A program made the translations under genes and the position numbers. From Massalongia carnosa (taxonomy: Eukaryota): 64,000 nucleotides of DNA. Location of the stretch: assembly GCA_965645245.1 (NCBI GenBank), contig OZ287087.1, positions 1,240,001 to 1,304,000 on the forward strand. The letters run 5' to 3'. Numbering within the stretch: position 1 is the first letter of the stretch; each line of letters begins with the position of its first letter. The notes under the pieces were generated by a model. It was not told where the DNA came from. It did no database searches and was given only the letters and a program-made list of their open reading frames with translations. Below, piece after piece: positions 1 through 64,000 of the stretch.

Positions 1-59
1 GGGCTATCAAAGAAAAGAAGGCATACTCATCGCTGCACATAGAAGTAGAGACCCCTTCT

Positions 60-839
60 ATGGCCAACCGCCTTATTAACGAAGGCTTCCTGGTCGACCA
101 CGAGATAAAGAACTGCGAAAAATTTGCGAAGAGCTGCAAGCTGACGCAGTGCTTTAACTGCTACAAATACGGACATATAGGAAAACGTTGCCGCAATCCT
201 ACGGCGTGCGGCCACTGCGCCGGCGGGCATCCGACCAACGAATGCAACCCGGAAACAACCGGTAGACAGAAGAGATGCGCATGCTGCGACGAGAGAGGCC
301 ACGTAGCGTGGGCCCCCACATGCAAACTCAGGATACAAGAAATGAGTAAGATAGAGAAGGCTAGGAAAAGCTCGTCGCAGCTCTTCGCTACGGGCAACCC
401 GATCGTAGCACGATCATTCATCTTTTCGTCCCAGGCCCCAACTGACAAAGAAAGCAATGCAGCACTAGGAGAGGCAACGGAAAGCCCCGTCAATGGTATC
501 CCGAAAGTTGCCAGCAGCAAGAAAAGTAAAACCGCCCCATACGGCTCTCATGAAGTATCGCCGGCAGGCCCAAGCCGCCCAACAGGAACGTCGTGGAAGG
601 ACACAGAGATCATGAAGCCCATGAACATGCAAAGAGCAATGGCAAAGCCCATTCTAGGCAGACCACCCAACACGTCAACGACGATGGCTGCAACACCCGC
701 CACCACCCGCACCAATCCCGCCGCCCACCCGCTGCAACCTTCCCCGCCGACCCCCGACACACCTCCCCCCCTCGACGACCAAGGACTAATTACCCGCACC
801 GCTCCTGCAACGGACGTAATGGAAGAAGGATGTTTATGA
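60..839 (+). CDS. LINE ORF1 (gag-like nucleic-acid binding protein), C-terminal part
   Basis: CFNCYKYGHIGKRC, CGHCAGGHPTNEC and CACCDERGHVAWAPTC knuckles; the stop TGA overlaps the ORF2 ATG (ATGA at 836-839). Confidence 0.9.
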   Translation: MANRLINEGFLVDHEIKNCEKFAKSCKLTQCFNCYKYGHIGKRCRNPTACGHCAGGHPTNECNPETTGRQKRCACCDERGHVAWAPTCKLRIQEMSKIEKARKSSSQLFATGNPIVARSFIFSSQAPTDKESNAALGEATESPVNGIPKVASSKKSKTAPYGSHEVSPAGPSRPTGTSWKDTEIMKPMNMQRAMAKPILGRPPNTSTTMAATPATTRTNPAAHPLQPSPPTPDTPPPLDDQGLITRTAPATDVMEEGCL

Positions 840-3800
840 AGGACACAAACTCCATTAACATACTACAGTACAACGTCAGAAACGACCGAGTAAGTACAAT
901 GATAACACTTTTGGCAGATTCAAACACGCAGGACTACGACGTTATAGCAATACAGGAACCATGGCGGAGCACGCACGCCCCGACCACTCTTAGCTCTCAC
1001 CAAAGCGGATTCCACCTTCTATATCGCCCCGGCGGCGACACACGCGTATGCTTCTACGTCAACGAGAAAATCGACCCGGAAAGCTGGGAAGTAGAATTCC
1101 CAACCGCAGACCTATGCACGTTGAAATTGAACGTGAGCACCGACGGTGTTACGAGAACGTTGCACATTCATAACGTGTATAACCCGTCCCCGTCTTCTTA
1201 TTCATCCACAGACAGCCCCTCCACGCTCCCGGCTGTTCGTCAGCAACTCGCCGCAGATGCACAGCACGTCCTCCTCGGCGATTTCAACCTTCACCATCCA
1301 TTTTGGAACGGAGTCACAAGGCCAACGCAACACGCAGCCGCGGACCAACTACTGGATATAGTAGAAGAATTCGATCTCTCACTTACACTGCCCAAAGGGA
1401 CCGTTACATGGGAGGCTCGGAACTCTTTTAGCACCATAGACCTAGTATTTATGTCGGAATTCCTGACGGAAAGACTAGAACACTGCATGTCGAGACCGGA
1501 AATGAACCAATCCTCTGATCACATCCCGATTTCTACCCGCATTCTTCTCGGTAGTGAACAGCTAACGCAAGTCAAGCGCAGAGCATGGAAACTGCTGAAC
1601 ATGGAGAAACTGAGAGAGGCAGAAAGCAACGCCCCGCCCGTCACCCACCCCCGCTCCGCCGAGGAAATTGACCAGTACGCTCAGACAATCCAAGAGTATC
1701 TTCAGAAAATCATAGCCGCCTCCGTCCCCTGGGCCAGACCCAGCGAATACGCGAAACCTTTTTGGAACGAAGAATGCAATCGCGCCATCCGCGAGACTCG
1801 CAAATTGCGCCGTTCCTGGTCGTCATCGCGTCACATTGACGACTGGAAAGCGTACATGAAGTCCAACGACAAGAAGCAAAAGATAATCCGAAAAGCAAAA
1901 ATGCTCTCATTCCGCAAAGAGATCAGTGCAGTCACCGAGTCGCCGCTGGGCATATGGAAGCTGGCAAGATGGGCAAAAGATAGAAGCCAGAAGCCCCGCG
2001 AGATACCGAAAATGCCGCCACTGAGGCACGGAGGGCAGACGGCAGAGACGTTCGAAGAAAAAGCGGAAATGCTGAAAGCCAAGTTCTTTCCCCCACCACC
2101 GCCGGCGGACCTGAGCGACATTCCTGGGTCATTCTACCCCGCTGCCGCGGATTGTCCCATGATGATCACAAAGAACGAAGTGATCGCAAACATACAATGC
2201 CTCAAGTCCGACAAGGCTCCGGGTCCTGACGGGATCACCAACAAAATCCTCAAGGCATGCACTACAAAGCTAGCAGAATTGCTAACCCCTTTATTTCAGG
2301 CGTGCGTCACGCAAGCGTATCATCCTCGCGAGTTCAAAAGAGCGAACACGATAACGCTCAAAAAACCGGGAAAGAAAGACAACACCAGCCCAAAGGCATA
2401 TCGGCCCATAGCTCTCCTGAACACAATGGGTAAAGTTCTAGAAGCGGTCATCGCAAAGAAAATCACCCACATAGCAGAACAGCATCGGCTCTTGCCCGAC
2501 ACGCAAATGGGTGCTCGGCGAGGGCGATCCACCGAGTCCGCACTCGAGCTTCTCACAGAACAGGTATACACCGTATGGGGACAAGGCAACGACAAGGTGG
2601 CAACCCTACTCAGCATGGATGTGGCAGGTGCGTTTGACACGGTGTCTCACCGTAGGCTAATACACAATCTACGGAAAAGGAAATTTCCGAAATGGATCAC
2701 AGACTGGACAGCAAGCTTTCTGGAGAATAGGAAAACCACATTAGCAATAAATCGGCGAGCAACCGGGGAGTTCGCAGTGCGCACGGGTATTCCTCAAGGC
2801 TCGCCCATTTCCCCTATTCTGTATCTGTTCTACAACGCGGACCTATTAGAGAATTGCCAGAGACCCGGCACGAACACGAGTGCGCTGGGATTCGTAGACG
2901 ACGTAAACGTGTTGGCATACGGTAAAAGCACGGAAGAAAATTGCAGAACTCTTGAAAGAATTCTCAGGAAATGCGAATTGTGGGCGACACGGCATGGCTC
3001 CGTATTTGCACCGGATAAATATGAAATCATTCATTTGTCAAGAAATCCAAAGAAATTCAACATGACGGCCACTATTCAAATTGAAACCAATCTGATTGAA
3101 CCAAAAACGGACATAAGAGTACTGGGCCTACAAATCGACAGAAAACTAAAATGGGGAGCTCATATACGGAAGACGCAGGAAAAGATGACGTCGCAGTCGC
3201 TAGCGCTCACAAAAATCTCGGCATCCACCTGGGGAGCATCCTTCGCAAAGGCCCGGCAGGTCTACACCTCCGTCGTCCGCCCGGCAATGACATACGGAAG
3301 CGCCGTGTGGCACACGCCCAAGGAAATCAAGAAAAACAAGGCCACGATGTCCAAACTCAGTGTCATGCAGAACAAATGCCTACGCACTGTGGCAGGAGCG
3401 TTTAAAGCAACACCCGTCGAGGTTCTCGAAGCGGAAACGTTTCATCGCCCCTATGGAGCTACACTTGGATCATCTGCAGATGAAAGCAAGATACCGCCTA
3501 CGGGCCTCAGGGCAAGCGAAACTGATCACCACTGCCTGCAGCACAATAGCGAACAAGCTACGAGGCAAGGCAGGACGCAAAAGAATACAACGCCCCACCC
3601 TAGGAGATTTAAAACACGAATGGGCCAGCAAGATTCTAAACAACGAAGCCCCAGCCACAATACCGCCGCCGCCCCGACCCTGGTCAGGACCCGACCCTGT
3701 CCGTCTCGAGAAATACATCACGGCACGCCGAATTATCGGAAAGCACGCAAAGACCATTACAGTACGAATCAAGGAGCGTTGGGAGACCAGGTAGAAGGCG

Positions 3801-4193
3801 TATCAGGACCGCGTTCCCTACCCAACAGAGGCACAGCTCGGACCACTCAACAGAACTAGATTGAAGATTCATGACAACTTGATGAAGGCGGAAATAACCA
3901 CGCAAATCCGCACTGAGAAAATAGGTTTGGCAAACTTCCTGTTCAATCGTCGGGTTCCGGGAGCTATGACTCCAGCTTGCTCGTGTGGCTGGCAGGAACA
4001 GACTGCCAAACACATCATATTACACTGCAGACTAATCGAAGGCAGATATGAGCTGCTCAGACAATTGGGCACCCACGACTACCGGACGATTACGCGTTCG
4101 TCGAAAATGCTGAAAAAGCTAACTGCATGGATAATAAAAGCAAACTTGTTAACACAGTTCTCACTAGCATCGCAAATGTTATACGAGATATAA
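836..4193 (+). pseudogene. LINE ORF2 (AP endonuclease + reverse transcriptase + CCHC), disrupted
   Basis: ILQYNV, AIQEPW, LGDFNLHH and SDH endonuclease motifs; PGPDGI, YRPIALL, GIPQGSPISP and FVDD RT motifs; frameshift near 3441, TAG at 3792, then CSCG...HIILHC. Confidence 0.93.
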
Positions 4194-4396
4194 CTTCTCA
4201 TTTTCGTCAAGGATTCTAAAGAAAAACGATCACAGAGAGCAGCCTCTTGCCAGCGAGGCTCCGGAGGTAGTGCGTAGTCTACGGGGTTTTTATTCCCAAG
4301 AAGAGTTTTCCTTGTATGATAAACATAGACAGCCCGCATGGGCCGGCCTTCGGCCGGTGTCATATCGGAATAAGAATAAATCAATCAATCAATCAA

Positions 4397-7300
4397 CGTA
4401 ACGTGTTGTGCTAATATGATAAATGCATTATTTATCAAGTCATTTTAAAAAAAATTTCAAAATCATCAGAATCAAATATCTGCGCATTCATGAAGACGTC
4501 ATCTTCAAAAATCAAATTGACGTTTTTACATATAATTTCATCATGATTTTCGAAATAAATATTTTATCAGAATCAATTATTTTATTTTTCGCTGCGATTT
4601 TAAAACGTGAACGTGACAAATTCAAAAAACATTTTCAAATAAAGAACATATTGTTTTTTTGGTTCCACACGATTTTGAGTAAACCAGATTACGCATTTAC
4701 ATACGAGAACAGTGACACCGAAAACTCATTCGTTTTTCTTTTCACAATCTTAATAAAAAAAGAATCATCAGAATTATAATATTACGATGCACTGTTTCAA
4801 CTGAACATCGTTGAATTTAAACATATTCTCAAATTATGAAAGATTTATATTCGAATAATTGAAGTCTTTTCATGAACAGTGAACATAATAGTTTTATTGA
4901 AAACGAAACATGAATTCTGATCAAAACCGAAGACATAAAACTCAATCATACTGCTTTCAATGAAAAATAAATATTCAAGTTGAAACGGAACGTTATCGAG
5001 ATTATCACACGATAAAAATTCAAGTAAATGATGAAAGATTATTTTCAAAAATACGAGATAAATTTCGAACAGATTTATATTTTCGTAATGAAATCAATGA
5101 TCTTTCAATTTTTGTTCGTTTTCTAAATTTATCATAACTTGATCATCGAATAACTTGATATCGTTACATCATTCTTATATAAAGTAATAAATCAACTGAT
5201 TTACGTTCATATGTAAAAAGAATATGAAAAGTCGAACATGATCTGCAAATTGAACAAGATTTTTTATAATTTGAATCATTTTTCACGTTTATGATACGAA
5301 CGTTTATCGAAAATTTTATTTATCAAATCAAATCTGTTTAAATTTCATGTAGATTATATTATCTTTTTCTTTTCGACAAGAATCAGAAATTCAATTGTTA
5401 TCTTTTTCGTTGATGATTAGAATATCATAAATTCAAAGAAACTCTCGATAATATTCGATTTAAAAAAAACAATTAAACCTTGCAATCAAAATAATAAACA
5501 TAAACTCGATCAATCATTATTTAAATTTAAAAGTGAAACGAAATCGCGTTAACAGAACAATTAAATTATTTCAATTTACTTATATCGAAAAGATTCTGAA
5601 GAAATTTCATTTGCAGAACGCAAAGATCGAAATTATTTCAATGGAAAAAGATTTATTCAAAAATGAATTTCAGATTTCAGAAACAAACATCAAAAAATAT
5701 TAAACAATCGTGGATTTCATTATGTTTGTTATGATAAAAACAAGATCGAATATAATTTACGCGATTTCAGTGATCAATCGATATGTCAAAAATTATCTAC
5801 TTATTCTTACAGGTAAAACCTTTTAAAGTGATAATAACCATGCAGACTGCGCCATTATCCCAAACATGTTCCGTTTCTGGACTGCATTCTTCGCTCGATG
5901 TTCTGTGAAATCCTTGACAAAATGAGAGTTATCACTCGTATAACAGTTGCGATGCTAGTGAAAATTGGGTCAGCAAATTTGCTTTTATTATCAATGTGGT
6001 TAGTTTTTTCAACATTTTCGACGAGCTCATGATCGTTCGATAGTCGTTGGTGCCTATATGTTTTAGCACTTCGTATCTGCCGTCGATTAGCCTGAAATGT
6101 AGAATGATATGTTTGGCTTTCTGCTTCTGCTATCCGCACGAGCAGGCCGGGGTCATAACGCCCGGTACCCGACGATTGAACAGTAAGTTTGGCAAGCCTA
6201 TTTGCGTTGTTAACGCGCTTTCCGCTTACATCAGGTTGTTGTGAATCTTCAGTCTCGTCCTACTGAGAGATCCCAACTGTGCCTCTGTCGGGCGGGGAAT
6301 GCGGTTCTGGTACGTCTTCAATGTAGAGTCCCAGCGTTCCTTAATGCGTTCTGCTGTGGCCTTTGTGTGTTTCTCTATGGTATTGCGTGTCGTGGTGCAT
6401 TTTTGGAGGTGCGCCGGGTCGGGTGTGGACCAGGGCGGGGGCGATGGGAGCATTGTGACTGGCGCCTCGTTATTCAATATTTTGCTGGCCCATTCGTATT
6501 TCAACTCTCCTGGGGTGAGGTGTTGCGTTCTTTTGCGTCCTGCCTTACCCCGTAGCTTGTTCGCTATTGTGTTGCAGGCTTTGGAAATCAGTTTCGCCTG
6601 CCCTGCAGCCCGTAGACGATACCTTGCTTTTATCTGTAGATTGTCCAGATGCAACTCCATGGGGGCGATGAACGTTTCCGCTTCGAGAACTTCGACGGGT
6701 GTTGCCTTGAACGCCCCTGTCACGGTGCGTAAGCATATGTTCTGCATGACGCTGAGTTTGGACGTGGTGGCCTGGTTTTTCTTGATTTCCCTGGGTGTGT
6801 GCCACACGGTGCTTTAATAAGTCATTGCCGGGCGAACGACGGCCGTGTAAACCTGCCGGGCCTTCGCGAAAGAAGCTCCCCAGGTGGATGTCGAAGTTTT
6901 TGTGAGCGCCAGCGACTGCGACGTCATCTTTTCCTGTGTTTTCCGTATGTGGGCTCCCTATTTCAATTTGGTGTCGATTTGGAGGCCCAGAACTCGTATT
7001 TCCGTTTTCGGTTCTATTAGGTTGTTTTCTATTTGAATAGTAGCCGACATGTCGAATTTCTTTGGATTTCTGGACAAATGAATGAGCTCATATTTATCCG
7101 GTGCAAATACGGACCCGTGGCGTGCCGCCCATAGTTCGCATTTTTTGGGAATTCTTTCGATAGTTCTGCAGTTTTCTTCCGTGCTCTTGCAGTATGCCAA
7201 CACATTTACGGCGTCTACGAATCCTAGCGCGCTCGTGTTGGTACCGGGTCTCTCGCATATCTTTAAAAGGTCCGCATTGTAGAGAATTGATTAAATTGTT

Positions 7301-7850
7301 TATTTACGTCAAATTCTTTTTTTTTCATCAGACAACTTCATATGAACTCATTTAAATAAATACAAACAAAATCGCGCAACGTGATTTTAATTATCGAAAA
7401 AAATATTGATAAAATTTAAAAAAAAAATGTTAAATGTTCAACTTCTATCAACAAATCATCAACGAAAATCGTGAATAAATCAGATAAGATTAATTTGTAA
7501 AGTAAATAAGATCAAATTTAATTTTATCGCATCGACTAATTAATTTCTCTTAATGACGAATTAATCAATCTAGACTCGAAACAATTATTATCGCTCGTTT
7601 AACAGAAATAATTTAAATAAAGAAATAGATTGCTTCGTAAAAATTCTGCATTCTTAATATCATGATCATATAGGTTTTTATCTTTATATAATCATATAAT
7701 TATAATCAAAATTTCTTTAACATTTGATTTGTCTTTTATTATTTGTCATAGATCAACTGTTCTCATATAAAGCATTCGATCGAGACTCGAAAAATCTTCG
7801 ACTGAATACAGGATTTCATGATTTTTCTTTCTCAAAAGTTTTTTCATGTA
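4397..7850 (+). mobile_element. Hypermutated Ty1/Copia remnant (integrase tail, RT, RNase H), interrupted by the LINE at 5793-7284; right boundary approximate
   Basis: IIRIKYLRIHED matches VIRVKNLRIHED of the Copia at 34835-40323; degenerate RT motifs (SIVDFIMFVMIKTRSNIIYAISVINRY near 5707-5790 vs SMVGSITFAMIETRPDIAFATSVISR). Confidence 0.75.
5793..7284 (-). mobile_element. 5'-truncated Tad1-like LINE (3' part of ORF2), degenerate
   Basis: Translations closely match ORF2 of the LINE at 1-4396 (RHGSVFAPDKYELIHLSRNPKKF, WHTP...KLSVMQN); ends in TAAGAATAA on the minus strand. Confidence 0.9.
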
Positions 7851-9088
7851 TTATACAATTAAATAAACTCGCTTGCATGAGTCGATCTTCGATCAATATT
7901 ACATCGAAATAAGAATTATTATCATCGTCATCATCATGATCTAATCCTATTTTTAATACAGACGTCCAGTTTTAAACGTTTTGTTATCGAAGGATTTCTG
8001 TGACTGACACAACGAAACTGCAAAAACATGTAATTAGATTTTGCAATTTCAACGACAGCAGAAATATTTTGTTAAACGCCATAAATACAAACAATTATCG
8101 ATTAATTATCAAATTATTTAAAATAATAAAACTAGTTATCGCGTATTTAAAAAAAATCTAAACTGCTGCTATAATTTTCGTTGACAACAAAACATTTATA
8201 TTATCGAATAAGTAAATTTATTTTATTTATTATTTCTGTTTGAATTGAATACTTTTTTTGTGACGAAACGAGATGATGATGATGAATTCATATTCCGATA
8301 TGACACCGGCCGTTGGCCGGCCCATGCGGGCAAAGCTCTCTAGGTTATCTTACATGGAAAACCTTTCACAGATGTAAAAATCATATCTCATGATACTCGT
8401 TCGATGCGACTTCGAGTCGTCATCGAGCAGAAAACGCAGAACAAAAAAATGTGGAACTGTGATGCCTTATGAAGTGAAATAAAAAGAAGTTTAACTATTG
8501 TTGTTTGTACAATATTGTTGATGTTAATAAAAACTGAATAAATAAGCCTGTTTTGATTAGTCAAGCAGTTAATATCTTCAGAATTTTTGATAATTCGATT
8601 AACTGTTGATAATCGTTCGTGTCGACGACGCGAAACATCTGTTCTCTGTTGTCAAGAAGTGTGCAGAACATAATTACATGTTCTGAAGTTTGTCTGTGTC
8701 TGTCACATGAGCAGATCGTTGAAATGACAAAGAACACTCGTTGCTTGTAAAGAAAATCAATTAACCCGAGCTTGTAAGTGCGGATTTGTCTTGTTAAAGC
8801 GCTTTCTGTCTTTTTTAACCGCGTGTGTATTTTCAGTCGTATCTTGCTCAGTGAAATTAATTGTGTTATGAAGAATTCGATGACGCGATTTTAATATGCG
8901 CATCATAAGTCGTTTCAGATCTTTGTTTGTCGTGCTTTGATTGCTTGCATCTGATTATGTCAAGCTGTTGTCGCAACGATAACTTAGCGATGTCACGTCG
9001 AATAAATTTCGAATCATGATGAGCTTATCTTTGATGAATCTTATTTTTGAATCGATCAGTAAATCTTTGATTCAGATGTGCTTCAATT

Positions 9089-10361
9089 TTTTATTTATTT
9101 TTTTATTTATTCATTAAGTTTATTCAACCTAATGTTATGACACTAAACTATTTTAGGATATATTTCTATATTACAAATAAGTCAACCCTTTATAACCCAT
9201 CTATGTATTGTCATTTTTTCCCCATTTTTACTCCGTGTTAATAACAACCTGTAGTAATCGAAGAATATCGATTTTAAAATTTGTCTTTGTAAGTTCATGA
9301 ATGTTTCAGCATAAATCGTTTCCGATTCTACTGTTCGATCTCTCCCCAATGTGACGAAGCGAGATAGTGAATAGATTTCTACCATTGCGCCACCTGTACT
9401 TCCCGACCAAATGGCACAATACTTAGTCCGCAGACCAAGCTCTATTTTACTATAACTGGGTCTCCTGCTATGTTTGCTGTAGGTCCTGCCGTCCGCACCA
9501 CGCTTGGTCGAACCGTTACACTACCGCCCGTCTAGCTGCGGCTAGTCCCTAGCTACTTCCAGTTATAGTTAGCCCCGAAGAAGGGGCTCTTCTTAGCGTA
9601 CCGCCCTCGCCGATCGGACTTAGAGAGTTTTCATCCAACGCTTTCCCGTTTCGTCCTAGCTTCAGTCCGTCGAAGCAAGGCGAAAAAGCGAGGAACTCAG
9701 GTCAGGAATCGAACTCACGACTAGTACACCGATTGATGACTAAGTATTGTGTGACGAAGCGAGATAGTGAATAGATTTCTACCATTGCGCCACCTGTCCT
9801 TCCCGACCAAAAGGCACAATACTTAGTCCGCAGACCAAGCTCTATTCTACTATAACTGGGTCTCCTGCTATGTTTACTGTAGGTCCTGCCGTCCGCACCA
9901 CGCTTGGTCGAACCATTACACCCAACCTCCAGTTTCGAAAATCTCGTCATCAAGCTGACCTAGTATCAATTTTCTAGTCGCGATTTTATTATTGACAATA
10001 AATTTAATCACAATGTCATTTCCGATTTTTGTATTAAACAACATATTCAAGTTGATCGTAGTATCGATATTTTGTTTCATGTTTTGAATTTCATCGAAAT
10101 AGTAAATGCAATTAAATAACAAGTGTTCTGGCGATTGTCGTTGATTGAATCGATTTGTGCATTTTGACAAATTATAATCTTTCAATCGCTGTAAATATGA
10201 TCTAAATAGCCGTGTCCGAATTTTAAATGCATAATAGTAGCAAATATCAATTTGGAACAGTTTTGATAAATAATAAAATCTCGATATGCGAGGTTTCATT
10301 TCGAATTTCTCGTAGTATTTGCCTTTTGATTTGCATTGTTGCCATTTATTCGTCCATGTGG
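9089..10361 (-). mobile_element. 5'-truncated LINE of a different family nested in the hypermutated LINE
   Basis: C-terminal motif ...SKC...QSPEHLLFNC; A-rich tail; flanked by a 14-bp TSD GATGTGCT(T/C)CAATT at 9075-9088 and 10362-10375. Confidence 0.8.
9350..9920 (-). mobile_element. TRIM (miniature non-autonomous LTR retroelement), copy 1
   Basis: 171-bp LTRs 9350-9520 and 9750-9920 with TG..CA ends; TSD CCCAA; 229-bp non-coding interior; PPT-like GACGGGCGGTAG. Confidence 0.95.
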
Positions 10362-12829
10362 GATGTGCTCCAATTCTCTCGAAGTAAACTTTTGAAGTCG
10401 TTTGCGATCTGTCTTTTCTTGAAGTTTGTCTGCTATTTTGTTGCATGCGAAGAAGATGATCTTTGATTGACCTTCGACTCGAAGTCGATGTCTTTTCTGC
10501 GTCTGTAACATGTCGAGATGCGTGTTTATGAACGCTATAAATCTCTCTGCTTTTAATACTGAGATGAAAATGATTTTAAAAACATCGATTATGATGCGAA
10601 GAAAATTGTTTTGCATGACGAAGAGCTTGCTCGTTGACGTTTTTGACTTTTTGACTTCTTTGAACATATGTCATAAACGATCACATCACGACATTATAGA
10701 CTTGTCTTGTCTTGACGAAAATGACATTTCAGATTGATGTGAAGATTTTTGTCAATGTCATGAATTGTCTGATCATTTTTTCTTGCGTTTTGCGAACGTG
10801 CAATCTTCATTTCAATTTGATGTCAATTTGCAGACTCAATATTTTTATGTTCGTTTTTGATTCAATTTCGATTTTAACAATGTTGATAGATGCAGTCATG
10901 TTTAATTTTTTGAAATTTCTGAACAAGTTTATGAATTCGTACTTGATTGAAGCGAATATGAACTCCTGTCGAGAAACTCACGTCTCACATTGCCTGTGTA
11001 TTGTTTTTAAAGTTTTGCAATTTTTCTCGATGCTTTTTTAATATGTCAAAATGTTCGCATCGTTTACGAATTTTATGACAGTTCTGTTTTTGTCTGATCG
11101 ATCACATATTTTCAATATATCTGCATTGTAAAATAAATAGAAAATGAATTACAGAAAAGAATTATGTAAAATAATCGTTCTTATCGCAAATCGTTCGATG
11201 ACTTTTAGATTTAAAATTAAAATGATGTTTCGATCGCTCAGTAAGCTATTTAATCAGTCAATGATTCAGATTGAAATTTTTCTTTTTCGTAGATTCTGCG
11301 TTAATCGTTGATGTGATATCGTGTCAAACGCGTCGACGACGTTTATACTTAGCAATGTGATTATCTTGTCTTTTTCTTGTTTGAAAATCGTATGAATCTG
11401 TTCAATTAACAGTTTCAGTGCTGACTTTGTGAATCTGTTCTTTTTTGCTTTCATTTGTTTTTCGAGTAGTAATTGATGTGTTTTCGATAAATAGATTATT
11501 TTAGATTCAATTATGAATTTCCTAACTTTATTGAGCGTGTTGAACAGTGCAATTGATCGATAAACTTTCGATGTCGTATAATCTTCTTTGCGTGATTTTT
11601 TCAGCGCTAGTGTATTTGTCATTTTGAAGAGTCGCGAATGATACGAATGTGTGACGCACGTCTGAAACAGAAATGTTAATAATTCGCCAAGTTTTTAACT
11701 GCATACTTTAAGTATTATGTTAAATATGTCGTCTAAACTCGATGTCTTATCGAACTTGAATCCATTCAAAGTCGTCGATACTTTCGATTTGATGATGATT
11801 ATTAAACAGTGCGACGATGTAGTATAAAAGAATTCTTTTATGTCGCTTAAATCGACAGATGATGATGCGAAAAAGAAGACGTCTTTCAGCATTTCGACTT
11901 TTTGATCGAACGTGTCTGTTACTTGATCATTGAATTTTAATATTGATATTTTGAATACTTTTCTAAATAGATAACTTTTGTCTTTGACACATTTTGCTAA
12001 TCGTCATAATATCTGAAACGTATCGATGATTTTACTGATTATTTGACGAAAGTTTGTTCTCTTTGTGTTTTGAATAATTTTCTGTTTTATGTTATTGAAT
12101 TTCATATAGTTCGATCAGTTCGTTAAATCTAACGTGCTAGATCATATGCGACGTAATTTTCGTGTGACTTTAATGACAGTGCTGCATTCTTCGATTCCGA
12201 AGAACTTAAAATATTCGCTGAATTTTGCTCATGAAACAACTTCGTTGATGATCTTCTGTAGAAAAATTTGAATCGATTTCGTGTACGCATCGATTTCGAC
12301 AATGATGCAAGAAGAATTCGATGCAAAAACGTGACGTTCGATCTCTTATAATTTTTTCAGATTTAAAAGTTTTCATGTTCTGCATTTGATTTTCGATTGC
12401 GACTCGCTTTCGAATAAAATGCGAATTGATATCGATACATGATCGAATTATTGATTTAATTCTGATCTGAATATGCAGTATTCGATTCTTTCAATTAAAT
12501 ATTCTGACATGAAAATCAAATTTATCGTGTTAAACGTGTTTCTTTCTTTTTATTTTACGATATCTTTCGACAATGTCAACGAAAGATTATGATCATCGAT
12601 TATTTTTAATAATTGATCAGCAGCAGCGTTTTGTGTGAATCTTGAGTAATCATTTTAAAAGAAATGATGCAGATTGAAATCTTCAAGTAATATGTGATGC
12701 ACATCGACGATGAACATGTTTCGAGTTGACGATAAAGAAGTAAGATTAATCTGTAAATAAATAAAAGACGAAAGAAGATTTATATACATTCTGAAAGTGA
12801 ATTGTTTTCATAATTTCTTTGACGTAAGT

Positions 12830-13119
12830 CTTTATTTTCAAAATGCACATGTCGATCGAAAAGAATTTCAATTTTCAACTGTCAATTTATATTAAATCGT
12901 TGATATAAAAGCACACTTTGACGTCATTTTCTGAGCGATATCAAAGATAAAAGTCGCTTTGATGAAAACTGAGCCTTTATTTTCAAAATGCACATGTCGA
13001 TCGAAAAGAATTTCAATTTTCAACTGTCAATTTATATTAAATCGTTGATATAAAAGCACACTTTGACGTCATTTTCTGAGCGATATCAAAGATAAAAGTC
13101 GCTTTGATGAAAACTGAGC
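12830..13119. repeat. Exact 145-bp tandem duplication within the hypermutated LINE
   Basis: 12830-12974 reads identical to 12975-13119. Confidence 0.9.
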
Positions 13120-14958
13120 GATGTGAAAATGATTGAATTGCGTCACGATTCCTATATTGCAATAATATCATAATTTTGAATTTTTTTGTCTGTTAAGAAA
13201 GATATCATAATACTCATTCTGTCATTTCTGATATTATACTGCAATATAAAAAGAAATTTTGTGTTTTTCATAAAATTTTCATCGTTTCGATTATTGTATT
13301 TGATGTGATCTGCGTTTCTGTCGTTAATGCTACGAAATCTGCACGAAGTCTACTCAGCAATGATTTCGTTAAAGTCATTATCATATTTTCAGGATTCATT
13401 ATATCTATATTAATTCAGATGAATGTGTCTTCTTCTCGATGAAAGCTCGAGAATGTATCGAATTATGACATAGCGCTATGTATTTTTCTTTCCTTGTCGT
13501 TTACTATCTTTCACGTTGACGAGATTTCGTTCGTTTGTGTGATTGTAAATTTCGATTCTCGTTGAAATTGAAATTGAAATGTGAGCGACTGTTATTCGAT
13601 TGCGTAAAAAAAAGCGCGATTTTGCAATGTTATTTCAGTTTTTCGCTTTTCAGCTATTCTGACTTTGCATGCTGTGAATCATGCTTCATGTTTTTTCTCT
13701 TCGCATACGACACAACGACGATACTGTTTTGTTGTTTTCAGATTGCATTCTTTGCTTTGATGTTTATCGACGCAATGATCAAAACGACGAGATTCCGACA
13801 TGATATATCGATATGATCGTATTTTTGACAATTAAATCATTGAATTATGATACAATCACGTGTAAAGCGCTCGCAATTCTTTATTTCGTAACTTTTAATT
13901 AGATTCTCGATGATTAATCGATTAATTATTTCGACGATGACGATCTTTATATGAAGCGTCGAGTACGCTTTTTTTTTTCTGATGATCTTGATTGATCAGA
14001 TTACTTTAACGATTTTCAAATTAAAATGCAGACGTGCGTTAACAATCTGCAGATAAATGATGATTGTTGATTGATTGATCACTTTGATTTCTTTTATTCT
14101 GATTTCATTTGCTCTTACGATGTAGATGCGAGTGTGCATCGCAACTGAAACGATCATCGTGCGAATTCAATCGATCTTTTTCTGCAGAAACTTCTTTGCT
14201 TTCAATGATTCGACGTGTATTTTGATATCGTTTTTAATAATCGCCACATTTTTCTTATTTCTTCAGCTTTTATTTTTAGTGCTTCTATCAACTTCTTGAT
14301 TGACATTAATTTCATTTTTTTCTTGTTCGCATCTTTCGTGATGTGAACGATGATTTCTCGAGCATGTCGCGTTTTTTTTTTAATGTGAATGCTTTGTTTT
14401 TGCGAGTCTGTTGAGGCTTGATGTTTTGATTCTTTAAGAATGCGAGCTCGTTGCGACCCTGCTCTGCGGCAGCAGCGACATAGCTGAGAGAAATGATCTC
14501 GTTCCGCTTTATGCGTGTCAATGATTGTTGAATTGTCTTTAATGTTTCATTTATATTGTTGAGAATTTCTGCAATTTTGTCATCGACGAGGTTTTGCGTT
14601 TGCAAAATTTTCGTTGAATTTTTCAGCAACAGCAACGCCTTCGAGTCACTCACGATGCTCACTCGATCAAGATACTCCTTAATCTTTACGTGCAAACCTT
14701 TCCTCCATTCGCTGTGCGCTCTCGAGAGCGCGTTTAATTGTTCGAGTGTCGTCATTTTTCGTCGACCGTGCTTTGCATCCCTCCTTGAATTGTGATAAAT
14801 TGTTAATTTTACAGAATTATCTGACGAAAAATCTTAAGAAAAGTTTTATTCGATTCAATTTATTTTTCGTAGCGTTCTCGAACGAAACAATAGAATAAAT
14901 AGATTTTCTATTAATGCGTTGTAGAAGAATGAATTGAGTGATGTACGTGATTCATTAT

Positions 14959-15192
14959 TGTAAGGTAGCTGTCGTCGATTCTTTTCAACCGCTATTAAAC
15001 TAAAATTTATCTACAAAGAAAGAAAAGAATTATTGTGCGCGACTCGCTAGAAATATCTGCGTCGAGTGTCGCGCTAGCCTCGCGCGATCCCGTGATCCCT
15101 CTTTCTATCTCGGCTGGCGCTAAGCCTAACCGGTTACCTCGAACACCTCTAAGGTCAACCTTCTATCTCTATGTCAGGCTAGGACCCTGACA
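14959..15192 (-). repeat. 3' LTR of Gypsy A
   Basis: TG..CA termini; direct repeat of 21113-21346. Confidence 0.95.
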
Positions 15193-15251
15193 CTATCCCC
15201 CCCTTCTATGGGCGAGGTCTCCGAAGCGCTAAGTGGCAGGCGCCCTGTCAG

Positions 15252-18200
15252 CTAGCCTGTTTCTGTCAGGTCTTCTGGTGGTTTCGGCTTATGTGGGTGT
15301 TCGCGATGATATTGAAGGATTTTATCCTTGGAGTTCTTGAAGTCGGTCCATGATTGCCAGTAAGGGTTCGCATTCCATTCGTCCCAGTTGCCGACGAAAG
15401 TTGCTTTGTACTGCACTCCGAATTTCCTTGTTTCGCGGCAGTCTACTATTTCAAGGACTTCCCACTCTTCGTGAGCCTCCTCTTCGTCGTTCTCGACAAT
15501 GGCTATGGGCGGTCCGGGCGGTAAGACTTGACCTGGGAATGGATTGGAAGGTGCTAGATGTAGCTTCCATGGATGAAAGATGGAAGTAAGATCAACGTTC
15601 TTTAACTGATCCGGGATCTCTAGTTCGTAGGCTTTATTGTCGATAATTCTTATTATCTTCCACGGGCCTGCGTTCTTGAAACTTAACGATCTGCTGGGTC
15701 TTTCGAAAGCGAAATGTTTGGCGTTAACATAAACCATGTCCCCGACCTTGTATTCGGGATGAGGTTGGCGGCCTTTGTTTGCATGCCTTGTTTGTTCTTC
15801 CTGAGCCCAGGCTAATTGATCTCGAAGCCAGGTTCGCATGGCTTCCTGTCGTTCTATGATCTTGTCAGCGTGCAGTATCTCCGCTCTTCCTTTTCCTTCA
15901 TATGTGCCTGGTGGTTCGATGCCACAGCGCGGATGAAAGCCATGATCTGCGAAGAATGGGGTCATTCCCGTAGATACATTTACATGATTGTTGGCGGCAA
16001 ACTCTGCGTCCGAGAGATAATCCACCCAGTTGTCTTGTGTGTAACTGACGTACGCTCGGAGGTAGTTCTTCATCACCTTGTTGGCGTTCTCGGTTTGACC
16101 GTCTGTTTCGGGGTGATGTGCGGAAGAGAATTTTATTCTCACCCCGTATCTTTCGCAAACTCTTTTCCATAAGTGAGCGGTTAGTTGACTACCGCGATCG
16201 TTGACTGTTGATATAGGGAATCCGTAAGAGGAGAATAATCTTCTGGACATCGCGTCCATCAGTTCGTCAGTAGAGAGAGATGTTAGTGGTTCGTATAATC
16301 GTCTTTTCGTTAAACGATCTACTATCACCAATATGTGCTGATAGACTCTGTTCCGTCTTCGGCATTCTGGAAGAAATTCAACGAAGTCCAATGATACGTC
16401 CATCCATTTTCTATTCGGGATGGGGAGAGGATTCAACAGTCCCTGCTTCTTGTCTTTGTATGCTTTTGATCTACGACATACTGAGCAGTTCACGGCGTAT
16501 CTCTTGCAGTGCTCCTTCATGTCGAACCAGAAGTAATTTTCTCTCATTATTTGATACATACTTTTGTATCCCGGATGGCCCTGTAATGGTGGTTCGTGAT
16601 GCTTTTGCAGTAAATGCAATTGCAATGACTCGTGATCTGGTACGTATAATCTTCCTTTGACATACAGCTTGTCGTTTTCTAATTTGAGGTCCCCCATGGC
16701 TAGCTTTATCCCTCTTTTTATGAGGTTCAGTGGGAGTTTTCTCAGTTCCTTCTTCTTTGCTGCTATTATGTCTTGAACCGTTTCGTCCTTTTCGTAAGCC
16801 TCTTCTATTAGTTCTTCCAAGGTCTTCGTTATCGAGCTCTCGGTCACGTCGGTCACTGGTGTATGTTCTGCGTTAGGTTCCTCTGATTCTGTTGCGTCTT
16901 CCTCAGTGGCTACGCTTCGATCATCTTGATCGTTATCGTTATCGTCGTCTATCGTGTTTGCGCAGAACACGACCGCTAACGCTTTTCGTATATCGTCATC
17001 TAGTTGATGCTCCTGCAACAACGTTTGAAATTGATGTTGCTCTCTGATATCTTCGAATCCCTTCGGGAGATCTTGAGAGCGTCGGGTCAGCGTGTCCGGT
17101 TTTTCTCCTTGCTTCCCCGGTCGATACATTATCTTGAAATTAAACTCGGAAAGAAATTCAGCCCATCTGGCTTGTCTTCTGTTTAGCTGCTTTGTCGTCA
17201 TAAAATGCTCCAAATTCTTGTGATCGGTGTATACTTTAACGGGTTTGTCAGGAGCAGCACTTGCAACTTCGGGACGCCAGACTTCGAAGCTCTTTACAAT
17301 TGCGAGGAGCTCCTTATCGTAAATCATATAGTTACACTCGGCAGGGGTCATCTTTTTGGAGAAATAAGCCACTGGTTTCAGTACTCCGTCGTGCATTTGA
17401 GAGAGTACTCCGGCGCTAACGAAATCTGAAGAGTCAGTCTCGACCCACGTTTCCAGGGCCGGGTCGTAATGTGCTAAAACGGGAGCGGTGGTGAATGCAT
17501 TCTTTAAATCTTCGAAGGCTTTCTGACAATCTTCGGACCAAACGAACGAGTTATACTTGGTTCGTTTCTTTCCTGATTTAGTTGTTATTTGTTCACCCTT
17601 CGTTAACTCTGTTAATGGTCTCGTTCGTTGCGAAAACCTCGATATAAATCGTCGATAAAAATTCGCAAAGCCTAAGAATGCTTGCACGTCTTTGACGGAT
17701 CCTGGGGTCTCCCATTTTAGAATCGCCTCGATTTTCTCCGGGTCCATTTTTATCCCCTCGGTGGTGACTATCAGTCCAAGATACTTTACCTTCGTTACGG
17801 AGAATTCGCATTTGTCTATATCCACTTGCAGTCCTTTCTCTTTCAATCGAGTTAGGACTATTAACACTTGTTCGGAATGCTCTTCTTCGTTTTCGCTGTA
17901 AATCAAGACATCGTCTAAATACGCCGTGCAGAAAACGTCTAAATATTCTCTGACTGTGTCGTTGATGAAGCTTTGAAAAGTCCCTGGAGCGTTGCAGAGA
18001 CCGAATGGCATCACCAGATATTCGAACTGACCATATCTGGTATTGAAAGCTGTGAGCCACTCATGGCCTTCTTTCATTCTCATACGATTGAACGCGCTAA
18101 TCACATCCAGTTTCGTGAACTTCTTGGCTTGCGACAGTTTTCCCAATGTCTCATTTATCAACGGTATTGGATACCTGTTCTTGATGGTGATGGAGTTCAA

Positions 18201-19265
18201 GGCTCTATAATCTACGCAGAATCTTAGGCCACCCCCTGGTTTCCTAACTAGAAGAACGGGGGCTGCTGCGCTTGAAGAGCTAGGACGGATGAAACCTTTT
18301 TCCAGATGTTCATCGATGTATTTTTTAACTGCTTCCAGTTCTTGTTCTGACATGGGCTTGTAGTTCCTCACGTACGGAGCCTCTTTTCCTGCTTCGAGGA
18401 TTATCTGGTGATCCTCCTTTCGATGTTCGGGCAGTTCGTCTGCCTTGTGCTTCATGAAGACATCTATTACGCTGTGATAAGCTGCTGGGACTCTCTTCAA
18501 CAACTCCTCTCGGGTGTATTCCGGTTTTCCCTTCATGAACTTGTCGTAATCTCCCGATGTCACTGCTCCGGTGATAGTTGCGCATAAGGCCTTCTTTGTT
18601 TCTCGAGGAACCCATAGGTAACCCTCGTGATCCTTCTTTCTGACCATTCGAAAGAAGTGTTTTGCGTTGACTGGGAGAACTTCGATATCTTCTTTAGGCT
18701 CGGTCCTATTCTTAACCCTGCCTCCCACAGCGAATTCGGTGCAACTTATCCCTCGTGTAAGACATCCCTTTTCGAGGCAATCAGATGAGTTGAACTTCAT
18801 CGTTCTCTCTTTCCAATTGATCATTGGGTTGTGCGTTTGCAGCCATCCATCCCCTAGAATGACTGCGTACGCTTCTAGTTTTGCTAAATAACATAAGACT
18901 TGCTCTTCGTGATCTCCAATTTTCACGTCGATCAAGGCGGCCTTCGAGAGGAGCTGTACTACCTCTCCATTTCCCAAAGTAAGTTTCACCTTCTTATCCA
19001 GTTTGAAGGTGTTCAATTTGTGTTTACGCACAAAGGATTCGTCAATGAGTTCAGCTTCACTTCCATTATCGATCAGTAAACGGGTTTTAATTCCAGCTAT
19101 GCTAGTTTTAAAAACTAAATGCTTGCCCTCGATTTTCTTTTCAGTATCGCGGACAGCACAAGTAGAGACCCTAATCATCTTCATTTCAGTGTCACTGTTC
19201 TCACTAACAACCTCCTTATTTATACGCCCTTGATCGCGATTTTGATCAAGGACTAGACTTTTCCC
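15252..19265 (-). CDS. pol: Pol polyprotein (protease, RT, RNase H, integrase, chromodomain), probably expressed by -1 frameshift
   Basis: LIDNGS protease; LRFCVDYRALN and YLDD RT; ETDSS/YDKELLAIV RNase H; HH..GH..C..C and HPETDGQTE integrase; GPWKI; WEVLEIVD chromodomain; frame open back to the GGGAAAA slippery site at 19259-19265. Confidence 0.95.
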   Translation of the reverse strand, partial: GKSLVLDQNRDQGRINKEVVSENSDTEMKMIRVSTCAVRDTEKKIEGKHLVFKTSIAGIKTRLLIDNGSEAELIDESFVRKHKLNTFKLDKKVKLTLGNGEVVQLLSKAALIDVKIGDHEEQVLCYLAKLEAYAVILGDGWLQTHNPMINWKERTMKFNSSDCLEKGCLTRGISCTEFAVGGRVKNRTEPKEDIEVLPVNAKHFFRMVRKKDHEGYLWVPRETKKALCATITGAVTSGDYDKFMKGKPEYTREELLKRVPAAYHSVIDVFMKHKADELPEHRKEDHQIILEAGKEAPYVRNYKPMSEQELEAVKKYIDEHLEKGFIRPSSSSAAAPVLLVRKPGGGLRFCVDYRALNSITIKNRYPIPLINETLGKLSQAKKFTKLDVISAFNRMRMKEGHEWLTAFNTRYGQFEYLVMPFGLCNAPGTFQSFINDTVREYLDVFCTAYLDDVLIYSENEEEHSEQVLIVLTRLKEKGLQVDIDKCEFSVTKVKYLGLIVTTEGIKMDPEKIEAILKWETPGSVKDVQAFLGFANFYRRFISRFSQRTRPLTELTKGEQITTKSGKKRTKYNSFVWSEDCQKAFEDLKNAFTTAPVLAHYDPALETWVETDSSDFVSAGVLSQMHDGVLKPVAYFSKKMTPAECNYMIYDKELLAIVKSFEVWRPEVASAAPDKPVKVYTDHKNLEHFMTTKQLNRRQARWAEFLSEFNFKIMYRPGKQGEKPDTLTRRSQDLPKGFEDIREQHQFQTLLQEHQLDDDIRKALAVVFCANTIDDDNDNDQDDRSVATEEDATESEEPNAEHTPVTDVTESSITKTLEELIEEAYEKDETVQDIIAAKKKELRKLPLNLIKRGIKLAMGDLKLENDKLYVKGRLYVPDHESLQLHLLQKHHEPPLQGHPGYKSMYQIMRENYFWFDMKEHCKRYAVNCSVCRRSKAYKDKKQGLLNPLPIPNRKWMDVSLDFVEFLPECRRRNRVYQHILVIVDRLTKRRLYEPLTSLSTDELMDAMSRRLFSSYGFPISTVNDRGSQLTAHLWKRVCERYGVRIKFSSAHHPETDGQTENANKVMKNYLRAYVSYTQDNWVDYLSDAEFAANNHVNVSTGMTPFFADHGFHPRCGIEPPGTYEGKGRAEILHADKIIERQEAMRTWLRDQLAWAQEEQTRHANKGRQPHPEYKVGDMVYVNAKHFAFERPSRSLSFKNAGPWKIIRIIDNKAYELEIPDQLKNVDLTSIFHPWKLHLAPSNPFPGQVLPPGPPIAIVENDEEEAHEEWEVLEIVDCRETRKFGVQYKATFVGNWDEWNANPYWQSWTDFKNSKDKILQYHREHPHKPKPPEDLTETG

Positions 19266-20899
19266 GCATCAGATTCCGTTCCTGAATCTGTTTCTACAGT
19301 TCCCATGGTGCTCAGATTCTTGTCCTTGTATTGAGGACAGATGGTATCGTGTCCTCGATGTCCCGATCCCCTACATGCCCAGCATCGGCGTTGGCGGGAG
19401 AGGGACTCACGATCGTCATCCTTCAGCTTCTTTGGGTTCGGGTCTGGATCGTACCACGTGCCTACCCAACCGGCCGGCTTGACTATTGTTGGCGTCAGCT
19501 TCGCGTTTGGCCGATCGTCCGATTTTCTGGAGTTGATCTGGTTGGTGGAGGCTGAGACGGACTTTCCACCGGAGGATTGGTTTGAGGACTGTCCACCGGA
19601 GAAGTTGCTTCGTTGGCCGGAGTTCTTCGTTGCAGCTGGTTTATCGGGGCGGGGAAAGTGATGTGCCACATCTTTGCGGCGGTCTTCGATTCTTCGTGCT
19701 TCGTCAAGTAGAGGGCGGAAATCGGTAAAGACGGAACCCATAAGAGAGCTGGAGATGCTAGGCTTTAACGTCACGAGGAACTTTTCAATTCGCTCGTCAA
19801 CGGGAGTTTTGGCTTTCTGCCATAGCTTGAAGATTCGGTGGTAATACTCGCTGACGCTTTCGCCCCCTTTCATGGTGACGGTGAGGAGTTCTTTCTTGGC
19901 GTCGCGGCTCTGGAGGTGGATGCCCATGTAGTGTTCTATCTCTTCGAACAAAGCATCGGCCGATAGTGAGTCTCCCATATCCGCTACCCAAGAATGCATA
20001 GCCCCGAAGATCGGCGCTTCCATTTGAGACAGCGCGTAACCGACCTTTTCACTCTCGTCGGCGTAGAGGGGTGCGTCTGTCTTCAGTTTGTTGCGGACGG
20101 AGTACGCCCAAGGGCTATACTCCTCCGAGTCTTCACCTTTTAGTGGCTTGCTAGGGTTTATACCACGAGGTCGCCAATTCTGAGGATTGTAGTTAGTGCT
20201 TGAGGTAGCAACGGTGTCTTCCCGTTGCTGACGTGGTGTTTCCTGTGTTTCCGCAAACTGGCGGATCAAGGAGTCTCTGTCTTTCTGTAATCTCTCTTTT
20301 GCTAGAGTCGTTGTCTCCAATTCGATATCTCTATGCGAGAGTTCTTCTTGCGCGAGAAGGGCCTCTCGTTCGGCATCATCCTTTTCTGCGATGAGACGTT
20401 CATTTACTTGCTTGTAACGTCTGTTGATCTTTTTTGCTTCGGCAAGCTTCTCCTGATCGTTCTGCATAGAGATGTATTTTTCGAATAGGGTCTTATCGTA
20501 TTCGAGCGCTCTCGCGAGAAAATCGTACCATCGGGGTCCTTCTTTCTCATCTCGCAAGATGCTCTGCAATTCTTTCAAGTTGTGTGCCACGACGAGAGAC
20601 GGATGCTCCGCTGCATCCTGTTCGTAGTATGGGTGGTTGGAGACGTCTATTGTTTGGAAAATTTCCTTTTCTTTTCCGCGCCCTGCTCTTGAGGTGTTTT
20701 CCCACGTCCCCTCCGTGGTTTCTCTCATTTGCTCGTTCTGCAGTAGCTCGGAGTCTTCGAACGTTCCTGGCATACTGCTATCCGAACGACACGAATGGCG
20801 GGAGGCGGAACGAGCGCGGGTGTTAAATGCTGGACCAGTCTGAGCCTCCGTGGGAGGGGCTCCGACTTTTCTTGCTGTCATGGGCGTTTTTGAGCTCAT
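19253..20899 (-). CDS. gag: Gag of Gypsy A
   Basis: 548-aa ORF with coiled coil, MKGGESVSEYY motif and C-terminal CWACRGSGH..C knuckle. Confidence 0.92.
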   Translation of the reverse strand: MSSKTPMTARKVGAPPTEAQTGPAFNTRARSASRHSCRSDSSMPGTFEDSELLQNEQMRETTEGTWENTSRAGRGKEKEIFQTIDVSNHPYYEQDAAEHPSLVVAHNLKELQSILRDEKEGPRWYDFLARALEYDKTLFEKYISMQNDQEKLAEAKKINRRYKQVNERLIAEKDDAEREALLAQEELSHRDIELETTTLAKERLQKDRDSLIRQFAETQETPRQQREDTVATSSTNYNPQNWRPRGINPSKPLKGEDSEEYSPWAYSVRNKLKTDAPLYADESEKVGYALSQMEAPIFGAMHSWVADMGDSLSADALFEEIEHYMGIHLQSRDAKKELLTVTMKGGESVSEYYHRIFKLWQKAKTPVDERIEKFLVTLKPSISSSLMGSVFTDFRPLLDEARRIEDRRKDVAHHFPRPDKPAATKNSGQRSNFSGGQSSNQSSGGKSVSASTNQINSRKSDDRPNAKLTPTIVKPAGWVGTWYDPDPNPKKLKDDDRESLSRQRRCWACRGSGHRGHDTICPQYKDKNLSTMGTVETDSGTESDAGKV

Positions 20900-21112
20900 G
20901 ACTGGATACTGGAAGTGGGAAAGCTTGATTCCCTGGCTCTGAAAATTCTGGAAGTTCTGGAATTTGGATCGGTTTGGATTCGCACAAACGATCAGTCTGG
21001 AAGGTTACTGGAACGGGTCTTCACCCTAACTGGAAGGAAGTTGCTGGAACGGGACCTCGTCCCTACTGGAAGTTCTGGAAGAAAGAATACTGATAGGTAG
21101 GTAGATAAATTG

Positions 21113-21346
21113 TGTAAGGTAGCTGTCGTCGATTCTTTTCAACCGCTATTAAACTAAAATTTATCTACAAAGAAAGAAAAGAATTATTGTGCGCGACTCG
21201 CTAGAAATATCTGCGTCGAGTGTCGCGCTAGCCTCGCGCGATCCCGTGATCCCTCTTTCTATCTCGGCTGGCGCTAAGCCTAACCGGTTACCTCGAACAC
21301 CTCTAAGGTCAACCTTCTATCTCTATGTCAGGCTAGGACCCTGACA
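21113..21346 (-). repeat. 5' LTR of Gypsy A
   Basis: Direct repeat of 14959-15192; followed by a self-complementary PBS at 21101-21111. Confidence 0.95.
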
Positions 21347-21430
21347 ATTATAACTGAGGATGCAGAAGAACAGAACAAAAGATAGAACAAACAGTCTGAT
21401 ATAATAGATGAATTGAATAAATACTGCATG

Positions 21431-21472
21431 CCTCGCGTCTCGTGCCTCGTGCCTCGTGTCTCGTGTCTCGCG
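21431..21472. repeat. 7-bp tandem repeat (YCTCGYG)x6, possibly the 5' end of the hypermutated LINE
   Basis: cctcgcg tctcgtg cctcgtg cctcgtg tctcgtg tctcgcg. Confidence 0.7.
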
Positions 21473-24400
21473 ATTTCAATTGCTTTATATGAGCAGTATG
21501 TGTAGCTATGTTACTGTGTATTGATGATGCTCTATGAAAAAGATTACCACTTTATGTATGAAATAACTCCGTCATCTGACGCCTTAATCGAGGCACTCGT
21601 AAAGGTAACATCGAACAAATCTTGTTTCGATTCTTCCTTGCGGTCTAGACATTTTTGAGCGATCATTGCTTCATTTTTTTACCTAATTTCTCTTCAGCTT
21701 TAAGTGTCGATTCATGAAACTTATCATTTTGTTTTTTCATCACGAATTATTCTCATTATCATTTATTTTATCGTTCGCTTCATTTCGATATTCGCAAACT
21801 TAAATTCTTTCTCGTTCAACTCAGATCTCGATGTTATGTCGACGTCGTCAGATATGTGTGACATGAACATATCATGAGACTCGCGTTTGAATTGAAAGTA
21901 AAAGTTAGTTTCAAAGATTGCTTTTTTTGTTTTCTTGATATGTTGAAACATGATTATGATTTTTCGAAAAACTCGAATTCTTCATTCTTTTATTGTTTTC
22001 GTCAATTGATTTACATTTTTTTCGATATACATGTTTCGTTCGATCATGACAGCAGATGTATTTCAATTTTTTTTTTCGATAAGCGCATCTGATAATAAGT
22101 TTAATTCAATAAGTTCAACGACAACAGGAAATTTATACGAAATGACATCATATCGATTGATTAATCTCGATGACGACGTTTTAACTGTCATCAAGTCTCG
22201 ATGCGCTGCTGCAATTTCTGATCATGATCTCGCTTTTAAATTCTTCAGGATCTCGTGATCATTCATAATCGTTAAAAATCAAGATAATATAATGCGACGA
22301 TTTATGATAAACGAATTCTGTCTCATATGAAATAAATGAAATAAAATTATTCGAACGTCGTTTTTTTTGCATGATATCGATATTCACGTTGAACGAAAGT
22401 CACGTGCATCATTTTTGATAATCATTCGATTCGTGATTCGATGAACGAACGCGTCTGATGCTAAATCTTTTTCAGTAATTCGTTCTTATCACGATCACAG
22501 TTTTCGTTTCATTTTAAGCAATATAATGATGCAGTTATCATGATTCTCATAGTCTATGAATAAAAAATCTTGAATTATCGCTGCTTTTTTATCGGTAATT
22601 AAAAATTGTGAAATGTTCTGATCTATGTTTCGAAAGACTGTTTTGTTCTCAGATTAAGCGTATTTTGCATAATACGAATATATCATCAATCTTTAGTGCT
22701 CATCGAGACGAAATTCAATAATAACGATAGTAACACGAATTCTTTCGCATCAATTGCTGATTCAAGAAATGTATCATGTTTCTCAATCATTCATAAATTT
22801 TTTTTTGATTATTCGTCGAAGATAATGTTGATACATTTCATATTTCTCATTGACGATATCAATAACGCGCTTCTCAGAATAAAAAGAATCGATAATTTGT
22901 ATTCATCATCAAATGTATAAAATCTTGATCATAATATTATCGATTTCACGTTATTCATTCAACAATTTCTTTTTTATTTGAATTGTTCTCGAGTTAATTT
23001 GGTACGTGAAAGAATTGATATGAAAGAATCGATTTGAGTTCAAAATGATCTTCTTTCTGACAAATCACGCAATAGCTCGAAATCAGTTGTATGTCTGAAA
23101 ATTCGTCTTAAGTCGTTTCAAATTAGTTTTATTTTGATGAACGTGATTTAATCGAGCTCGCAAATTCTTATCGTTTAATATTTTCATCATCATATACAGT
23201 TTGAATGTCATTCACTTGTTATACGCATAGCATGATTGAAAGCAAATCTTTTATCTTGTCAGATTTCTTAATACAATTATTAACGATAATGCTTTTGATT
23301 TTGAAATCTTCTTCTTTCATGTTCGAATCACGTCATTGAAAAAATTGCACTTTTGTTAAATTTTTCTAATTTTGATAAAGACACGATTAGATTTCTTTTT
23401 TTTCTTTTCAAGCGCATCATTGAATTTTGATTTCGATTTCGATTCGAATCGCTTAATGTCTTTAATCAATGATTGATTTTTCGACTGCTCGTCTGAATTA
23501 ATTTTTGCGAGTGTTGTTTAAATAATCGTTAGAACTTGCTAATTTAACAGATCGAGTCTGATAAATAAAAGGAATGAATTATTTCTCGAATGTGCTGTGA
23601 GCGCAACTGAACTTGTTGATAAAAAATGCAGCCATATAGTGTCTACTTTTCTCAACATTTGTTCTGATGTAAATTTTCTTATAAACAGTTTCTATTGATC
23701 AATATATAAATGTAACTTGCTCAGCGTCACATTTAATATAGATATATCGTCGAATTGATCAATTATAATAAAATCTTGCACAGTGAGCGTCACACTCGAA
23801 CTCTTTTTTTGGCTCGATCGTGTAAGTTTAATTATTATCGTTTCATTTATTTTAGATAAAGCTTCTTGATAAATCAATTATCGCGTTAATTTTCGAATCT
23901 CAATGAAAATATGATAGAGCATATTTGTTGATAACAACTGATTAGAGTTATGATTTCATTTGATTTCGATAATTCTTCAAGTCTCGATTTCTCGATTTCA
24001 ACTTTTCTTCACTCGATTTACTTGTTCAATCACATCATTTAATTGAACTTTGAATTCGTTTTCTTTCATCATCGTTGTTCAAGCATCATTGATCATAACA
24101 TAATCAAAGAAATTTATTATGTTATCTCTTAACATATGTTGAAATTCAATCAACTGAATAATTATGATTCGCCATTCTATATATCGATCGACTGAAGCTA
24201 GAATTTCAAGAAAAATTAAAACGTCAATCATGCGATTAAAGTAAACATTTTTTAAAACAATAACTGATTGAGATGAAATGTTGATTGAAGATTTGATAAA
24301 GCATAATGATATGATAAAAAAGACAATAAAAATGCTGAGTTATGATTGTGTGAAAAGATATAAGAATTCAGATGTCGATAAAGTCGTTTGAAATTGATTG

Positions 24401-24835
24401 ACAAAATTCCGATGAAAATTTCCATGAATGAAATATTTCGATTAGTGTACTACATTTTGCTGACAATATGAATACAATTACGAGAATTCATTGCTTTAAA
24501 TAATCAATCAAATATGTTAATTTTATCGTCTTCATTGCGTCAACACGTTTGCTAGAAATTATTACTATCATTGATAAATCAAATGAAATCATGAATCGTC
24601 GATAATCATCGTTTCTCTCATGATTAATGTTTGACTCAGTCTCGTTCTTCAAAGATAGATTAATGTTTTGTCGCGCATGAAATGATTTTAGTCGATTTTC
24701 TGCAAAGATTACAGTCAATAAAATGTCGTTCAATTTACAAAGTTTGTAGATACTCTTATCATTAATCTCTTGTTCAATTTTATATGATTCTAGTCATCTG
24801 AACGTTAATTTGCTCGTGTATTAATTGTTTAATTT

Positions 24836-24904
24836 GATTTGATTTGATTATTCTTACGCCGTTGTATCACCGGCCGATGGCCGGCCCATGTTGGAGATGC
24901 TATA
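24836..24904 (-). mobile_element. 69-bp extreme 3' fragment of a LINE
   Basis: CATGGGCCGGCC-ATC-GGCCGGTG stem-loop, TAAGAATAA, (ATCAA)n tail; TSD TAATTGTTTAATTT at 24822-24835 and 24905-24918. Confidence 0.85.
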
Positions 24905-27387
24905 TAATTGTTTAATTTAATATCATATAGAAGAATTAATGGATCTTCGACGAGTTCGATTGTTTTCAATTTATTCTGAATTTCGAAGATCTCTTTATTC
25001 TTCATTCTCTGTCTTTGTAGAAATAAGATTATTTCTATTATGTCTTCATTTCTTCGCTGAATTTGTCTTGTTCGCATGATTAGCAGTTCTTCGATTGTTT
25101 TAACATAATTTCATGATAATATTCTTCATGTTGAAATTTCTAATTCAATTAATAGAACTGTCTCATTGTCACAGTTCAAGTAGAAAAATGTGTTGTCGAT
25201 GCTAACACGAATGATCGTACTATCGATTCATAAAATATCATGCAAATTATCAACTCATTTGCTCATGTCTTTATTCATTATTTTTGACAAGACTTGAACA
25301 ACTGATCGATAATCAAGTTTTATCATATCATTTGCTTGCGAATGATATGCAGAAACAACAATTTTCTTGATTTCGTATCGATTTGTTAACTCAATGACAA
25401 CATCTTTATTTTCTGACTCTTTATCAACAATCAGCTTTTCGAAAATTTCATATCTGCATATAAAATCTTTTCATAAGAATCTCGCGACATTTTGAGCAGT
25501 AATTCATTTTAGTTTTTTATTCTCGATTCATTCGAAAAAGTCATTTCTAGTCATAACAAGATAACTTATTTCTCGAAAGATCGACATGTGTACAACGTCT
25601 AATTCGATCTTTTGTCACATGTAAATAACTCACGTAAAATGAAGTGCTTCTTCGAGTCTAATGAAATCACGTTTATGACATTTCTCGCAGAAACGAACAT
25701 AACTTTTGAAATCATCATGTAATTGATTTCACCATTATCGATTCGCAATGTTTCTGTATGTATTCTTTCTGTTCTTGTGCTCGCTTTCATCATATAACTG
25801 TTTCAATATTTTCAATTTCTTTTTATCTGAATCGATTACTCGTCTGAATGATACGTTTTTGCTATTTCGTTTATAAAGATGATCATCTTGTACTCGATAC
25901 CGCAATGTCTCGCTCTTGAACGTTCTAAACTTTTTTCGATTTAATTCGATCGATCTTTGTAATAATGTTAAAATCGCAATTATTCTTTCGAATTTATCGT
26001 TATATTCGATTCTTAACATTTTTTTTTCTGAAACTTCATCTGAATTTATCGAAATTGAACAGATTTTTAACGAATTCAGTTTCGCATTTATGAAATCGTT
26101 TATGTCTTGCTCTTGTTGTTCGATCAAAATATTCTCTTCGATATGAGATCGTTTAAACAGATCGTCTGCTGCAGTATGTTTTCGATCAGCAATATATTTG
26201 ATCTCGTAGTCAATCAAATGTATTCATGCGATTCAGCGAACTATCAAAACATTAGATAAATCGATATATGCTTCATTAAATTAAGTGATCAAAACGATCG
26301 CGTTCGTTTCTAATACGAAATGAATTTCAAACAGTCAATGTCTTGTTTTCTTTAATGTCTTCAACATATTTCGACACTTTCTTTTGATTGCATAATATCG
26401 CTGTTTCATCTCATTTCAAATTTCGCTTTTATATCGAATGAGATAACGCTTGTCATCGAATATTTGCATCAGTATCGTTTTTCATTCTTTCAAACTCGCA
26501 TTTACAGTCAATATGATCAATTCAATTAATTCGTTATAATTAATAATTCTTAATGTCGACGAAAATGTCAAAATCATTTTCAGCAGATTTATCGTCTCAA
26601 TTTGATTCATATCTCATTCAAATTCAGCATCCTTTTTCAGCAAGCGATAAATTGATTCAGCAATGATGACGAAATTCAATATTCAAATGCGATAATAAAA
26701 ACACATCTCAATAAATACACGAGCGAAGATAAAATCAATGCATATGAATCATTTCAGAATTTTGATGATCTTGATCATGTTCGAATGTTTATCATCGAAA
26801 TCGATCACGTAGTCTACTATTATCAGATCAATTATGCAGAATTGCGACATTTTATCAATGATTTTGTAGTCAGCTCGCTTTATGTTCGGGAACACTTCGT
26901 CTAGTCATATGATATGTTCAAACACGTACTTTGTGATGTCGAGTGTCACTTTCGCATCATCATAATCAGTTTTCGATTTCTTCATTTCGATGTCATTCAG
27001 AAAGAATTCAACGCGATTCGAAATATGATTCTGCAATATCTTGATCATTATTCGCACGAATTACGTTATCGAATTGATAATTTTTTGAAATAATTTAATC
27101 ATTCGCAATAGTTCTATTAATGTCATGAACGCAGTCATGTCGCGATTGAATATGTCAAGTTTTATCTGATCATAATTTGAAAAGAAATCGATCAATAAAA
27201 CAATAAAAAATTCGAGAAGGTTCTTCGAAAACTCATTTATCGAAGGCGACAGATACGCATTTCGAACAATCATCTTGTTTATGTTCGAAGCTGGATTAAT
27301 AAGTCGATACTTGTTTTTTTTTTCTTCTTTGTTAAATATCATGAATTTCGATATAAATCATGACAAAATTTCAAAATTCTTCGCTTT

Positions 27388-27956
27388 TGTAACGGTTCGA
27401 TCAAGCGTGGTGCGGACGGCAGGAACTACAGTGAACATAGCAGGAGTCCCAGTTATAGTAGAATAGAGCTTGGTCTGCGGACTAAGTATTGTGCCTTTTG
27501 GTCGGGAGGACAGGTGGTGCAATGGTAGAAATCTATTCACTATCTCGCTTCGTCACAGAATACTTAGTCATCAATCAGTGTACCAGTCGTGAGTTCGATT
27601 CCTCACCTTAGTTCCTCGCTTTTTCGCCTTGCTTCGACGGACTGAAGCTGGGACGAAACTGGAAAGCGTTGGATGAAAACTTTCTAAGTCGGTTCGGCGA
27701 GGGCAGTACGCTAAGAAGAGCCCATTCTTCGGGGCTAACTATAACTGGAAGCGGCTAGGGACTTGCCGCAGCTAGACGGGCGGTAGTGTAACGGTTCGAC
27801 CAAGCGTGGTGCGGACGGCAGGACCTACAGTGAACATAGCAGGAGTCCCAGTTATTGTAGAATAGAGCTTGGTCTGCGGACTAATTATTGTGCCTTTTGG
27901 TCGAGAGGACAGGTGGCGCAATGGTAGAAATCTATTCACTATCTCGCTTCGTCACA
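27388..27956 (+). mobile_element. TRIM, copy 2
   Basis: 170-bp LTRs 27388-27557 and 27787-27956; TSD GCTTT; reverse-complement homologue of 9350-9920. Confidence 0.95.
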
Positions 27957-28455
27957 GCTTTAATCGATTCTTCAGCATTTCTATTATCGTTGACACGAGA
28001 ATTCTCGACAATGAAAACGATAAAGTCTGTCATGTTTTATGCGAAACGATGCTGATTTTGCATGATAATGACATCTCGATTTTAATTTTGCTCATTTCGA
28101 AAAAGTCTTATAATAATACTGTTTCTAGATTATATAAAATTTGAATCAATACATTCTTCTCAACGAAAATCATATCGTCGTTCATCATTATTCGCTTCAA
28201 TCTTTTCGATGTCAAACGCGAATCTTTAATCAATATCGAAAACTTTGAAATCAATCAATCAGAAAACTTTTCTGATTTCGAAAATTTCTTTTCTTTCTTT
28301 AACGCTTTTGTCTTTCAATCTGCAATTCTTTTTGATATGATGTCATCTGATTGATCAAAATTCACAAGTCTAATTTTCATCGTTTTTCGCTTATATGTCG
28401 TGTCAACTTTTATTGTATTTCGCTTGTCGAAAATTCTGTTTTGATTTATTGTATA

Positions 28456-28896
28456 TATTACGATTCGACTAGAATGTAATTAACTTATCAACTAGAAAGC
28501 TATGAAACTGATAATATCAAAGATACAAGCAAAGAAAGTTCTTTCTAAGGAATCTATATAGATAATTGCGTATTTCAATACAGTTGTTTGTCTGCTTTCT
28601 TCGAAAATGTTTAATTTGATTAAACAGTGTCTTTTATCTTTGATTCTTTTAGTCGTGAATTTGCTTCAAAAGTGTGCTCTCGAGGTATTTCTTTCATGTT
28701 TTTTGTTGCTTCTTGTTGTTTTCAGGATTTGTTTCTATTCGCTTTGTGATGATGATCGAGAATAAGATTTAATGTCGCGAAGCTTTCGATTTTTATGAAC
28801 GCTTAATCTTGAATTAAATGACGAGAGTGATTAACTTGTCAACAGAAGTCTTATCCTCGTCAGTTTAATGAATCAGCCGATGATCGAATCGTGACA
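28456..28896 (-). mobile_element. Solo LTR related to Gypsy family B
   Basis: Reverse complement aligns end to end with the B LTRs (TGTCACGATTCGATC... to ...ATCTTTGATATTATCAGTTTCATAGCTTTCTAGTTGATAAG); TATA on both flanks. Confidence 0.85.
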
Positions 28897-29552
28897 TATA
28901 TATATCGAATTTTCGAAAGAGTTTTAAAAAGAAAAGTTCGATCGAATCAATAAAACGCGACGATGTGAAAACGCGAATATAATGATTCATTGCTGCCACT
29001 TTCGCATTTATAACTGAAAAAGTTAGAATGATTTGATTTAACAGATCGAGGCTGTTAAATGAAACGAAACAATCATTTTTCGAAGATTTCACTTTAACAC
29101 TTGATACTCTCGCTTTTTTCAGATTTTTATCATCATTATCAATCATGAATCTGTTTCGCACATGATGATTGATTAATTTAAGTTTTCTTCCCGATTTTTC
29201 GAAAACAGATTCTCTGCAGTACGATTTTTATTAATTGAATCAAAAATCGCGATGAATTTGACAACTCGATTTCTCCTCTTCGCATGTATAATACATTTCA
29301 TCTCGTTATTATGAGAATTCATATCGATACGCATTTGATAAAGATAAGATTGATTCACCATTAATAGATTATTCACAGCGTCGATGACAAATATGTGATT
29401 GAACGATATTATTTCGTCAATATTAATTTCAACGTTATCACATATATTTAAAAATTCTTTTCGATCTTCAATATGAAAATTAAAATTGATAATGAAATAA
29501 AGTCGCATAATTAAATTCTCTCGTTTGATCACGTTATACGTCATTATAGATT

Positions 29553-29621
29553 CTCCTTCTATACCATCAGTCCTCCTCCTTCTACACCATCAGTCCTCCT
29601 CCTTCTACACCATCAATCCTC
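29553..29621. repeat. 23-bp tandem repeat x3
   Basis: CTCCTTCTA(C/T)ACCATCA(G/A)TCCTC three times. Confidence 0.9.
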
Positions 29622-29803
29622 ACCACGAAGACGCTAAAGGCCTCACCGTGGGGTGACCGTCAAACATAGATTTGCTCCTATCTCTTCGCATCAAAACAAT
29701 GCTAATTTAACGCGTTCATACGCGTCGCAGACTTACGTACGGAAGAGGATACGAAAGCCAACCGCCGGGTGGTAGAATGCGCGCGTCCCTGCACAATGCT
29801 TCT

Positions 29804-30517
29804 AAGGGTTCAAGTCCCTTCATGGAGTAATCAGCTGGAAGAAGATGTGGACCAAATGAGCCGCATCATCCCCAACCCGGGCACAGTCGACACGCGTTCT
29901 AGCTCCTGAGAGTTCAAGTCTCCCCATGCAGTTATCAGCTGGGATCAACAGAACACGTAAAAGGAACCGGGGCGAATGCTGTCACCTCAAGAAAACTCTA
30001 TCTCGGAGTAGAATAACATTATCCCATTTAATAGGCCCGGCCTGTTAAATAAAATCGAGGAAAACACAGAGTCACAAAACACATAGTCATCAATCATACG
30101 TTGTATAAAGCACAGAGTCACAAACATACAGTCACAAACACACAGTCACAAAACACACAGTCACAAAACACACAGTCACAAATAACACAGTCACAAATCA
30201 ATAACACGTCCTGGTGAAGGGGGTTCTGCGGGGGCTCGTTAAGACAGATCTGCACCACGTTAATATCGGAGTACATATTTTTAGAGGTTCAAGTCCTTTC
30301 TAGCAGTCATCAGCTGAAAATAATTTATTTTAACACGGGCATGGTATGGATTTGACACGGGTAGACCTCGATGGATCACAAAACGAATGAAAAATGTTCA
30401 GCGGAACTTCGTTAATATTGTTCTCGAAGACCTCGTTAATAAGATTTTCATAGACCTCGTTAACAACGTTCGTTCATACTCTTAAAGGTTCAAGTCCTTT
30501 CATGCAGTTATCGGCTG
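29804..30517 (+). other. Four dispersed 34-nt tRNA T-arm/B-box-like modules
   Basis: Modules at 29804, 29908, 30283 and 30484: 5-bp stem, TTCAAGT loop, then CATGCAG-like 7-mer and TNATCRGCTG. Confidence 0.75.
30061..30197. repeat. ~15-bp minisatellite (CACACAGTCACAAAA)n, about 8 imperfect copies
   Basis: Repeated cagtcacaaa units. Confidence 0.85.
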
Positions 30518-31321
30518 AGAGCTAAAGACGTATGACACGGGTCAGCTATGTCTATCAGACAGGTCTCCTTCGTCTACAAAACGGAGCCCTCCGGCTGAAA
30601 GAAATGAAACATATAGACACATAGTGTAGGGTCACACCCTACACGATACAAGGGATTTAGGTTATGAAAACAATCCGATTGATTGCTACCGTGAGCAACA
30701 CTGCCCGAACCGGAGTCGTACCGGGGATGGTAGAGGCAACTTAGTCATCAAATAGGACACCCTTGGGACAAGAAGAGGGCAATATACGAGGAACCCGTTA
30801 ATTGATAACAGTCTAGGCCCTGAGCTAATAGACGAATTTCAAACGAGCACCCCTCCGAGTTGTCCTTGACACGTTTTGGTTAGTAGGGACGGCAAATCGA
30901 TACTATACTGCCTGGTCAGGAGCATAGCTGTCGAAATCCATGCGAGACATATTCGGTTCATAAACGGGAGACCTTTATGAATAACGTGAAGTGGGCGTAA
31001 AAAACCCGTGAGGCGTGGTATGCAATGGCGGCCACCGTACAGAGACCGTCTGCATAGCCCGAGAGGATAGTATGCGCATGTCGGTGTATATAGAGCAGGG
31101 AATGTCTATCTCGCTCGTATCGAGACCCCGTCTGTTCGCCGGCGCATAGGCTATGGCTAGACTCGCCTATGATATATGCTTAAGGAGTAAACTGGGTTTG
31201 ACCTGGGTGAAAGGGACGTCATTACCCTAATCGTAGAACTTATCAATAGCCTTAGGCCGTAAAACGCACAAGTAAGGTGAACGAAAACTGGGATAGAGAC
31301 TTCACGAAGGAGATGTTAACT

Positions 31322-34300
31322 CTATTTTATCATTCTTAGCCCAGTAGTCGCCCCCGTACCGGCCCCGTTCAGGTTCCAGAGCGAAAACATCAACCCGGTC
31401 CTTGGCAGCACAAACAGCAAAAAGAGGAAAACCATACCCCCCTTCGATAGCCCCGCGAATCCCCCACGAACGGGAACATCCTGGGCTGACACGGGTATCA
31501 TGAATCCAGAAAACATGAAATAGGCCCTTGCAAAACCAGTTGTAGGTAGACCCCCACTCAAACCCCGAGCTATATCTACTGCCCCGGCGATAATCAGAGC
31601 AAACAACACCACCAACGACCCCTCGACCTCCCAGGCTGAATCAATGAACGTCCTATGAGGGACACGAAATCTCTCTCCATATTGCAGTACAATGTCAGAT
31701 ATGACAGAGTGAGTACAATGTTACCCCTCTTAGCCGATCCGAACACTCAAGACTATTACATTATCTCAGTTCAGGAACCCTGGCGCAATCCATCTATTCC
31801 TACCACGTTAAGCTCTCATCAAAGTGGGTTTCATTTATTATATCGCCCAAATGGAGACACGAGAGTGTGTTTCTATATAAATGATACTATTGACCCTGAT
31901 TGCTGGGAAGTAGAGTATCCATCGGCCGACATGTGCACCCTAAAATTTCGAATGAAAATTGGAAACACATCGGACGCGATCCACGTCCACAATATGTATA
32001 ATCCCTCTCCCATTTCCTATTCTTCCATAGAAAGTCCGTACACGCTAGCAACAGTGAAACGCCAATTAATTGCATAGACAAAACACATTTTACTGGGCGA
32101 CTTCAACCTACATCATCCATTGTGGAATCATTCGTCGAGGCCTACTCAACATGCTGAGTCGAAACAATAACTGAACATAATTGAAGAGGCAAATCTATCA
32201 CTAACACTTCCAAAAGGCACAATTACATTGGAGGCTAGATAATCGTCTAGCACAATCGATCTTGTACTCATGTCAGAAGAACTAATGGATAGACTAGAAC
32301 ATTGCATGTCAAGCCCGGAACTCAATTAGTAGTCCGATCACATTCCGATCTCTACCCGAATTGCGCTAAACAGTGAGGGTCAAACAATCAGAGAACACAG
32401 GGCCTGGAAACTGACGAAAATGAGAAAACTGAGAGAAGCGGAAAAGAGGGCGCCCCCCCCCGAAGACCCCCCGATCCCCCACCGAAATCGATGCTTATAC
32501 CGTGTCAATTCAAAAATTTCTTCAAGAAGTGATATAAACCTCTGTACCTTGGGCTAGACCCAGTAAGTACGCCAAACCCTTTTGGAATGATGAATATAGT
32601 GTGATCACGAAAGAAACTCGTAGGCTCAGACGTGTCTGGTCCAATTCCAGAGAAATTTCTGATTGGATAACATACACAAAATCCAATCACAGAAAACAAA
32701 AAATCATTCAAAATGCTAAAAGACTGTCGTTCCGCAAGGAAATAGAAAAAGCCACTGAATCGCCTACTGATCTCTGGCGACTAGCTAAATAGGCGAAAGA
32801 CAAAAGTGATCAGACAAGAGAAATTCCCAAAATGCACAATCTCGTTCGAGACGACCAAGTAGCAGAGACGTTCGAGGAGAAATCGGACATGCTAAAACAG
32901 AAATTCTTTCCACCCGCCCCTCCGGCCGACTTCAGCGACATAGAGGGTTCATTTTACCCTAGCCCGCCACAATGTCCAATGATCATAACTAAACTAGAGG
33001 TAATGGAAGCCATACGCCGACTCAAGCCCGATACGGCCACGGGTCCGGACGGAATAGCCAACAGAATTGTAAAGGCATGCTCGGAAAAGCTAGTCGAATT
33101 ACTCACCCCACTGTTTCAAGCATGTTTAGAACAAGCATATCATTCTCGTGCATTCAAAACCGCCAACACAATCACGCTCAAGAAAACAGGCAAGGATGAC
33201 TATTCGGCCCCGAACGCCTATCGACCCATAGCACTCCTAAATACGCTTGGAAAAGTAATGGAATCTATCATGTCACAAAAAATAACCCATCTAGAGGAAA
33301 CCCACCGACTCCTGCCCGACACCTAGATGGGCGCCAGACCAGGAAGACCAACCGAATCTGCACTAGAATTGTTGACTGAACAAATTTATACAGTGTGGGG
33401 CCAAGGCACAGACAAATTAGCAATATTATTGAGCATGGACGTAGCAGGAGCCTATGACACAGTGATAAATCGAAGACTGATATACAATCTTCGCAAAAGC
33501 AAAATCCCAAAATGGATCACTGACTGGGTAAACAGTTTTCTGAATGAAAGAAGCACTACCCTGGCGATTCACAGCCGAGTCACGGGTATATTCGATGTAA
33601 AAACCAGAATCCCACAATGCTCCCTTATTTCTCCTATTCTTTATCTGTTCTACAATGCAGAACTACTAGACATATGTGAAAGACCAGGCAGCAACACGAG
33701 TGCTCTAGGCTTCGTAGATGAAATCAATGTGGTAGCATACGGAAAAAGCACCGAAGAAAATTATAAGACGCTAGAGGTAATTCACAAAAAATGTGATAAA
33801 TGGGCAAGTCGACATGGTTCAGTTTTCGCTCCGAAGAAATATGAATTGATACATCTGTCAAGAAATCCGAAGAAATTCAACATGTTCACTGTTATTCAAA
33901 TAGGAAATAACATCATAAAACCAAAGACAGACATCAGAATTCTGGGACTTCAAATCGATTCAAAATTGAAATGGGGTGCTCACACAAGGAAAATCAAGGA
34001 AAAAATGACAAAACAATCCAGGGCATTGACAAAAATATCCACCTCCACATGGGGCGCCACTCTTCTAAAGGCACGCCAGGTTTACACCGCCGTAGTCCGG
34101 CCGGCCATGACGTACGGCTCCACAATTTGGCACATGCCAAAAGAAATTCAAAAATCAAACGTCCTCTCAAACAAACTAGCTGTCATACAAAACAAATTTC
34201 TAAGAAACATAGCCGGAGCCTTCAAAGCAACGCCCATAGCTGTACTTGAAGCAGAGACATTTATAGCCTCAATTGACATACATTTAGATCAACTACTGGC

Positions 34301-34735
34301 CCAGACCAAACAACGCCTGTGTCGAAATTGTCAAAAGAGTTTTATCACAAATGCATGCAACAAAATAGCCAATAAACTTCGAGGTCGGGCAGGACGCAAG
34401 AGGGCCCCAGTCATCACTCCAGGAACGCTGAAATACGCCTGGGCCAAGAGAATCACATCGAAGGCACATAACCCTCCAACACCGACACCACATCCACCAA
34501 GGGCCGAATCCCCCCAGAATCTCGCCCGAGAAATATGGGAGGCACGCGCCGCTCATAACAAAATAACTGCTCAAATAAAAAAACTACACACATTTGCATC
34601 GCAGGCCTCGTGGAGATCATATCAGGAACACACACCCGTTCCTACCCCGGCACAATCAGGTTCACTCTCCAAAAAACGCATCAAATTGCACGAAACTCTA
34701 GCCAAAGCGGAGAGCGCGCTAGCCATTCAGCTACA
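31322..34735 (+). mobile_element. Tad1-like LINE fragment (ORF1 end plus ORF2 with many stops), truncated at both ends
   Basis: ORF2 from ATG 31655 (ILQYNVRYDRVSTM) through RT to ESALAIQL; no 3' UTR or tail; clear similarity to the LINE at 1-4396. Confidence 0.92.
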
Positions 34736-35149
34736 TTCTTCATCAAATGAATAATCGTTCGCGTTATTCTCGTCAATTCGAATTGAGTGAATATCAGCAA
34801 TTTGATTCGCATAATTAAATTGATTAATCAATATTGTTGAAATAGGTATATGACTATGGCTATATTGCTATGTAATAATAAAGGTATGTATGACCGTGAT
34901 GTTAAGGATGAAGAGTTGCTAGGCAGCAATCTTTTCCTATTACGTGTTACCCCCTTCTAAGCGAGGTGATCTTATCTTATCTTGGGACTAAGCCTAATGC
35001 GGCATCTACGGTTTCCGTAGATGAGCTGTCTATTTAGGGCAGCCGTAGGTGCTATGTTCATCGTACTGATAGGTGTTCATTGTGCTGGTAGGAATTGGAT
35101 ATTCAACACCCCCCCTCAAGTCCTACCAGTACTTGTTTCAATCGTGGAT

Positions 35150-38100
35150 TCAACCGTGGTTGAACTTCTTTACCTCTCATGTATGTTTGTCTATGTTGAG
35201 CTGTCTGATAAAGGAGAAAAACTTGACGTGCGTGAGGGTTTTTGTCAGTCCATCTGCTATCATGTCTTCGGTCGGAACATAGGTGAGGTCGATTCTTCCT
35301 TCTAGCACCTCGTTTCTTATAAAGTAGTGCTAAATGTCGATATGCTTGGTCCTAGAGTGGAATACGGGGTTATTGGCCAGTGCTATAGCGCTTTGATTGT
35401 CACCTTTCAATGCAATTGTGCCTTCTCCTCTTAACACGTTTATTGTCGGGGATCCGTCATCAGAAGTGATCAATCCGAGTTCGGTCATCAGTAAACGTAG
35501 CCATGTTGCCTCCTTTGCTGCTAAGGTGAGTGCCATATACTCTGCTTCGGTTGATGACAATGTGACGGTTATTTGTCTTTTGGAACACCAGCTTATTGGT
35601 CCATTGTTCAGCATGAACACATAACCCCAGTTGGATTTTCGCTGCTATTTGTCGAAGGTTATATCTCTATTCTTGGTACCGCTAAGGTATCTGAGAATGT
35701 GTTTGGCCGCTTTCATGTGTTTTGCCTGGATTCTTTGTATTTCGACTGATTACGGACGTTGCGAAAGCTATATCTGGCCTGGTTTCTATCATTGCGAACG
35801 TGATGGATCCGACCATGCTTTGATATTGCTTTATGTCCTTGTCGGAGTCCTGAAATTCATTGATGAAGAGACAGTTTTCTCGCATGGGAGTACTTTATAG
35901 TTTTGTTGACTCGATCTCGTTCGACTTTAAGGCCTAGATAGTAGCTGATTGGTCCCATGTCTACAATCTTGAAAGCTAGCTTGAGCTGTTTATTGACTTC
36001 GGTGATCATCGGGGAACCCTTTGGGCCTATGATGTTCAAATCGTCAACGAAAGAGGTAATAATGTGTCCTTTTATCCCTTGAGGTGTGATGAAAATCTTA
36101 TGATCTGCGTGGAGTTTCTCCAATCCTAATTTTCTCAATAGAAAAGCTGACAGTCGTTCATACCAGGGACGCGGAGACTGTTCAAACCGTACAGGGCTTT
36201 GTTCAACATACACACCATGCCAGCTGTGTCATATCCTTTTGGCATGTGGACATAGATGAGTTGATAATGAGACCGTACAGAAAAGCTGTCACTATATCCA
36301 GTCGCTCGGTTTGCAGATAGTGATGAGCAGCTAACGCGAATAGGAAGCGAAAAGCCATTGTTTGGCCATAGATGCAAAGGTTTGATCGAAATCTACTCAG
36401 TATTGTTGGAGATATCCTTGACAACCCATCAGGCTTTAAAGCGAACGATCTTTTCATTTACGTCCCGTTTCAGCTTGAATACTCATTTGCCACTTATGAC
36501 TATATGTTCGGGTTCCATGGACTCGGTAGGTAATGTATTCCAGGTTTTATTCTCCAGCAGACTTTTGATCTCATCAATTACCCAGACTGACTCCATTCGT
36601 TTGCGTATTTGGAGTTCATTGCTTGATGATATGTTGAGTCGTACGTGGGTAGATCAGTCCCATCTTTGAATAGGGCATCTTCATGAATTCGTAAGTTCTT
36701 GACCCTGATGACCTTGTAGTCTTTTTCCATAAAGTCGCGATAGATGGTGCTTCTGTCATATCCACACAGGATTCCTTTCTGAGCCCTCGGAGAAAATTTA
36801 GCAGCCTTGCTAGTTATTCCTTTTCGCTCTTCTTCGTGAATTAATGCATAGACTGTAGATCCGAGAATTCTCAGGTGATCCAGCTTAGGTGACTTCATCT
36901 CGAAGATCCCATACGGGGTTTTACCTGCTAAGGCGTTGGTTGGTCTGACGTTCTTGGTGTGAACCATGGCTAGAACCACCTCTGCCCACAAGTAGTCTGG
37001 AATGTCTCCGGCAATGACACTACATCTTGTCATGTCCATTATGGTTCTGCCCATTCGTTCCGCGACTCCGTTTTCATCTTGAGAGTATGGAGCAGCTGTT
37101 TCAAACGTTATGCCTTGTTCCAAGGACCAACCGTCTGACTTGTGACTGCGAAGCTCCGCGCCGAAGTCAGTGGAAAACTGCTTATGAGTTTTGCCTTTCC
37201 GGATTTGTTTTGAGCCATGCTGTAGTATGTCAACCAGTGATCAAACCATTCACTCTTCTTGTGGCCGGTATAGACATGAGTGTATCTGCTAGCATCATAG
37301 GTGAAAGTGAAGAGGTAAAGTTCTTTAAGACGTCCTGATGGCTTGATTAGTCCCACTAGGTCAGAGTTTATCTTTTGAAAGAGCTCTATGGCCTTCTCTT
37401 GCCGTGATCGGTTGAATATCTTCTTGGCTTTTCCCATTTCGCATGCATGGCAAAACCAACCGTGGTTGATATCGTCATCGTACGTTATGTCTAGCATTTT
37501 CAGATATTTTCGACAAGTTGCTATGTTGAGATGACCAAGCCTTCCATGCCATGTAGTGAGTTTTGATTTGACAGATAATGACGTCCAGTCCTTGATAGGT
37601 ATCCTCGTCCACTTTGCTCAAATGCATCCTCAAATCTGGAGTGTCAATGGTCGTTGAAATGTTGGTTGATGTATGAGATAAGTCCGCCTTCGTTTCTAAC
37701 GAGGTAGTCTTTTGTTCCTTTGCTCTTCCGGATTCGAGCGAACTTCTATGTCTTTTTAACTGTGGAAACTTCTGTAAACAGGTATCTAGCCAATGACGAG
37801 TATTCTTTCTCTTGACACATTAAGAGAAGGTGCAGTTCCCTGATGGGGCTCGACCTCTTGAGTCAGGTGTGCTGACATGAAGTGCCTTGGTGATTTTCAT
37901 GTTGACATAATAAGCAATAATGGTCTTCATTGCTTCCGACAGGTTTGTGGTTTCGTATATTCAATCTCGTCGAAGTTGGGCTATCAATGGGGAATAGACG
38001 TCTGGTGTTACCCAGCATCATTCCCTTAAGCATAAACTCCACGGTATGCACATCCACTTTGGCCTTGTCGTCCAGCATTCCTTTAATCTTGTTTAAAGCG

Positions 38101-38555
38101 CTCTCGTAATATGCACAGTATAGACTGGTCGTCTCGAAGTCGGTCATCTTCTTGGAAGTAACCTTCAGAATGATGTCGCTGATGCTCATTGGTGCTATAT
38201 CTTGGAATCTATCCTTCAGAATTTTCCACTTTTCTGCCACATTCTTGTTGTCGATGACGCTGTAATGGCACTCCGCAACTAATCCGTGAATGATTCCTAT
38301 AGCCTTGGTCATCTCGGCCTTCTGTCTATTCTTCTAGTCACGCAGTTCTTTTACCAAGATGCTGACTGAAAGAACTTTGGCGTCGAAGTCTGCTTGTATT
38401 AAACCTTCCTTGATGGTTTCAACGGTGATTTCTGATTGATTCTCCAGAGTGGCTCCTTCGCAGTTGTTCTTGAGCAGAATGCCCTTCGTATAGCTTGCCC
38501 ATGCCGAATATCTTTCGGCCTTCTCCAAAAGATGTGACGTATCTATGATAGACAT
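35150..38555 (-). pseudogene. pol: Copia gag-pol with multiple frameshifts, stops and deletions
   Basis: WHGRLGH..CHAC zinc finger, ENGVAERMGRT integrase, LNKALYGL..PRPWY and [30 protein letters not shown] RNase H. Confidence 0.9.
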
Positions 38556-39047
38556 AATGGGAGAATGGGGAGCAATTGAAAAAGGCGAGAAACTTAGTAG
38601 TGACTGAAAGAATGTCGATCTGAGACCTTTCTTATAGACAAGGAAAAAACAGTCCCTCCTTAGCCAGTGTCTACTCTGATTTCTCAATAGAGAAACCTGT
38701 TTGCTTAACATGCTTGTTTGCCATGATGAGAATTTCAACTCCGGCTTTTTCAAGGGTCCAATTGACCAAAAGCAAATTGAGCGCAGGGTTATTCCAATTT
38801 GATCTAACCGGCCTTAGACCGGTTAAAAATAAGAGGCAACTGCCGCACAATCTCATCTAGTGCCTTAAGGGGGCATAATTGCCAAAAAGAAAGGTCTTTA
38901 TACCTTCGATCAATGAGTTTACTAAGCTCATTGATGTCCGAGGGATTTTGTATTTTTTGCGTGTCCAGAACTCAACCACGGGTGAACTGACGCTTTGATG
39001 ATTTTTGAACCAATGGGGCGCTCAGGGCCAGCAATATACTTTTTTTT

Positions 39048-39800
39048 GCCTTCGACCATCGAGCTTAGCGAGCTCTTTTGGTTTCCGAGGACTTCGGCGC
39101 CTTCGACCATCGAGCTTAGCAAGCTCTTTGGTTTCCGAGGACTTCGGTGCCTTCGACCATCGAGCTTAGCGGGCTCTTTGGTGTCTGAGGACTTGAGTGC
39201 CTTCGACCATCGAGTATAGCAAGCTCTTTTGGTGTCCGAGGACTTGAGTGCCTTCGACCAGCGAACTTAGCAAGCTCTTTGGTGTCCGAGGACTTAAGTG
39301 TCTTCGACCATCGAGCTCAGCAAGCACTTCTGGTGTCCGAGACTTGGGTGCCTTCGACCATCGAGCTTAGCAAGCTCTTTGGTGTCCGAGGGCTTGAGTG
39401 CCTTCGACCATCGGGCTTAGCAAGCTCTTTGGTGTCCGAGGGCTTGAGTGCCTTCGACCATCGGGCTTAGCAAGCTCTTTGGTGTCCGAGGACTTGAGTG
39501 CCTTCGACCATCGAGCGTAGCAAGCTCTTCTGGTGTCCGAGGACTTGAGTGCCTTCGACCATCGAGCTTAGCAAGCTCTTTGGTGTCCGAGGACTTGATT
39601 GCCTTCGACCATCGAGCTTAGCAAGCCCTTTGGTGTCCGAGTACTTGAGTGCCTTCGACCATCGAGCTTAGCAAGCTCTTTGGTGTCCGAGGACTTGAGT
39701 GCCTTCGACCATCGAGCTTAGCAAGCTCGTTGGTGTCCGAGGACTTGAGTGCCTTCGACCATCGAGCATAGCAAGCTCTTTGGTGTCCGAGGGCTTCGGT
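39048..39800. repeat. 50-bp tandem array (~15 copies) in the Copia 5' leader
   Basis: Unit GCCTTCGACCATCGAGCTTAGCAAGCTCTTTGGTGTCCGAGGACTTGAGT. Confidence 0.95.
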
Positions 39801-40467
39801 GTAGTACGATCAATGTGTTTATACTCTTTCTAACTTGCAGTTTTTGTGCTTCTGACAAGAAACCGCTGTGTACAGAAGAGAGAACTGATTGATGTGATTT
39901 AATGGATCGTTTCTAAAGACACAGAAAGATTTTAATCATGAGTCTACGATTCATTGAATAGGAACGATGCTTAGCTGATTGCACTGCGAAGCTGCGGATT
40001 AAAAGTTTCGATTCGTTTAAATCTATAGCACCCTTCCCGGCTCATAACCTGTTGAAATAGGAATATGACTATTGCTATATGGCTATGTAATAATAAAGGT
40101 ATGTATGACCGTGATTTTAAGGATAAAGAGTTGCTAGACAGCAATCTTTTCCTATTACTGGTCACCCCCTTCTAAGCGAGGTGATCTTATCATATCTTGG
40201 GACTAAGCCTAATGCGGCATCTACGGTTTCCGTAGATGATCTGTCTATTTAGGGCAGCCGTAGGTGCTATGTTCATCGTACTGATAGGTGTTCATTGTAT
40301 TGGTAGGAATTGGATATTCAACAACTATTTTCGCGCGTTTAATAAACTTTTTTTGTGTTATTCTCGACACATGTCGAATGAGATCGAAATATGTGTTTAT
40401 TGATTTTAAACATAACAATTCTCGCTCATTCAAATGAATAACATCATTTCGTTGATCGAAATCAAAC

Positions 40468-43400
40468 TGTCACTGTTCGATCGTCGATTGATTTATTGGA
40501 CTGACGAGAATACGGCTTCTGCCGGCAAGCTAACTACTCTCGTCACTTAATTCAAGATTAAGCGGTCATAGGAGTTGAAAGCTCCGCGACGCTAAATCTT
40601 ATTTTTGATCATCACATCAAAGCGAATAGAAAAAAATCGTAAAGACAACAAGAAACATCAAAAGACATGAAAGGAACACTTCGAGAGCACACTTTCGAAG
40701 CAAACAGACGGACGAAAGAATCAAAAATAGAAGACACGATTTGATCAAACTGAACACTTTCAAAGAAAGTAGAAAAACAGCTGTATTGAGACAAGCAATT
40801 ATCTATATACACTTTTAAAGAAGGCTTTCTTTGCTTGTTTTCTTTCTGCATTTTTGATATTATCAGTTTCATAGCTTTTTAATTGATAAGTCAATTATAT
40901 TTTAATCGAATCGTAACACAATATCAAAGATCTTTTTTTATTCTGTTATTTATCGTGAAGAATACAAAACAACTCACCTCAGAATTCAGATTCAGTATCA
41001 AAAACTCATTTAGATTCAGATTCAGTATCAGAAATCAGATTCAGAACTTCAGAATTCAGATTCAGAACTTATGATGAATCGTCGAGAAACAGAATCAGGA
41101 CTTCAATATCTATTCGGATCTGTCAAAAGAAGAGTTTCAAATGAAAGCAGAAAAATTTTTCATGATTCAGATCATAAAGCATCTTAGAACGTGAATAATT
41201 CGAAATGAATATGTCGTGCTAAATATGATTCGTGTCATCAAGAAAAATAATGAAGAGGTTCGAGCTGAGATTACTGATGAAAAGAAAGATATCAATCGAT
41301 TATGCTTTTAAACGAATCAACAGAAAGAAATAATTGATTATCTAGAAAAGAATCTTCAAAAACTTTACAAGAAATTGACTGATATTAATCGATCGAACGC
41401 AATTTCTATTTCTTTCGTCGATTTCAGACCTATTATTTCTTTTTTCAATGTCAGTCAGAAAGAAAAACGTTTCATAAAGCTTTCTGATTCTTCGATATTC
41501 TCTGATGAAAAGAAATCGAATATCGAAAATTGATTAATCAAGACGCGAAGCAAGTTGTTGATCAATGAGAATCATATGTCAATCGAAATACGGCGAAAAA
41601 TCTATGTAGAAAACCGAGTAAATGACGAGATCATGCGACACATGAAAATCAGACTTAGAAAAAAATTCATCAAATCATTTGAAACTGTTGAGAAAATGCT
41701 GAAGTTGTTAAAACGAATTTACGAGAATCTCAATCGAAAACACACTGTTATGAAAACATTCAGAGTTCTGCGTATGAGAAATAAAAACTTCAATTCGTTT
41801 TGATCGAAATTTCAACGACTATTCTCGAAGTTAGATTATAGTCTCATCATTTTTAGTTTTGAATTAATTCAGAAGCTTTCACTGAACATGAAAAAGCAAC
41901 TGATAATCGAAAATCAGAAATTCACGAACATTTATGAATATGCTCATCGTTGTCGGAGGATTTTTCAAACTTTGATGAATGTCGAAAGTTCGAAGACGAG
42001 CTATGATCGAATGAACGAAAAAAGAAAAAACGTCAGCATCATCGTTTTCGTTTTTAAAACATCATCATTCAAATTTAAAATGAACACTTCTGTTTACAAA
42101 TCATTTATCAATTTCATCGTATCGATTTTCATTTTCGAACGTTTGACTGAAACAGAAGCAGAGCAATTGACAAAAGATGAAAGATGTTTTTATTGCAAGA
42201 GAAGAAATACGTGACAAAAGACTGCAGAAAAACTCTCAAGATCACTATTCAAAAAATAAAAAATGCGACGAGAAAGAATAGCCTCATTGAAAGGCGCGAA
42301 TGAGAAGAAATCTCTGTTGATTTCATTCTTTTATTTATCTGATGACTTGTTTACTGATGAATCTTTTGTTCATATATTACATTAAATAATAAAAATGAAA
42401 TAAAACTTGATATCTTTTTAAAAACTGATGCTACTGAACATGCTTTTATCGACGAATCAATAATGCGCATCATTTGTAAACAACTTCAAATCGAATTTCA
42501 GAAACTGACGAAATCTAAATCGATACGAGAATTTGATAAACGACATGTTCTTAATATCATTCAAGTCATTTATTCTATCATGACGATGCAGAATCATGGA
42601 AAGAATTTATTATCATTACTGATCGTCAAGTTAGAACAGCATCGAATAATTCTAAAAAAATCTTGAATGAGAAAGCACGAATTCATTCTAAAAATGAAGA
42701 ACCTTAAAATCATGTTTCGATCGAGACATTGCATTCATTCTGACGCTTTTAAATTATCAATCACGACGACTGCAGATAAATCAGAATCGATCGAAATAAT
42801 TAAAAAAGTCTTATCAGACAAGAAGAAATCAGTTCGAAACGATTCGCCTCATTAATAACAATTCTCATAAAAATCGAAAAAGAATCATCAGAAAAATTAT
42901 CAAAAAGATCGTCTGTCGAAGATAAGTCGATCGATTGCGTTCTTATAAAAGCAGCGATTTACAAATTACTGATCAAGAAAAAAGATGTTCAACTCTTCGT
43001 CATTTCTCTTAAAAACATTAATTATCAATTAAACAAGAAAAGTTCAATTTCTATCGACTCGAAGATCAAACTTTCTAAAAAATATCACGATTTTTTGAAA
43101 GTATTTTTCAAGATCGAATCGAATGCTTTAACATTTCATCGATCGTACGATCACAAAATTCTTTTGACGAGAAATCAGAATCATGAACGCAGTTATTTGA
43201 AAAGTATGTTTCACATGAAGTTGAAGTTTGTAAAAAAATATTTGAAGAATAATCTAAGAAAAAGATTCATTGAAATCAGTCATGTCGAATTTTCTTTTTC
43301 TATTCTATTGATCGAGAAATTCGAAGAAGAACTTCGCTTTTATGTTGATTATCGAAAATTGAATCATTTAAGCAAGAAAGATAAATATTCATTATTTCTG

Positions 43401-46400
43401 ATTGATGAAACGTTAATTCAATTAAAAGAGATCAAAGTGTTTCTCAAATTGAACATTCGACAGATCTTTCATAAGTTGAAAATGAACATGAAATTTGAAA
43501 ATCTTATTATCTTCAGCTGTCGCTTTGAAGCGTATATAGATAAGATTCTATCTTTCGAATTGTTCGAAGAATCTTCTTTTTGACAGCACTTCATTAATGA
43601 CACCCTTTTTGAATATCTGAATAAATTCTGCTCAGCTTAACTGAACGATATCTTAATATACAGCAAAAACATCACAGAACATCGAGAAAATGTTCGAAAA
43701 GTGTTAATAAAATTTCAAAAAGCTGAATTTTAAGTTAACATAAACAAATACGAATTTCATGTTATCGAAGTCAAATATTTAAAATTAATAATTATCACGA
43801 AAGAAATAAAAATGAATTCGATCAAGACTCAAATCATAATAGAATGAGAAGCTTTCTCGTGTTTGCGAGAAGTAAGATTCTTTATAAAATTTTGTAACTT
43901 TTATTGACAATTCATAAGAGATTTTTTCAAGATTGTCGAATCAATAAATGCACTGACGAAGAAAGAAAAAATATTCGAATGAAATGAAGTTTGCGAACAA
44001 GCTTTTCGAATTTTAAAACAAAAAGTTATGAAAATCTCAATTTTAATTCACTTTGATCTCAAAAAACAATGTTATTTGAAAACTGATTCATCAAATCATG
44101 TGAATGAAGAAATAATGTCACAGATCGATGAAAATAAAGAATTACATTCGATCGTTTTCTTTTCAAAAAATCTCAATCTCGCGAAGTACAACTATGAAAT
44201 CTACGACAAGAAATTGCTGCTCATTATTCGATTTTTCGAGCAATGAAGATCTGAATTGAAAAGCATCGAATCATTAGTTAAATCTTCACTGATCATAAAA
44301 GTCTAAAATATTTCATGATCACAAAGAAACTCACTCGACGACAGATTCGATGTATCGAGTTTTTCTCAGAATTCAACTTTGTCATCACTTATAAAACGAG
44401 CAAGCAAAATGAAAAAGATCGATGCTCTGACACGTCGTTTTAACGACAAGTTAAAGAATGATGACAATGAAAGACAGAAACATCAGTTAAAAACAGTCCT
44501 GACTTCAGAAAGATTAAATCTTCAATCAATAAAAATTATTGATGAAAACAATTATCTGACTTTCGTAAAGAAGATCATGCAAAGAAACCTTTCAAATAAA
44601 ACTTGCAATCAAATGAGAAAAAAGTTGCTTGAAGATGACTTCGAGAAATCTTTCGAAATAAGTTCATTTTTCAGAATCAAGAACTGTGTAATCAAGAAAA
44701 ATCATCTTTATAAAACTGAACGATTATGAGTGTCAATCGACGATGACTTGATTCTTGAAATAATACGACAAATTCATGATCAGATAGCAGTCGAACATTC
44801 TGAAATGACAAAGACACAACGAACAATTGTCAGGAATTATCATTGATCAGAAATTTTGAACTTCATTCGTCGTTATGTCAGAAATTGTCATGTGTGCAAA
44901 CGAGTTAAAGCGCCTCGAAACAAATACAATGAAATATTACAATCGCTGTCCGTTTTTGAAAAATCATGAACGAACATCTCACTGAATTATATAATCGAAT
45001 TCTCAAAATCTCAAAATAAAAATAATGCAATATTGATGATAATTGATCGATTGTTCAAGAAACGACACTACATTTCATGCATCGCAAAAGACGAAAAACA
45101 AATCGTCGAGACAATCGTTAGATTATTAATCGAAAATGTCTGAAAATATCATGATCTTTTAATCAGCATGATTTCTAATCGAGAATCGCAGTTTTTTTTC
45201 GAAATTTGAAAGAGCATGTGTAAAATCTTAAAAATCATCGCGAAACTTTTCACAGCATTTCATTCTGAAACGAACGATCAAAGCGAAATAATTAATCAAA
45301 AAATAAACGACATCTTCGAAGTTTTATCAATTACTTTCAAAACAACTGAATTGAATTATTATTAATGATCGAGTTCGCTGTCAACGCAGAAAAATCGAAA
45401 ACGACTCATTTCTCATCATTTATGACAACTCGAGATTACGAATCGAGAATGAATTTTAATTTAATTGACTTTTCAATCGACATCATTCAACAGAAACTCG
45501 TCAACGAGAATGTCAAGAACATCATCGAAAACATGAAAAAGATTTGAAACTTCGTTCGAAACAGTATGATCAAAACTCAAAAACGACAAAAAATCGCGAC
45601 GAATCGAAATCGAAAAGAAGCTTTCTATGAAAAAGAAAACATGATCTGATTATTTATCAAAAACATTCAAATCGAAAGAAGCTTCAAAAAATTAAATCAT
45701 AAAATGAATGAATCATATCCTGTGAAAGAATTAATCGAATTCGCATGTCGATTAAAATTATCGATTTCTATGAAAATTCGTAACGTGTTTCATATCAGCT
45801 TGCTGAGAAAGACAGCTAATGATTCTTTATTCGAATAAATGAACGATTCATCATCTTCAATAATAATAGATCACAAGAAAGAATGAGAAATGAATTACAT
45901 AATAACCGCTCGAAAGTATTATCGAAAAGTTCAATTCAAAGTGAAATGAAAAGATCATGATAAAACAGACAATGATATGATGGAATCGATTTCGAAAATA
46001 TCAAAGAAATCGTCGAAGACTTTTATCTTCGACATTCAAACAAATTTCGATGAAGCATTTAAAATCTTCACGAACAACGAACTTTCGCGAGCAGATGATT
46101 CGCGATTTTAAAAAAAAGATAATTTCACGATTCGATCATCGACTGATTTATTAAATTGACGAGAATACGACTTCTGTCGACAAGTTAATCATTCTCGTCA
46201 CTTAATTCATGATTAAGCGATCATAGAAATCGAAAGCTTCGCGACGTTAAATCTTATTTTCGATCATCACAATAAAGCGAATAGAGATAAATTGTGAAAA
46301 CAACAAGTAGCAACAAAAGACATGAAAAAGAAACTTCGAAAGCACACTTTCGAAGCAAAAAGACGAACGAAAGAATCATAAATAGAAGACACGATTTGAT

Positions 46401-46573
46401 CAAATTGAACACTTTCAAAGAAAGTAGACGAACAGCTGTGATGAGATAAGCAATTATCTATATAGACTTCTAAAGAGGGCTTTCTTTGCTTGTTCTCTTT
46501 CTGCATCTTTGATATTATCAGTTTCATAACTTTCTAGTTGATAAGTCAATTACATCTTAGTCGAACCGCAACA
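40468..46573 (+). mobile_element. Ty3/Gypsy family B, full-length, hypermutated
   Basis: 451-bp LTRs 40468-40918 and 46123-46573; TSD CAAAC; degenerate gag/pol (FEEELRFYVDYRKLN, YNYEIYDKKLL); PPT degraded to AAAAAAAAGATAA. Confidence 0.93.
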
Positions 46574-47375
46574 CAAACTTCGAATAATTTCTTCGCTTAT
46601 CATGAATTTTCTTCTTGTCACAGTATGGGCAGGAATTCTTCTCTTTATATTGACGATCATTCGATTTCTGATAATAATAAAATGTCTGTTTATCAGATGA
46701 CTGTGAACGATTTTTAATTTGCTGATTATTCTGATTGATTGAACGAGTCTGAGTTCTCGTCATCAAGATTAACGCATCAAACTTTTCGATCAACTCGACA
46801 ATAATCTTTTTCGTGAAATTGAACAAATTAACGATCGAGTTGTCAGCAACTGATGAGATAAGCGAATTCATGATATTTTTATAATCGTTCAGCATGTCAG
46901 GACTCGGTTGTGGGAGCGCTAAATCCAACGGCTCTTTCCGACCGAAGCTTCGGAGATAAGCTTCTAGAGCCGGATGGAAACTTCGAGAAGAAGGGCAAAC
47001 GGGTATATAGATTTCACATTCTTCTTTGTAGATAGATTTCTCTTCTTCATGCTTAGTCTCTTAGGTAGCTGACTACTATTCCTCTTCCCTGGATAGTGGT
47101 TCTTACATTAGACTAAGCATCTTCCCTAACCCTTGCTATCCTGAATTCGATATTAAACCGTTCAACCAGGAAAATTAGAAGAAGAACCCGGAACTTAGAC
47201 TAGAACCAGATCATAGGACCTTAGAAGCAAGGATTTCTAGGCCACCAGAATTACCAGAATCAAAAGAAGAACTCAGACCCAGAAGAACCAGAACCCAGGA
47301 TCGTAGAAACCAGGATTTCTCGGCCATCGAATAGAAGATCACAAGATAAGATCACCCCCAAGAAAGAAAGAAGAA

Positions 47376-48671
47376 ATGCCCCGAGTAATCAGCGAGCCTC
47401 GAAGGAGTAGGCTCACTATGGACGAACCCATGGAGGGCCGACGTGAGTCCATTGTCCCTAATATTATCGATGATGACTCCCCATATAGCATCGACTCCGT
47501 GGATAGACTGAATAAATTTGTCCGCCAGGACCCCCAGCGGGTGGTGGAAATGATAACTGAGTTGAAGACGGAGTCCCGAAAGAAGACCCACCTATTGAAC
47601 AAGGTGGCCGAAAGATTCAATTAAACGTTAGAGATAGCCCGGACCCTTCGCGATGAGCGGGACTCGGCCCAAGAGGAATTGGATAAAGCTAAGGTGATAA
47701 CCCAATTTCTTCAAAACACCAACATATCGTCCGCAAGCACCGTATCGGCCGAGAATGTGCATACACACACGACCACTACCGCGTCAACACCTGCCCCCGA
47801 AGGAGTTGGCAAATCTTCCGAGCTTCCTGACCCACCCATTCTCGAAAATAATAAAGACGACAACTTCGAGGACTGGCTATCTAGCATGCGAAATAAGCTA
47901 GAAGGCAATGCGGATTGGTACCCTACCGAGGCCATGAAAAAGGCATACGTACGGACTCGGGTTGGTGGTGAGGCAGTCAAGCATATAGCCTCTAGATTTA
48001 GAAAGGAGTCTACCAAACCATTTACCACTGCTGAAGAGATTTTCGATGATTTAAACCGAGTATATGGTGACCCTCACAAGGAACAAACAGCACTGCGAGA
48101 ATTCCGCGACCTTAAACAAGTGGGTAAATATCGAGAATTCCATGCCTTCTGGTCAGAATTCCAACGCTTAGCCAACGAACTTGAATATTCCGAAAAGACC
48201 CTACTGAATGAGCTCCGCAACAAGATAAACTTTGAGCTCCAGAAGATGCTAGCCGTCGAGGCCTACAAGGCCACCGATTTGTATGAATTCGCACGCCTAT
48301 ACATGCATACTGATCAGACCATCCGCGAGGTTGAGACCAAGACGAAAGGCTATCGAAAGATCTTTTTTGGCCCCTCAGTACCTATCGCAAGCACGGCCAG
48401 TGGGACCACCTCTATCGTAAAGGCCTCCACCCCCGCATTAACCCGTACTCCCGCAATGCCTTCCGCCACCAGCAGCCGATCTTCAACGCCCTTTATGGCC
48501 CGAGCCCCCCATCCCGATCCAATCATAGAGAAAAGAATGAAGGAAGGAAGATGTTTCAACTGCGATCTGACCGGGCATATGGCCAAAGACTGCCCTCAGC
48601 CTAGAAAGAGACGGGTTAGCGAGATGAGCGCAGAAGCAGAAGATTCCGGAAAAGACGCACCTCCGTCATAG
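47376..48671 (+). pseudogene. gag: Gag of Gypsy C (one internal stop at 47622)
   Basis: LPDPPIL..FEDW and CFNCDLTGHMAKDC knuckle. Confidence 0.88.
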
Positions 48672-51600
48672 ACGCGGCGGGGGTAGATGAGTTGGTTATC
48701 ATATCTTTCTTTATGGAGGATGATTTATTCGATGACCATCCAGTAATGGAAGATTGTATCGTAGGAAATAAATTTTATACGAGAGCGATGATTGATACTG
48801 GATCTACTGGTTATTGTTTTGTTGATAGACTAACTGCGCAGGAAATATGTGAAAAGGCTAATATCTCACCGGTGACGTTAAATAGACGGAAAGAGATAAA
48901 GGCATATAATGGAAGAAAAGGCAAGCCTATTACCCAGGCCATTTATCCATCTCTGAAAATTGGAAATCATACCGAGAGCTCAACACCAATGTTGATCACC
49001 GAGCTGGGCCAACAAACGATTATTCTTGGCAAGCCTTGGATGCGAAAACATGGTGTTAGCTATCATGGGCATACGAATTCGATTTCTTTTCGTCCCGATC
49101 ATTGCAATCATCTAGGTGCCCCTGAAAGGCCTTTCCCATCGTCGCCAATCAGGAGAGAAGAACCGGGCTCAACAAAGGACACCACGCCTATATTCCAACC
49201 AAAGAAGATATTGAAAAGAGACGAACCCGATGAAAAGAATCATAGCAACTCGAACCCGATTTCAGTTCGAAGATCAAGAAAGGAAGATATCTTGAAGCAA
49301 AAGTCTTGGAGAAACGACGCCGAGAGCGAAGAAGCCCTGGATATAGCGATGATAGGTACAGACCCATTTAATGTATTAACGAAACAAAAGGATGTCGAGA
49401 TATTTGCAGTCTCGCTGAGAGATATCAACTTTGAACTAGCCAAGGGAGAAAAGCCAATCACCGATCCTAAGACCATAGTCCCCCCCGAGTATCACGACCC
49501 CCTTGATGTTTTCTCTAAGGAAAAAGCTGATGAACTGCCCCCTCATAGAAAGCATGACCATACCATCGAATTGCTAGAAGGTAAAGGACCCGGGCATGCC
49601 CCGCTATATAATATGTCAGAGGGAGAACTCCTACTGGTCAAGAGATATTTGGAAGAAAATCTGAAGAAAGGATTTATTACAGCCAGCTCGGCCCCTTTTG
49701 CCTCGCCGATACTATTCGCCAAGAAACCGAGTGGTGGACTTCGGTTCTGCGTCGATTATCGAAAGCTAAACGAAATCACCAAAAAAATCGATATCCCCTA
49801 CCTCTGATATCTGAGATAATGTCTCGATTGGCCAGGGCTAGATTTTTGACAAGAATAGATATTCGACATGCCTTTAACCGACTTAGGATGAAAACCGAAA
49901 AGGACGAAGATCTCACAACCTTCCGCACGCGATTTGGGTCATATAAATCTCTAGTATTACCCTTCGGACTGACCAACGGCCCTGCTACGTTTCAGAACTT
50001 CATCAACGATACCTTCTTAGAATATCCAGACGAATTCCTAATAGCCTATCTGGACGATCTCTTGGTTTATAGTGAAACCATGACTGACCACCGAAAACAT
50101 GTTCGAAAAGTTCTACAAAAGCTTCGAGAAGCTGGTATTCAGGCTGATGTGGATTAATGCGAATTCCATGTGACCGAAACAAAGTTCCTAGGAGTGGTAG
50201 TCGGGCGGAATGGGATCAAGATGGACCCTACCAAAATTGAGGCAGTCGTCGAATGGGCCATCCCTAGGCATCTTAAACAGGTGCAGGCCTTTCTAGGATT
50301 TATCAACTTTTATAGACGTTTTATCAAAGACTTCTCCAAAATAGCCAAACCCCTCGTACATCTAACTCGAATAGACGAACCATTCAATTGGACCCCAGCC
50401 TGCCAAGCAGCTTTTTCCGAATTGAAAAGACGGGTGACCGAGGCCCCGGTCCTCGCGCATTTCAGCCCAAGCCGAGAAACGTTCGTGGAATCGGATTTAT
50501 CTGATTATGTGTCAGCCGGAGTATTATCGCAAAGAGGTGAAGATAGACTTATCAGACCAGTAGCCTTCTTTCCAAAGAGCCTGTTGCCAGCCGAATGCAA
50601 TTATGAAAAATACGATAAAGAATTGCTTGCAATAATCAAATGTTTCGAACAATGGAGGCCTGAGCTGCAATCCACCGAGCTCCCAATCAAAGTATTGACC
50701 GACCACAAAAGCTTGGAATATTTCATGACAACCAAAAAGCTAAATAGGCGACAGGCCAGATGGGCTGAATTTCTGGCCGATTTCAATTTTGTCATCACAT
50801 ACCAAGCTGGAAAATTCCATACAAAGGCAGATGCACTAACTAGAAGACCAGGAGACAGGCCCGAATCAGAGGATAATTCCATACAAAGGCATCATCATCA
50901 GATAATCTTACCTCTCGAAAGCCTAGACCCTCAAATCCAAAAGGAAATGGGTTTGAAATGAACGAGATCAACGCGGAAAAGTCGAAAGATCCGCTCGAGA
51001 ATAATGCCAAACTATTTGTCCCCGAAGAAAAGAGAATGAAGCTGATACAGGAAGTTCACGATCAACCAGCCGTTGGCCATCCGGGAATAAAGCGGACCTA
51101 CGAGATGATGAAGAAATTCTTTTTTTGGCCAAAGATGAAAGGGACCATAGAACAATACATTCGAAATTGTCATACATGCAAAAGAGCAAAAGCTCCAAGG
51201 GACGGTTATTCCGGACTATTAAATCCGCTACCTATACCAGACCGGCCCTGGACAGATATATCAATGGATTTCGTAACTGGCCTACCTGAAAGCAAGGGTC
51301 ATAATGCAATATTAATGGTAGTAGACCGATTTTCCAAGATGCATCATTACATTCCATGCACCACGGACGAAGAAGGGACAACTGCCGAAGAGACGGCCCG
51401 AATGCTAATAAAACATGTATGGAAATTGCATGGCCTACCGACCACGATAATCTCAGATAGGGGACCTCAATTCGTATCGCTAGTATGGAAATCGCTATGC
51501 GTAATGCTGGGAATAAAAGCCAAGTTATCAACCGCATTCCATCCCGAGACCGACGGTCAAAGCGAAATATCCAATCAAGAAATGGAGCGATATCTGAGAA

Positions 51601-52352
51601 CCTATGTCAATTATCAGCAAGAAGACTGGACAGAGTGGCTATCGATGACCGAGTTCGCATCAAATGCCTGTGTCTCAGCTTCAAGTGGATTATCTCCATT
51701 TCAGGTCAACTATGGGTTTGAACCGAGGATGAGCTTCTATCCGATTGACGCATCTACCGGATCGGCCAGAGAAAGAATATTGAAAACTCGAGCAAAAAAT
51801 ATCGGCCAAGCAATGGAGAAAATCTGGGAATTCGGAAAAGAAAACCTAGTACGAAGCCAAGAAAGTCAGAAGAGATTCGCGGACAATCATCGGGAGGAGG
51901 CACCAACCTATAAAGAAGGAGATGAAGTTTGGCTATCAACCAAAAATATCAAAACGGAAAGGCCTTCGAAAAAGCTAGATCATAAGATGATCGGACCGTA
52001 CAAGATATTAAAAGCTTTGGGGAATAGCTATAAGTTAGATCTTCCAGCATCGATGAAAATACACGATGTTTTCCATTCATCATTACTCCGACCAGCAAGT
52101 AAAGACCCATTGCCCGGACAAATACCCCCGCCTCCACCACCGGTAATTATTGACAACGAGGAAGAATTTGAAATTGATTATATTTTGGATTCAAGAACTT
52201 TCAACAAGAAGCTACAATACAAGGTAAAATGGAGCAATTACCCACCGGATAACACATGGTATCCGGCCGAAGATTTTGCGAATTCAAAAGAAACTGTGGA
52301 AGAATATCATCGGAAATATCCAAAGAAGCCGCGACCGAAGCTAATCACATGA
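48647..52352 (+). pseudogene. pol: Pol of Gypsy C (frameshifts near 49790 and 50960, stop at 50155)
   Basis: MIDTGS, LRFCVDYRKLN, YLDD, YDKELLAII, HPETDGQSE, GPY and chromodomain FEIDYILDSR..YKVKW. Confidence 0.92.
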
Positions 52353-53707
52353 CAGCGATTAGGAGCTCGCTAACCAAGAGGGGGGGTAGTGTCAGGACTC
52401 GGGTGTGGGAGCGTTAAATACAACGGCTCTTTCCGACCGAAGCTTCGGAGATAAGCTTCTAGAGCCAGATGGAAACTTCGAGAAGAAGGGCAAACGGGCA
52501 TATAGATTTCACATTCTTCTTGGTAGATAGATTTCTCTTCTTCATGCTTAGTCTCTTAGGTAGCTGACTACTATTCGTCTTCCCTGGATAGTGGTTCTTA
52601 CACAGCACTATTTTTCTGTCAAATTGATCGATCAGAACACTATACTTATCAGTGACAATCTTTTCAATTCGCATCATTTTTTTATATTTCAATCTCGTCT
52701 TCATTAATCTCAATATCTTCTTCATCAACTCATCAATTTTCTTCATCACATTGTCGTCAAAATATATATCTCGACGAAAAAACAACTTCTCGCGTACGTT
52801 CTTGAGAAAATTCTGTAAAAATTATCGATTGCATGTATAAATATTTAACTTTACTTGATCAATTAAAACATTGAATATGATTTCGAATTTCGACAAAAGT
52901 TTCGCACGTCATTCTCATTAATACGTTTCTAGTTCATCTATGATTTCAAAAACGCTCGAGAATTTATTTGTTTAATATTATCATCAGATTTATACTTCTT
53001 TTTCATCATTTTACATAGTTGAATTTATTTTCTTTTCACAAAGTCAGATAATGACTTCATCGTCTGTTCAATTAACATGTCACAATAGCGAGACAATTTA
53101 CGAATCTTTTCATTGTTCTCGACATGATAATTCTCGCACATGTCTGTCATGAAATGCCTCCGACCTCACCACGTGCCTCTATCACGTGCCTTGATCTGAT
53201 GACTATTCACGGACGTCGTGCCATGCCATCGGGACCCTTATATCATTCTTCGAATTCGCCGATTACTGATTATTAATCAGCCTTGCATTGATGATTTATT
53301 CCCGTCTTTCGACTATTATCATGTCTAATAGCTTCGCATTGATGTTTGACATCTCCCGTCTCCTCGCTGACCCCATCTTGCTTATTGCCGCTATAATGCC
53401 CCTCATTCATCATCGCACTGACTAGACATCATTCGCCGCCACCCTAGATAGATGAATATGGGAGGACAAAGATATAAGAAAGAAGTCGAATCATGGAAGT
53501 TCTGATTCTTTGTCGAACGTCTTGAATAGCCAACCTAGCCTAGCCTAGATTCATAGCTATAGACTCAATCAATAAGCTTGACCATCAAGCCACCTTGCCT
53601 TTGCCCTTGCCCTCGACCTGATTTCTTGACATTACGTTCGACCAACATTCAAAAGTGCCTTCCATAGCATTTTCCCTCATCTCCCTTTATCTCATTCCCC
53701 CTCAATC

Positions 53708-54851
53708 ATGTCTTCAGCAGAAGAGAACCTCTCCGAGCTGGATAAGCGTATTCGATTCATTCAGGAACGTCTTCAGGCAGACCCTCAGCAATTCCTGAGT
53801 CAAATGGACAACCTAGAAGCCGAAGTAAACCAACTTCGCAACAATGCCAATACCCCTTCTATTTCCGAGCCCATACCTATTTCAAATCCACCCCCCCCTA
53901 CCTTCGATCCGCAAATCATGGCCATGATGCAGCTGCTCCTGGCGTCAAAAAACTCCCTCATCCGCTCCGAAAAGCTCCCGGACATCACGGAGTATGTGGG
54001 CGAAGAAGTCAAGCTGGATGCATGGGAGCAGTCCCTGATTCAAAGAATGCATGTCAACAATGATCGATACCCGTTCGATTCAGCCAAAATTGCCTATGCC
54101 GAAAGCCGACTCACCATAGGCAAAAAGGCTCATAACCTAATGAATGCGTACAGGGTCGATGGCCTTTGCGTACTCACCTCATTTGCTGAATGGCGATCAG
54201 CCCTCCGCCGCGCATGCGGAAATCCCTACGAGCAGGAGGATGCTCGCAAAATACCTTCGCGATATCCTCAAACAGGGAAGTAGTAGCTTCGAGGAGTACT
54301 ACAACCTTTTTGCGTAGAAAAAAGACCGGTCCAAGATAGAAGATGCCAGCCTGATCGATGCTATGAAGGCAAATGTGAATTATTCAACCCAGACCGCAGC
54401 CCTAATGTATAGGGTCCCCGCAACCCAAAGGCAACCAACCACCTTCGACGAGCACGTCACCATGTGGTTGGAGACAGATCGTGGCCTTCGGCAGATCCGC
54501 CACATTGCCCCAAAGGCGAACACCACCACTATCACCCCGACACCGAAAAAGCCAAACCCGTTATCAGCACTTACCCCGACAGTCGCTCCCGCTGCCAAAG
54601 CACCTGTCGCTTCTCCCGCCTCCCCTGCGCTGCTCATTGGCGACCCCATGGACCTAAGCTCTGCCATGGCAGCGGTGAAAGGCCAATCGCTCAAAACCGA
54701 GGGGGTCCGCAAAATCTGCGAAGACTGGAAGTTGTGTTTCTACTGCAAATTGCAGCATCCAGGGAAGTCAGCAACTGACTGTCCCAACAAGCGAACCAAC
54801 CTTCGGAGCATGGAGCTCGAAGCCCCTGATATTGATCAGGGAAAAGCCTAG
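53708..54851 (+). pseudogene. gag: Gag of Gypsy D (frameshift near 54250, stop near 54315)
   Basis: SEKLPDI..Y.G, GDPMDLS and CFYC..H..C motifs. Confidence 0.85.
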
Positions 54852-57800
54852 TCTCTGCACATCGTCGCGTGCAGGGACTCCCCCCCCTTCTCATTTCCTC
54901 ATGTTTGATGGCCAGTTTTTTCCCCTCTTTGAGATCCAATACGCGATTTTCCGCAGCCTCCGCTTTGGAGCTGTTTGAATCACATAAGACGTTCAGAGAC
55001 AGTCACATGGTGATGACAGGTATCTTGCGATTATCTAGATCTAGGATTAGAACGTATAATCTAATTGATTGTGATGCATCTGGCTTTTCATTCATCGATG
55101 AGAAATTTGCGCATACTAACCAAATTCCCCTTCATCTTCTCAAATATCCCCGCCGGCTCGAAGGATTCGACGGCCAAAGGGCTCTATCCGGCAATATCAC
55201 TCATGTGGCCGAAATCACCATGGATCTAGAAGGTCATGTAGAAAAACTCTTTCTATATGTCACCGGGTTAAAAAATTATCCCATTATCCTGGGCCATCCA
55301 TGGCTCCGCCGGCATAACGCCATAGCCGATTTTGGGCATAATACGCTCACCTTTGCCTCCCCCTACTGCCTCACTCACTGTTGCCCCCACCCCGTCAAGC
55401 TTCAAGCCGTTGAGGAAGAATTCCTCACCCCAGCCGAGAGTCGAAAAATCTGGGATGAAGAGATCCTCGAAGACGCCCTAAGAAAAGTTATCAATCAAGA
55501 CACGTCTATCAGAACGTCGATAACTTCTCTAGAAGAGGGGGAAGAAATTCCCACAATCAAAAAGTCCATTCCTGACAATCCCGTCAAAATCGAGGAATCC
55601 ATCCCTTTGTTCAAAACCGCGCCGCGCGATTTCACCTTAATCAAACCCGAAATCAATGAACCCGAACCCCAGCCTCAAAACCCCACCGATGAACCCAATC
55701 GCATTGAAAATGCAATCCAGCAAGGGCTTCCCCCCCCGAAAATCCGATACCGAAGCCCGTCCAAATTGCGGACATCCACCCAAAGACGTGCTCATCAAGC
55801 AGCACGCAAAACCACCCCGCAGATGAATGTCTGCGAAATCGGAGCTATCTCCTTCAATCGACTGACTCGGAAGAAAAACCACGATAGTTTCGCCCTGTCC
55901 ATGAAAGAAATTGACCTCTTTCTAGGAAAAACCAACCCCGAACCTCTAGTAATGAAAGCCTCACCTAGTTCAGCCCCCGATTTGATCGAAAAAGCCAAAA
56001 AACCCAGCCCAGCCTACCAACCATTGCCATCTCGAGCAAGCCCGCACGAGAAAGAAATCCACCTAGCCTTATTTAAGATGAATAAGGCCCTAACCCTAGC
56101 CACCGCCGTGACTCGTGAAGAGTTAGACGCTTACCGAGAAAGTAAGAACGTCGACCCAGCCCCCCTTCTGCCCAAGCAATACCACGAATTCCTAGATGTC
56201 TTCTCGAAGAAGAAATCCGAAGACTTGCCCCCCCGCCGTCCCTACGATCATGCCATAAACCTGAAAGAAGGTACGCAGGCCCCTAGTCAGGCCCTGTATG
56301 GTATGAGTCGTACCGAAATCGAGGAGCTCCGCCGCTACCTCGACGAAAATCTAGCCAAGGGATTTATTCGGGCTAGTCGCTCCCACGCCGCCTCCCCGGT
56401 GATGTTCGTGAAAAAGCCAGGTGGGGGACTTCGATTTTGCGTGGATTATCGTGCTCTGAATGCCATCACGATTAAGGATCGCTATCCGCTGCCCTTGATC
56501 GCCGAGACCCTGCACCAATTAATCAAAGCCAAGATATTCACCAAGATAGACATCATCGCCGCCTTCAATATGCTCCGCATACGAGAAGGAGACGAAGAAC
56601 TCACCGCTTTTCGCACTCGTTTCGGCCTTTTCGAGTCCTTGGTCCTACCCTTCGGCCTATGCAACGGGCCCGCCTCATTTCAGCACTTCATCAACGATAC
56701 GCTTCACGAGTATCTTGCTGACTTTTGCACTGCGTACCTAGATGATATCCTCATCTACAGTGACAATGAGCTGGAGCACGAGGTCCACGTCAAAAAAATC
56801 CTGTCTCGACTCCGAGATGCAGGCCTGCAAGCCGACATCACCAAGTGCAAGTTCCATGTCACCGAAATTGCATACCTAGGGATGATCGTGACCACCGAAG
56901 GGATAAAAATGGACCCGGCCAAGGTGGAAACCGTCGTCAATTGGCCAAACCTCGTCAATGTGAAAGATGTGCAAAGCTTTCTGGGTTTTGCTAACTTTTA
57001 TAGACGATTCGTGTATGGGTTTAGCGACATAGCTGGCCCCCTAACCAACCTGACCAAGAAGGAGACGGAATTCCTGTGGACTGACAAATGCCAATTGGCA
57101 TTCGAAATGCTGAAAAAAGCTTTCACCTCCGATGTCATTCTCAGGCATTTCGACCCCGATCGTCCCATCATCGTCGAAACCGATGCCTCCGACTATGTTT
57201 CGGGGGGCATTCTTTCTCAATACGACGATGATGGGATACTTCACCCCGTCGCCTACTTCTCAAAGAAGCACAATCCCGCCGAGTGCAACTACGAGATCTA
57301 TGACAAAGAACTGATGGCAATCGTTCGATGTTTTGAAGAATGGCGACCCGAACTAGAAGGATCTGCCTTCCCCATCAGCGTCATATCCGACCACAAAAAC
57401 CTGGAGTATTTTGCCTCCACCAAGCAGCTCAGCCGTCGCCAAGCTAGATGGAGCGAATTTCTCTCTCAATTTGACTTCAAGATAGTCTATCGACCAGGAA
57501 AAGCCGGAGGAAAACCGGACGCTCTAACTCGTCGATCGGGAGATCTTCCTAAAGAAGGGGATGATACGGACGAGCGAAGGAAATTTCAACACCAAACCAT
57601 TTTGAAAACCGAAAACCTGGATGAGGAAGTCGCAAAAAGTTATTTGCGATCCATTCTTCTGGCACCAGCTTACCTAGATGATGCAGATATCGAAGAAGCA
57701 GAACCTCAGCTAGATGAGGACCTCATCGATCCCGATGAGGATATCTCCACGGAGCTCCTCTGGGAACAAGCCCTGACACGAGACCAATTCGCCCCCGAAG

Positions 57801-59298
57801 TCCTGGAAGCCCTTCGTAATAACGAAAGGCATCACAATCGAATCCAATTAGCCGAATGCGAAGATAGGGACGGTATCTTGTATTTTCGAAACAAGAAATA
57901 CGTACCTCGATCCGATCGTCTGAGGCTTCGTATCATTCAACTCGCTCACGATAGCGTCGCCGGCGGACATCCGGGCCGTTCCAAATGCCATGAGTTGGTA
58001 AATCGATCCTACTGGTGGCCCAGCATGTATCAGTCCATCAAGCGATTTATCCGAAACTGCCACACTTGCAGAAGATCAAAACCATCCCGCCAGCGCTATC
58101 AGGGCTGGCTACGCCCACTCCCCCCCCCCCTGAGCGCAGATGGCGGGATATTTCCATGGATTATGTAGGCCCCCTGACCCCCAGCACCTTCATGGGAATC
58201 ACTTATCGCTACATCTTGGTGGTTATAGATCGCCTGTCCAAGATGCGACATTTCATTCCTATCACGTCCATGGAAGTTGAAGACGCCGCCGATGCGTTCT
58301 ATCAGAATGTCTGGAAACTACATGGGCTTCCCGAAGCCATGGTTTCTGATCGTGGCCCCCAATTCGTCTCCGATTTCTGGCAGCTCATGTGCAAGAGGCT
58401 GAAAATCGACGCCAAGCTATCCACCGGATACCACCCGGAGACCGACGGGCAGACCGAGCGAGCCAACGCCACCATGGAGCACTACCTAAGGGCTTATGTC
58501 AACTACATGCAGGATGACTGGGCACAATGGCTTCCTGGCGCCGAATTCGCCAGCAATAACACCGATTCATCTAGTATCCTGGCCTCCCCCTTCCTAGCCA
58601 ACTTCAGGCAACATTCCCGCATGGGATTTGAACCGGAGGAACCCCTGCCGCAAGACCTAACCGCTCAGGGCAGAGCAAACCTAGTTGCAGCCAATCAGTT
58701 CGTGAATAAGATGCAGGATATCGACACTCATCTTCGAGACGAAATGCTGATGGCCCAAGCTTCGTACGAAGCAACTGCAAATGCTAACCGACGTCCCTGC
58801 CCCCGCTATTTCGTTGGCGATATGGTGTGGCTAAGCACCAGAAATATCCAAACCGCTCGCCCCACAGTCAGGCTGGATGACCGAAATATCGGCCCCTACC
58901 GCGTCAGCAAGGTGTTTTCCAACCCCTTGATCGTACAGCTGGAGCTTCCCGATACCGTCAAAATCCATCCCGTCTTTCACGTCAATCTGTTGCAGCATGA
59001 TGCCAATGACCCCCTCCCCGGGCAGAGACCGGAGCCTAGAGACCCCGTCATCGCCGAAGATGGCCAACGAGAATGGTATGTCAATAGGGTATTGAATTCC
59101 AAGCTCGACCGACGTTTTCAACCCCCGCTTCTGAAATACCTAGTGGATTGGGAAGGGCATCCTTCCACCTGGGAGCCTTTCAACTATCTCATCAATTGTC
59201 AGCAAGTCATAGACGAATACCACCAAGCCTATCCCAATGCGGCCGGCCCTCATCTAAATCCCTGTCAAATTCCCCGTTGCCAATGCCACGAGGCATAG
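54839..59298 (+). pseudogene. pol: Pol of Gypsy D (frameshift in the C-run at 58120-58130)
   Basis: LIDCDAS protease site, LRFCVDYRALN, YLDD, ETDASD, HPETDGQTE, GPY and chromodomain WYVNRVLNS..YLVDWEG. Confidence 0.92.
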
Positions 59299-59828
59299 AT
59301 AAGATGGCATCGCAGGAGCTCTGCCTTGAAGGGGGAGCTACTGTCATAAAATGCCTCCGACCTCACCACTTGCCTCTATCACGTGCCTTGATCTGATGAC
59401 TACTCACGGACGTCGTGCCATGCCTTCGGGACCCTCATATCATTCTTCGAATTCGCCGATTACTGATCATTAATCAGCCTCGCATTGATGATTTATTCCC
59501 GTCTTTCGACTATTATCATGTCTAATAGCTTCGCATTGATGTTTGACATCTCCCGTCTCCTCGCTGACCCTATCGTGCTTATTGCCGCTATAATGCCCCT
59601 CATTTATCATCACACTGACTAGATATAATTCGCCGCCACCCTAGAAAGATGAATATGGGAGGACAAAGATATAAGAAAGAAGTCGAATCATGGAAGTTCT
59701 GATTCTTTGTCGAACGTCTTGAATAGCCAACCTAGCCTAGCCTAGATTCATAGCTATAGACTCAATCAATAAGCTTGACCATCAACCCACCTTGCCTTTG
59801 CCCTTGCCCTCGACCTGATTTCTTGACA

Positions 59829-60263
59829 ATGTCTTCATATCTATTCAAGAACTTCGACACATTTTTATTTTGAAAGAATGAGATCTCGAGAATCTTTGAC
59901 TGAAGCATGATCATTACAAACTCGAAGAATTCTGCAGACATGACAAATCGATTTTCAAAAGACTCGAGATTAATCGTAAATGAAATAATAATGTCGTTAT
60001 TTATTGCATTATTGAATTGAATTTCGTTTGTAAATATAATAATCGACGAGAAATTTTCATATACAGATCGAATCGATGAATTAATTTGAACAGCAATTTC
60101 AGTAATAAATTTCGTATGCTTGCAAATAATAATACCGAGTCGTTCAAGAATAAATAAAAGATGTATAACGATTTTCAAAAGAAAAACTGTTGATGTGTTT
60201 TTGTTCTGTTTATTCGATTGACAACAACAATGATGATAATGCGAGTTAATAAAATGAAGTTAT
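59829..60263 (-). pseudogene. gag: N-terminal gag fragment of the hypermutated host Gypsy
   Basis: EISFFQNKNVSKFLNRYED resembles a mutated P-x-F-x-G-x-NV-x-FL gag motif; joined through TSDs to 52603-53144 and 46574-46894 (CPYC..H remnant). Confidence 0.6.
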
Positions 60264-60705
60264 TGTCAGGACCTGCCATAGAGACTACGGAGAAGGATAC
60301 GGAAAAGGGGCATCAGCATGGACTCGGCCGCCGAACCCGGCCCGACCCTAATGGGCTGATTCCGCTGTCGGCCACATGCCGTCTCAGGGGGACGGCTGGC
60401 GAGGGGGACGGCTGGAAACCCATGTAGGATGGCACTAACCGCCCAAAGGGGCCGGGAGCCATTTGGACCAATCAGATAGCTGGGGGCTATCCGATAAGGG
60501 AGTCTTAGGGGGAGACACGTCTGTAGCATAAAGAGGTCGATGCCCACCTTATTCTAAGGGCATAGATCAATAACATACATTATTGAGACACCCCATTCAC
60601 GTGACCAACACGCCCTCTGAGTAGAAGCATACGTCTTACACTTTGATCTATCCAACCTTCTAGGGAGCCCGTTGGTCATTCCTCATTACCTCGACATTTC
60701 AACCT

Positions 60706-61809
60706 ATGGTATTAACTAGATCGCAAATGTCTTCGTCCACCGCTTCCGGGGCGAACCCGACACCTAACCCGGACGAGACCCTAATTTCCGCCACCATGGC
60801 AGACATGCAGCGAGAAGTTGAGGCCATTGAGGCTGAACGGAAGCAGGCGCACCTAGCCAAAACGCTGGAGGACCTGAAGAAGGAAAAGGCCGCCGGCTTC
60901 CCCACTCTCACGGATCGAACCAAACCCGTCGACCCGCTGGCCCTGGAAAGGTCTCTTCGTTCCGTAGACCCGACGACCTACGCCGGCGACAATCAGCGGG
61001 CGTTTGACACATTCCTACGTGACTGCAAGAGAACTTTTCTGCAGAAGCCAGTCACATACGAATCGCCCTCGGCACAGGTCCTCTACGCCGAGAACTATCT
61101 ATCCGGAGCCCCTGCCGACGATTGGCACCGTGAGAAGGAAGCGACGACGAAGGCGGCGGAAGGTGAGCTCACCTGGAAAATCTTTGCTGACTTCCTCCAG
61201 GAAAAGCTCAAACCGAAGCATCTACGCTTGATGGATCTGGGGGGACAACTGAAGAAATTGCGCCAATTCCAGGGGCAGACCGTGTCCGATTTTGTCACAT
61301 ATCTGGAAAGCCTAGAAGCTCAACTCCCCGAACCCCCCACGGAAATGCAGAAGCATTCCAACCTCCTACACAGCGTGCACGACTACTTGAAGACGGCTGT
61401 GATCCGGGCGGGTAGTCAGGGGACGACCAGGGCGGAACTGGTCGAGGCGGTGAGGATTGCGGAAAGGGTTGAGCCAAAACCCGATGGATGGAAGAAGACT
61501 TTCAATAAAAGCCGGAATCAAAATCGAAACAATCAATCTTCCTCAACCCCCAAACCTGAAGAAGATGGACCCGCTGACGCTCCACAGGCACCCGTGATTA
61601 ATCCGAACCACCAATCAAACAAAAGAAAGCTGGATGATCAGGAAGATCAGCAAGATCAAGAAGCCCCGCCCCCTACGAGACCAAAAGGAAATCGGTCGGA
61701 TAAGGATTGCTGGAACTGCGGGAAAATGGGGCACCTTCAATTCGAATGTCGGTCCCGGCCGTCGCCGCGGGGATCGTCCCGCCGGCCGGGAAAAGGTCGG
61801 GGCCAATAG
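60706..61809 (+). CDS. gag: Gag of Gypsy E
   Basis: 367 aa; LRQFQGQTVSDF motif; CWNCGKMGHLQFEC knuckle. Confidence 0.92.
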   Translation: MVLTRSQMSSSTASGANPTPNPDETLISATMADMQREVEAIEAERKQAHLAKTLEDLKKEKAAGFPTLTDRTKPVDPLALERSLRSVDPTTYAGDNQRAFDTFLRDCKRTFLQKPVTYESPSAQVLYAENYLSGAPADDWHREKEATTKAAEGELTWKIFADFLQEKLKPKHLRLMDLGGQLKKLRQFQGQTVSDFVTYLESLEAQLPEPPTEMQKHSNLLHSVHDYLKTAVIRAGSQGTTRAELVEAVRIAERVEPKPDGWKKTFNKSRNQNRNNQSSSTPKPEEDGPADAPQAPVINPNHQSNKRKLDDQEDQQDQEAPPPTRPKGNRSDKDCWNCGKMGHLQFECRSRPSPRGSSRRPGKGRGQ

Positions 61810-64000
61810 ACGTTGCCTCCGTCGTATTGGCCCGGCAAATGAGGAAATCCCCATGCCGCCACCTCTTCTCAACGGTTTTCCTATATTACGACAACAGTCA
61901 GCATCGTGTCCGAGCAATGATCGACTGCGGAGCAACTTGGAACCTTATCGCTCAAACCTGGCTAAATGAGGTAGGTGTTCGAGATCCTCCCGGCTCCCCT
62001 CCACCATCTGGGTTGAAAACTCTCGATGGAACCCCCTTCCAGACTTATTTTGATCCTGCCCTGCGCGTCGGGGTTGTTGATGACAATGGTCTTGAGCGAG
62101 TGGCCGAGCAGGCGTTCGTCGCGTCAGACATGTATGGGGTGGACATGATCCTGGGCTTGCCCTGGTTGGGTCATGCCAATCCATCCATCGGCTGGCGCGA
62201 AAGGAGGATAATCCATGAAAGCCACCTCATTGAGGGTGAAGTACGAGATGACCTGCCAGGGGAACGTCCCGGGGTCACTGTAGGCGATGAGGAAACCCCT
62301 CATCGAAGTATCAATCTCCCAGTAGTGGCAATGGTGAGTGAGCAGGAGATCTTTGACATCTGCGAATGCGAGGGCGTCGACGCATTCCTAATAGACATTC
62401 GGGAAGTGCTCGGTGGGAGCCCGGAGTCGGAGTCAATAGTTGGTGCCATCTCTACGTCTAGCAATAAACTTCTGCCTCTGTATCAATCCTACAGTGACGT
62501 CTGCTCCAATGAAAAAGCTTCAGTGCTACCAGAACGAGGGCCCCACGACCATAAAATCAATCTGGAAGGCGAACCACCCCCGACCCGGCCCATGTATAAC
62601 CTCTCCCTCACCGAACTAGAAACCCTAAAAGACTACATCGACGACAACCTGGCAAAAGGGTATATTACCCATAGCACCTCACGACTAGGCGCGCCCGTCC
62701 TATTCACCAAGAAGAAAGATGGTAGTCTACGTCTCTGTGTCGATTATCGGGCCCTAAATGCTGCTACGATTAAGAATAAGTACCCTCTACCCCTGATCCA
62801 GGGGCTGTTCGACATCGTCAGCGGGTCGGCTATCTACACCAAGTTGGATTTGAGGGACGCATACAACACCCTCCGAATCGCCGCCGGGGACGAATGGAAG
62901 ACGGCCTTCAGATGTAGATATGGCCATTTTGAGTATAGAGTCATGCCCTTCGGACTGGTCAATGCCCCCGCCTCCTTTCAAGCGTTCATTCACGAGGTGT
63001 TGAAAGAGAATCTCGACCAGTTCGTAGTAGTATATCTTGACGACATCCTCATCTTCTCCAAGACGGAAGAGGAGCATTCGGGCCACGTTCGATGGGTTCT
63101 GGATCAATTGCGGAAATGGAAACTACACGCAAAGTTATCGAAATGCACCTTCCACGCGTACGAGCTGGACTTCCTGGGCTACATACTCTCCCGAAAAGGC
63201 ATCGCCATGGACCCAGGACGAATTTTTACGGTGACGCAATGGCCGGAGCCGAAATCTCATCGAGAAGTTCAAGTCTTTCTTGGATTCGCCAACTTCTATA
63301 GACGCTTCATCAAAGGATTCTCGCGCATAGTGGCGCCAATCACTTCCTTGCTGAAAGGTGGGGACAAAGGCCGTTTCCGGGGGAAGTTCGTGTGGACGGA
63401 CAAGGCAAAGGGGGCTTTTGAGGCGTTAAAAATCGCGTTCACTAGCGCCCCAATGTTGCTGCATTTCGATCCTGCAAGGCGTATTAAGCTCGAGACGGAT
63501 GCGTCAGATTTCGCCCTATCAGGAATCCTCAGTCAACTAGTCGAAGAAACGGGCCAATGGCACCCGATCGCCTTCTGGTCCCGGAAAATGACCCCTGCAG
63601 AAATCAATTATGGGGTCGGGGAGAAGGAAATGTTAGCAATCGTGGAAGCGTGCAAAAATTGGAGACACTATCTTGAAGGGGCAAACTTCCCCGTCAAAGT
63701 GCTCACCGATCATGGAAACCTTCGCACCTTTTTCACAACCAAAACACTATCTAGACGCGAAGCGCGTTGGTGGGAAAGACTATCCAGTCTAGACCTACAG
63801 CTCGAGTACAGACCTGGTCGGAATAATCCGGCAGATGGACCCTCGCGACGCCCGGACTACGCAGGGCCAGGCTTGCATCGTCAAGACGAGGCCACGCTGC
63901 TGGGTCAGGGGGTCGTCGGGGGGGAAAGCGAGGTATATCAAACGAGAGCCTACGCATTAGTTTCTTCAGATGAAGTCGGTCAAGGGCCGAAGGAATCCTT
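61788..64000 (+). CDS. pol: Pol of Gypsy E (partial; -1 frame; absent from the ORF track, apparently because it has no stop in the window)
   Basis: From GGGAAAA: RAMIDCGATWNLI protease, LRLCVDYRALN, YLDD, ETDASD and EKEMLAIV motifs. Confidence 0.9.

Follow-up and report, generated by a model that had tools for sequence, protein, structure and literature searches.

Structured cis-elements let the RNAs of retrotransposons be recognized, translated and copied. The R2 5′ RNA is a structured, cis-acting RNA of a LINE (a non-LTR retrotransposon), and both the HDV-like ribozymes at the 5′ ends of LINEs and mascRNA are known parallels for processing of the kind considered below. For LINEs with a separate endonuclease domain, we know of very few structured cis-elements outside the 3′ tail. 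Reportedly, 3′-UTR stem-loops are recognized by the ORF2 protein of stringent-type LINEs (PMC4176376), the 5′ end of L1Tc carries an HDV-like ribozyme (PMC3185411), and active variants of the HDV ribozyme are found in fungi, with no transposon link stated there (PMC5640933).

The locus that we compared with these systems lies in a 64,000-nucleotide stretch of Massalongia carnosa DNA (hereafter, the window), which is eukaryotic and rich in transposable elements, with several Ty3/Gypsy-type elements bearing LTR pairs as well as LINE copies that carry endonuclease and reverse-transcriptase domains. A sequence-only reading of this DNA had pointed out four 34-nucleotide modules, each containing a tRNA T-arm-like hairpin, and we found the modules, together with their stems and flanking motifs, where it had placed them (Table 1). 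The modules are dispersed, with spacers of 70, 341 and 167 nucleotides. All five stem pairs are Watson–Crick in modules 1 and 4, module 3 has four Watson–Crick pairs and one G·T, and module 2 has four pairs and one A·C mismatch. As read from the sequence, ACACG follows modules 2–4 at distances of 11, 16 and 17 nucleotides, respectively, and CGTTAA precedes modules 3 and 4 by ~20 nucleotides. By itself, the 11-mer GGTTCAAGTCC was within chance expectation in the 64-kb window: it had four matches with at most one mismatch (compared to 0.93 expected), a number reached by 3 of 100 shuffles, and the four included an unrelated site at 58624 on the minus strand while excluding module 2. The longer similarity among the modules, unlike that of the 11-mer alone, exceeds chance. 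In self-BLAST comparisons units 3 and 4 aligned over 88 nucleotides (E = 3.6e-8), and the other module pairs aligned over 34–41 nucleotides, as exemplified by modules 1 and 4 (35 nucleotides, E = 6.5e-5) and modules 1 and 2 (41 nucleotides, E = 2.3e-4). In addition, the covariance model R1 (described below), into which only metagenome copies went, matched the window at exactly these four sites, each on the plus strand.

The modules sit in the 5′ UTR of a decayed, multi-copy LINE. The sequence-only reading had placed them in an unassigned block, perhaps the leader of an undescribed element; the suggestion of a leader was correct, but the block is the 5′ UTR of a LINE whose ORF2 encodes an endonuclease and a reverse transcriptase. 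To delimit the element, we aligned the contigs of four public sequencing runs (one of which is labelled a lichen metagenome) to window positions 29200–31400. In three of the four runs, the summed contig depth, which is not a copy number and which we used solely to mark the border of a multi-copy repeat, climbed at ~29570 by one or two orders of magnitude (in run X2, from 28 to between 780 and 9600) and stayed high to at least 31345. In the fourth run, which had very low depth, coverage likewise started at ~29570, and individual contig pieces started at 29566–29572. Downstream of this border, tblastn searches with the ORF1 and ORF2 proteins of the LINE at the window start located remnants of both ORFs (Table 1). 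The ORF2 query came from this sister copy at 593–3859, which contains the Pfam domains Exo_endo_phos and RVT_1; its residues 82–1035 map to the ORF2 remnant in two frames, with 66–69% identity over residues 82–950. A Pfam RVT_1 match falls in 33327–34754, and a protein-family look-up of ORF2 returned reverse-transcriptase and endonuclease families. Because the depth step and the contig starts coincide at ~29570 and the ORFs lie downstream, the modules must lie within the 5′ leader of the LINE, ~230 to 950 nucleotides from its 5′ end. Past ~34740, unrelated AT-rich DNA and an LTR element cut off the LINE copy, and neither a tail nor a target-site duplication is readable.

Table 1. Features of the LINE copy and its leader, in window coordinates.
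Feature	Position	Strand	Basis or sequence
Three copies of a 23-nucleotide repeat (CTCCTTCTACACCATCAGTCCTC) at the LINE 5′ end, with the repeat border inside	29553..29621	+	Tandem Repeats Finder; depth step
Decayed, 3′-truncated LINE (ends approximate)	29570..34740	+	Depth step, contig starts, ORF1 and ORF2 remnants
Unit 1, junction core only (inner P2, T-arm-like hairpin P3, hairpin P4)	29799..29841	+	R1: 37.3 bits, E 1.5e-8, model positions 34–76
Module 1	29804	+	AAGGG-TTCAAGT-CCCTT-CATGGAG-TAATCAGCTG
Unit 2, junction core only (P3 stem with one A·C mismatch)	29904..29944	+	R1: 38.5 bits, E 6.5e-9, model positions 35–75
Module 2	29908	+	GAGAG-TTCAAGT-CTCCC-CATGCAG-TTATCAGCTG
Array of 9.2 copies of a 15-nucleotide tandem repeat (AAAACACACAGTCAC) that separates unit 2 from unit 3	30061..30197	+	Tandem Repeats Finder
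Full-length unit 3, with P1 as its outer stem, P1b (CGTT.../...ACACGGG), P2, T-arm-like P3 and P4	30247..30356	+	R1: 67.7 bits, E 7e-18, model positions 1–112
Module 3	30283	+	AGAGG-TTCAAGT-CCTTT-CTAGCAG-TCATCAGCTG
2.3 copies of a 24-nucleotide repeat duplicating the CGTTAA-bearing 5′ flank of unit 4	30409..30463	+	Tandem Repeats Finder; sequence
Unit 4, full length	30446..30557	+	R1: 65.0 bits, E 5e-17, model positions 1–112
Module 4	30484	+	AAAGG-TTCAAGT-CCTTT-CATGCAG-TTATCGGCTG
ORF1 remnant	31293..31604	+	tblastn with partial ORF1 of the window-start LINE (residues 117–238): 38% identity, E 2e-13
ORF2 remnant (endonuclease and reverse transcriptase), frame-shifted	31655..34516	+	tblastn with ORF2 of window 593–3859

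The 23-nucleotide repeat at the 5′ end of the LINE includes TCAGTC, which resembles an initiator. The 15-nucleotide array varies in length within the family, with contigs of other copies skipping 51–104 nucleotides or adding 15. Downstream of unit 4, window positions 30740–30900 match the flanks of a unit at another locus (L009), with TCAAATAGGACACCCTTGGG... upstream and ...TTTGGTTAGTAG downstream. This segment contains CCCGTTAAT and TTGACACG, lacks both the T-arm-like hairpin and CAGTCATCAGCTG, and has no R1 match; judging from these letters, it may be a fifth unit whose junction core was lost or replaced.

The window copy of the LINE differs from its relatives in a biased manner. Across 29200–31400 in run X1, the changes from the window to other copies comprised 28 A>G and 25 T>C, compared to only 4 G>A and 5 C>T, and this excess of A>G and T>C implies that G and C were lost from the window copy, making it a mutated relic. 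We infer from this spectrum that it decayed by C-to-T mutation, for example of a RIP-like kind. All of the copies that we examined around the last unit and the start of ORF1 were also decayed. Selection on the fold described below acted on active master copies. When compared with shuffled sequences, the four window units folded no better (z = +0.54, −1.39, +0.46 and −0.44), and in minimum-energy folds the T-arm-like hairpin formed in unit 1 only and was absent from units 2, 3 and 4. Such poor folding fits a decayed copy, and the case for structure is therefore made by the relatives.

Elsewhere in the window, which ranges in GC content from 0.29 to 0.53, an array with a 50-nucleotide period (39027–39881, at least 12 copies, 60–91% identity) lies within an LTR element whose LTRs, at 34835–35108 and 40050–40323, are 95% identical. 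The 3′ part of the LINE at the window start recurs inverted at 2829–4195 and 5927–7283, with arms that are 77–87% complementary and 1.7–3.2 kb apart, representing two LINE 3′ ends arranged tail to tail.

We searched for relatives by scanning metagenome contigs with a pattern that consisted of the loop, the 3′ arm as any nucleotide (N) and the tail, leaving out the 5′ stem arm. The scan recovered 60 distinct copies at 47 loci, three of which look bacterial (L004, L044 and L047, with GC contents of 0.63–0.68); in a collection of prokaryotic genomes, only four sites matched the same pattern. Among the 57 non-bacterial copies the stem was paired at all five positions in 50 and at four of five in the remaining 7, with 21 distinct stem sequences, one of which is a transversion-type pair (GATGG/CCATC), whereas the seven prokaryote-like chance matches paired at only 2–4 of the five positions. 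The stretch CAGTTCAAGTTCGACCTSGCAGTGATCGGCTG, common to five of these seven matches (L004, L044, L047 and L048–L051), looks like conserved coding sequence from some bacterial gene that has nothing to do with the LINE motif.

A LINE ORF was detectable by tblastn with the window LINE proteins at 19 loci. At 18 of them, the units precede the ORF and share its strand; the remaining locus (L029) has a weak match on the opposite strand. The ORF2 proteins of these relatives are only 32–57% identical to that of the window LINE, whereas the module cores are 81–92% identical to those of the window, a conservation that is partly by construction, since all loci were found via the conserved core. From the start of the leader to ~30600, only the four modules could be aligned with any locus; a further alignable block spans 30620–31220. 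We refer to the hosts as fungal-looking because ordinary fungal genes (for example, a Fungal_trans_2 gene) lie near some copies and because one run is labelled a lichen metagenome.

The number and spacing of units differ among the relatives. In the JAABU-type family, units are arranged in tandem with a 183-nucleotide period behind a leader of ~290 nucleotides, and at three other loci (L010, L020 and L028) they are in tandem with a period of 116–119 nucleotides. Three loci from different metagenomes (L010, L030 and L046), 74–86% identical to each other, carry one and the same internally deleted element, in which the leader, the units and ~600 nucleotides are followed by ORF2 from about residue 790. 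This shared structure suggests a non-autonomous lineage that spread after its deletion, and what it has retained is the leader, the units and the 3′ part of ORF2.

Each module turned out to be the tip of a larger, apparently undescribed RNA domain of ~110 nucleotides, and not the free-standing 34-mer that had been proposed. In architecture, the unit combines P1, P1b, a short helix and P2 into one long, irregular stem, which ends in a three-way junction. P1, the outermost helix, reads for example CTTGGG/CCCAAG or CTAGGG/CCCTAG, and it is followed by P1b (CTYGT/ACRGG), in which Y and R covary. The flanking motifs CGTTAA and ACACG, although present as the sequence-only reading had described them, are not separate motifs but the two strands of this covarying helix. 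An internal loop (TAATAC opposite AC) and the short helix (TGG/CCA) lead to P2, which has ~10 base pairs and is free in sequence (for example, TTTCTATATC/GATATAGAAA at locus L039). The three-way junction comprises one unpaired T, hairpin P3, a 4-nucleotide linker (C-N-N-G) and hairpin P4. P3 is the T-arm-like hairpin, with five base pairs and the loop TTCAAGT (UUCAAGU in RNA); its closing pair is G–C in 95 of the 98 alignment cells with letters. P4 is an invariant small hairpin (CAGT-CATCA-GCTG). Compared by eye, the units may resemble helix 4 of 7SL RNA and the 3′ part of 5S rRNA.

Several other folds were tried and set aside. A pseudoknot between a CTTG linker and CAAG of the T-loop was rejected because the linker varies (CATG, CACG, CCTG, CTCG and CGCG) while the loop is constant, and because no connecting loop would be left. 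Threading by hand onto the hammerhead and HDV topologies also failed. In the hammerhead case, CTGATGA occurs in the antisense strand without a helix II and GAAA after it. An HDV-like fold with CTTGCAG as the 3′ strand of P1 would need CTGYGCAAG upstream, which we found only in the second units of the soil-type family; it was missing from the window, from the first units and from the 50 nucleotides that precede each JAABU-type unit, and there was no room for P4 or P1.1 of such a fold.

The sequence-only reading had attributed the compensatory stem changes to selection on RNA structure, and this interpretation was borne out both by the 57 copies, in which the 5′ arm lay outside the search pattern, and by alignments of whole units. 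RNAalifold, applied to an alignment of 31 units made from sequence only, predicted 13 pairs in P3, inner P2 and P4, eight of them with compensatory changes. In a MAFFT alignment of 16 units (A2) scored against a 36-pair structure, 84.6% of cells paired, compared to 33–46% when partners were slid, and both sides changed in 22 pairs, including all ten pairs of P2, although these counts lean towards the structure, since one of the A2 sequences supplied the minimum-energy fold on which it was based. On four of the five measures for A2, none of 500 shuffles reached the observed value, with the proviso that the shuffles ignore kinship and the copies are related.

We built the covariance model R1 from alignment A2 and applied it to the window and 44 loci, which yielded 118 matches at E ≤ 0.001, one to four per locus and always on one strand, and no match in the three bacterial-looking loci. 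Among the 99 distinct matches, 44 lacked the strict search pattern, and of the 43 model-only matches with letters in the loop, 35 had TTCAAGT and 8 had TTTAAGT. When the 99 distinct matches were aligned (A3), 86.4% of cells paired, compared to 45–51% with partners slid, and both sides changed in 32 of the 36 pairs, counts that lean towards the structure because A3 was fitted to the R1 model. P4 barely varied in A3, and for these sequences the covariation supports every helix except invariant P4. G·U and U·G cells outnumbered A·C and C·A cells by ~3 to 1 (382 versus 127), an excess that favours a fold in the sense RNA over one in the antisense RNA, with the caveat that R1 itself favours G·U. 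Considering these results together, we regard it as very probable that the units are an RNA structure under selection in a LINE 5′ UTR.

P4, the T-loop and the internal loops are nearly constant and so yield no covariation, and they could equally well be sites in DNA. The units might accordingly act primarily as DNA, either as promoter or enhancer monomers like those of mouse L1 or as TFIIIC-bound B-box sites that shield the element from silencing, with RNA pairing being secondary. The tandem JAABU-type arrays behind their leader would fit such a role, as would the fact that the most conserved letters (TTCAAGT, CAGTCATCAGCTG, GTTAATAC and ACACGGGC) are those without covariation; moreover, GGTTCAAGTCC and its hairpin fit the Pol III B-box consensus, and CAGCTG, which is also a palindrome, is an E-box. 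However, DNA sites would have no need of the covarying pairs of P1, P1b, P2 and outer P3 or of the excess of G·U over A·C, and we saw by eye no convincing A box when comparing with the consensus (GTTAATACTGG fits 4 of 9 specified positions). A Pol III unit also seems unlikely because T-runs adjoin some units, as seen both before and after unit 3. We therefore consider a primary role in DNA unlikely, with the qualification that functions at the DNA level and the RNA level could co-exist.

A second alternative, which we judge slightly less likely still, is that the units are RNA-processing signals that would trim read-through transcripts or release small RNAs, either by cleaving themselves as a new ribozyme or by offering RNase P or RNase Z a substrate that resembles a tRNA. 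The ~40 near-invariant nucleotides in the junctions and loops of a paired scaffold are typical of ribozymes, and the 5′ ends of LINEs are a known home of HDV-like ribozymes. Nevertheless, with Rfam 15 at a threshold as loose as E ≤ 5, no tRNA and no self-cleaving ribozyme (HDV-like, hammerhead, twister, pistol or hatchet) came up, either on six loci or at the modules in the window, and the upstream TGCAAG that could pair with CTTGCA is absent from the first units and from the window. The sequence-only reading had raised the possibility of processing at tRNA-like units, which the JAABU-type copies, from the one family whose 5′ ends could be mapped, speak against: all 19 with enough flank begin at one point, ~290 nucleotides before the first 183-nucleotide unit, and none begins at a unit. 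This shared start implies that the RNAs that were retrotransposed carried the whole leader, uncut at the units, and it argues against efficient processing in that family.

The resemblance of P3 to a T-arm also raised the possibility that the LINE captured a tRNA gene, or a tRNA-derived SINE head, and that the modules are its duplicated remnants, neutral and kept only by descent. P3 is a faithful look-alike, with five base pairs, a G–C closing pair and a loop of the TTCRANY type, and a D-loop-like sequence, GGTAGAAT, lies upstream of module 1. From relics, however, one would expect neither full pairing in 50 of 57 stems, which come in 21 different sequences, nor the retention of module cores as similar as those described above in LINEs whose ORF2 proteins have diverged so far. 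The sequence-only reading had stated that no complete cloverleaf can be drawn and had suggested tRNAscan-SE and Rfam searches; we used ARAGORN and Rfam. ARAGORN found no tRNA genes in the window or in 41 loci, and Rfam at gathering scores reported nothing in the window, where the matches at E ≤ 5, both weak and unrelated, were to SpR10 (30856–30899) and a CRISPR repeat (30645–30689). A neutral relic is thus very improbable, which is a separate matter from the evolutionary origin of the unit, which may lie in a tRNA.

Of the explanations considered, the best overall is that the units are structured domains of ~110 nucleotides, present in one to four copies per locus, that would act in cis in the 5′ leader of the LINE, a reading to which we assign a probability of roughly 0.55. 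Within the sequences compared here, the units occupy LINE leaders in the sense orientation, their strands pair and covary, and they are conserved across LINEs with 32–57% ORF2 identity. From LINE biology, we infer that the leader is transcribed as part of the LINE RNA.

How such a domain would act is more tentative. Our preferred but unconfident proposal is that the repeated domains of a sense LINE transcript would bind a protein or RNP and so form a platform that acts in cis. The partner might be encoded by the element itself, with its zinc-knuckle ORF1 protein and its ORF2 protein as candidates and RNP assembly or packaging as the process concerned, or it might be a host factor that recognizes T-arms. 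The domain would serve a step after transcription; RNP formation and export are possible examples, as is translation across a structured leader at least 1 kb long. A bolder and more doubtful version is that the unit belongs to a new class of structured RNA that mimics the tRNA elbow or T-arm and hijacks a host machine that recognizes tRNAs, or else represents a new ribozyme scaffold. In the case of mimicry, the long structured leader might be exported, translated or built into RNPs via the hijacked machine, candidates for which would include the L1 stalk or E site of the ribosome, RNase P, an exportin or a T-arm modification enzyme. A 5′ leader domain that is far better conserved than the proteins of its element and that bears a faithful T-loop hairpin points to a specific, testable partner. 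Model R1 also offers a convenient way to spot members of this LINE clade in metagenomes from fungi and lichens.

Literature searches returned no match to the invariant 14-mer GCAGTCATCAGCTG, and the matches listed for GGTTCAAGTCC appeared to stem from commonplace sequences such as tRNAs and phage attachment sites. Searches on LINEs, tRNA-like RNAs, UTRs, fungal structured RNAs and T-loops found no description of the motif; the 'T-hairpin' of Tj-cis is a different motif. Of two screens for structured RNAs in fungi, one states that it avoids transposable elements (PMC8216456), and no mention of transposons was found in the other (PMC5640933); this lack of coverage may explain why the motif is absent from Rfam. 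The domain is apparently new as a structured cis-element of a retrotransposon UTR, whereas the LINE family itself may be catalogued in Repbase or Dfam.

The units can be compared with four described systems. With the cis-acting RNAs of LINE UTRs (the R2 5′ RNA, HDV-like ribozymes and 3′-UTR stem-loops), they share a conserved sense-strand fold that lies in an untranslated part and is kept by covariation, and by analogy the likely partner in both cases would be the element's own protein. They differ from these RNAs in lying in the 5′ leader but downstream of the 5′ end, in occurring in one to four copies per locus, and in combining a three-way junction with a T-loop hairpin that has no match in Rfam and shows no sign of cleavage at the units. 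With retroviral constitutive transport elements and packaging signals, which act by binding a protein, the units share repeated rod-like hairpins with conserved internal loops in the RNA of a retroelement; there is no relation of sequence or family, and the likeness would be an analogy of form only. With the T-arm of tRNA and the Pol III B box, whose consensus they fit, they share a 5-base-pair stem, a G–C closing pair and the 7-nucleotide loop UUCAAGU, and the outer P3 pairs covary as they do in tRNAs. Unlike a tRNA, however, the unit has no acceptor, D or anticodon arm, its P3 joins the neighbouring helix via its 5′ strand, which is the mirror of the tRNA arrangement, and positions 6 and 7 of its loop (GU) are invariant. 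Finally, like the promoter monomers in the 5′ UTR of mouse L1, the units are repeated in variable number and in some families stand in tandem (with a 183-nucleotide period), but they differ from those monomers in being conserved across very distant LINEs and in possessing a covarying RNA fold.
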